Shown: positions 1 to 64,000 of the stretch, in pieces
Layout of the letters: the number at the start of each line of letters is the position of its first letter
Position numbering within the stretch: position 1 is the stretch's first letter
Assembly (NCBI GenBank): GCA_951406725.2
Contig: OX597817.1
Coordinates: 13,764,001 to 13,828,000 of the forward strand
DNA: 64,000 bases
Direction: 5' to 3'
Source of the DNA: Octopus vulgaris
Taxonomy: Eukaryota
Position numbers and translations under genes: made by a program
Notes under the pieces: model-generated
Seen by the model: only the letters and a program-made list of their open reading frames with translations
Database searches by the model: none
Told to the model about the DNA's origin: nothing

Positions 1-176
1 CATTTTTCTGCAACTTTTCTGGAACAAATAAATAACAAAATCGGATTTAACGTGGAAAATTACTTCAATATAACAAATTTGGAAATTTTGACATACTTTT
101 AAAACCTCACAATATGTGACAGCAGCAGAGAAGGCCCTACAAAAGTAGAGATAGACAGTTATAGGACGAGACACAC

Positions 177-244
<68 letters not shown>

Positions 245-574
245 GCGCATTTACAAACGTACACACAGGTAGTCACGAGTCTAAAATGGTGTATAGTAGA
301 CATATGTATGTATGTATGTATATATGTATGTATGCATATGTATGTATATATGTATATGTATGTGTATGTGTGTGTGTATGTGAGTGTTTCTTTGCGATGG
401 GCAGCAGAAAGCCACCTAACACTTCTCTCCTTAAAGCTACGTATTCCTCACACCCACCGTTTTGTGTGTGTGTGTGCTGTATCTATGTATTTACGAAAGT
501 ATGTATGCAGTGTCGCGTGTATATGGCAGCTGTAGTAATGTTTACATCCCATTGCCAAAGCTGTTCTCTCCTTC

Positions 575-767
575 ACTGATGTAAGTCACCCTCTCTCTAT
601 AATGTGTCCTGGGGGCACATTATAGATTTTTATTGGAATTCAATTAGCCTGTTATTGAATTGGATGTTAGTGTAACATGTATGCAAAGTTTCGTGAATAT
701 TGGTTCACTGGTTTAGGCACTAAGATGGTAACAAACAGACAGAAATTGCCATTTATATATATATAGA
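575..767 (-). mobile_element. Degenerate non-autonomous Helitron-like fragment
   Basis: Minus strand begins tctatatatatataaatggcaatttctgtctgtttg...aaactttgcatacatg, resembling the 5' end of the Helitron at 4818-5203. The 3' end is degraded. Confidence 0.4.
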
Positions 768-777
768 CACATATATA

Positions 778-1451
778 CGAGGGGAAGTCAAAAGTTATCT
801 GTACTTTCGCCATAGCATATCTTTATTATTGTCACACTACCTTCTGCGCATGCGTGCTTATAGCTGGTACTATTGTGATCACGTGATCAAAGTTTGAGCC
901 TGATCACGCCATTTTTCTTTCTAGCTTTATAGTGTAAGCATTGCCGCTCCATTAGTAATGTGCACCAAAGTAGAACAAAGAGCAGTGATCCGAGAAATGG
1001 TAATGGTGAACCGGTTCACCATTGTCATCTCTCGAGCTTGCTAAAATCTACTCATCAGTGGTGGAGGTTGACGGGCGTCCTGATTTCTCTTCGCACGTCA
1101 CGCTTGGCCACTTTTAAACTTCTCGATTCACTACACACTTCTACACAGTAGAGCACTGTCCCCGTATTGCTGCTAAAAGCCTCCGATGAATTTCAGTACT
1201 TGACAAACCTTCCGACCAGAAAATCGGATCACTACCCTTTGTTCCTCTTTGGTGCACATTACTAGTGGAGCGGCCATGTGCTTACACTGTAAAGTCAGAA
1301 AGAAAAATGGCGTGATTGGGCTCAGACTTCCATCACATGTCCACAATAGCGCCATACACATGTCCACAATAGCACGCATACACAGAAGTATGTGTGATAA
1401 TCATCAAGAGATATTATGGCGAAAGTACGGATAATTTTTTACTTCCCCTGG
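778..1451. mobile_element. Non-autonomous foldback mariner (two transposase 5' ends head-to-head)
   Basis: TIRs cgaggggaagtcaaaagttatctgtactttcgccata / tatggcgaaagtacggataattttttacttcccctgg with TA on both sides. The minus strand encodes a frameshifted mariner N-terminus (MAAPLVMCTKEEQRVVIRF...EIHRRL...SGRPSTSTTDE). Central palindrome aatggtgaaccggttcaccatt at 1002-1023. Confidence 0.85.
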
Positions 1452-1505
1452 TATATACATATATAAATACACACACACACATGCACATACACATATGTGA
1501 CCTCG

Positions 1506-1699
1506 TGTGTACCGTTGGCGATTTTTTTCCTCTGTCTTCCCTTCTCGGGATCTTTCCTTCTCCTATGTTTCCGACGAAGAGCTCCGCTCGAAACGTTAAA
1601 CCCTCCTTCTTTCCTTCTTTCCTGAGCGTCCAATAATACTATATTTGTTCCACGTCCTCGCGTTGTTGTGTTTTTTTTTGTGTGCTTTCTTGTTTGGAT

Positions 1700-1704
<5 letters not shown>
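1506..1704 (+). mobile_element. ~200-bp hammerhead-containing element (Penelope-like LTR/retrozyme-like), copy 1
   Basis: Reverse-complement match to 38729-38926 with the same ends. Core gttt-CCGACGA-a-gagc-tcc-gctc-GAAAC-GTT-aaac at 1567-1601. The 3' end runs into (TA)n. Confidence 0.7.
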
Positions 1705-1752
<48 letters not shown>

Positions 1753-1754
<2 letters not shown>

Positions 1755-2090
1755 TAAGGGAATTACTATACATAAATGTCTCATGCTAGGAGGGACTCTT
1801 AAAGTCAAAACTACCATAATAAACACATTGTGCCGAACGCGAGGGAATGCAACTCTCGAAGCAGCCTTTTAAAAACAGATTCAGCTGAAGATCATATGAT
1901 TTCCTAATTAGTGCACAAAATGCACTTTTTAATCGTCAGTGCATGCATAATCAAGTCATATATTGTTTTTAAAAGGCTCGCTTCGAGAGTTGCATTCCTT
2001 CGCGTTCGAGTACAATGTTTTTATTATGGTAGTTTTGACTTCAAGAGTTCCTTCTAGCGTGAGGCATTTATGTATAGTAATGCCCTTAAT
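1753..2090. mobile_element. Long inverted-repeat element (~125-bp arms) next to (TA)n
   Basis: 1753-1877 is an imperfect reverse complement of 1963-2090 (e.g. gaatgcaactctcgaagc / gcttcgagagttgcattc). (TA)n tracts lie at about 1704-1750 and 2200-2223. Confidence 0.7.
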
Positions 2091-2223
2091 ATGAATAAAT
2101 ATATTTAAACGGAATAATTAATAAATTTTTCCTTTATGAGGTTTTTCACGCTAACTACTTGATAATTTGTTATAAAGATTTTATCCTATTTTTAAATTGT
2201 ATATATATATATATATATATATA

Positions 2224-2415
2224 TTGGGAGAATTCACAAAAAAAAACAGACGACGAAGACAGAAGACAGGTGGTGTAGACAACAAACGGATGTATTTGTA
2301 TAACGCTCGGGAAGTGAAAAAATCTTTAAAGTTTCGAGCCTACGCTCTTCCACAGATAGGAACACAGAAAGAAACAAGGAGAGAAAATAAAGAATGTGTA
2401 GTGGCTAGCGATCTG
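2224..2415 (-). mobile_element. ~190-bp element with a degenerate hammerhead core
   Basis: Minus strand reads atCTGTGGA-agagc-gtag-gctc-GAAAC-tttaaagat (2322-2357). Same architecture as 38729-38926 and abuts (TA)n. Confidence 0.5.
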
Positions 2416-2780
2416 TGCTATTCTGCATAAGTTAAGAAACGGTGACTAGCGAAAATGCTTGGTAAATATAAGTTCACACTGTATATATTGACTACAGAAA
2501 ACAGTCTAATATTAGAACATATAAACTCACGACGGAAAGAAGTGGATGCTAGTGTGCGCGCGCACGTTTTCTGTTTTTACATTGCGCATATGTGTGTACA
2601 TATTATATACATACAATGTATAGAAGACGGGGTGTGTGTGTGTTTGTATATGTATGTATATATGCACACATCCACACTCATTGAATTGAAGACGGTGTGT
2701 GTATATTATATATCTATATATCTATATATGTATATGCATATGTGCACATCACAATGACTAGAAGTCGGTTTGTGTATGAA

Positions 2781-2862
<82 letters not shown>

Positions 2863-2872
2863 TATATACAAT

Positions 2873-2935
<63 letters not shown>

Positions 2936-2948
2936 TGTATATATATAT

Positions 2949-3005
<57 letters not shown>

Positions 3006-4817
3006 CCGTCTTCTATGCGTAGTGCTTATGTATATGTGTGAGCTTATAACAAAAGTATCATCTATTCATAACCAGGCTCTGTTCGAACCTTCATTGTTAA
3101 ATCCCTGCCGTGAACCTTGTTCTATTATGTAAATTTCTTTACGCTACTATTACTTTCTTTACGTTATTCTTTACATTGTTCACATTCTTCTCAAAGCTGA
3201 AAGGTGAGGTAAGCGATCCCTGATGAGTCTTAAGAGATTGATCCTCTCTCTTAGCAGTCGAAGCCCCTGGGTTTATTTACGCGTTATATTGTTACAATGA
3301 GCGTAAACGTATGCTTATTAAACATATCCTATATAAGTTCAGTATACGTTGGCACACACGCACTAAACCATACAACACGCGCATTTATATATATGTATTA
3401 TATTAGGTATGTATAGATATATATATATACAAGCTTTTGCGTACGGTCGCGTGGGTGTACGTATTAATCCATGTTTGTATATTTGTGTAATGTAACGTGT
3501 GCATAATATAACATGCGCAAAAGCGTGCCTGCTTGTATGTGTTCCGGCGATGCGTGATATATTTAGTGGTCTGTTTAAGAAAGTGTCGTATTGTACACTT
3601 GCGCCGGCTTTTAGCATGAAGTTAAAGTTTAGTGTAAACGACGTCGGTGATATTGGTCGGTGTGAATAACAGGACAGGAGCGTAACAAAACAAAGTATTT
3701 GAGAGAATCTAGAAAAGTAGTTGAATTGTTTGAATAGTCCTGAATTGCTGGAGCTCAAGATATACATAATCTATATTAGAGTACACAATTGATCTGTGCA
3801 TGCGTGTGTGTGTGCGCGTGTGTGTGTGTATGTATATGATTGAAAGAAATTATAACCTTGTAATAGTTGGGTCGTCTAAGTGCAGCCTGCTTCGTGGAAG
3901 CGTGTAACTTGTTGAATGTCTTGCTCAATAGTCAGTAGTATTCGTTTATTCAGTGTATCTGAGAAAGAAGTAAATGACCCAGACGACCATACACTGGAGA
4001 ATTAGCGAGGTTTATATCGTTCATATTTACTTCGAATTTCTGTAGTGAAAACTTGGGACTGGAAAGAACTCCAGACGTAGTTCCGGAGTGGGATGACTGA
4101 AGATGACGAGGTACTTTGGAGCTAACCGAGATGGTGACACAGTTTGAATAGTAGTGGTAGACAGACGGGCCCTAGAAATGTTTTGCGTGAAGGGAAAGAA
4201 AAGTGAACTTAGAGACGTAAACTTAGAGTCATGGATCTTCATTCTTCGTGAATTTAGAGTCGTGACTCCTCATTCTTCGAGAACTTCATGGTGCAGTGGC
4301 GAACAAATAAAAAGAATGATGGATGCACATCGCTAGGAAAGTTTTTTAAAACTGTTTTAATATTATTTTTTTATAGAGAATCCCATTGTATACTTTTTTA
4401 TTAATTATATTGTATTAATCATATTATTGTTTTGACGAAATCATAAATTAACCGGTTTTCAAGATGATTAAACATTAGTATGAATTATCTTAAAGCTTAA
4501 ATTCTACTTTTAAAAATCTACGGCGCACCTAGATACTCTCTGCGGTACACTGTTCGAGAGTTACTGATGTAGAGAATTAACAATTGAGATTTTTTTCTAC
4601 ATTGATCTAGAAAAATATTGTTTAGGGCAGCCATGGGAATGCATGAGTACATTGGGTGCATCGGCCTGAAATTGTAAGCAGTTCACTCGTGTTAGACATA
4701 CTTTTGTGTTTGGTAGAGACTTAGCAATTTTTGAGAGACTGAAGTATGTGAACTGATATTTTAGAATGACGTATCAGGATATAATGTAAAGGAGTAACGA
4801 AATATTTTTATCTATGA

Positions 4818-5203
4818 CTAGCAGTATCACCCGGCGTTGCTCAGGTTTGTAAGGGAAATAACTATAAAGCATTTTTAGAGAGTTATAGCCAAAAAATAGC
4901 AAAAAAATGGAAAAAAAATGATGGTAAATTTTTTTTTGAGAGTTAAAAAAGGTGGAGTTGCGTCCCCTAGACGGTCTGTGGTTTGGGTTTCTGATTCTCG
5001 ACCCCATGTCGAATTTATCGATTTTTTTCAGAACTGGGGGAACTTTTCAAAATTTTCGCTGCGTTAGTTTTGAATTATGACATTGGGCTATGTGTGTGTC
5101 AAGTTTCATCAGAATCGGTTGAAAGCCGTGGTCAGAGTGAGGGTACGAGAAAACAGACACACAGAAACACGCACAGACAAACTGCCGTTTATATAGAGAG
5201 AGA
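4818..5203 (-). mobile_element. Non-autonomous Helitron
   Basis: Minus strand starts A|TCtctctatataaa and ends with hairpin cctgagcaacgccggg followed by ...CTAG|T. A/T insertion site, no TSD. Confidence 0.8.
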
Positions 5204-5592
5204 TATATTAGTAAAGGAAAAGAGAAAAGCAGAAATCAGTATATACGAGTTTTAAATAGCCCAAAATGCATCTATTGCAACTGAACTATCTGAAATATAA
5301 TGCAATTGATGGTTATTTAAGTGTTCCGAGATGCAAATAAATCAATGGATTAAATGCTTTTTTTTTTTTGACAGCGTATTTATACATTTGTATGTATGAA
5401 GGGGTTGGTGTTGGAGGTACACATATACTTTCTTGTGTTCCAATTGTAAAATAATATGTATAAATATTATTTACATTCAAATGGGTACACGCCGGCGTGA
5501 GCATGTGTAGCTATGTGTATTAGAGCCTGCACATGCGTACTTGTGTATTTCTTGTGGCACAGACCAATGTGTACAAATGCCTTACACTAGTG

Positions 5593-5811
5593 CAGTGCTT
5601 TTCAAACTTTTTGCTGGAGCGGAAACCCAAGGAAACATTCCACTGGCTCGAGAAACCCCAGTGCAATAATCTAATAGTCTTATGCACACATATCTGCACA
5701 GGAGAATTACAAATTACTGCCGATTTTAGCAGTTTTGTAACTTCTTGCGGAACTCCTGGACTGTACTGGCGGAACCCTAAGGTTCCGCGGAACCCTGGTT
5801 GAAAACCACTG
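5593..5811. mobile_element. hAT (Charlie/Buster-type) MITE
   Basis: TIRs cagtgcttttcaaac / ggttgaaaaccactg. Perfect 8-bp TSD cactagtg (5585-5592, 5812-5819) with a central TA. Confidence 0.92.
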
Positions 5812-5847
5812 CACTAGTGTATACTAATGCATACTAACCTCTTTTCT

Positions 5848-5923
5848 AGTGAGGGCGCGTGGCTTAGTGGTTAGGGTATTCGGCTCATGATCGTAAGGTT
5901 GTGAGTTCGATTCAGCTGGGACC
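5848..5923 (+). mobile_element. Head-only tRNA-derived SINE copy (family C head) with 16-bp TSD
   Basis: A box tggcttagtgg and B box gttcgattc. Matches the head of the SINE at 18402-18727. Direct repeat tactaacctcttttct at 5832-5847 and 5924-5939. Confidence 0.8.
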
Positions 5924-6504
5924 TACTAACCTCTTTTCTGTATTTCACCGTGTAACTATAACTTACCATCCCGACTTCCATCCCAGCCCATATACCAGAA
6001 GAAACTTAGTGATATATACAACACAATTGATTGCTAATATTATCATCCTTAAAATAAACGTTAAGGAAAATAAACCTAGAAAAAATAATAAAGTATTTTT
6101 CAGCCTAAAGATAAATTTTCTAATTGGAATTCCCAAATTCCCTCGTGGAATGTTTTAATTTCCTCCGGGATTAAATTCCATCGGGCTAAGAACTGAAGTT
6201 TAAATGAAGAAAATCAACTGAGAGACTTGTTGATCACCTGATCAAGCTACATGAGCACCACACGACTCTCTTTCACTTTTCTTTGTCCAGAAATTTTTAC
6301 ATTTAACCATCAGAGAAGAATGGACAGTGATCATGACCTTTGCAGAGTGTCGCAGGATAATCAAACGAATGTTGTTGATATTTAGTTTGAAGAATTGTTA
6401 GTTGACTTCTGCAACAAAAATGGGGGAGATTTGCTGTTACGGGGTTGAGCGATTGGGAACAGAGCTTGATTCAGGATTCACCACAATTAATGACCTGGAT
6501 ATCA

Positions 6505-7998
<1,494 letters not shown>

Positions 7999-8019
7999 TA
8001 GTTATAATGATCAGTAGGA

Positions 8020-9195
8020 ACTCGCCTTTATATCAATTGGATTAAAAGAGAGTGGGTGATCTCTGTAAAAGGGCTTCACGAGGAGCTTTGACGATATGGA
8101 AATAACTGATCTCGTAGGATTATTTATTCTTGACACTCTTAAAAAGCGTTTCATCCTTTGTAACTCCAGACAATATAGAGATGAAAGCTTAGTAATCTCA
8201 CAACATGAACAGCCACGCCATGGATAAATTTTGCGAAGGATCTAATTGAAATATTCAAGGAACTTCGTCTACACATAACGAATAATACCTTGCAACGTAG
8301 GTGCTGGACTTCGGCTTATTGTTATCTCTCATTTCCATAATTTTTATATACAAGATTGATATGCGCAGCCATTGTGGAAGTGGTATCAATATCGGTGGGT
8401 GTAGGATCGATCGGATGTTATTTGTAGACGACATGGTGTTTACTTGGCTGATCAGGAGGTGATCTCCAGCATGCACTCAATGGATTCACTGTCGAGTACT
8501 GCAAGTCAAGGATGTGAATTAGGGTTGCGAAGACTGAGCCGTTGATCCTCTCTAGAAAGTATTTCTAGTGGACTCTGCACGTTAGTGAATCATTACTGAG
8601 GCAAGTGCAGAGGTTTAAGTATCTCGGGGCCATATTCACAAGGAAGCTGAATTGGATGCTAGAATTGTAAGACGTGCCGGCAGAGTAATGCGCCAGCTCC
8701 AGCATTCGATCCTCAGAAGAGGTTGGTAAAAAAAAGTCAAACTCACTATCTTCAGTTTGGTGCCTATCTTCACTAGGTCATGAATATTTAGCAATGACTG
8801 AAAGAGTACGCGAATAGAAGTGGCTGAAATGGGTTTCCTCCGAAGGGTCTTTGGAGTAACGTCACTCAAGAAGATACGTAGCCTCTCCAGGTTGAACTGA
8901 TACTTCTCCGCATTGAGAGGCCACAGCTCAGGTACAACAGAATGTGGTTATAATGTCGTAGGAAAGAATCGCAGGACAGATTCTTCAAGCCTAGTCAAAC
9001 GGGTAGAAGACTTCGGTGTAGACCAAGACAGAAATGGTTAGATAATATTCACAGTCTCAGTTGGTCACGCTGAGGAATCCGGCCGGAAAGTGTAATGGTG
9101 GTTGCTGCTGACAGGATCCTACGGAGGAGGTGCCTAAGAACTCTCTCTCCATGACTCTCCCAGGAACAGTAGGCAGAGAAGATGGATAGATGGAA
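8020..9195 (+). pseudogene. RTE-clade LINE reverse transcriptase 3' remnant
   Basis: Frameshifted motifs LFVDD (8418-8432), LQHALNGF, QVQRFKYLG, ELDARI, AEMGFLRRV, RIER, RPRQKWLDNI, ending in a gatgga-type tail. Confidence 0.85.
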
Positions 9196-9514
9196 TAATA
9201 ATACCAAGTTAAGAATAACTAACCTTTTAGATATAGTACTATTTCAAACATAGACGTAAAATGGCCCCGAATATATATGCCGAAAAATTCCAATCACTCC
9301 TTCATTAGCCTTAACTAAGAACTTTCCAAAAAGAAGGAAGAGCGTCTCCGATCTATTCTCAGAAAGAGACAGCATGAGAGGGACCACCTTCTGTTATAAT
9401 GAGTCACTAGCCAAAAGCGGTTTTAACAAGAGGTTATCATATTAGAAGGACTCCAACAAATAAATTAGCAGAACCATGAGGAGGATGATAATTTCGTTTA
9501 ATCTACAGTACAAC

Positions 9515-9648
9515 AAGAGACCGATAGAATAAGTACTGGGCTTACAAAGAATAAGTCCCGGGGTCGATTTGCTCGACTAAAGGCAGTGCTCCAGCATGGC
9601 CGCAGTCAAATGACTGAAACGAGTAAAAGAGTAAAAGAGTATAGAGTA
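9515..9648 (+). mobile_element. SINE family A, 3' fragment
   Basis: agagaccgatagaataagtactgggc...gtcaaatgactgaaac with (gagtaaaa)n tail; near-identical to 14130-14250. Confidence 0.85.
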
Positions 9649-9934
9649 ATTATGAAGATCAATTTTCTATAATAGTATATGAATATAAACTCAACAACTT
9701 AAAGCTGGTGCGCGGCGCAGAAACAAATGCTGTGACCTACTATCAAAGCCTGATATATTCTATCCTCGCGTTATACTATTCTTGTATCAATCTTATACAG
9801 ACAAAATGATGTTACACTTCACACCATTTTCTAACATACTTCTTTTTTACATGCGACGTGTTGTAATTGTTTAGCGAATATTTTCAATTCAGCACCAAGA
9901 CGTGGATATTGTGGCTCTGTCGTCACCAGATGGT

Positions 9935-10250
9935 GTATGTATGCGTGTATGTATGTATGTATGTATGTATGTATGTATGTATGTATGTATGTATGTATGT
10001 ATGTATGTATGTATGTATGTATGTATGTATGTATGCATGCATGCATGTATGTATGTATGTATGTATGTATGTATGTATGAATGTATGTATGTATGTATGA
10101 ATGTATGTATGTATGTATGTATGTATGAATGTATGTATGTATGTATGAATGTATGTATGTATGTATGTATGTATGTATGTATGTATGAATGTATGTATGT
10201 ATGTATGTATGTATGTATGTATGTATGTATGTATGTATGTATGCATGTGT
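9935..10250. repeat. (TATG)n microsatellite
   Basis: Tetranucleotide tract read directly. Confidence 0.95.
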
Positions 10251-10255
10251 GTATA

Positions 10256-10299
<44 letters not shown>

Positions 10300-10369
10300 A
10301 TATGACATCGGTGTCTATATATATGCGAGTGCGTGAATATATCTATGAAAGAGCGTGAATACAGGCTAA

Positions 10370-10435
<66 letters not shown>

Positions 10436-10562
10436 ACATATATATGTATGCATATATATGTATATTTAGCATAATATAAATAATATATATATATATATGC
10501 ATATATACACACATATATATACATACCTACATATATATGTATATATACATGCATATATGTGT

Positions 10563-10909
10563 ACAGGACGTCAAAAAAATGTGAGCAAAATGAAAAACGA
10601 GAACAAAAAACAAAAACATGGAAAACGAATTTATTTTTGGACAACGAAAGAAACAAATAGAGAAACGTGACAAGCAACATAAAGAACAATCCCGTCATCA
10701 GTTGTCCCCTGTTTTATCTACTCTGCGTTTCGAAGGTTGGGACAAGACGCGACTTCGTTAAAACAGTCCTTCCCGCAAAGCAAATTAAATAAAATTTGGG
10801 ATATTTCCGGTGGGTTAAAGGGTTAAAGTGTCTGAAAATAAAATTCGTTTTCCATTTTTGTGTGTTTCTATGTTCTCGTTTTTCATTTTGTTCACGTTTT
10901 TTTTATGTC

Positions 10910-10913
<4 letters not shown>
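10563..10913. mobile_element. Element with ~80-bp terminal inverted repeats in (TA)n and a degenerate hammerhead on the minus strand
   Basis: acaggacgtcaaaaaaatgtgagcaaaatgaaaaacgagaac... mirrors ...gttctcgtttttcattttgttcacgttttttt-atgtcctgt. Minus core ctgttTTAACGA-ag...cttc-GAAAC-gcaga-GTA-gat-aaaacag at about 10703-10766. Confidence 0.65.
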
Positions 10914-10974
<61 letters not shown>

Positions 10975-11096
10975 TATATATATGCATGTATATATACATA
11001 TATAGGTAAATATGTACATATATGCATGTATAAATGCATATATATATTATTTATATTATTATATGATCGAACGCCACGTATACATTTCCAAGTAAG

Positions 11097-11131
<35 letters not shown>

Positions 11132-11807
11132 CAAGAGCGTGTGTACGTGTATCTCTCAGCACCGGTGTAGAATGCCAGTAACTCGGAACGGATAAGCCAT
11201 TTGCGAAGGTAAATGTCTTGGTTACACACACAATGCCGTATCAAAAACCTTATACGAACCGACACACTCTAATTTGATTGTGTGGAGATTGCACACGTTC
11301 AATGCATTCTAGTTTCCTATACTTAGATATACACCCACGTAATTTACAACATTCTAGTCTCTTGTATTCTTATGCTTTGAATATTTTTTGGGAGATAAAT
11401 CTTCTACGAGCTAAGCGTTATCTCCTTATTGATGACAATGAGAAATTGTGTCTTAATTAAGCACGAATCCTTAGAACTAAGGAGGAGGTGACATGGGAGG
11501 GATTGTAATCTTCTTGTATTACATGCAATCATGAATAGTAATCACATCTATCAAAAGTTTACATGAATTAAAAAGAACAATATCAAAGAACAACGAAGTA
11601 AACAATAACAATTAAACTCATGAATACTGGCGGACATTGTAATAGCAATGGTACATACATACATACATGCATACATACATATATACATACATATATACAT
11701 ACATACATGCATACATAAATACATGCATACGTATATGCATACATATATACATACATACATACATACACACATACGTACATACATACATACATTCACACAT
11801 ACATACA

Positions 11808-11899
<92 letters not shown>

Positions 11900-11932
11900 T
11901 ACATATATATATATACATACATATATACATAC

Positions 11933-12039
<107 letters not shown>

Positions 12040-12732
12040 GGAGAAAATAATGTGGAAACGTGGTTTTTCCTAGAGAGTTCGTTAATCCGACACCTGCAGT
12101 TTTTACAAGCTTATCGGTACCAAAAAACCAGTGCTATCGAAAAGATTTATTGCATAATTTTTTTTATATATATAAAAAAGAACAACACAAAAGGAAACTA
12201 AAACGGAAAAAATAACTGAGTCTTTTGTTGAAGATGTGGCACTCATTACAATCTATAACACCACCTGATGTAGCACGTGTTGAGTGCCGTGCTGGGTGTC
12301 ACACGACGGTGTCAACGAGCAAACCTAAACCAATATAGCACGTGTTGAGTATCGTGTTAGGTGTCACGCTGCTGTTCCATCCAAGAAATCATAATTCATA
12401 GAGACAGAAAAAAAAAAAAAAGTGAAATCATAAAAAATAAATAAAATAGATAACAAACTACGAAATATATTACAATATTTAATGCAAGCAGAATTCTGTT
12501 GTTTTAAATAAAAATCTGAATCTACTCAGAGCCATAAAAAACCCCCCAAAGCAATAAACAAATCATGATAGATAAGATAAAAAAAAGGAAAGAGTGAAAA
12601 GTGACACAAAATAGATAAGCGATGTAATAATTAATAGTTTAAAGTATCTTTTTAGAACACTGGATCTCGAAGCACGTAGCTCTCTAAATTATAGCATGTA
12701 AATATTGGGCTGAAAAAATCCCCCTTTGTATA

Positions 12733-13336
12733 TATTTCTTTATTGCCCACAAGGAGCTCAACACAGAGGGGGACAAACAAGGACAGACAAACGGATTAAG
12801 GCGATTACATCGACCCCAGTGCGTAACTGGTATTTTATTTATCGACCCTGAAAAGATGAAAGGCAGAGTCGACTTCGGCGTAATTTGAACTCAGAACGTA
12901 ATGGCAGACGAAATATCTACTTCTTTACTACCCACAAGAGGCTAAATACAGAGAGGACAAACAAGGACAGACAAACGGATTAAGGCGATTACATCGACCC
13001 CAGTGCGAAACTGGTACTTTATCTATCGATCCCGAAAGGATGAAAGTCAGAGTCGACCTCGGCGGAATTTGAACTCAGAACGTAATGGCAGACGAAATAC
13101 CTATTTCTTTACTACCCACAAGGGGCTAAACACAGAGAGGACAAACAAGGACAGACAAACGGATTAAGTCGATTACATCGACTCCAGTGCGTAACCGGTA
13201 CTTAATTTATCGACCCCCGAAAGGATGAAAGGCAAAGTCGACCTCGGCGGAATTTGAACTCAGAACGTAACGGCAGACGAAATACGACCACGCATTTTGC
13301 CCGGCGCGCTAACGTTTCTGCCAGCTCGCCGCCTTA
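12733..13336 (-). mobile_element. SINE family B, tandem trimer (one head plus three body/tail units)
   Basis: Head aaggcggcgagctggcagaaacgttagc, B box gagttcaaattcc, core gcctttcatcctttcggggtcgataaa. The ~187-bp headless unit is repeated. Confidence 0.9.
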
Positions 13337-13852
13337 AAACCCTTTTGTATAGAAAAAGTTGAAGCTGCACGTAGGACTCGAATCTATATTTGTTGACAAG
13401 ACAGGTGGTCTACTAATTGTAGGTGTAGGTTCGAGTCCCAGGGCAGCCTTCGACTTTTTTCGACTCTTTATTTACACGCTATTATTTGTAGCTTTATGTG
13501 CTTCGGGATCCACTTCCAAATAAAGAATTATAGCACGATCTCCTGGTAGTTTATAACACATTCTTATGACTTCAACAATCAGTTTTGTAACGACTTATTA
13601 ACACATTGTGTTGGCAATTAGCAGAAACGATTAAACGCCTCACATTATTTAGTTTCATTTCTTGGTTTCTAGTTTAAGTGTAGTCATGGTCAACTTTAAT
13701 TTTCTTCCTTCCGGGATCACTAAAATAAATAATCACTGATAAATACTGCGAATTGCTTATACACACCGATATATATACATACCCTCTTCCCAGCAAAAAT
13801 GTGGCCTTGTGCCAATATCAGAAATCATTTGTAGTTTTTTAAATTATGAATA

Positions 13853-14257
13853 GGCGCAGGAGTGGCTGTGTGGTAAGTAGCTTGCTAACCAACCACATGG
13901 TTCCGGGTTCAGTCCCACTGCATGGCACCTTGGGCAAGTGTCTTCTGCTATATCCCCGGGCCGACCAATGCCTTGTGAGTGGATTTGGTAGACAGAAACT
14001 GAAAGAAGCCTGTCGTATATATGTATATATATATATATGTATGTGTTTGTGTGTCTATGTTTGTCCCCCTAGCATCGCTTGAAACCGATGCTGGTGTGTT
14101 TACGTCCCCGTTACTTAGCGGTTCGGCAAAAGAGACCGATAGAATAAGTACTGGGCTTACAAAGAATAAGTCCCGGGGTCGATTTGCTCGACTAAAGGCG
14201 GTGCTCCAGCATGGCCGCAGTCAAATGACTGAAACAAGTAAAAGAGAATAAAAGAGA
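13853..14257 (+). mobile_element. SINE family A (tRNA-derived, CORE-like), full length
   Basis: A box tggctgtgtgg, B box gggttcagtccc, CORE-like gcaccttgggcaagtgtctt, internal TA/TG microsatellite and (aaaagag)n tail. More than ten related copies in the window. Confidence 0.9.
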
Positions 14258-14345
14258 AAGTGTACAATGAAATGGTTGAAATGATGAAGCAGTTTGTAGA
14301 ATTTAATTTTGGTTTCATGACTTCAGTCCGTAATTACTACCGAAT

Positions 14346-14810
14346 TAAACTTTGGTTACCTTTTGTCAATCACTTATGTCACGACCGCGGCTATGTTAGG
14401 GCGGTACCCGAAGGGTTTTATGTGAATAAATTGACCACTAGTATCAATTTTATTGACATCTTTTGTTAAATCGTTAAGGAGACGTCATTGATTGGTTGAA
14501 ATTACCGAAATACAACAACTTGAACACGAAATAAATTCGTAAATATAAACTTTTCTCAAAACCGCTAAGAGTAAAAGATGTTTTATATTCCCTTACTCTT
14601 TACTCTTTTACTTGTTTCAGTCATTTGACTGCGGCCATGCTGGAGCACCGCCTTTAGTCGAGCAACTCGACCCTGGGACTTATTCTTTGTAAGCCTAGTA
14701 CTTATCCTATCGGTCTCTTTTGCCGAACCGCTAACCAGCATATGAAGTTTGAAAGTGTTTAGTTACAAAAAGATATTTTCTAAATCTGCCGGTCAAAAGG
14801 TAAAGCTCCT
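14346..14810. mobile_element. Probable DNA-transposon MITE interrupted by a SINE A 3' fragment (14591-14735, minus)
   Basis: Ends ttaccttttgtc / gtcaaaaggtaa are inverted repeats. A SINE A 5' part follows at 14813-14940. Confidence 0.45.
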
Positions 14811-15309
14811 AATTTCCGTCTACTAAATTCACTCACAAGGCTTTGGTTGGTCCGGGGCTATAGAAGAAAACACCTGCCCCAAATACTGTGCAGTGGAACC
14901 GACCCTGAAACCACGTGGTTGCAAAACAAGCTTCTTAACCAGATAGTAAATGATACCAGTAATACATTTGAATAGATTTGTTTAATTATATCTTTTTACA
15001 ACAAATTTATATACCATAAGCTAATATGAAAAATAATAATAATTAAAACAATAGTTTTGTCTGGTCGATAACGTATTATCAACCCCTTAGAGATGAAACG
15101 GAAAATCGACCATAGTTAGATCTAAACAGAAACTAGAGAGACAAAATTAAATACTGCACTATATCCACTCTTTTATGTTTTAATATGGTTTTAAAATACA
15201 CGAATTACTCATCTAAGGTGGCGAATTTGTATGCGGTAAATATATATTCCCAGACTTCGAGTTCAAATTCAGGCGCGGCCAATTTTGGGCTTTTAACTTT
15301 CCGGATTTG

Positions 15310-15397
15310 ATTGAGTACCATGTACTGAGTTCGATTTTGTTTTCTCTTTTGGAATAGGAGAGAAAGAAAGAATGAATGAATGAATGAATGAAAGAAG

Positions 15398-15445
<48 letters not shown>

Positions 15446-15564
15446 GAGAGAAAGAGAGAGAGAGAGAAAGAGACAGACTGACAGAAATTGAACCAGTACT
15501 TCTTTAGGGTCCAAACCCTTTGTGTGCCAAGTACTGTGTTTGATTTCTTTTCTCTTTAGCAATA

Positions 15565-15631
<67 letters not shown>

Positions 15632-15735
15632 AGAAACAGACAGACAGACAGACAGGAATTGAACCAGTACTTCTTTAGGGTCCAAACCCTTTGTGTGCCA
15701 AGTACTGTGTTTGATTTCTTTTCTCTTTAGCAATA

Positions 15736-15814
<79 letters not shown>

Positions 15815-16045
15815 AGAAACAGACAGACAGACAGACAGTACTTCTTTAGGGTCCAAACCCTTTGTGTGCCAAGTACTGTGTTTGATTTCTTTTCTCTTTA
15901 GCAATAAGTGAGAGATAGAGAGACACAGAGACAGAGAGAGAGAGAGAGACAGAGACAGACAGACAGAGAGAGAGAGAGGGAGACAGAGAGAGAGAGAGTA
16001 GGGAAAAGAGAGAGAGAAATCGAACCAGTATTTCTTTATGGTCTT
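15310..16045. repeat. Minisatellite: ~170-180-bp unit with a variable (GA)n tract, three clear copies plus degenerate flanks
   Basis: cagtacttctttagggtccaaaccctttgtgtgccaagtactgtgtttgatttcttttctctttagcaataag occurs near 15494, 15665 and 15836. Confidence 0.9.
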
Positions 16046-17180
16046 GTATGAATCCCTTTGTGTTTTGAAGAACACAACGAGAAAGGCAGGATTCACCTTG
16101 GACTCTAAGTACTGTGCTGAATACTTTTTCTGTTGCTGTTGTTTACAGCGATACACAAGCTTTTTCTTTTTCATTTTTCGCAGGACTCAACAGAGATATT
16201 TTAACCCTCGGTTCTTCACTTTCCAGAGCCAAGAGAACATATAAGATAGACAGCGGCGAGCAAAAGGCATTGTAGCATTTAGTTGCGTCCTTTTTTTCCT
16301 TTTTTACGTTCTATATTGAAATCCCGCTGTGGTCAACTTTGCCTTTCATCCTTCCGAGGTCGATAAAATAATTACCAGTCAAGTACTAGCGTGCTTTTAA
16401 TCGACCGTACCCCTATCAAGAATTTGTGGGCTTGTGCCGAGGTTTGAGAACGCATTTGCCAGTTAACAAAACACACACACACACTATTGTTATACACAAT
16501 ATTTTCCACTTTTGAGCCATTGTTATTCACTCACGCGTGTGGCACTCGATACCGTGAAGAACTTACGAAATCATATTGACTTTTTGTTATGCACTGCATG
16601 ACCGAATTTTCTAGATTGTTCTTTGATTGGAAAGATTTCGATACTATTCAATACCATTGAGTAATTAATGTTGCTGCTGCTAACTTTTATTACGCCATGA
16701 AAGGCTACAGATGGTGCATGTGCAGAGTATACTAACGCTGTTGAGAATAGGGTATCTATAGATAAAGAACTGCCTAGCGGACACGCTAGCTTGATGTTTA
16801 ACATCGTGTCATGATTAAATTGCACACCGTGAGAAAAACTTACCGAAAGATAGGTTAGCTATATGCATTGATAGTACGTTCAGTGTTGCTGCATATTGTT
16901 ATTGCTGGTGGATTGGCAGACTCGCTAGGGCGTCAGAGAAAAGGATTTGCAACATTTCTTCCGGGTCTTTGCATTCTTAGTTCAAATCCAGTCGAAGTCA
17001 ATTTTGCCTTTCGTATTTTCGAGGCCGATAAAATAAAGTACGTGTCTAAATAAACGGATCCATGGTATCGACTGACACCCACTCCCATCAAATTTGCTGT
17101 CCTTGTGTTTAAATCGTAAACAATTAATTTTAGTGTATGGAATTTGCAATACTGTCATGCATTTGATATACATACATGTG

Positions 17181-17251
<71 letters not shown>

Positions 17252-17253
<2 letters not shown>

Positions 17254-17490
17254 TCTTTTACTTGTTTCAGTCATTTGACTGCGGCCATGCTGGAGCACCG
17301 CCTTTAATCGTGCAACTCGACCCCAGGACTTATTCTTTTGTAAGCCCAGTACTTATTCTATCGGTCTCTTTTGCCGAACCACTAACGGGGACATAAACAC
17401 ACCAGCATCGGTTGTCAAGCAATGCTAGGGGACAAACACAGACACACAAACACACACACACGCACACATATATATATACATATATACGAC
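17252..17490 (-). mobile_element. SINE family A, 3' half
   Basis: Reverse complement of the 13853-14257 tail region. Confidence 0.85.
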
Positions 17491-17539
17491 GATATATATA
17501 TGCGTGTGTGTGTGTGTGTGTGTGTGTTTGTATGTGTGT

Positions 17540-17971
17540 TAAATAAAATGAAACATCAAAAACAAGGCTGTGTGGAATTTATAGGACATTTATAAAGAGA
17601 AAGGTTGCCTTACAGCTGTTTCTGAGATATTAGGGATATCCCTTCATCAGGGACGATATGAGAGAGTTAACTAGAAGGAGATAGTTGAGTTCAATATAAG
17701 GAGTTGTTTTGGAAAAGAATGGATACAGGAAGTATAAAGGGAAATAAAAGAATAGATATAAAAGCAAAAATATATGTTGGATGTTACAGTTGCAGTTCCG
17801 TTATCCAAAGAAAGTTCTGTGTAGAATGGGTAGAAATGCTTCTAGTATGTAGATTACGTCCCTGATGAAGGGATATCCCTAATATCCTCGAAACAGCTGT
17901 AAGACTACCTTTCTCTTTATAATGCCCTATAAATTCCATACACCCTTGGCTTTGTTGTCTCACTTTATTTA
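17540..17971. mobile_element. Inverted-repeat element with a hammerhead ribozyme core in each arm
   Basis: Arms 17540-17655 and 17857-17971. Plus-strand core CTGATGA(17862-17868)-aggGATAT..ATATCCtc-GAAAC-agct-GTA(17899-17901); mirror copy on the minus strand at 17611-17650. Confidence 0.8.
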
Positions 17972-18401
17972 GCATATACATGCTCACACAAGACTCGCAT
18001 TAGACTCCTCATTCGTATTATTATCGAACCGAGAGTCTAATTACCGCCTTCCCGTAGCACTTACGTAGCCTTACCTGCCATCTTGGGCCTTCTGGATACC
18101 AATACCTCTCATATATATATATATATATACATGTGTGTGTGTGTGTGTGTGTTGAGTGTTTCTGTTTCACTTTAGAGCAGTTCATTTTTTTAAAACTCCG
18201 ACACAGTTTATAAGGTGATACATAAGCACTCAACTATGAGTATATTGCATCTTATCACAGAAACGTCTGTAAGATAATGAAGTTCATTACATAAATTCTT
18301 ATTCCCTTGTCATTTATATAATCTCTTGTTACTGATCTGTACTCGATTATCGCTTTTCTCTCAAACATACGTATATTGTATAGCTATGTTTAAGCGATAT
18401 A

Positions 18402-18727
18402 AGGAGCACTCCGTCGGTTACGACGACGAGGGTCCCAGCTGATATGATTAACGGAACAGCTTGCTCGTGAAATTAACGTGCAAGTGACTGAGCATTCCAC
18501 AAACAAGTATACTCTTAACGTTGTTCTCAGGGAGATTCAGCGTGACACAGAATGTGACAAGGCTGGCCCTTTGAAATACAGGTACTACTCATTTTTGCCA
18601 GCTAAGTTGACTAGAGCAATGGGAAATGAAGTGTCTTGCTCAAGGACACAACGCATCGCCGGGAATTGAACTCCCGACCGTACGATCGTGAGCCGAATGC
18701 CCTAACCACTAGGCTACGCGCCTTCAC
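18402..18727 (-). mobile_element. SINE family C (head 1 + tail 1)
   Basis: tRNA-like head with A/B boxes and CORE-like tgtgtccttgagcaagacactt. 20-bp TSD agctatg(t/c)ttaagcgatata at 18382-18401 and 18728-18747. Confidence 0.9.
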
Positions 18728-18792
18728 AGCTATGCTTAAGCGATATATATACATGCATACATGCATACATACATATATATATATATATATAT

Positions 18793-19150
18793 TAGCGGTT
18801 CGGCAAAAGAGACCGATAGAATAAGTACTAGGCTTACAAAGAATAAGTCCCGGGGTCGATTTGCTCGACTAAAGGTGGTGCTCCAGCATGGCCGCAGTCA
18901 AATGACTGAAACAAGTAAAAGAGTAAAAGAGAGAGTATACATATATGTGCGTATGTGTGTGTATTTGTGTTTGTCCCCCATCACCACTTGACAACCGGTG
19001 TTGGTGTGTTTACGTCCCTGTAACTTAGCAGTTCGACATAAAGACCAATAGAATAAGTACTAGGCTTTAAAAAGTCCTCGAGTCGATTTGTTCGACTAAA
19101 ACCCTTGAAGGTGGTATTCCAACATGGCCGCCGTCAAATGACTGAAACAA
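18793..19150 (+). mobile_element. Two SINE family A 3' fragments in tandem
   Basis: 18793-18935 is near-identical to the family tail; 18950-19150 is a more diverged copy. Confidence 0.8.
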
Positions 19151-19491
19151 AACAATATATATTGATGCTATTATGTTAAACTGTCATATGTCCAAATTTG
19201 GCCAAATGTGTTTTTTTTTATTCAATGTGTATTTATGCTTGCAATAGCCAGTTCTTTTGGTCAAACTATCGTATCTCCAGCTGCTTCAGATGCCAAGGTA
19301 TCAAAAATTGTCAAAGTGTTGTGCAACGGTTTTGCTATGGAATGGTGAAATTTTTTCTTTTCGTTTTCTGAAAAAGCAACGTTTTGGACTTACGACACTT
19401 GCGTAATAGCAACGTTATATATATATATATATATATATATATTTGAAGCATGACAACTGTTTCAGCTGTCGCGTCCCTCCGTAGAAATCGA

Positions 19492-19897
19492 TTGGCAGAA
19501 ACGTTAGCACGAAGGGCGAAATGCTTAGCGGTATTCCGTCTGCCGTTACGTTCTGAGTTCAAATTCCGCCGAGGTCGACTTTGCCTTTCATCCTTTCGGG
19601 GTCGATAAATTAAGTACCAGTCGCGCACTGGGGTGGATATAATCGACTTAATCCGTTTGTCTGTCCTTGTTGGTCCCTTCTGTGTTTAGCCCTTTGTGGG
19701 TAGTAAAGAAATGGGTATTCCGTCTGCCGTTACGTTCTGAGTTCAAATTTCGCCGAGGTCGACTTTGCCTTTCATTCTTTCGGGGTCGATTAAATAAGTA
19801 CCAGTTACGCACTGGGGTCGATGTAATCGACTTAATAACTATGTCTGTCTGTGTTTGTCCTCTCTATGTTTAGCCCCTTGTGGTCAATAAAGAAATC
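19492..19897 (+). mobile_element. SINE family B, tandem dimer
   Basis: Two body/tail units; TSD agaaatcga at 19483-19491 and 19898-19906. Confidence 0.9.
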
Positions 19898-20519
19898 AGA
19901 AATCGACGAACAGGGGAGAAGCACTGCAACACAAAGACGTACCACGTGACACTACGACTTCAACCGACGACGCCGGTAGGCAGACTGAATCGTGAGGGTC
20001 GTATCAAGTGGCTTCAAGCGGCGGAAGCCCGAACTGCAACGGGTTTACCCACAGAGAACGTTTTGTATACACCCTCGTAATTTACAGCCCATACAGTTGA
20101 CCACTATCGGCAAATCATGTAAGAAAGTCGTCTTTCTAGGACTACGAGAGACCACCATCATTCAGATATTTCATGTTTCTCCCGTGGTAGAAACATCTTT
20201 TTATTAGTGTGACTTTATAATTTGATTTGTGCCAGCTTTTTGCTGATGTATTCTATTTAAATGCTGTCAATATTTTTTCTTGTTTTCCTGTCTAGACTTG
20301 GTAATTTCCCAAACAACCACTTGCGGATATTATAACTAATTAAAGGAGTAGCTACAGTGTTGACATCTATCACCCTGTACATTTGCAAATAAGGCAATAA
20401 TATTCTTATGTGTTAGTAATATTCCTTTCTAACGTTTTTTGTCATTCGTGTGTTGTACTGTCTAGTTTATTATTCTTAAAGTCTGTGTTTGGTCTGATTC
20501 TATTATTATTATTATTATT

Positions 20520-20983
20520 GAGTGAGAGAGCAGTTCATGCCATCAAAGTGACACTGGGGTAAAATATACGAAGCCCAGTATACCCATCATGACTACCCGT
20601 CTGATAAAGGTACACCAGGCACATGCATCACAACCATATGTGCGCGACATGGTGATCTCATATCAAGATAAACAGCACATGACCTTGCAGGTGGGGCCCA
20701 GTTAGAATTTTCTTCAGGTTGAGTAGCCCATCCCGCTCAAACGGTCCCTGAATAAGGGTTGTTTAAGGATGTTGAAAGAACCACCCATGTTTCCAGAGGT
20801 GAACTATTCAAACCCCAAAGAATCCTCTCAACACATGGCTATGATGCTCCCCACTACTTCTGCTCGTGATCAGAGATGCACATATCGTCAGCCACTAAGG
20901 GACATGCTCAACTGGTTAAGGTCAAACAACTGACAAGCAAATCTGTGGTATTGAGCAGAATATTTGCTGTAGCCCATCTTTTA

Positions 20984-20985
<2 letters not shown>
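20520..20985 (-). mobile_element. ~465-bp non-coding element inserted in (TAA)n, copy 1
   Basis: Reverse-complement match to 46731-47191 with nearly the same ends; (TTA)n on both sides. Confidence 0.8.
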
Positions 20986-21046
<61 letters not shown>

Positions 21047-21047
<1 letters not shown>

Positions 21048-21410
21048 TATGGGTTTTTCTTTTTCTTTCAAATTTGCTTCCATTTGTTGCCGAGTGTCTT
21101 CCCGACTCCTAGGGCAAAGAAACTCATAGTATACATTGGTAGGTCATTAAACAAAACTCACTAGTTCGTTCATTTTTTTTTTTTTGATTGAAATAAAGTT
21201 AAATTAAAATACATGGGTAGTAATAGTTCTCACATCGACAATGCTCTTCTCAATACGTGTGATGTACCAGTTGAGACAATCTTTTGCACTTCTTGCAGGG
21301 ATGGTAAGCCAGGGATCATTCTCATATAATTTTCGGTTCCCTTCTTGATCATTCCTAGTGCTCCTACGATCACTGTTATTGTAACCGCCTTGAGATACCA
21401 CATTTTCTCA
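21047..21410 (-). pseudogene. R4/Dong-clade LINE 3' end (restriction-like endonuclease C-terminus) in (TAA)n
   Basis: Minus strand translates KMWYLKAVTITVIVGALGMIKKGTENYMRMIPGLPSLQEVQKIVSTGTSHVLRRALSM*; flanked by (TTA)n. Confidence 0.85.
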
Positions 21411-21485
<75 letters not shown>

Positions 21486-21497
21486 AATATTATTGTT

Positions 21498-21705
21498 AAG
21501 GCGGCGAGTTGGCAGAATTGTTAGCACGCCGGGCAAAATGCTTGGCGGCATTTCGCCCATTGCTACGTTCTGAGTTGAAATGCCACTGGGGTGGACTTTG
21601 CCTTTCATCCTTTCGGAGTCAATAAAATAAGTACCAGTTGAACACTGGGGTCGATGTGATCGACTAGTGTCATCCCCAAGAATTACAGGCCTTGTTCCTA
21701 TAGTA
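21498..21705 (+). mobile_element. SINE family B (alternative tail)
   Basis: aaggcggcgagttggcagaa...gcctttcatcctttcggagtc...ggccttgttcc. Confidence 0.8.
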
Positions 21706-21708
21706 GGA

Positions 21709-21776
<68 letters not shown>

Positions 21777-22055
21777 GTTATTATTATTCAATAGTCTTAT
21801 CTTTATCACATGCTTTCACAGAGTCGATATAATTGACTAACACCTCCCCCTAAAAAGCTGCTGGTCTTTTGCCAAAATTTGAAACCATTATTATTATCAT
21901 TATTTCGCACTTCGTCTCTTTGACCGAGCTGAAACCATGGGCTAATAGTAGACCGTGGTTGTATACTTGGTACCTAGTGTTCTCCCACGCACTTACAACA
22001 CTACACCATCTGGACAAACATTCGCAAGAAACAACTGTATGGGTTAGTTGGGATA

Positions 22056-22127
<72 letters not shown>

Positions 22128-22144
22128 CATCATCATCATCATCA

Positions 22145-22189
<45 letters not shown>

Positions 22190-22235
22190 GAAAAGAAAAG
22201 AAAAAGAAAGATCATCATCATCATCATTATTATTA

Positions 22236-22309
<74 letters not shown>

Positions 22310-22369
22310 GTTGTTGTTGTTGTTATTATTCAATAGTCTTATTTTATCACTTGCTTTCACAGAGCCGAT

Positions 22370-22600
22370 ATAAGATCGACACTCCACTTTCTTTCGGCAA
22401 GAAGGGAAGCAAATTCTTTTCTGCTTGGTAGGTATAGTGAAAGAGAATTTGTTTTGGATTCGTTTAAAGATAAGTATGTTCCTATCTGGCCAAGCCATCA
22501 TCAATTTCTTTAAGCACCGCTTGAAAAAGAGGTGATCCCTTCTAGTGTGTTTATCGAAAAGGTGAATGACAGTTGCAAAGCTGGCGAGTTTAAGTAGGCC
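22370..22600 (+). pseudogene. Probable L1/Tx1-type LINE ORF2 C-terminal remnant
   Basis: Translates EGKQILFCLVGIVKENLFWIRLKISMFLSGQAIINFFKHRLKKR*. Family assignment rests on resemblance only. Confidence 0.45.
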
Positions 22601-22973
22601 TACCCTGAATATGCTTTTCTAAGTTATAGAAAAGAAGCTTGAAGAAGGCACTTTCGGCGCATTGGAAATGGTTGAGTAACCCGGGCTATTATGTAGGGTA
22701 TTTCTCACGAATTATCTAAGGTGGGCTGCTACGTTATGGGGAATTTTTTTCATGTTGAAATGTTTTGATGGAATTTTAATTTTTTATGATTTTTATTATA
22801 TCTTTTGTGGCATCTATATTGTTGTTTTCGTTTTAATTGATGCAAACCCCACTTTTTTATTGTCTTTTGTCCTTTTATATTGCTCTCAATGTTTTGGGCC
22901 CTTGTAGCCAAAAAGGCAAATATCATTATCATCATTATTACCATTATTATCATTATTATCATTATTATTATTC

Positions 22974-23354
22974 AGTAGTTTTATTTTTATTTTTATAGCG
23001 TGCTTTCACTTCACTACCGAGCGCAGCTCTGTGTGCCTTGGGTATGTGCTGTGATTTGTTGTGATGCTCTGATGGTTATTGTATGGAAAGTGTTCTGCGT
23101 AGGATGTGTGCAGTGCCTAGTAGTGCAATTTTCTGTATGTTATATGTGTTTGTAAGTCCTGGTGTTTTTGTTATGTATTTGTCTGAATATTTTTTTATCA
23201 TGCCTAATGCACCTACTATGATAGGAATTGTTTCTGTTTTCAGATTCCACATTCTAGTTACCTCTATTTCCAGGTCTTTGTATTTTGAGAGTTTCTCCAT
23301 TTCTTTTAGAGACACGTTGTCATCTGCCGGTACTGATACATCAATTAGAAAGCA

Positions 23355-23357
<3 letters not shown>
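22974..23357 (-). pseudogene. R4/Dong-clade LINE 3' end in (TAA)n
   Basis: KCFLIDVSVPADDNVSLKEMEKLSKYKDLEIEVTRMWNLKTETIPIIVGALGMIKK...IQKIALLGTAHILRRTLSIQ*, followed by a 3' UTR ending in (TAA)n. Confidence 0.92.
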
Positions 23358-23397
<40 letters not shown>

Positions 23398-24317
23398 TAA
23401 TTATTGTCATTGTTAATATGTTTGCGAGTGAAAGACGTCGATTTGGTGCCCGTAAGTTATAAAATTTTGTTGTTTTGAACAAAACTATTTTGGTTTTTGT
23501 GGCACCTTTTGTTATTAAGATAACTAGTATCTTTTAGGGCTAGGTAACTTTGTGAGATTTCCGTGTCTTTATGGCGAATTTCGTTATTTTAAAAAGCAAT
23601 TACCGCTTCTCAAATCGAGAGAGATGGCTTTTGGAAGAGAAATTGTGAAAATAGTATTTTTGCCATTACATGCTACATTAAACAGACAATGTATAATAAC
23701 AATGGCAATGACAACAACAAAAAAAAAAAAACATAAATTATAAAAGGCCTGAAAGTAACACTACCACTAACACCATGCCTTACACCACTACAAGCATTAG
23801 CAAAGAACAAGCAAGACAGAGAGGACATTGAAACAAACATATCCTCCACCACCAACAGTGCAAATTTTGATACAATAAATACCGAAGCTTACAAATGAAG
23901 TGGAAAAGTGTTCACAAACCCATGCAGAAAATTAGAAGTAGGTTTTATTTTTATCTGAACTGAGGAATGCAAAATTTCATCTCATCAAAAATAGCCGAAG
24001 GGACAGAAAAGCATCTACATCAACTACATGGCCATAGACACAAACAATAATGAAGTAACGAAATGTATATTAACAGAACTATTACACACAATTACTACAT
24101 CATACCATCACATAATATCTCAAGTCACAGTAAAATTATAAAAAAAGAAACAAGAAACATAACAGATTGAAGACAAAATATCCCAAGGGAATAGGAGAAA
24201 GTAATCAATATAAATATAAATAACTGCATGTTGAAGCATCCACAAAAATCCGGAAAGGCGGAAGATCTATAGTTTCAAGGAAAGTAGCTCTTCTCGCTTT
24301 CCTCCCTCTTGTCGAAC

Positions 24318-25030
24318 ATGGCCATACTAGAATAGGCAGTGTGGGTGCACATGGCCAGAGACCGCCTTGGAAGCAGAAACACCTATTCAACGACTTTAGA
24401 TCACTAAATGTAGATGTGGTGGCTATTAGCGAGACCGGGATTTCCAAGGCACGAGATTTTGCGCTCATCTTTGGTGGCTGATAGTTAGATGTATCTCCAG
24501 GTCTGCTGGAAATGGGTGATGGAGTAACTGAGTTGTTTTCTGGAAAGGCTGGATCTTGGGATACAGATTATCTTTCTGGACCCAGAAGTCAGTGATGTTA
24601 GACAGGGCAAGCAGTGAAGGGCATGCTTTTAGGCTTGTAACCTTTTTACAGACAGAGGTGGGGCGGCTAAATTTCTTTGGAAGTCTTCCTTTGAACGTTC
24701 CACCTTTTAGTGCTAGTGCATTATCGGAACGGCATCTTCGATGCACGAAGAGAATATGTGAGGCTACCAAATAGGAAAGGCAGGTGGAAAAAACTTGCAA
24801 ACTTGTTCAGCCGTTTTCAGCTGGCTGACAAATATCCACTACATTTTCCCGAATGCGCCCATGTAGGCATGGAAAATTCGTAGAAAACTCCAGATCGTAT
24901 CTAGATAGAGTTTTTTGTAGGGTTAGCGTAGGTTGTCCACAATCCAGACCACAAATTTGTAATTTGTTTAATCGACCTAGATAAACTTTATAGGCAGGGC
25001 CCCGGTTATTGGAAGCGGAACTTGGTTTTC
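24318..25030 (+). pseudogene. L1/Tx1-type LINE apurinic endonuclease remnant
   Basis: HTRIGSVGAHG...KQKHLFNDFRSLNVDVVAISET (from 24323), then IIFLDPE, AFRLV, RSYLDRVF and QGPGYWK across frameshifts. Confidence 0.75.
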
Positions 25031-25591
25031 CCGGTGAGTCAAGCTTACAGGCTGGTGGCGGGCGTAGATGTAACAAAGAATAACACGCGATCGGTTGGAG
25101 TCTATATGGATATGCAAGTTCTGCTGATTCTGAAGGCTGCCAAGTTATTCTGGAGCTGTTACTTCACTGTGGATGAAGAGTAAAAAAGTCATTAAAGTGA
25201 TAGTGCAGAGCAGAAATCCCGGTTTCAGTAAGCGTAGCAGAAACAGTCACCTGGTGGGATTTCCCCCAGAGAATGCAATAAAGCAGTGAAAGAGAGTCGA
25301 ATGGTGACCAACAGCAGAGCTAGCGACAATAGCAACAACAACAATAGCCGGACATAGAAGCTTTCCAGAACACTACTAGTAATTTCTTTGAGGATAGCTG
25401 GAAAGCTGTCCTTGTCCTCAATACCAGGAGGCAGCGATCAGGAAATCGGTAGGGGTCTCGTTCTGGTTGTTCTACCCCTTCGTCGCAAGACGATGATGAA
25501 CAAACCAGGAATATACAGGTGCGGAAAACTATCTGGGACAACGAAAAAGAAAAAAAAAACCCCACAAAAGTGAACCTAAACTAAATAGTAT

Positions 25592-25972
25592 AGGAGCACT
25601 CCGTCGGTTGCGACGATGAGGGTCCCAGCTGATACGATCAACGGAACAGCTTGCTCGTGATATTAACGTGCAAGTGGCTGAGCACTCCACATACACGTAC
25701 CCTTAACGTAGTTCTCGAGGAGATTCAGCGTGACACAGAGTGTGACAAGGCTGGCCCTTTGAAATACAGGTACAAGAGAAACAGGAAGAAAGAGCGAGAG
25801 AAAGTTGTGGTGAAAGAGTACAGCAGGGTTCACCACCAACCCCTGCCGGAGCCTCGTGGAGCTTTAGGTGTTTTCGCTCAATAAACACTCACAATGCCCG
25901 GTCTGGGAATCGAAACCGCGATCCTCCGACCGCAAGTCCGCTGCCCTAACCACTGTGCCATTGCGCCTCCAC
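25592..25972 (-). mobile_element. SINE family C chimera (head 2 + tail 1)
   Basis: Tail matches 18402-18586 and head matches 39245-39435. TSD acctaaactaaa at 25574-25585 and 25975-25986. Confidence 0.9.
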
Positions 25973-26229
25973 TCACCTAAACTAAAAGCAAGATACTCAA
26001 ACAGGAGATTTACACTCTTTCGAGTAGCCAAGGAAGAACTGTTGGATCTATTGAAAAAAAAAAAAAAAAACGGAATATTCTTCGAATCTCATAACAATTT
26101 CTCTGGTAATTCTGTACCATTTGTAGTAGTATTTGTAGTTGTTTATCAATCTGCAGCGTCCAACTTGAGATCAACTAAGGTGGCTGATTGTTCTCCCATA
26201 ATATTTGTGACTGAGCCTAATTTGGTTTA

Positions 26230-28070
26230 ATTACTATACCCCAGCCTTTTCTGTGTCTGGTAAAAAAGGAATGGAGTCCTTTTCGAATATTCTTCTAATA
26301 GAGACGCAACTTATATCATTCCTTACTTTGTATTTGTAGACTTGTTTGACATTTACTGTTGACAGGCTCAATATATTTCTCAAGTCTAGCATTTTTAGGA
26401 TCAAAAGCCTTCTGGTAATCAATCTATACCAGTTCAAACTTTTTCTACAGTCTTCACATCATCAAAACCCTTCTGCCCCTTTGAAATATTTATTTTCAAA
26501 TGTTTATTCTCTGTGGTATTGCAGTTAATGCTTCGTAATATATTCGGTAGCACGTTATATAGGATAGTAACTTTTAAGACTTTCCGCATTTGAGATTAAT
26601 ATGGTTTCTTCTCAGTTGTCACTGGGTCATTCCGTGTTTTATTGAACATATTTGTGCACTTTATGTGTCCCTAGTGAATATTTTACCTCGTAGTTTGAGA
26701 TCTTATTTATCGGTACCTTCCACTTATTTGTCTTGTAGAGTCTGAGCTACTTCCACGATTGTTCAGGCGCTGTATTCGTTATTTTGAACAATTTTAGCCA
26801 AAATAACGGACGGGTCTCTCGTTTCATATACCCTTACCTAGAATTCTTCCAGTTCTTTTGCTGTTGCTACTGATCTGATTCCTATTTTTTAAAAACTATT
26901 TCTTGGTAAAATCGTCTTGGGTTGAAGTAGAACTGTTTGTTATATACAAAGAATCGTTGTCACTTTTCATACCGACAGATACTTTGTTATTTAACGAGAA
27001 TTGCTTTTTCAAATTTTTTTTCCCTGGTATAGTTTTCTAGTATGTGGTTCTATTTTTGTGGTCATGTCTTTTAGCTATTGATATCACGAAGGATCTTTTT
27101 TTGTTTTCTGTTTGTTTTCTCTGTATTTTTTCCTTGTTGTTTCTTTTTTATACTTGAGTTTTGAAATATGAGTAGATCTGACGGAGCGCACACTTTCCTT
27201 TGCAACTAAAGTAGCTGCCGCATACATTATTTCTTTTAGACTGGTGATTTTGATGTCTGTAACTGTTTTAATTAAATCAATGACGGCCAGGCTTTCGTTT
27301 TTCACATTGTTGCTATTTTATTACAGAGTTTTAGCCTTAGGAAGTACTTTCATTCGTCTATAGGAAGATCTATTGTTCGTAAATTATTGAATTATTTCTA
27401 CCTTTAGGTTGTCATGATCATGATTTCCACCTTTAGAATTTCCTATTCGTAAATGTTCCTTATGTTTCCTTTTATTTGTGTTTATATTGTTCTAGTCCCG
27501 GTTTTGTTGGTCAGTATTATGTCAGTAGTTCTAGCATTTGGTTTTGTCGTGTTTTATTATTTAACTTTATTCGTTTTGCACGTGTTAATTCTAACTTCGC
27601 GGTTTACGTTCTCAAACTTTTTATTGTTGTTAATTGTTTTGTGTTCGTTACTTGCGTTTTCGTAATGTAGTCTTCTTTTTTTTTTTAAATGTTTTATTCT
27701 AATTTTTGATATTTCATTCATCTTGCGGATGTACCATCTTAAGTTAACTGGTTTCTTCGGACCGAGAGTTAGATCTGGGCTATTTACCTTCCAAATTTTA
27801 TTTGAGTATATTGTCGTAGTTTCATTTTTTTGTGTGTGTGGTGATGGCGGTTTGGGGAGAGCAGTGTAACGGAAAATATGTATGTAAAATAGAAACATTC
27901 ATCTCGAGTTCATTTATGCATTTTCTGTTTTATTTGCGAGATTTGATGCGTAAATTCCACCTTTTATTTAGATTGTCATCAGTTTCGTTTTTCGTCTGGT
28001 ACCAGTATATCTGATTCCGTTGATGCAGCGTTTTGCACGCTCCATTTTTCGTACATTTTATGCATCAAAT
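26230..28070 (-). pseudogene. Highly decayed R4/Dong-like LINE ORF (N-terminus to RT)
   Basis: Minus-strand fragments KIWKVNSPDL, EIMYAAATLV, YNKQFYFNPRRFYQE, YPI/TC, GQKGF and IDYQKAFD (26400-26423). Confidence 0.65.
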
Positions 28071-29419
28071 TCAAAATACACATTCCTCGTTTAACTGTGG
28101 GCGAATTAAACGCTTTTTATTTGCATTGTTCATCTCTTTTGTGTTTGTGCGTGTGCGTGTGTGAGTGGAGGGGAAGCTGAATCGGTCTGTTGCTAATATG
28201 ACCCGTGTTTAGTTTATTTACACGTGGTATCCGAACGCCGGTCAATACGAACATTTGTAATACATTAATTATATGAGGTAAAGATCAATAAATTTTACAA
28301 GTATTAATTACGCCGTTATTCTTCATCGCTTCCGTCATTTTTTTTCCATTTGATTCGTTGTTATTTTATCGGTGTTAATGGATATTTATCAGAGCTGACA
28401 AGTAGCGTTCTCTCATCTTAAACGTTCCCCGGTTCTCTTAATATTTGTATTTTCGAACATAATGTTTTCAACAGTTTTATGCGAGTTTCTGCCGCACCAC
28501 CAGTTGCACCACCGGGTTCATGTGCTGTGTACATTATATTTTAGGGATATAAAATTGTAATTTGTATACTACGTCGGTTTTGCTTTATTACGAGATTTCT
28601 TTTTATGTACCTAGACTTATTTTAGTATTTCATCCATTGTCCGGACGATTTGAAAGTCTTTTGTAGATTAGTTAGTATTTTATATGTTTTATGTGATTGG
28701 TGTTAATGTATCTTAGTCACGGACAGCGACTGTGTAGGGTATGTACAGTGATGAGTCTTATATTTTAGATTCAAACACAGACTATGGATCATGAGGAGCG
28801 TTATATCATTGCGTAACTACTGTGAGTCGCGTGAGTCATTACCTCTATAATTTGAGATTTGAAAAATGCCAAAACTTTTCTTTATTGGAATAAAAAATTG
28901 GGTGTATATTCTTAAATATACGTTGAAGTGGTCGAGGTTTAGGGTTCTCGCAGCTAAGAAAAATCTTTCTGTTAATCAAGAATGTTTAGTGGAAGTATTC
29001 GGCAGAGAAATATACAGAGATACTGCGGAAGAAACATTCATGCTTCAAGGGAGAGGAAGGCGACTGCAGCGCTGCATTGTGGAGTGCAGCGAGCAAAATG
29101 AGACAAGTAAGACATCTTTGGTCATCCACAACATCTGTCTTCATCCTTAGTTGTCTTGACCTGGTCTTGTCCCTGAATTGAAGACGGTCACGGACGAGAA
29201 AGTGAGGTTGACAGTGCGTAACTCGTCTTCACTCTAATAAAAGTTATCGCGTAAATCATCAGTCATTCGGAAGCATGTTTAGAGGGTCCTCGTCGCTCCG
29301 ACGGGCGAACATGGTGCTATGCTGCATTAACACGAATGATCAAGGTTAATGAGAGTGTTCATGGTTTCAAATGTTGTGTGTTCAAATGTTGTGTGAAAAT
29401 ATCTTAACACACTCCACTA

Positions 29420-29566
29420 CGTGACTGGTACTTATTTTATGGACCCTGAAGAGATGAAAAGCAAAGTAAACCTCGGATGGATTTGAACTGAGGAGATAAA
29501 GAGACAGAAAAAATGCTGCTAAGTATTTGTCCGATGCGCTCACGATTCTGCCGACTCGCCACCTTA
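29420..29566 (-). mobile_element. SINE family B, diverged
   Basis: actggtacttatttta...atttgaactg...gattctgccgactcgccacctt. Confidence 0.7.
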
Positions 29567-29627
29567 AGGATCTATACTTTATTGCATTCAGCGGGGAAAT
29601 GGATTCCCCCCCACCCCGCGGGATAAT

Positions 29628-29753
29628 GGTCTCCGCTTCAGAAGAGAAAACCTCCTCCTTGCCGGAGAAGGGTTCCTCTTCGCCAGAAATAGGCTCTCTT
29701 TTATAGGAGATGGGTCTTTCCTCACTGGAGAACGTCTCCTCTTCACTGGAGGT
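29628..29753. repeat. Degenerate 6 x 21-bp tandem repeat without indels
   Basis: Units start at 29628, 29649, 29670, 29691, 29712 and 29733; approximate consensus ggtctcctcttcaccggagaa. Confidence 0.75.
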
Positions 29754-30458
29754 GCATCTGAGTTTGCACTTTTCTTAGGTTCTGTTTTTCAAATTTCTTT
29801 CTTTTGATAGAGAAAAATATAGTTTTAATTTTTTTTTAAACATGGTGATTTGTGCACATTTTCCCTCCTCACAACATTCTCAGACTTTTTCCCTCCATGA
29901 AATAATATTGCTTTAATGGAACTATATTAAAAGACTAAGTTTTGAAAATTTGGTAATTTATTTCAGTATGTTGAGTGACCACATTGAGGTGTGAGCCCCA
30001 CCCCACATAACGTCTGCTGGTTATCGTTTAGCAGCAACTCGCGCATGAGCGAACGAACAGATGAGTTTAAAAAAACTTTCGGTAATTTGATGTTGGGCAA
30101 GCATAAGTATTACCAAAAGCCGAGTGTCCGAGGCGGCCGGTACGTTCACTGTGAAAAAATCCGCGGGAAAGCGGATTTAAAAGTAATTAAAATAATGAAA
30201 AAAATTAATATTTAAAAAGAAGTTTCAAAAAATCGAAAAGGTTTTTAAATGGGGTTGCGGGTAAATTGAATTAAAATTTTGAAAAAGCCAGATTTTTGTG
30301 GAGAGGGTGAGGATGCAAAATCTAAATCTCCCTTGTCGAAAACAGGAATCTAAAAAAACTTTTGCGACAAAAAAGTTGAGGTGCTTATTCGACACGTCCG
30401 TCTATTTTTTATAAATGTTTTTTCTGTTTTCCACACAATCATCTCTTATTTTTCATTC

Positions 30459-30691
30459 CATTTCTTTACTACCCACAAGGGGCTACACACAGAGGGGACA
30501 AACAAGGGCAGACAAACGGATTGAGTCGATTATATCGACCCCAGTGCGTAACTGGTACTTATTTAATCGATCCCGAAAGGATGAAAGGCAAAGTCGACCT
30601 CGGCGGAATTTGAACTCAGAACATAGCGGCAGACGAAATACTGCTAAGCATTTCGCCCGGCGCGCTAACGCTTCTACAAGCTCGCCACCTT
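30459..30691 (-). mobile_element. SINE family B monomer
   Basis: Full head-body-tail; 21-bp TSD atcatctcttatttttcattc at 30438-30458 and 30692-30712. Confidence 0.92.
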
Positions 30692-30921
30692 ATCATCTCT
30701 TATTTTTCATTCACCGTTTCGTATTTATTGGTTTCCTTTGAGATAATTTTCTCCTTCATATTTTGTATTTATTTGTATAAGTTTTCCTACTAACACAATG
30801 ATTTCTCTTAAGTAATATGACGCTCTTATAGTTCTGTTTTGTGGGTAAATATAATCTTTCTAAATCAGATTCTGGAGAGTGTATTCTAAATTCTCTCTTT
30901 CTTTCATTCTCTCTCTCTCTT

Positions 30922-30993
<72 letters not shown>

Positions 30994-33623
30994 ATCTATT
31001 TCTCTCTTGACAGCTTAGTTCATTTAATATCCACTTGGGGTATCATAACTTATTACTAGGACACCTAAAAATACTGATGCTTATTTTTTGGATTAAGCTG
31101 TTTTAAATTTTTATCTCCAGCGACAATAAAATTTCTTTGATTTGTAAATATTGCACTGCATTTTGTTTACTGATTTGTATTTGTAACTATGTGCTTGGTT
31201 TAATTTTCTCAGCTCTGTTTCTTTACAGTTCAATATTTAAGAGATGAGGAATTATGTACATTATTTACAATTGACGGATATTTCTCCTCATCTTGTTTGT
31301 TGTCTGTTTCTTTATCAATCACATAGTTTCTATCGATATTCTTTTGATATTCTATTGATATTCTACAATCCTGTTCTCTTATTAACTAGTTTGTTGCATA
31401 GCATCTCCAATCAGGTCTACCTAATAGACCTAGTTCGCCTTCGCTCTAACGGTGTCTCATCTCAGGTATCACACCAGCCATAATACCCAATCCTTCCTCC
31501 CTATCGTTTCAACCATCTGGTTATTCCTTCTTGGCTAAGTTCTCACCCCACCTTGCAGGTATCGATCTACAGTCACGTTTCAACCGAACATAAACCACGT
31601 CGATCTCACCAGTCTTGCATGGTTTCCTCTTTTCACTAAACCATAAAACGCTATAATTATCGTCATAATTATTTTCAAAATATTGATTTTCTTTGTTATA
31701 TTTGAAGTTGGCCACAAATTTGTATGAGGAGTGTTTTAGTCAATCGAATCGATACCAATATATTACTGTACTCGTTGACCTAAAGATGTCGAAAATGAAA
31801 GTCAACTTTGTTAGGTTTTGAAATCACAATGTAGCGGGAACTAAACCAACTACCTTAACTAGCTAATGAATTAGAGACCTGAGAGTTTCTTCCTTGAGGC
31901 TTTTTACTATTATCAAAATAATGTTATTGATTCTTTTCTTACTGAGTACAAAGATTTCCATGTCTTAAAAGCCAAGAAGTAAGAAATATAATGCTCACAT
32001 CATTTCCAATGTCAGTAGCAGCGTAAATGAAGTGGTTTCAACAAAAGATTAAGACTACGTTACGCTCTCGGTTTGTCAAAATATTATCTCATATTCTACG
32101 GTGTTCAACACATATATTAACAATAATTTGATTACGTGAAATAAAATGAAATAAAGGCCAAATAAACATCGGAAATATTTGTTCTACGCAAGAGCTTACA
32201 CAGAGGTATTGCATACCATTTTTCTGAATCCATCGCAATGTCGGAAACTCTTCTGTATCATCAACAGGTATCTTGTGGTCACAAGTACTTCGCTCCTTTG
32301 GCTATACGCTTCACCTGAGTGGGGTAGCATAGACTGATTTTACCTACGCCAGCGAAAGGGTTCCACCTGCGTCTCTTGTCAACTACAGCCACTTTGAGCT
32401 GATTTCAACTACCATACCTATCTCCTTGTTGGCTTTCTTCAGTTTTTTGGGGTTCCAGACCAATCTGCAGGAAATACGAACCGTCTTCAGTAGGTAATGA
32501 GGCGGTGTTCTGTCCCTTAGAAAAATGCTCATCGGCCAAGTCCTGATATTTGGTTTTCTTTATGATGTTTAACACATCAATGTAAGCAATTTAAATGGAT
32601 TTACAATACCTTACTTCCAAAATTTGAACTGTGTAATGTCACGAGATATTTGTTATCATTTATCTTGTATATTGGTTACAAGTTTTAAGAGAAATAGTTA
32701 CATTGCTATTAAAAATTAGCTTCATCGTTACTACTCGGAAAAAAATTATTTCGTATCTAGGATCACGCAGGTCCCGATGAACGACACAAAGCTACATATA
32801 TACGTTTAATCTGCTATTTTATTGACATTTCCTTTCTTTCTTCGGTAGAATGTTCTGTCCGAAATGTTAGATTTCTCTTCTGTCTACTATGAAATATATT
32901 ATGTCGACGCAAAACATCGTAACTTTCCGCGGCTTCTGCTGTTTTACTTTACATCTGTTTCATTTGTGATTGTGTCGAACTAGGCAGATAAGGAAATAGA
33001 TAGACAGACGGTTGTAAGGTTGAGAGAAAGACAAAGATAAAAAAAAATAAAAGATGGAAGACGAAGAAACAAAGCTGGACAAATATAATAGTTCAGACTT
33101 GGAACACAATAGTAAGAATCAAAATCAGTGGGTTATCTAAAAGTTAATTTCCATTTAATCTGTCAAGTATACACAAAATATAAAATAAATGGTGATATAT
33201 TCATCAATTCACACGTGAATTCATTATTAGATCAAGTGTTCTGTGTATGACAACTAAATAGACGAAAGTGTGACGTATATTTTTGTGAATTTTCAGTAGC
33301 AAATTAATTCGCGATGTCTATTCATATCTCGCTGAGTAAACGAATAATTTTGCTTAAACATCGCTACGCTGTTTTACTTCAATTGTTTGAATAATTGCCA
33401 AAGTGAATTTTTACAACTCAAGATGCTACAACTTCCATTACATATATACATATGCGTGTGTAAATGTATATCCATCAATATATACGTTTATCTATCTAAA
33501 TATACGTATGTGTATGTATAGTTCAAAAATATAAAAATAAGGAGACAAGCGGACGAACAAATAGGGTGTATTAATATGTATGCGGGTGTATATATATTTC
33601 TGCGTGTATGTGTGTAGAATAGG

Positions 33624-33913
<290 letters not shown>

Positions 33914-34184
33914 CATGTATACAATACAATATGCATATGTGAATATATGTACACATGCACATACATATATATTCATGTGTACATATATTTGTATCTGAAT
34001 TTATGTATGTATGTATATATATATATATATATAAAATCATATATCATATTGATATGTCAAATGTCCATGCTTTGATGTCTTCAGAAAAAGCTAATTAAAT
34101 GTGCACAGTTAAACAGGTAAATATATTGGATATAGCGTAACGTATATAGAGATATACCTTTAAATGAAAGTCGCTTGCGACGTG

Positions 34185-34693
34185 TATGTAAGTATGCATG
34201 TATGTATGTATGTATGTATGTATGTATGTATGTATGTATGTATGTATGTATGTATGTATGTATGTGTGTATGTATGTATGTATGTATGTATGTATGTATG
34301 TATGTATGTGTGTATGTGTGTGTTTGTGTGTATGTATGTATGTATGTATGTATGTATGTATGTATGTATGTATGTATGTATGTATGTATGTATGTATGTA
34401 TGTATGTATGTATGTATGTATGTATGTATGTATGTATGTATGTATGTATGTATGTATGTATGTATGTATGTATGTATGTATGTATGTTTGTATGTATGTA
34501 TGTATGTATGTTTGTATGTATGTATGTATGTATGTATGTTTGTATGTATGTATGTATGTATGTATGTATGTATGTATGTATGTATGTATGTATGTATGTA
34601 TGTATGTATGTATGTATGTATGTATGTATGTATGTATGTATGTATGTATGTATGTATGTATGTATGTATGTATGTATGTATGTATGTATGTAC

Positions 34694-34724
<31 letters not shown>

Positions 34725-35315
34725 TGTATGTATGTATGTATGTATGTATGTATGTATGTATGTTTGTATGTATGTATGTATGTTTGTATGTATGTATGTA
34801 TGTATGTATGTATGTATGTATGTATGTATGTATGTATGTATGTATGTATGTATGTATGTATGTATGTATGTATGTGTGTATGTATGTATGTATGTATGTA
34901 TGTATGTATGTATGTATGTATGTATGTATGTATGTGTGTATGTATGTATGTATGTATGTATGTATGTATGTATGTATGTATGTATGTATGTATGTATGTA
35001 TGTATGTATGTATGTATGTATGTATGTATGTATGTATGTATGTATGTATGTATGTATGTATGTATGTACGTACGTATGTACGTACGTATGTATGTACGTA
35101 CGTATGTACGTACGTATGTATGTATGTATGTATGTATGTATGTATGTATGTATGTATGTATGTATGTATGTATGTATGTATGTATGTATGTATGTATGTA
35201 TGTATGTATGTATGTATGTATGTATGTATGTATGTATGTATGTATGTGTGTATGTATGTATGTATGTGTGTATGTATGTATGTATGTATGTATGTATGTA
35301 TGTATGTATGTATGT
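34185..35315. repeat. ~1.1-kb (TATG)n microsatellite
   Basis: Read directly; it produces the 400-aa YVCM/HTYI pseudo-ORFs. Confidence 0.95.
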
Positions 35316-35341
35316 ATACATACATACATACATACATACAT

Positions 35342-35373
<32 letters not shown>

Positions 35374-35392
35374 CGTATATTGTATACATATA

Positions 35393-35818
35393 TTTTATCT
35401 TTTACTTGTTTCACTCATTAGACTGCAGCCATGCTGGGGCACCGCCTTGAAAAATTTTAGTCGAGTGATCAGACTTCAGTATTTTTTTGAAAGCCTGGTA
35501 CATATTCTATCGGTTCCTTTCGATGAACCGCTAAGTTAAGGGGACGTAAACATACCAAAACTCGTTGTTAAGCGGTGGTGGGGATAAAACAGAGACCCAA
35601 ACACACACGCACACATACACACAAACCGACACACACACACACAAACATACATACATAGATATAGACATATATACGACGGGCTACTTTCAGTTTCCACCAA
35701 ATCAACTCACAATGCTTTGGTTGGCTCGAAGCTATAGTAGAAGACTATATGTGCCACGCAGTGAGACTGAACCCAGAATCGTGTGGTGGGAAAGCAAACT
35801 TTTTACCATACAGCCACG
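35393..35818 (-). mobile_element. SINE family A, diverged full length
   Basis: Tail, central (CA)n and head are all recognisable on the minus strand. Confidence 0.8.
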
Positions 35819-36755
35819 TCTGATATATAAGGTGGAGCAAAAGCCACGCACCACCCTAATCGCGGGAAAACCGTTTATATGATTATATACGATAATCTTT
35901 TATCTTATTTACATAATATTCATTATTTTATTAGTGCACAACTTTTGTGTCAACCTGTGCATTACATATAGAAATGTATTATATGCATATATCTGTTTGT
36001 ACACACACACACACACACACACAAATGCATGTGAATCACATGGGGATTTTTATCTCGAACGGTTTCTTTTCTTTGTTCTATGCTTGTAACTCTGATTTAC
36101 CAACTCCGTTCGATATTCACCATGTTTTGAAAAATTGTCAGTCATAGAGCCGTGTCTTATCTTATACATCCACTACTAATTTCAGGCGGGTATTTATTTT
36201 CTAGGTCCCTACATATCGATAGGCTAAAATACCTTTTGATGGTAAAAATTCACACATACACACACACAGAGCCGTTTTATATCTCAACTAACGCGATTGA
36301 CTACTTTATATTCTTTGTCATAGAGGATTCGGGTTTCCTTTTTTTCGTACACAACCTGACGAGGAACAGAATGTTCGAAACAGAACGTTCCTTTGAAATA
36401 AGATCACATACATTTTGTCGTATCAGGTTGACTGTATTCTTCTTGTAAAGACTTGCATCGAAGCCCCAAATTATTCATAATTTATATTAGCATTGCTGTG
36501 TAGATCTCGTGGTTAAGAATAATTATGAGGTAATCACTGCGGAGTAATTATGTCTTGTTACCGAGTGTGCACACACACACACACGCGCTCAAACAAGCTC
36601 TCACATATTTCTTCTTTAAAAGGTTTCATTTATTAGATAGCGGCCAGATTCAGGAATCCCTACCGAGAGTTTTGGTCAAACATGTTAATTCCACTACTAA
36701 TTTCAAGCGGGTACTTATTTTCTAGGTCCCTACATAACGATAGGCTAAGATACCT

Positions 36756-37172
36756 ATTTCTTTACTACCCACAAGGGGCTAAACACAGAGGGGACAAACA
36801 AGGACAGACAAAGGGTTTAAGTCGATTATATCGACCCCAGTGCGTAACTGGTACTTAATTTATCGACCCCGAAAGAATGAAAGGCAAAGTCGACCGCGGC
36901 GGAATTTGAACTCAGAACGTAACGGCAGATAAAATACCTATTTCTTTACTACCCACAAGGGGCTAAACACAGAGAGGACAAACAAGGACAGACATAGGTA
37001 TTAAGTCGATTATATCGACCCCAGTGCGTAACTGGTACTTAATTTATCGACCCCGAAAGGATGAAAGGCAAAGTCGACTTCGGCGGAATTTGAACTCAGA
37101 ATGTAACGGCAGACGAAATACGGCTACGCATTTCGCCCGGCGTGCTAACGATTCTGCCAGCTCGCCGCCCTT
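36756..37172 (-). mobile_element. SINE family B, tandem dimer
   Basis: Two units; 18-bp TSD cgataggctaagat(a/g)cct at 36738-36755 and 37173-37190. Confidence 0.92.
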
Positions 37173-37258
37173 CGATAGGCTAAGATGCCTTTTGATGTAA
37201 AAGGATGCAATTCGACATACTCTTTCACCGGTGTAAGCGAATACAGACAGACACACGG

Positions 37259-37307
<49 letters not shown>

Positions 37308-38728
37308 CGCACACATGCAGAAATATACCAGAAGGCACTCGTCCCTATGTTTGTCCAAGGTGATGCCTTGTGGGATCGAACCCAGGCCAACATGGCTAGG
37401 AAATAAACATTTTAACCTCATGCTGTGCTAGGGCTTTTTAACATAACGTCGACTCATTATTTCGGATTTTGAAACTCCTTATCACATATCCACAAAAAGA
37501 AAACAATAGTCATTTAAAGTGAACAGTTAAAAATGTTCATTGAATTCTTTTTAAAACCCTTTGTCAGTATTGTTGATTGAGCCTTTGGCCAACAATAACG
37601 AACTGGTAAAACAGCAGTTTTCTTGTCAATACCTGCTACTGAAGAATTCCTTACCTCCATGTACTGAACCAATAAAGCTGCAGGCAACTCCTCCTAACCG
37701 TTTGCAATGGTCTCACTCCGGGGCGTAAATAGGCGGAAATCGCCGGCGGCGAAATAGTCAGTAAAGCTCTTGTGTAACCAGTAAATTTGAAATCTTAGTG
37801 TCTGGGTTTGTAAGTTTAATGAAAAGTCAAGTGTAAGACAGCGATAAAGAGAGAATTGAAACTTTCACTAAGCTAAGATGCAAGACAAAAGATGTTGTTT
37901 TGTATTAAAAAATAATTAAATAAATAAATAAATAAATAGATAGATAAAACAAATGTCAGTGAAAAATTTATGTAACAATTATTTACCTAAGAATGTTTTT
38001 TTTTTTCTTTTTAAGAATAGTCAATGTATTCTTGAGGCACTTTGCCTCTAGTGGGGTTTCAAATACATTAAACGTTCATATTTATAACCAAGGGAAGCTA
38101 AGAGAGCAGATATACTGCCAGAAGCTACACCTTTGAGAATCATTTCAAGAAAATTCTAGAGCGATAAAACTCAAGATAATGTTATTCTTACTAATTAGTT
38201 CATTTGTGGTGGACTCTAAGTATCACTAAACATGCGTTTTAGTTTTCTATATATATATATATATATTTTTATTGTTCACTCTACTGGTGAATTCTTTCTT
38301 TCACTTTTGCTTTCGAGTTAAGTGACTTCTGCTTAAAATTTGAACAGACTTTAACAAAAGGCACTCTTAAATACAAAATTCTACGCGTTAGATATTATCT
38401 TCCACTTTACCATTTCACAGTAATTTTTTTTTTGAAACACAATTTCAAATGTTGTTCAAATTAATTGCAGAGTTTTGAATGACGACAGTTTCGAATATGT
38501 TCGGTTTAACAGTTTGGGTGATATTTCATCTTAATTAAAAGTACTAGTTTTCCCCTGATTTAAGTTAATGAGAAGAACTAAAAATAGTCCTTGAGATTAA
38601 CCACGCTTATACGACTTGATTTCGGTTTAGAATGAACATATTTAACTATAGTCAGTTACAAGCAGTAGTTGAATACACACACACACACTTTTCTCTGTCT
38701 CTCTCTCTTTCTATATATATATATATAA

Positions 38729-38926
38729 AGTTAATCCAAACATGAAAACACAAAGAGAAGACACAACAACGCGAGGACGTGGAACAAGTATAGTAATATT
38801 GGACGCTCAGGAAAGAAGGAAAGAAGGAGGGTTTAACGTTTCGAGCGGAGCTCTTCGTCAGAAACATAAGAAAAGGAAAGATCCAAAGAAGGGAAGACGG
38901 AGGAAAAAAGTTGCCAACGGTACACA
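38729..38926 (-). mobile_element. ~200-bp hammerhead-containing element, copy 2
   Basis: Minus strand gttt-CTGACGA-a-gagc-tcc-gctc-GAAAC-GTT-aaac (38831-38865). Same ends as 1506-1704; abuts (TA)n. Confidence 0.78.
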
Positions 38927-38948
38927 TATGTGTGTGTGTATATATATG

Positions 38949-38984
<36 letters not shown>

Positions 38985-38994
38985 TGTATGTATG

Positions 38995-39036
<42 letters not shown>

Positions 39037-39040
39037 TATA

Positions 39041-39877
<837 letters not shown>

Positions 39878-41017
39878 CACACGTACACATGCAAGCACAC
39901 ACTCACACACATACTTGTAAGTAGAATGGCATTTTTTTAAGGGTAGAATTGTTGGCTTGCATCCTGTCACCAGTGCCGCACTGAGTTCTTGCCAAAGACA
40001 TCTGCCTGTTACAGATCCAATTCGCCTAGACGTGATTACGTATCAAGAATATAGTTTCTTACTTTGATCTGGCCTAGATTTGTCGTCGTTGAAATATTTC
40101 CTTTCGATAATGCCGCTTAAATCTTTGAGAAAAAGCAAAACATAGTATGTGAGATGCCTTAGCTTTTGTGTCTTGTTTAAAAGAAGCTAATACCTGAAGA
40201 TTTGTATTACGTACCTTCCACTTGTAATAATCTCCTAACGAGCCGAATCTTCGATCGGGTTTCGAGCTTTGATTAAATATAAAGTCGCCGATGCTATTGA
40301 GAACATCTCGCAATCTAATTCTCTTCTCACTATAAATTTGATGCCCTTGTCTAAAAAAAATCCGCTTTAAGGAAATCGTAGCATGCATGTGGTTTTGGCA
40401 GAAAAAAATGCAAATTCAGCTAAATACTCATAAAAGTGGTTGAGGATTATTATCTAGAAAACAGATACGTTTTATAAATTATATATATATGTATGTATGT
40501 ATAAAGATAGAAAGATATTAAATTATATTATCTCGGAGATTATAGCAATGAAAATTTGTTGCATAACTGTATTTACACACTGTCATAACATTTTGAAAGG
40601 TATTTCGATAGTAATATCTTAATATGCAAACTTGTTAGTGTATTAATTAATTCAAACACAGATATTTTCCTTCCTTTTTGATTTTCTTTTTATCCTGTTA
40701 TCTTCGTTTCTTTTCTTCCTTTTCTTCACTCTTATCTATTAAATAACCTCCAACTTAAGCTGCAAAGAAGCTTAAGCAGAAATTAGTTTTAGTAATTTAG
40801 TCAATTACAACCACCGAAATATTGACACACTATTCTGTAACCCTTTAATCTCAATCGAATTAAACAACTTGATAGAAAAACAACGTAACATGAATTGCTT
40901 TTTCGAAAGAAGTATGATTCAAAACAAACCCCGTTGGAAAGTCAACACATACGCATGCGTGTTTGTGTGTTGCGAGCATGCGTATTGCTTCTACTGCCAC
41001 GTCATATATATATATAT

Positions 41018-41596
<579 letters not shown>

Positions 41597-43203
41597 ATAT
41601 GATTGGAAAGAGAAACGAAAGTTCAGAGTGCCGATTCAGTTTCTGTGGGAAATCTCCATGTGATAGACCAGGGGCTATCAAACACAATGCATTAGAGTCA
41701 GTTCCGCCTCGTAGAACAAGCATGAGATATGCAAATATTTTCCGTGTGAACGATAAAGAAAAGATACAACTTTTACAAAGCTTAGTTAAACAGAGAAGAG
41801 TTTACTTATTTTCTTAACTGGAAAATTCGAAATTAAGTAGAAAGGTTTTTTTTTCAACATAATTTAAAGCTTGTTTAAACCACTTGAAAAAAAATTCTGC
41901 ATTGTACTGTCAACTCTCGAACTCCTTTGAGACTGTGCTCCGAGGCTGGCGAGTCTTTGCAACTGCTTCTCATGAAACAAAATGTGCAGTCGAAAACCCC
42001 CTTGAAATTCGGCACCTGTTTACTCTTAAACAAATCCAAGAGTGTTGTAGGAAGATGGAAAGCAAAGCTACGAAGTATGTTTGAACTAATCTCAAATAAT
42101 GGGGACAGACATTTACGCTGCATCCGTTTGTTGTATCGTAGCTCTGTGGTAACAAGATGACGCCATCTTTCCAGCTAATCTAAGTCTACAATGCTAGTTT
42201 GCTCTTTCATATGTCTTTCTTGACGTCCTAACCATAGCTTATGAAAATTAGCAAAAACAGCAGGCATACTCACCTTCTATCATGCAGAAGTAAAACATAC
42301 GTGCACAATCCAATATCACATGTGCGAGGAAATTGATCTTGGAAGGTTTACACGTGCACCGAGGTGCGACAGCAGTGTGTTTCCCTTCACTTTCAGATCA
42401 GCTTGTTTTAAGTTAACGGTAACGGCTCTCCCTTGACTTGACCATTGGATGGAATGATTGATGTATGCAAACGTTAAATTAGTGGAAAAAAAAACAATAA
42501 TATAAATAGTGAAAAACAAAGCGGTGACGTTGATACGGTAGAGAATCTATCTAGATATCTAGAATCAACTGTCTGTAGTTTTGAGCTCTAATCGCACCGA
42601 AGCCATCATTATCAGCCTTTAAGAATCAATAAAAAGTTGTAGTTGCAATGTTTATAGGCGCCTTGCATTGCGTTTAACATGCAATCTACATTAGAATTAC
42701 AACGAAGCCATAAACGAATTTCAAATATCAGTATCTCAATTACACTTTTATTGCGGTCAGGTGTAATTTTAGCTCGCTTGGATATATTTTTATGGTCTAA
42801 TCTTGTTGATTTAATTAAAACCTTTCCTTCTCAAATAGTTAAAAGCATTTTGTAATGATGCACTTTAAAGCAAACATATTGAGTGCCATTTCACTGATGT
42901 GACAGAACATTTTTATAGCCTGTTTCATTGCCACCTTTGCATCCTATCGATAAACGATATTAAACCATAACTACAAACAAAATTCAGCTCAGTTTCCTTT
43001 TCTTTTCTCTTCTCGCAAATGAACCAAGCTTCAGCCTGTTTGGGAAAAACCAGTAAAATATCGGACAAAATACCTTTTTGTATTTAAATACGGCCTGGTA
43101 TGTTCTGAATTCAAAATACTACAGGGATCAACCGTTTTATTTTTTCATCTTTCGGATTTCGTTAAAATAAGCCATCAGTCAAATACGGGGTAATGGTATC
43201 GAT

Positions 43204-44061
43204 AAGGCGGCGAGCTGGCAGAAACGTTAGCACGCTGGGCTAAATGCTTAGCAGTATTTCGTCTGCCGTTACGTTGTGAGTTCAAATTCCGCCGAGGTCG
43301 ACTTTGCCTTTCATCCTTTCGGGGTCGGTAAATTAAGTACCAGTTACACACTGGGGTCGATTTAATCGACTTAATACCCATGTCTGTCCTTGTTTGTCCC
43401 CTCTGTGTTTAGCCCCTTGTGGGTAATAAAGAAATGGGTATCGATAATGCTCCTTCCTTCGAAATTGTTGGCTTTTTACCCAAATTAGAAACATTTATTT
43501 ATTTTATTAGTACAGTGTATCAACAAAATCGTTAGATCATCGGAAAAAATGCTTTGCAATATTTTTGTTCTGGTTGCAATATTTGTTCCGTTTGTTCTGG
43601 TTGCAGGGCGGCGAGCTGGCAGAATCGTTAGCACACCGGGCGAAATGCGTAGCCGTATTTCGTCTGCCGTTACGTTCTGAGTTCAAATTCCACCGAGGTC
43701 GACTTTGCCTTCCATCCTTTGGGGTTGATTAAATAAATACCAGTTACGCACTGGAGTCGATGTAATCGACTTAATCCCTTTGTCCTTGTTTGTCCCCACT
43801 ATGTTTAGGCTCCTGTTTGCAATAAAGAAATAAATATTTGTTCCAGTTAGGGTGGCGAGCTGGTAGAATCGTTAGCACGCCGAGCAAAATACTTGCCGGT
43901 ATTTCGTCCGTCTTTACGTTCTGAGATCAAATTCCACCGATGTTGAATTTGCCTTTCATCCTTTCGGGGTCGATAAAATAAGTACCAGTTGAACACTGAG
44001 GTCGATGTAATCGACTGTTCCCCTTCCCCAGAATTGCTCGCCTTGTGCCAAAATCTGAAAT
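43204..44061 (+). mobile_element. Cluster of three SINE family B copies (43204-43437, 43605-43832, 43849-44061)
   Basis: Each copy has its own head gg(c/t)ggcgagctgg; flanking repeats ggtatcgataa and aatatttgttcc. Confidence 0.88.
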
Positions 44062-44870
44062 AAGACTTTGGTGCCTGGGGGTGTTTCTGAATATTCTGAG
44101 TGGGTACTAATTTTGGTAAACTGTATTTTTGTAAACCGTATTTTCTAAATCTGAGGAGCGCACCTTTGAATAGTGAGGGAGCAGTGTTGTCCGGTTGCAC
44201 CCCGTTAGCGACGGGTATGCCTATGGTATTTTTCTATTTTAAACTTTTATCATTTTATATCGCATTTAAGGAAAAATAGCGTTGATGATTGTAAATTTCC
44301 AACAGGCTAATCACTGGTTCAATGTAATGCTGGCGAGGAGAATGATGAGGGTTATTTCTGTTAGAAAGCACCGATTTTTCTTGTTTTTTTCCTTTGTTGG
44401 TTCACATAAGCCAAATGTGCACATGTGTGTGCGTGTGTGCATGCGCGTGTGTGCACCTACTTATGCATGCATTCACAAATACACCTATTTAGCTACCTGC
44501 TGGCTTCCACACAAATATGCACTCATACATACATACAGACAGACAGAAAGGTAGGCAGACAGACGTACATACACAGAATAAAGACGAATAAAGATATATA
44601 AAATACCATAAAGGATAAATTCTTGATTTACCAAGATTAACTTTCCTTTGAAAGAAGAGCAAACAAGGGAGATAATTTCAAGAATCAAGAATTCTTTGAA
44701 ACTGACATACCTTTGAAGAAAGAATGTTCAGATTGCTACATGGCACGAGAGCAGCTGGTGACACATGTCCCTCTCGCAATAAGCGTCTTCAGCACAGAAG
44801 TTTGCTTTCCTCGGTTCCAGTATACGAAATATTTTGAAATATACTAAAAGAATTGAAGATATTTAAGGTA

Positions 44871-45300
44871 GGCACAAGAGTGGCTGTGAGATAAGTAGCT
44901 TGCTAACCAACCACATGGTTCCGGGTTCAGTCCCACTGCGTGGCATCTTGGGCAAGTGTCTTCTGCTATAGCCCCGGGCCGATCAATGCCTTGTGAGTAG
45001 ATTTGGTAGACGGAAACTGAAAGAAGCCTGTCGTATATATGTATATATATATATATATATGTATGAGTGTGTGTGTTTGTGTGTCTGTGTTTGTCCCCCT
45101 AGCATTGCTTGACAACCGATGCTGGTGTGTTTACATCCCTGTCACTTAGCGGTTCGGCAAAAGAGACCGATAGAATAAGTACTGGGCTTACAAAGAATAA
45201 GTCCCGAGGTCGATTTGCTCGACTAAAGGCGGTGCTCCAGCATGGCCGCAGTCAAATGACTGAAACAAGTAAAAGAGTAAAAGAGTAAAAGAGTAAAGAG
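44871..45300 (+). mobile_element. SINE family A, full length
   Basis: Head, CORE-like segment, central microsatellite and (gtaaaaga)n tail. Confidence 0.92.
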
Positions 45301-45499
45301 GTATATGATTATTTGCGCGATAAAAACGAAGATCAGGTAAAAGAAATAACTGGAAGATTCAGTGGCATAAATATGGAACATAAAGGTGAATAAAGGCATA
45401 TCAAATACCATATAAGAGAAACGGTATTCTTACATACCTTCATGTATATACAATTTGTGTGTGTATGTATGTATGTATGTATGTATGTATGTATGTATG

Positions 45500-45564
<65 letters not shown>

Positions 45565-45582
45565 GCCTGTCTGTCTATCTAT

Positions 45583-45615
<33 letters not shown>

Positions 45616-45641
45616 CGATAGACAGACAAATAGACAGACAA

Positions 45642-45673
<32 letters not shown>

Positions 45674-45719
45674 GTAGGTATGTATGTATGTAGGTATGTA
45701 GGTAGGTAGATAGATAGAT

Positions 45720-45791
<72 letters not shown>

Positions 45792-46640
45792 CATGGCCAT
45801 AATCTTTGGGGGCTGAAACGCATATAAAAAAGAAAGGAATACACACGCATACATTCATATATGGTTTATTTGAACTAAATTCTTTTCTCGCGACGCCTAA
45901 ATTTCACTCAAAAACACCTACACGCTCGTAGATCGAACCCTGGTCCTCGTGGTTGTTACCTATGGTATAAATGCCATGCAGAGACACTGTCAAATGTAAT
46001 TAAATTATTTTATCAGATAACTCGAATACATTGCAGGCTGTTACACATTCGTTTTGGTAATAGCGGTGCAGAAATATAATTAGCTGTGATACAATTAAGT
46101 CGGTTGGAAGCATATTCAGCTTAACTGCTTAATTACCATGTCGATGAGTTTCAGAATAATATAATAATTATGTTGTCTGATCTATTAAAGTTATATTGAT
46201 AGAAATGCTATTATATTGTCAGACCTGCCAGTAATACTAACATATCTGTCTGAAAAAGTAAACCAAAGCTGATTGAGTTAGATTATATTGTATCTGTGCC
46301 AGGCCATAAATTGAAAAATCAATCTTCTGATTGGCTGATACCCTCATCCCGTGAAATAACACTTCCAAATATTGTGAGAGCAAATACCACAAGACATTAT
46401 GTCCAACAAAAATACTCTAATGACCCTGCTAACTCCTACATTCTTTGATAATAGTTTCTAACGTAGACGCAAAGCCCCAAATTTGGAGGAAGGAATAGGT
46501 AGGTTATTTGATTAAATCGACCCCATCACATGACTGGTACTTTATTTTAGCGATTCCAGGCAAAGTCGACCTCAGCGGATTTGAACTCAGCACGTAGCGG
46601 CGGGCGAAATACCGCTAAGCATTTCGTACAGCTTGCCTTC

Positions 46641-46695
<55 letters not shown>

Positions 46696-46730
46696 TAATA
46701 ATAATGATAATAATGATAACAATAATAATT

Positions 46731-47191
46731 TTTCTCTTGGTATAAAAGATGGGCTACAGCAAATATTCTGCTCAATACCACAAATTTGCTTAACCAGTCG
46801 AGCATGTCCCTTAGTGGCTGACGACATGTGCATCTCAGATCACGAACAGAACTAGTGGGAGAGCATCATAGCCATCTGTTGGGAGGAATTCTTTGGGGTT
46901 TGAATAATTCACCCCAGGAAACATTGGTGTTTCTTTCAACACCCTTAAACAACCCTTTTCCAGGGAACCTTTCAGCGGGATGGGCTACTCGACCTGAAGA
47001 AAATTCTAACTGAGTTCCACCTGCAAAGTCATGCGCTGTTTATCTTTATATGAGACCACCATGTCGCGCACATATGATTGTGATGCGTGTGCCTAGTGTA
47101 CCCTTATCAGACGGGTAGTCATGACGGGTATACTGGGATTCGTATATTTTGCCCCAGGATCACTTTGATGGCATGCACTGCTCTCTCATAC
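46731..47191 (+). mobile_element. ~460-bp non-coding element inserted in (TAA)n, copy 2
   Basis: tataaaagatgggctacagcaaatattctgctc...ctgctctctca followed by (aat)n; matches 20520-20985. Confidence 0.8.
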
Positions 47192-47199
47192 AATAATAA

Positions 47200-47503
47200 T
47201 ATTGCAAGAATTTGGAAATAGAAAACTGATTGCAAGAATTTAGAATATGAAAACTGTAAAGGTTGCGCCTATAATAATTGATACACCGGGAAGCAAAGAT
47301 ATAGACAAATTGTTGAAGGAGATTGGTGTAGAATGTCCTGTAGAGCTTCCACAGAAAGTTTGCCTCTTAGGGAGAGGAAAGATTATCAGGAAGGTTTTAA
47401 TCACTTGAAAGACCACTGAAAATTAGTGGAACTCTAAGGTTACAGGTAGTAAACCGCTACCCACATAAATCCTGCCAGGAATAAGACCGAACCTGAGTCA
47501 AAT
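47200..47503 (+). pseudogene. Third R4/Dong-like LINE 3' end in (TAA)n
   Basis: IARI*NMKTVKVAPIIIDTPG...VELPQKVCLLGRGKIIRKVLIT*, then a short UTR and a long (AAT)n. Confidence 0.75.
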
Positions 47504-47504
47504 C

Positions 47505-47687
<183 letters not shown>

Positions 47688-48179
47688 TCTGCCCATGATA
47701 GATGAGATTATGTACAATTGATAACATCACTCAATTTACATGAAATGCTCAATTTACAAACATTTTGGTCAAAATCTCTTACTCTGGATTTTATAAGGTT
47801 ACAAAATTGCTATTATCATCTTTATATACCCCTTTATCATGTCTACTCTCAATAATGTAATTATTTTTCAGATTATACGGTCAATGATGGTCAATGATGG
47901 TCTTATTTATAATATATGAGAGTTTCAAATGACCTAATTTGAGAATGCCATCCTATGGTCCATGCTTTAAAAGGGATTCATTGAAGGATTAAAAATGGTA
48001 AATCATACACCCGTTCATTATTGTTCAGTAAATATTTGATGCTTGTTTCAACCTGAGATTATCGCAGCTTTTTGCCAATCAGTCTACGGTTGATATTTTT
48101 ACGCTACAGAGTTCTGGTTTATTTGCCTTTCGTAAGCATTCGCTGGTTTGTACATTCTTTTCGAAAGGAAACCCATCAT

Positions 48180-49833
48180 TTCAGTGCAAAAGAAAATAAA
48201 CACAAAATGGGCAAAATGTTAAGAGTGTATTCAATGAAGTCATGATCTTAAACCTTCAAAACACCTCAGATTAAAACGGAAGAAACACTGAATTTAGTGC
48301 TTGGGTTTGAGTTTCTGAAAGAAAACGTGATTAAGAAAAAGGAAGATATCGAATATCAAAATAAATTTGTTGAGGAAGCGGGGAAAGTTTAGCGATAAAA
48401 GAAATGTCCTATGAAACTGCATTAATGCTGGCCAAAACGATGGAAACCTTTTTCTGATAGATGAGAAATTTTTAGGCCTTGTCGACAAAAACGAGTTGCA
48501 AGTTGTTTTGCTGATAGAAATATCAAAAGAAAATATGAAATTTCTCTGTCAAAAGCAAACTGTTATGAGAAGCACCGAAGAAAAGTTTTCGTGATGTGTC
48601 TGGGTAACTGAAAGGGTTACTCCTTGCTTATATTTAATTTATTTCTTTTCCTTTTGGAAGATTCTACCAACATATGTGAGTTAGCCTAGTTTAAACATTA
48701 TTTTTTTTTATATAAAAGGAAGTGGTGACGATTTTAACGTTTTTCAAGAACTTATGTCTCGAGACGCTTCACGGAAATGTCGTGCTCAACAAAGATCTAA
48801 AATTAAATTTTAGTAAATTCATTAGAATTTGTACTGACGAAACTCCATCATTGTTTGATAAAGCTTCTCAGACTGCTATTTTGATAGAAACATTTTCCAG
48901 TCGTTCTCCACAAAAATCTCACTGTACGCGAAAACTTCAACGTTGCATGTTATATCGACGGTTTTGATGCGTGAATAAAATTAAAGCAAGTTCCTTAAAT
49001 AGATGAGGATTCAAAGAATATTGGGAAACATTAAACTTTGAATATGACGATCTTGTACTCCATCATGAGGAGTGCTAGCTTCCTGGAAGACGTGTTCTGA
49101 GAAAAAGTCGTCTGAAAAATAATTCTCATTCATATGATAACCATAGTTCGATGTATTAGCTTTAGTTGGTGTAACCAGTCATTTAATTTGATAACAATTT
49201 ATAGCTACAAGCAAAAACAATTGTGTGTCTGCATAATAAATGTTATCAATGCATTCAAGATGAAATTAAGTATTCAGCTCTCAATTAGATAAGAATTTGA
49301 ATCAGCTTCCGCACTTAAAAGAGCTTAGTGAATACACTGAGTATAATGGCAAGTTTACAAAATGTATTTACAAAGATTAGGTTGTTGCAAGAGTTATTTG
49401 GAAATCGCTTTCATAATTTTGCTAAAGAAAGCTGCATTTTAAAATAAATTTTCACTTAGTAAACAAAAAAAAAAAAATTATGAAAATACCTTCCAACAAA
49501 TAAATGGAACATATTGATTTGAAACAAACTCATTATTGAGAATGAAATTTGATGAAATTCCCTTGGTTTTAAATGCTGTTGACAAAATTAATTTCCGGTG
49601 ATCTTTACCTTTTGGATATTTTACAATAAGAAAATTTTTCATTTCAAACAATTACAGCTCCTTCTCGGAACGATGTACAGATGCGAACAAATATTATTTA
49701 TGACACTATTAGGAAACAAAATGAGGTGAGCATTGCCTGACACTGGCATGAAGAATTCTCTGATGTTGTTACTAATTTAACTCTAATCATTAAAAGCCAA
49801 ACAAAATCGAAACAGATTCAGAAGTCTCATTAA
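48180..49833 (+). pseudogene. Decayed hAT (Charlie/Buster, GTF2IRD2/EPM2AIP1-like) transposase
   Basis: Ordered motifs across frameshifts: KPFSD, ISLS..TVMR, LEDST, ICTDETPSL, HC, FEYDDLVLHHEE, AFKMKL, FGNRFHNF, LGTMYRCEQI, KQIQKSH*. Confidence 0.8.
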
Positions 49834-50469
49834 AATAAGTAATGTTTTCATTTTCTTTTTATATAAAAATATTTCATAATGCAACAGTGCTAACTATAAA
49901 CATGTTTTACACAAGAATTGAACAGAGATAAAGAATTGTACGGTGCACATAAACTCATTTGGGAAAAAATTGGCGCATGAAATGTAGAATAGCTGTTAAG
50001 CCTTTCCTGGATGATATGATAATGAAAAACCGACCAAAGCGTCGGAAATGTGCATATTCCATCAACAGTTCTGCACTGTGCGTGTAACCAAGATATCTAT
50101 CTTCCAAATACTCGTGTAAGCCTAGCCAGAAACAGGTGCCATAATGGAGTCTGCCCTATCACTAAGTAACAACAGCTCTGTGAAATTGACTCGTGACTCA
50201 TTAGCTTGCAGTGTTGAGTTAATCTCTTCGTGTGGGATTTAAACCCCAGCAAGTAAATTTGTAATGGCATTATAATCACCACGAGGCATCATCACCACAT
50301 CATATATATCCACTAAAACATATACACATGTATAGATGCTTGTATAACAGTCCATCCACATTTGTGTCTCCTTGAAGAAATATTTAAGGCTTCCAAATCT
50401 TATTAAAATGTCCTATATCAGTTGAATATATCACAGTCACACACACACACACACGAGCACACACACACG

Positions 50470-50516
<47 letters not shown>

Positions 50517-50973
50517 ATGCACACGCACATACACATAAGGTCAAGTAGAAGCCGGAAAAGGAAAACTTCACACTTTTTACTACAGAGAAGATAAGGTAAA
50601 ATCTCTTCCGCTCTCCCGTTTCCAACAGTATAATATATTAACTTAAAATAAAAGAGATTAAAACAGTTCTTTGTGCCGAGTTTAGACCTATTTTGGCACC
50701 GCATGGATACAGGGCCAGAATATCTTTCTATTCATCACAAATAGCGACAAATATTTTAAACTAAACATTCCAATTCCAATTTACCAAACTCCAAATCAAT
50801 AATTTATGTTATGAGTTATTGTGTAGACATGGCCAATAACTGAAATAACTACTGGAAGGAAATAGTTACATAGATTTACTAGTGATATGTTATAGTGACG
50901 AACCATATGGTCAGAATATCATGAAATTGTGTGAAACAACGCATTAGAAATTGTGGCGCGTTAAGGCCAGTCA

Positions 50974-51197
50974 TTTTTTTTTTTACTTGTTTCAGTCATT
51001 TGACTGCGGCCATGCTGGAGCACCGCCTTTGATCGAGCAACTCGACCCCGGGACTTATTCTTTGTAAGCCCAGTACTTATTCTATCAGCCTCTTTTGCCG
51101 AAATGCTAAGTGACGGAGACGTAAACACACCAGCATCGGTTGTCAAGCAATGCTAGGGGGACAAACACTGCAGACACACAAACACACACACATACAC

Positions 51198-51249
<52 letters not shown>

Positions 51250-51410
51250 GACGGGCTTCTTTCAGTTTCCGTCTACCAAATCCACTCACAAGGCTTGGTC
51301 GGCCCGAGGCTATAGTAGAGGACACTTGCCCAAGGTGCCACGCAGTGGGACTGAACCCGGAACCATGTGGTTGGTAAACAAGCTACTTACCACACAGCCA
51401 CTCCTGCGCC
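50974..51410 (-). mobile_element. SINE family A, full length
   Basis: Reverse complement of the family pattern seen at 13853 and 44871. Confidence 0.92.
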
Positions 51411-51441
51411 GTATATGTGTTGTGGTCATTGTGTGTGTGTG

Positions 51442-52091
51442 CAGGGCCGGCCGCGAAATTTTTTTTCCCATGAGAGTTCCGGATCCCAGTAATGAACTCA
51501 TTTGCATACAGCCAATCACAGCTCTACCTTGTTGTCTAAGTTGTGCCTGATTTCATCAGGAGACAAGTAATTAGAGAGATTTGCATCTATACCTATTATC
51601 GAATTTTGTTAGGGGCCCATATAGTAAAGATGTGGATGGGAAAAATGTGGGTAGAGGGTGATGTGCTAGCAACCCTCTCCCCTTTACTGTGTTACAAAGT
51701 AAACAACAACACCAATAGCTACACAGAGGCAGCCATGGTTGAAACAAGAACAAGAACAACAAGCATTATCAAAAGAGAAAAGAAGCATGGTCATTCCTTG
51801 CCCAAGTGACCTTTATCTTATTGCCCACCACTTGTTATGCGCTCATAAATTAGTTTGATTGTTGAGCTCTGATTGGCTGTATGCAAATGAGTTCATAACT
51901 GGGGTCCGGAACTCTCGTGGGAAGAAAAATTTCGCAGGCCGGCCCTAGGATTGCTGGCGCCCCGGGCAAGCTGAACTTTGGCGTGTACAAATGTGGAAAT
52001 GTCCTTGTCTTTGTCACGCCCTCCTTGGCACTCCTTTGCACATGGCGCCCCGGGCGACTGCCAGAGCTTCCGGTACCTTGAGCAGGCTCTC
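51442..52091. mobile_element. hAT-type MITE interrupted inside its left TIR
   Basis: Removing 51453-51944 restores cagggccggccctaggattgctggcgccccgggc...tggcgccccgggcgactgcc...gagcaggctct, with subterminal ggcgccccgggc repeats. Confidence 0.65.
51453..51935. mobile_element. MULE-like MITE (72-bp TIRs, 9-bp TSD)
   Basis: TIRs at 51453-51524 and 51864-51935; flanks gggccggcc / aggccggcc. Confidence 0.75.
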
Positions 52092-52249
52092 AGTGTGTTA
52101 ATATGTATGTGTGTACGTGTATGTGTACGTGTGTGTACGCGTATGTACGTGAGTGTGTGTGTGCGTGTGTGCGTGTGTGATGTTGTGTTGATTTTCGGTT
52201 TACGGTGAGTCTAGAATTAGTTCACAGAATTTTCGATGTTATGATTGAC

Positions 52250-53150
52250 AAGTTATGTCTTTGAAGACCAGTATCTCATCAGTCGATATCGATCTTGAGA
52301 AGTTTGTTCATATTTCCGACATTCGAGGGCAGAAAACTCCTGTTCAAAATGTAGGTTTTGGCGTTGGGTGACGAGAAACCGTGCGCAGGTATTAATTTTC
52401 AAGCCGTTGTAGTGTCTGTCATATTGTGGTTGTAGCATCCGATGGACTTGTGATGGCCTGCAGCTTGTGCACATTGTGTAGAGAATCGTTGCTGCAACAG
52501 CCTGGTGTCCTATGTTGAAAGTCATTAGTAAGTGTTTTACTTTGTTTTGTTTTCAGCACATCAGCTCTATCAACCCCTAAAGCCTTTTTATTGGGCTAAG
52601 AAATCTGGTTGAACATGTTTGTCTCGCTTGACAGGCGACTCCAAATTGGTTCAGATTTGGATTTTGTAAACGATGGCTATCCCTTCCTTGTCTAGCTTTT
52701 TTTTTTTCAATGGCTAAAGTATCTGTAGAATTTATTTTAAGTTGGTTTCGCTTATAAATCTACATAAATACCATATTAAGTGATAGGTTTATTTAATGCA
52801 TTAAACTATATTCGATTATACAGTGTTTTGTTTAGCAGATTTGAATTTTCTAATGTTGTTCTGGAGATTCTGTTGGAAATTGTTTGCGTAAGTTTTCAAG
52901 CTTACTCTCATGATAAGAGTAAGTTTCATACTGAATAATACTAGCCTTACGCGGATTCGATCCAGTTTAGTCGTTGGTTACTGAGACTGGACATTTGCGG
53001 GTCTTAAAATCATAGTTGCCTTTCAGAAGTTCTGAATTTTCTCTTTCGTATAATTGCGCTTTCCACCTGATTCTTCTTCCTAAGTTCTCAGTTGAAGACG
53101 AGACTTTTCATATATGTCTGCTTAAATAAAAGAAAATGTCTGTTCTCAGT
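52250..53150 (-). pseudogene. Decayed, internally deleted Penelope-like element ORF
   Basis: GRRIRWKAQLY (53048-53080), NYDFKTRKCP (52988-53017), NNFQQNLQNNIRKFKS, then a GIY-YIG-like ILYT...HYNGL in ORF 52253-52525. Confidence 0.55.
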
Positions 53151-53633
53151 GAAAACTGAATCGAGTAGTGATGTATTATTCAATTGGTTCATTGGGTTGT
53201 AGACAGTGTTCAACGAAGGGAGCTGTATAATGGATTCACACTTGTATGAAATGCAATATGATAAAAGGAAGTACAGATTATTGCATGGTTTAATAAATGA
53301 TACTTATTTAAAACTGAGTTTGTGCGAGTCATTACTCGTAGATTTTCGTCTCCGATTTTCAAGTGATTGATTAAAGGAGGATTGAAACTCATATACACAC
53401 AACGGTTGAAGGTTGATCAAACTCGGCGAAAAATTATAGGTTTCACAAATGCGAAAATATCACTCCGTAAAAGAGTAAAATAGTAAAAACCATACCTATT
53501 TCTGTCCACAGAGAGATTATTAACTATGATATTCAGAAACTCGGAAAGAACTAACCTAGTCTCACAAACATAACATTCACTGACAAAGTGCATTAATTAA
53601 TAATACATCTCGACGCAGTGATTCTTTTCTTTT

Positions 53634-54045
53634 TCCCAGTTGGTGAAGTCAATGTCACACTTTTTGAGGTTCGATTTCAGGGAGTCCTTGTAGCGTTTCT
53701 TCTGGCCTCCTTTTGTACGCTTGCCGTCTTTGAGTTGGGAGTAGATCTGTTTGGGAAGTCGTTCGTCTGGGAGGAAACGGCAAAAAACAGACCACTCTGG
53801 AAAACCACCATCCATGAGGAAACGGCGAATTTCGAGTCGAAAAGGTCTGCAGAGCTGGAGGAGAAAAGACGACGACGGAAGGAGCGCCAACAACAACCAC
53901 GTGCGACTCTCCCTTCCGGCACTAGATGTCCGCACTGTGACCGATCTTTTCGAGCAAGAATTGGTCTTATCAGTCACCTGCGGACTCACCAATAAATTTG
54001 CGCGAAGACCATCATCCTCGACCTTGAGGGATTGCCATACTAGTA
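53634..54045 (+). pseudogene. RTE-clade LINE 3' end with inverted 5' segment
   Basis: Plus strand from 53768: WEETAKNRPLW...CPHCDRSFRARIGLISHLRTHQ*. Minus strand 53634-53772: PDERLPKQIYSQLKDGKRTKGGQKKRYKDSLKSNLKKCDIDFTNW. Confidence 0.92.
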
Positions 54046-55297
54046 GTACTTTTTTTTTTATAGATAGTTTGAAATATAAGATATATTTTTTCAATCTTTC
54101 TTTGATTAAGATTTTAACAAGTAACTGATCCCTTTTTCTGCCCACGAAGGTGATGTAGATGGGGTTGGGGATGAAACTTGTGGTGTAACAATTGTAATTG
54201 ATTTTCTTGGAGAGGCTGGATAATATGCTTCCTGGAATGGTATATGCTTTATGTTTCAAATTATCAATAAATAAATGAAATTTTAAAATGTAAAATGTTT
54301 TACTGCGCTCTATAAATGTATACACACATCACATGTACATGTACATGCGCATACACACGTATATATATATATATTGTATATATATATATATATATATATG
54401 CATTTATGGATGTATACAGAGTGACAAAGTGAGTGAGAGAGAGAATGTGAGTGAAACAGAATACGAGGGAGAGTGAGTGAATGAGAGAATGTGTAGGTGA
54501 GAGAGAAAGGCGGGAAAGCCAATATAGACATATTAAATTTATGACAGAGAGAATAACATGATTGAAGTATATATGAATATTGTAATTTTGTGAGAACCGC
54601 AAAGTGAGATATAAAGGTATTTCAATTACTCTGACGATTTTATATTGAGCGAAGTTTGGTCGATAATGTGATGAGAATCAAGCCATGGAATGATAAAAAT
54701 TGAATGTCGTAGTTAAACGCAAAATGTCGTAGAACCAGCGGTTGTTGGCTGTTGACTATGTCCAGGTCATCTCTTGTCGAACATATCTTTGATGAAAGAT
54801 ATTTCAACGTTAACCTTTCTCTTTTTCTGCGTATGTGTGTATGTATATCAGAGTACTTTATTGTAGGTATTGTTTGTTATTAAAGACGGTCAGATGTTAT
54901 TTGAGAGATAATTGGTTGTTATTTGTAGCAGGTTGAGTGGTATCATTTTTGTTGGCTTGTGAATTGATGCTAATGGTTTAAGCTTTATCGGTAGTGTTGG
55001 TGTACTATATAACAAACTATAAGAGCCACTATTATATAACATGCGATAAAACGGATATAAGAGTTAAATTCTATCTTTATATCGAAGATAAATCGTTTCA
55101 TGTCCACTTTGGTTATAATAACTTAACATAATGCACCAGATTCGATAGTCGCCGAATGGAAGTCAGCAGTTTGTGAAATTGGTACAACTACAACATCGAT
55201 TTTTCCAGAATCTTTGGTCCCAAAGCCATACGAGATGACTGATTTTTCCGAACCAGGAGTGGACACACTCTAAATTAAACAAATATTAAATTTACAA

Positions 55298-55454
55298 GCG
55301 TGGCTGTGTGGTAAGAAGCTTGCTTCCCAACTATATAATTCCGGGTTCAGTGCCACTGTGTGGCAACCTTCGGTACATATCTTCTACTATAGCCTCGGAC
55401 TGACCAAAGCCTTGTGAGTGGAACTGGTAGACGAAAACTGAAAAGAATCCTGTC

Positions 55455-55503
<49 letters not shown>

Positions 55504-56305
55504 GGAATAAATCCAAACATACAGGGAAAAATTAGATTTAGGATTAAATCCAATTTTATAGTATAAATATATTATATTATATTAAATTAGAGATAAAACC
55601 ACTATTAGGCAAATCAAATAGTGAAAAACATAAGCCAATACATAAAATTAATTTAAAAATATAAAAGTTAAAAATGAAAAATTATTTAAATAATTTAAAC
55701 TTATAAATTTTATATATATATAGTCTTTTCAGGCATATCTTATCCTCGTAACTTTGAATTCTTACAAGTAAGATGTGACCTTTGTTATTATTAAAACAAA
55801 AACCCTGAAGAGAGTCTACCCCTAACAGCTTAAATTCTTAACGTTGGATTTAACCCAAATGTTTTGAATAATGTAGTTCCAAGGGGCCAGAATCGAAACA
55901 TGTGTAGGTTTTTGAGTCTTCTGTAATGTTTTTTAAAACAGAAATTTATTTGTATTTATATCTTAAAAACCAACTACGATGCAAATAAATTAAATATACA
56001 TTTTTATCTCTCCATTTTCTTATATTATTAATTTTACCTATATATGTATATTTGTGTGTGCGTGCGTGTGTATGTATATATCTGTGTGTGTATGTTTTGT
56101 GTCTGTATTTGTTCCCCGCCCCACCATCGCTTAACAACTGATGTTGGTGTGTTTACGTCCCCGTAACGTAGCGGTTCGGTAAAAGGGATGATAGAATAAG
56201 TACCAGGCTTACAAAGAATAAGTCTTATGTTCGATTTCTTGGACTAAACGGCGGTGCTCCAGCATGGCCGCAATCAAATGACTGAAACAAGTAAAAAAAA
56301 AAGAG
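55298..56305 (+). mobile_element. SINE family A split by an insertion in its central (TA)n
   Basis: Head at 55298-55458 and tail at 56050-56305. Confidence 0.85.
55797..55914 (+). ncRNA. Type I hammerhead ribozyme (predicted) in a (TA)n-embedded insertion at about 55500-56040
   Basis: Stem I caaaaacc/ggtttttg (8 bp), CTGAAGA at 55805-55811, long stem II (gagtct..cccct/agggg..agaatc), GAAAC at 55895-55899, short stem III aca/tgt, GUA cleavage triplet at 55904-55906. Confidence 0.8.
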
Positions 56306-56572
56306 AATTAAAGAATTACATGAAGTATAGATATCTGCACAGTAGTAGAAATGTTACAAGTTTATTAATATAGTACTGCGCAAGGTACTAAGTCTGGGCA
56401 AGGTACCAATAAGTTAGTCTGACGGCTACGGAAATCTGAAATTCCTATTCTTAAATTAGTGCGGATTATAAGAGGTTCCAGACCCTCCAGTGGAAAGTTA
56501 ATGTTCTACATTTATATGCTTTAAAGAGGGCGGGCGATGTTAATAAGCGCTCGTTAGGGACCTAGCGATATT

Positions 56573-56803
56573 AAGGCGGTGAGCTGGCAGAAACGTTAGC
56601 ACGCCGGGCGAAATGCTTAGTGTTATTTCGTCTGCGTTACGTTGTGAGTTCAAATTCCGCCGAGGTCGACTTTGCCTTTCATCCTTTCGGGGTCGATAAA
56701 TTAAGTACCATTACGCACTGGGGTCGATGTAATCGACTTAATACCTATGTCTACCCTTGTTTGTCCCCTCTGTGTTTAGCCCCTTGTGGGTAATAAAGAA
56801 ATA
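56573..56803 (+). mobile_element. SINE family B monomer
   Basis: Full head-body-tail; flanking repeat gatattaa. Confidence 0.9.
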
Positions 56804-56819
56804 GATATTAACTCGGCAG

Positions 56820-57015
56820 CTTCTACGTGGTCGTTCGATTCGGTAGAAGTGATAGCCAAAAATTTCTGTGCCGTCTTCTGAAAAAAAAAAAAAAAAAAAA
56901 AAGAAGAGGAAGAACGAATCTGACAATCTGAAAAAGAAAAAAAAATCATAGTCACGGCTGGAATGCCTTTGATCATAGGTCTGCTTGATCAGAACTAACC
57001 TGGAGCTAAACAGTG
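56820..57015 (+). mobile_element. Older SINE-like family D fragment (related copies near 62995-63140 plus, 54740-54945 minus, 62250-62410 minus)
   Basis: Shared gtcacggct(g/a)gaatgc(c/t)tttga(tc/at)ataggtct(g/a)ct motif and aac-rich ends. Confidence 0.55.
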
Positions 57016-57404
57016 CCAACAAACTCAACTCAAGACTCTTGAACAGAACAGTTCAAAATTTAACGAAGTTAAGCGTTAAAACGGTTTTGTTATTATAATT
57101 AAGTGGGTACGATGCAGGCTTTAAGAGTCACGAGTTTATAAATTGCCGCAGGCAATACAATCTGTCTACACATAGCTGTACCTGTTTCATTTATATCAAG
57201 CGCTAAACGGGTCGGTGGTGTAAGCCAGTCAGACTCACATGCGACTAGCAGCGAGCTCCTTCCAAATTTGTCATTCTTTCCGGTGGCTTCAATCAACTTC
57301 TTGGGGAAATTTTGTAAATTCGTGAAGAACACCAGACTGGTGTGTTTAGAGTACTAAGAGAGCAGACACGTCTGTATCTGTGTATTTGTGCGTGAGAAAG
57401 AGAG

Positions 57405-59050
57405 CATGTATGTATGTATGTATGTATGTATGTATGTATGTATGTATGTATGTATGTATGTATGCATGTATGTATGTATGCATGCATGTATGTATGTATG
57501 TATGTATGTATGTATGTATGTATGTATGTATGTATGTATGTATGCGTGTGTATGTATGTATGTATGTATGCATGTCTGTATTTATGTATAAATGTATGTA
57601 TATATGTATATATGCATGCATGCATGTATGTATGTATGTATGTATGTATGTATGTATGTATGTATGTATGTATGTATGCATGTATGTATGTATGCATGCA
57701 TGTATGCATGTATGTATGCGTGTATGTATGTATATATGTATGTATATATGTATGTATGTATGCATGCATGCATGTATGTATGTATGTATGCATGTATGTA
57801 TGTATGTATGTATGTATGTATGTATGTATGTATGTATGTATGTATGCATGCATGTGTGTATGCATGTATGTATGCATGTATGTATGTATGCATGCATGCA
57901 TGCATGTATGTATGTATGTATGTATGTATGTATGTATGTATGTATGTATGTATGTATGTATGCATGCATGCATGTATGTATGTATGTATGCATGCATGTA
58001 TGTATGTATGCATGCATGCATGTATGTATGTATGTATGTATGCATGCATGCATGTATGTATGTATGTATGCATGCATGTATGTATGTATGTATGTATGTG
58101 TGTGTATGTATGTATGTATGCATGCATGCATGCATGCATGTATGTATGTATGCATGCATGCATGTATGTATGTATGTATGTATGTATGTATGTATGTATG
58201 TATGTATGTATGTATGTATGCATGCATGTATGTATGTATGTATGTATGTATGTATGTATGTATGTATGTATGTATGTATGTATGTATGTATGTATGTATG
58301 TATGCATGCATGTATGTATGTATGTATGTATGCATGCATGCATGCATGCATGCATGCATGTATGTATGTATGTATGTATGTATGTATGTATGTATGTATG
58401 CATGCATGTATGTATGCATGTATGTATGCATGTATGTATGTATGCATGCATGCATGCATGTATGTATGTATGTATGTATGTATGTATGTATGTATGTATG
58501 TATGTATGTATGTATGCATGCATGCATGTATGTATGTATGTATGCATGCATGTATGTATGTATGCATGCATGCATGTATGTATGTATGTATGCATGCATG
58601 TATGTATGTATGTATGTATGTGTGTGTATGTATGTATGTATGTATGCATGCATGCATGCATGTATGTATGTATGCATGCATGCATGTATGTATGTATGTA
58701 TGTATGTATGTATGTATGTATGTATGTATGTATGTATGTATGTATGTATGTATGTATGTATGTATGTATGTATGCATGTCTGTATTTATGTATAAATGTA
58801 TGTATATATGTATATATGCATGCATGCATGTATGTATGTATGTATGTATGTATGTATGTATGTATGTATGTATGTATGTATGTATGTATGTATGCATGTA
58901 TGTATGTATGCATGCATGTATGCATGTATGTATGCGTGTATGTATGTATATGTGTATGTATATATGTATGTATGTATGCATGCATGCATGTATGTATGTA
59001 TGTATGCATGTATGTATGCATGTATGTATGCATGTATGTATGCATGTATA
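57405..59050. repeat. 1.6-kb compound (TATG/CATG)n tract with higher-order duplication
   Basis: Read directly; the marker catgtctgtatttatgtataaatg occurs at 57571 and 58775. Confidence 0.95.
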
Positions 59051-59055
59051 TGTTA

Positions 59056-59319
59056 GAGCGGCGCGCTGGGAAAATCGTTTGCACGCCTCAAAAAAATGCT
59101 TGGCGGAATTTCGCCTGCTTTTACGCACTGAGTTCAAATTCCACCGGGGTCGGCTTTGTCTTTCATCCGATCGTGGTCGATAAAGTATGTACCGGTTGAA
59201 GATTTACCCGCTGCCTCAAAATTACTATCTTTGTTTCAAAATTTGAAATCAATAACTTTATCGTATATGTAAATATATGTAGATATTATAAATATTTATA
59301 CACATCAACACATACAGTC

Positions 59320-59408
<89 letters not shown>

Positions 59409-59609
59409 AACACACACACACTATATATATATATATATATACACGACTGGCTTCTGTCGGTGTTCGTCTGCTCACAAGGCTTTGGTCGGCCCGAGGCTAT
59501 AGCAGAAGACACTTGCCCAACGGCTAACCCGGAACCATGTGGTCGGTAAGGCCACACAGCTACTCTTGCACCCACATACATACATACATACATACATACA
59601 TACATACAT

Positions 59610-59664
<55 letters not shown>

Positions 59665-59711
59665 ATTTATTTATTTATACGTGTGTGTAGGTGTGTGAGT
59701 GTACATTTAGG

Positions 59712-59763
<52 letters not shown>

Positions 59764-60006
59764 TGCTCATATATATAGCCTCGGGTCGACCAGAACCTTA
59801 TGAGTGGATTTGGTAGACGGAAAATGAAAGAAGCCCGTCGTATATATATTCCCCCTCCATCGCTTGACAACCGATGTTGATGCGTATCTGTCCCCGTAAC
59901 TTAACGTTTCGACAAAAGAGAGCGACAAAATAAGAACTAGGCTTACAAAGAATAAGTCCTGGGGTCGATTTCTTCAAATGACTGAAACAAGCAAAAGAAT
60001 AAAAGA
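59056..60006. mobile_element. Diverged SINE fragments: family B 59056-59250 (+), family A 59440-59572 (-), family A 59775-60006 (+)
   Basis: Family motifs are recognisable in each segment. Confidence 0.7.
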
Positions 60007-60019
60007 ATATATACACACA

Positions 60020-60061
<42 letters not shown>

Positions 60062-60264
60062 TGCACACACACGTATATAAATACGTTTATGTGTATAATA
60101 TGTATGAATGTGTGTATGTGTGTATGTGTGAGAGAGAGAGTGAGAGAGAGAGAACCAACTATTTTGACATACATCAATGTATGTATGTATGTATGTATGT
60201 ATGTATGTATGTATGTATGTATGTATGTATGTGTGTATGTATGTATGTATGTATGTATGTGTGA

Positions 60265-60297
<33 letters not shown>

Positions 60298-60580
60298 TGT
60301 GAATGTATGTATGTATGTATGTATGTATGTATGTATGTATGTATGTATGTATGTATGTATGTATGTATGTATGTATGTATGTATGTATGTACGTATGTAT
60401 GTATGTATGTATGTATGTATGTGTGAATGCATGTATGTATGTATGTACGTACGTACGTACGTATGTATGTATGTATGTATGTATGTATGTATGTATGTAT
60501 GTATGTATGAATGAATGAATGAATGTATGTATGTATGCATGCATGTATATACATATGTAAAGTACGTGCGTATGTGTATC

Positions 60581-60604
<24 letters not shown>

Positions 60605-60611
<7 letters not shown>

Positions 60612-60957
60612 GTCCCCTTGTCTTGAGATCGCGCAATATTTGTAAACGAGTGTCATCATGCTAGTGATGTCATCATGCGTTTCCAATGTTCCGTGAAAAT
60701 ATGTCCGGTCACGGGCGAGGGTTGGCAACAAGAAGGGCACCCGACCGCAGAAAATCAGCCTCAAGGAATTCTGTCCGACCCATGCAAGCGTGGAACAGTG
60801 AACATTAAAGCGATGACGATAGTGACACTGACGATCACGTCGACGAGGATGAGGAGGAGGAAGAGGATGTTATTAATGACGATGACAGTGATGATCATGA
60901 CAGTGGTGGTGGTAGTGGTGATGATGACGACGACGACGACGATGACGATGATGATGT
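60605..60957 (+). mobile_element. SINE-like 3' fragment with (GAT)n-type tail
   Basis: agggttggcaacaagaagggcacccgaccgcagaaaatc...gacccatgcaagcgtggaacagtgaacattaaa followed by degenerate (gat/gac)n. Single copy in this window. Confidence 0.5.
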
Positions 60958-61919
60958 ACAAACCGCTCTTCCAACGGTTTTGCAGCATGGTATAAATATA
61001 TAGTAATAGCTCAGTCATCAGTCATCTGATATTCTGTCTCTAAATACATTTTTGAAAGCGTTTCAAAAAGCAGAGCAGATGAAACAGGATGTAATATTTA
61101 AATTATACACTTCATGTAAATTTTCTGACTTGCAATTTGTTTATGGAGAAACTTAATGATGTGAAACACTTCTCTCAATCTAGTTGTCAGAACAACTTAG
61201 TATTTCAGTCGTTCATGTTTTCTCTGTTCGTAATTTTTGTTTAACTCTGTTCACAGAGATAATTTAACAAATAACATAGTATAGTGATAGCTCGCAGTAC
61301 GAGTCTAATTCGTTCCATGACCGAGCTCGTCTTACTTGATTTACACGTTTTACAAATCAATTTTCCCCACTGAAATTTACTAAAATATAATTATAATCTG
61401 TTCCAGTGCTCCACCAAACCGCTCAAAAATAATTTTTTATGGGTTTTAAAACAGAAAAGGTGTAGTTACAAGTAAAATGACAATTATAAAAAGGAGAATG
61501 CAAAAGAAATATGTAAACTGGTTTTATTAACTGAATTACGATTTGTGCTCGAGGAAAACGATGGAGCGGGGAAGAGGAGGGTTATTGTTTGGAAGGAGAT
61601 TCTCCTTCAGGAAGAACAATTTCTGGTTTTTTCTTTCTCACTTCGCTTAATTTAGGCTTTTTGGACACATTTACTTCATTTTTTTTACGCTTGCAGGTTG
61701 TTTCATTAGAAACATATCGAGAGAAGTCTGCTTTATCCTGCCTTTCAAAATGTTACAAAAATGTGCCAGAGCAGTGTCATTAGATAAAGCCGTTGCACGA
61801 CCTGTAGCTACTTTTTCGGGATTATATTTTTCTACAAATTCAGAAACATACTGCTACTTTGACAACACTGCCTTTATGTCGTTCGTAGAGATAGCATTCT
61901 CTGCTACACTGTATGGAAG

Positions 61920-61952
<33 letters not shown>

Positions 61953-61984
61953 ACGCGCGTGTGTGTGTGTTGTATACGTTTGTA

Positions 61985-62160
61985 TGTTTTGCGTTTGTTT
62001 GACAATCGATGTTGGTTTGTTTACGTCCCTGTAACATAACGGTTCGGCAAAGAGCCCGATAGAATAAGTATCCGATTTTAAAAAAGTACTGGAGTCGATT
62101 TGTTCGAATAAACCCTTTAAACCGGTACCCCAGCATGACCGCAGTTCTATAACTGAAATA
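61985..62160 (+). mobile_element. SINE family A, diverged 3' half
   Basis: ttgacaatcgatgttggtttgtttacgtccc...gatagaataagta...ccagcatgaccgcag. Confidence 0.75.
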
Positions 62161-63643
62161 TATAAATATAATAGAGAAAGTTATATTTGATTCTACTTTT
62201 CAAGCTCTTAGCGAACCACAAAGCATAGGGTTGTGTTTTTTGTCATTATCCTTGTTGGCTAAGCCCACGTTGGTTCTGATTTAAAGAGATTTACGGTAAA
62301 CTACGATGGTTCCAACTGCAATCCTCCAATCACTTTTTAGATAGTGAATTAGGGACTACACAATGCACTGTGTTTTCCCTTTTTAGGCGGCTATTTCTAG
62401 AAAGGTCACGGTTCATGGTTGATACGGGTTCTCATTTCTAACATTGCTGATCCTAATAGGAGAGTAATTAATATTACAAAATCTAATTTTCTCTTATTTG
62501 TAAAATATATTGGTTTTGTGTTCAGAGAATTTAACAAACAGTTGAGTTACACCACTCTATAATAACCTTCCAAATATATATATTCACCTTATTTTTGTTT
62601 GATTTGTAAAATATTTTTTTTAAATTTCTCATTGTAAGCGGCAGGGATATTAAATAAATGATGGGTGGTTCATTATATAATTATGTGCAACTTAGAGTAT
62701 TAAATTAGTTGTAGCCTTGGACAGTAGTGGTTGCAAAAACCATGTAATTTTAACTCAGTTTACGTTGATATTTTTGGAGAAATTGCGGATGACCAAGAGG
62801 ATAAAACAGTATAAAAGCTGCTGTGATATCTAGAGTTCGTAAGCTCTTCTAGATACTACGTTGAGTCCGTGGCTAGGAACTTAAATCACCCCAAATAGTA
62901 GAAGAAACACTAATGTAATTTAATATAGTAAATATGATAACTTTAATTAATCAAGACTTTTTAATTAATGAGCTCACGAGAAAGCCTATACAAGGTCGTT
63001 GGGCTTGCTAGTAAGTAGCCTAATCTCCCTCATTTCATGAATATATTGTAAAATATGAATATATTGTACCTGTAAAAAGATGGAATGGTCACGGCTAGAA
63101 TGCTTTTGAATATAGGTCTACTCGATCAAAAGTAGCAACAACAGATTTTCATCCAACATTATGAATTATAGTAGGAGCAACTCACCATCCGAAGCAGAAA
63201 CACTTTTGATATTACAAGTGATTCTTTAGCTTGCAATGCTGAGCTCAAATTTCCTTATAGAGAAATAAGTTTACCTGCAATAGACCAACTTCCCATCCAA
63301 TTGAATATTTTCTTCCATTCACTTAACGAAGCGGCAACTGGAGATGAGTGCCAGATCAGTTGGAGCGTACTGATTCGGAAACTATTAGCTATCCGTATGT
63401 TTTAGAAGTAACTTTGTAATCTATAATTTAAGAGTATATCTTTATGTTTTTGGAAATGTTTGTGTTATTTTGCGCTATACCTATATATTTTATAAACATT
63501 TTCATATATATTCCATATAGTGCATATACTATTCTGAGCTATGTCTTTAGAGCTTTTGGAATATCTTTATGATGCACGTAATATTTAGAAGTATGTCTTT
63601 ATATTTTAGAAATGACTTTATAACGTATGCACTGCTTGAAGTA

Positions 63644-64000
63644 TTGGGTTGTCCGGAAAGTTGGTGCCGATTTTTAAAGGAAAGAAAAAGATCAATAAAT
63701 ACTTGCCATTACATTTTTAATCAACCAAATATGAACCATTTTGTTGCACAATGCGTTTCCATCTTTCCTTTAACTTGAAAATACCCTCTTCCCAGAATTG
63801 AGGTGCTTTCATGGCAAAGAATTCATCAAGGTATCTTTTTACGTCATCTAAGGAATTGAAATTTTTACCATTAAGACTATTCTGCAGAGATCTGGATAAG
63901 TGGAAATCCGAAGGAGCAACATCTGGTGAATATGGAGGATGGGGTAACAAATCCCAGCCGAGCTGCAGCAATTTTTGTCTGGTTCCCAAAGCAGCAAGTG
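63644..64000 (-). mobile_element. Mariner (DD34D) transposon 3' end, continues beyond the window
   Basis: ORF ...LGWDLLPHPPYSPDVAPSDFHL.RSLQNSL...GIFKLKERWKRIVQQNGSY* carries the mariner YSPD.APSD motif. TIR ttgggttgtccggaaagttggtgccgatt follows TA at 63642-63643. Confidence 0.95.

What the first reader, a model, noticed from the sequence alone, without database searches (positions are those of the whole stretch)
17540..17971. Two hammerheads facing outward in the arms of one inverted-repeat element
Seen: ~115-bp inverted arms about 200 bp apart, each carrying CTGATGA-stem II-GAAACAGCTGTA. A transcript from either strand would contain one sense ribozyme and could also fold back, pairing the ribozyme with its antisense arm. 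Inference: either a TIR-like arrangement of Penelope-type terminal repeats, or an element whose cleavage competes with hairpin (dsRNA) formation. The arms have diverged from each other while the core letters are kept.
Basis: partly seen in the sequence, partly recalled or inferred. Interest (0 to 1): 0.75.

Follow-up and report, generated by a model that had tools for sequence, protein, structure and literature searches.

The report
Back-to-back ends of a Penelope retrotransposon
This is two truncated tail-ends of a common jumping gene joined back to back, likely in a single insertion long ago, so the two outward-facing ribozyme motifs are an ordinary, already described footprint of this class of element and likely not an RNA switch.

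Summary
The inverted arms and both hammerhead motifs are real. They are two 5'-truncated 3' ends of a Hydra-clade Penelope-like retroelement (about 1,900 ends in this genome), joined head to head at 17856. Near-complete copies carry the reverse transcriptase and GIY-YIG motifs of that clade. The pair is not a mobile unit: its junction occurs once in the genome, and other pairs have their own. Such pairs are common (22 of 79 insertions sampled independently of the ribozyme). In 59 of 62 pairs exactly one arm carries a 139-nt extension, which fits reverse transcription from two fixed RNA start sites, one per target strand (inferred). A cleavage-versus-hairpin switch is unlikely: the antisense arm is always transcribed first, folding the ribozyme costs 60-69 kcal/mol, both copies have a mismatch beside the cut site, and this ribozyme type needs a same-strand partner. 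Against a purely dead reading, the core is better conserved than its flanks across the family and within pairs. Opposite-strand hammerhead pairs and one-sided tails are in print, and this scan noted the two-start footprint for other families in this genome.

The parts
17504..17539 (.). (GT)n microsatellite flank; reads (AC)n outward from the tailless end
   Evidence: (AC)n follows 92 of 157 tailless ends
17540..17855 (-). Left copy: 5'-truncated 3' UTR/pLTR of a Hydra-clade Penelope-like element, about 310 nt, ending at family end-point 1 (TTTATTTA), no tail
   Evidence: (locus L246)
17607..17654 (-). Minimal type I hammerhead motif of the left copy; core intact, A.C mismatch at the first pair of helix I, G-U pairs in helices I and II; predicted cut between 17611 and 17610
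17856..17857 (.). Head-to-head junction, unique in the genome
   Evidence: 1 match with up to 2 mismatches
17857..17971 (+). Right copy: last 115 nt of the same pLTR, truncated just upstream of the hammerhead
17858..17905 (+). Minimal type I hammerhead motif of the right copy; core intact, same A.C mismatch in helix I; predicted cut after 17901
17972..18110 (+). 139-nt tail: the sequence between pLTR and ORF in near-complete copies, ending at family end-point 2
   Evidence: alignment to L171, L172
18111..18130 (.). (AT)n microsatellite flank of the tailed end
   Evidence: (AT)n follows 58 of 88 tail ends

Best explanation
The feature is two 5'-truncated 3' ends of a Hydra-clade Penelope-like retroelement joined head to head, likely made in one old insertion in which both strands of a cut microsatellite primed reverse transcription. 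Shown: family identity, two fixed end-points 139 nt apart, one tailed and one tailless arm in nearly every pair, unique junctions, arms of a pair from the same subfamily. Inferred: the element's GIY-YIG endonuclease cut both strands of a (TG)n/(TA)n tract; one 3' end primed at RNA site 1 (followed by ACAUA), the other at site 2 (followed by AUA); both cDNAs stopped early and were joined at their ends. Each arm carries the hammerhead only because it lies about 110-70 nt inside end-point 1. The ribozyme likely works as a dimer in tandem element RNA; these two copies have probably been decaying since insertion.
For: Walk upstream reaches RT and EN with Hydra diagnostics RWK, DKT, YRDD, CxCX5C, CxxC/CxH (definitions in PMC8557442 section 11). 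59 of 62 pairs tail/no-tail, 3 no-tail/no-tail, 0 tail/tail; 33 of 36 in the two samples not anchored on the tail. 12 of 74 single tailless arms still have an inverted tail fragment at their 5' end. Shared derived sites 3.1% within pairs vs 1.2% shuffled, 0 of 2000 shuffles reach it; 639 of 730 concordant at subfamily columns vs 61% expected. Flank type follows end type (AC 92 / AT 32 / other 33 vs AC 6 / AT 58 / other 24). The tailless arm is longer in 22 of 59 pairs and the tailed in 19, which one-way fold-back copying cannot give. In vitro, Poseidon_Ac cuts and extends both strands from two internal start sites that delimit the tail (PMC11167929).
Against: 57 of 79 insertions show one arm only, so two-sided synthesis is not always visible. 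18 of 59 pairs have near-symmetric junctions against 5.4 expected, which fits self-priming at palindromes as well as end-annealing. Hammerhead core differences within pairs are fewer than neutral decay predicts (11 vs 25 in pairs not found through the hammerhead, p = 0.001; 25 vs 61 in all), unexplained by a single-template, decay-only history. PMC11167929 found no homology between cut site and start site, and no strand preference for either start site. No empty target site was found. No tree was built.
Confidence: 0.8

Rival explanations
1. Same element, but the second arm arose by self-priming or fold-back of one cDNA (or on an antisense template) at a local palindrome, as proposed for rotifer Penelopes.
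For: PMC3846280 discussion passage. Excess of symmetric junctions, 18 of 59 vs 5.4, several at the element's own palindromes. Overlapping junctions in 27 of 62 pairs.
Against: In this window and 22 of 59 pairs the tailed arm is the shorter one at its 5' end, and the longer arm has no tail to copy. Fold-back gives no reason for the second arm to stop exactly at end-point 1 beside a different microsatellite.
Confidence: 0.12
2. The pair is a functional RNA switch: a read-through transcript either self-cleaves or folds into dsRNA for editing or small RNAs, and selection keeps the cores.
For: Cores intact in both arms. Core conserved over flanks in the family (83 vs 137 expected) and within pairs. 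The hairpin is predicted to be very stable, so dsRNA would form if the locus is read through.
Against: Folding the ribozyme in the read-through costs 60.5 and 69.3 kcal/mol; on either strand the antisense arm is made first; both arms have an A.C mismatch beside the cut site; helix III is unstable as a monomer (+1.4 vs -11.1 kcal/mol as dimer) and each strand has one sense copy. Only 16 of 59 pairs keep two intact cores. Single minimal PLE hammerheads showed no cleavage in PMC4209133.
Confidence: 0.04
3. The inverted pair is itself a mobile unit (MITE-like or hairpin retrozyme).
For: Several loci match the query over its whole length.
Against: Junction unique; among 59 pairs only one couple shares both 5' ends within 5 nt; arms differ at their outer ends (tail on one only).
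Confidence: 0.02

Closest known systems
Hydra-clade Penelope-like elements (Craig et al. 2021, PMC8557442), e.g. Penelope-13_HM, Hydra-1_Obim
   Same: RWK, DKT, CxCX5C, CxxC/CxH motifs; 3' hammerhead with an extra base each side of helix II; (TA)n targets; Penelope-13_HM is listed with an inverted 5'-truncated copy and a hammerhead on both strands.
   Different: A different family from Hydra-1_Obim (other hammerhead, other N-terminus by eye); unit about 4 kb vs mostly under 3 kb; tail 139 nt vs 30-40; one end borders (AC)n.
Minimal type I hammerheads of metazoan PLEs (Cervera and de la Pena 2014, PMC4209133)
   Same: Helix I 4 bp, helix II 7 bp, unpaired base 5' of helix II, palindromic helix III; the paper reports dual motifs about 100-700 bp apart on opposite strands.
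   Different: A.A (or U.U in a subfamily) flanks helix II; window copies have a helix I mismatch.
Poseidon_Ac (Frangieh et al. 2024, PMC11167929)
   Same: Two internal start sites delimiting a tail taken from sequence downstream of the pLTR; both strands cut and extended; templates run through the hammerhead.
   Different: Other clade; start sites adjacent rather than 139 nt apart; no microhomology reported there, whereas flanks here match the bases after each end-point.
Adineta vaga Pen2a (Arkhipova et al. 2013, PMC3846280)
   Same: Head-to-head inverted pLTRs, tail on one of them.
   Different: Single-copy examples; authors favour self-priming; clear target duplications there, none resolvable here.

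Membership tests
EN+ Penelope-like element | RT followed by C-terminal GIY-YIG endonuclease | tested here: met
   RT motifs then EN in L171, L172, L174, all broken copies; Pfam hits weak and below cut-off: RVT_1 E 0.02, GIY-YIG E 0.003
EN+ Penelope-like element | pLTR upstream of ORF (partial tandem) and inverted 5'-truncated copies | tested here: met
   L171, L172 pLTR+tail+ORF; 62 inverted pairs
EN+ Penelope-like element | Optional tail at one end | tested here: met
   139 nt, longer than the published 30-40
Hydra clade | RWK and DKT motifs | tested here: met
   RRMRWK and FSDKT in L171
Hydra clade | CxCX5C linker; CxxC and CxH around E and N; no CCHH | tested here: met
   CICHPGTTC, one Cys between IY and YIG in L182; CKLCLKE and CKH in L045
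Hydra clade | Hammerhead near 3' end; (TA)n insertion bias | tested here: met
   tailless end more often borders (AC)n
Hydra clade | Length generally under 3 kb | tested here: not met
   about 4 kb in L171; a tendency in the paper, not a criterion
Hydra clade | RT phylogeny; absence of IFD | not tested
   no tree built
Minimal type I hammerhead | Core CUGANGA/GAAA/UH with helices I, II and palindromic III | tested here: met
   family majority fully paired; window arms have one helix I mismatch; no Rfam hit
Minimal type I hammerhead | Self-cleavage | not testable with these tools
   needs an in vitro assay
Non-LTR retrozyme | Tandem non-coding monomers, one hammerhead each | tested here: not met
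   no tandem array here; sequence continues into a coding element
MITE / TIR element | Repeated copies of the whole inverted unit with identical ends | tested here: not met

The most novel reading that the evidence does not exclude
The Hydra-clade reverse transcriptase writes its own flanking microsatellite: at each start site it reiterates the template dinucleotide, telomerase-like, adding (TG)n at site 1 and sometimes (GA)n at site 2 onto a (TA)n target, so this element would be a source of the genome's (AC)n tracts. Hints: AC tracts after tailless ends are longer (median 20 vs 10 nt) and more often followed by (AT)n (28 of 78 vs 99 of 547), and some tail ends run into (TC)n then (TA)n. Compound targets, target duplication or later slippage explain this equally well, and the empty-site test gave no support (2 of 10 vs 41 of 141).
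Probability: 0.1. Interest if true: 0.7.

Novelty: new member of a known kind. Interest (0 to 1): 0.24.

Why it matters
As a locus it is ordinary. As a family it gives a countable genomic test of how Penelope-like elements make their inverted ends: one tailed plus one tailless arm in 59 of 62 pairs, each beside its own microsatellite type, links the two in vitro start sites to the two target strands. The long tail makes the two sites easy to tell apart. Such insertions also scatter hundreds of 50-400 bp hairpins that would be editing or small-RNA substrates if transcribed.

Tried and rejected
Rfam: whole-window scan listed only microsatellite-driven hits among the 150 of 339 rows shown; local scan no hammerhead. 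Sequencing runs: no RNA holder listed; contigs laid from 8 of 24 runs match other family copies at 85-95% and none spans the stretch, so nothing on expression, strand, editing or ends of this locus. Empty target sites: none usable among 45 pairs with flanks searched against held loci; native-microsatellite test inconclusive. Target duplication: (AT)n(GT)n on both sides in only 3 of 40 pairs including this one. Pile-up of 5' ends at the ribozyme cut site: 5 of 56 tailed, 2 of 101 tailless within 4 nt, too weak to use. An in-script majority of the ORF region stayed broken and was not used for motifs. Lunse et al. 2017 on dimeric PLE hammerheads is not held; nothing is taken from it. One of 63 pairs (L267, a distant spurious pairing) was dropped, giving 62. 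In one search no arm was called in 2 of 60, 1 of 82 and 14 of 38 loci; the last are at least partly tail-only pieces. Host gene context was not resolved (one search lists ORFs only).

Full report
Observation. The window lies in a 2.8-Gb, microsatellite-rich animal genome; the one database homolog of the element's RT is labelled Octopus bimaculoides, 71% identical over 44% of the query. The arms 17540-17655 and 17857-17971 align over 115 nt with 13 substitutions. Each holds CUGAUGA, a 7-bp helix II flanked by an extra base on each side, GAAA, the palindrome ACAGCUGU and the triplet GUA. Rfam does not score it.

What it belongs to. A genome search with the element gave 109 matches from 40 scored of 2,834 candidates, most covering only the first 307-319 nt. 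Copies extend both ways. Walking upstream led through a long 3' UTR into a GIY-YIG domain and then an RT. L171 and L172 show pLTR end, 139-nt segment, ORF, endonuclease and 3' UTR, about 4 kb, all with stops and frameshifts. They carry RRMRWK, FSDKT, FDINNYY, YRDD, CxCX5C, CxxC and CxH and lack the two cysteines of CCHH, which are the diagnostics of the Hydra clade in PMC8557442 (section 11 read, other passages and parts of the supplement seen). It is not Hydra-1_Obim, whose hammerhead differs. 509 exact matches to a 21-mer, present in 58 of 215 arms not selected by it, give roughly 1,900 ends.

Architecture. I sampled loci by three exact patterns, taking hits largely in genome order: hammerhead (60 loci), end-point 1 (82) and tail end (38). 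In the end-point sample 22 of 79 distinct insertions are head-to-head pairs and 57 single; in the hammerhead sample 14 of 57. Over all 308 loci there are 62 distinct pairs: 59 have one tailed and one tailless arm, 3 have none, none has two. Tail-anchored loci bias this upward, but the two other samples give 33 of 36 (the two samples overlap slightly). A further 12 of 74 single tailless arms have an inverted tail fragment at their 5' end. Truncation points vary; the window's junction occurs once in the genome. So the inverted pair is a recurrent insertion product and not a unit that moves.

One event. Arms of a pair share derived bases (3.1% vs 1.2% in shuffled pairs, 0 of 2000) and agree at 639 of 730 subfamily-diagnostic positions against 61% expected. 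They still differ by 12%, so there is no sign of ongoing homogenisation. The window pair shares one derived base, U to C at ribozyme position 2.1, which opens the helix I pair next to the cut site.

Mechanism. Tailless ends are followed mostly by (AC)n and tail ends by (AT)n; in element RNA the next bases are ACAUA and AUA. I infer that the two 3' ends of a cut microsatellite each primed at the matching site, giving two cDNAs that were joined at their truncated ends. PMC11167929 (first two of four parts read) shows for Poseidon_Ac cutting and extension of both strands, two internal start sites delimiting the tail, and no need for ribozyme cleavage; it reports no homology at the start site and does not discuss inverted copies. 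PMC3846280 (passages) describes head-to-head pLTRs with a tail on one and prefers self-priming. Fold-back cannot make the 22 of 59 pairs, this one included, where the shorter arm has the tail, but the excess of symmetric junctions (18 vs 5.4) leaves room for it in a subset.

The switch idea. With outward-facing motifs the antisense arm is transcribed before the sense ribozyme on both strands. Forcing the ribozyme fold costs 60.5 and 69.3 kcal/mol; helix III is unstable as a monomer and stable as an intermolecular duplex. PMC4209133 (first two of four parts read) found single minimal PLE hammerheads inactive and already reports dual motifs 100-700 bp apart on opposite strands; Penelope-13_HM is tabulated with a hammerhead on both strands. 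Of 59 pairs 16 keep two intact cores, 22 one, 21 none.

Result against my reading. The core is better conserved than context-matched flanks: 83 changes vs 137 expected in 188 arms not found through the hammerhead (ratio 0.60; flank blocks 0.72-1.31), 83 vs 120 with a stricter filter (0.69; flank blocks 0.69-1.27). That fits selection on source elements. But differences within pairs are also reduced (11 vs 25, p = 0.001). Two related template RNAs, mutation biases in low-complexity flanks or real constraint after insertion could each explain it; I could not separate them.

Novelty. The arrangement is in print. Six paper searches listed no paper whose title or abstract start gives the one-tail-per-pair count or repeat addition by a PLE RT; the library lacks most subscription journals, only the listed papers named above were read, and supplementary figures were not seen. 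The preprint 10.64898/2026.07.22.740005 was read in its first of five parts and PMC9977147 in passages; neither changed the reading. Earlier notes of this scan describe the same two-start footprint for other families in this genome; I had the counts before looking, and did not check their loci. Verdict: a new family member of a known kind, interest low.

Noticed in passing
window 36356-36389 (+): A second CUGACGA...GAAAC motif with a 4-bp helix II candidate, unrelated to this family; helices I and III were not obvious by eye.
   Followed up: partly
window 17251-17460 and 18792-19021: Two copies of an abundant short repeat flank the element in inverted orientation about 1.4-1.5 kb apart (82-96% complementary); a larger hairpin would enclose the element if read through.
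   Followed up: no
family hammerhead, bases flanking helix II: A.A in 71 of 123 arms, U.U in 20, A-U in 13; U.U is the usual form in Hydra magnipapillata families.
   Followed up: partly
L171:5300-5480, L182:4300-4600: Asparagine/threonine-rich stretch between RT thumb and endonuclease linker, like the N-rich inserts of rotifer Penelopes.
   Followed up: no
L045, L047 between endonuclease and 3' UTR: The element carries an internal (TA)n/(CA)n tract of about 300 nt, where several copies break off.
   Followed up: no
L182, L183, L185, L191: A related subfamily about 70-75% identical with its own 3' end shares the genome.
   Followed up: no
L288 (G000:C1:96706500-96713000), L270: Outward-facing arms about 5 kb apart, possibly pairs split by a later insertion.
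   Followed up: no
window 12729-13284, 19530-19896, 36746-37121; 15401-15995: Tandem arrays of a 184-nt repeat and of a 171-nt repeat.
   Followed up: no
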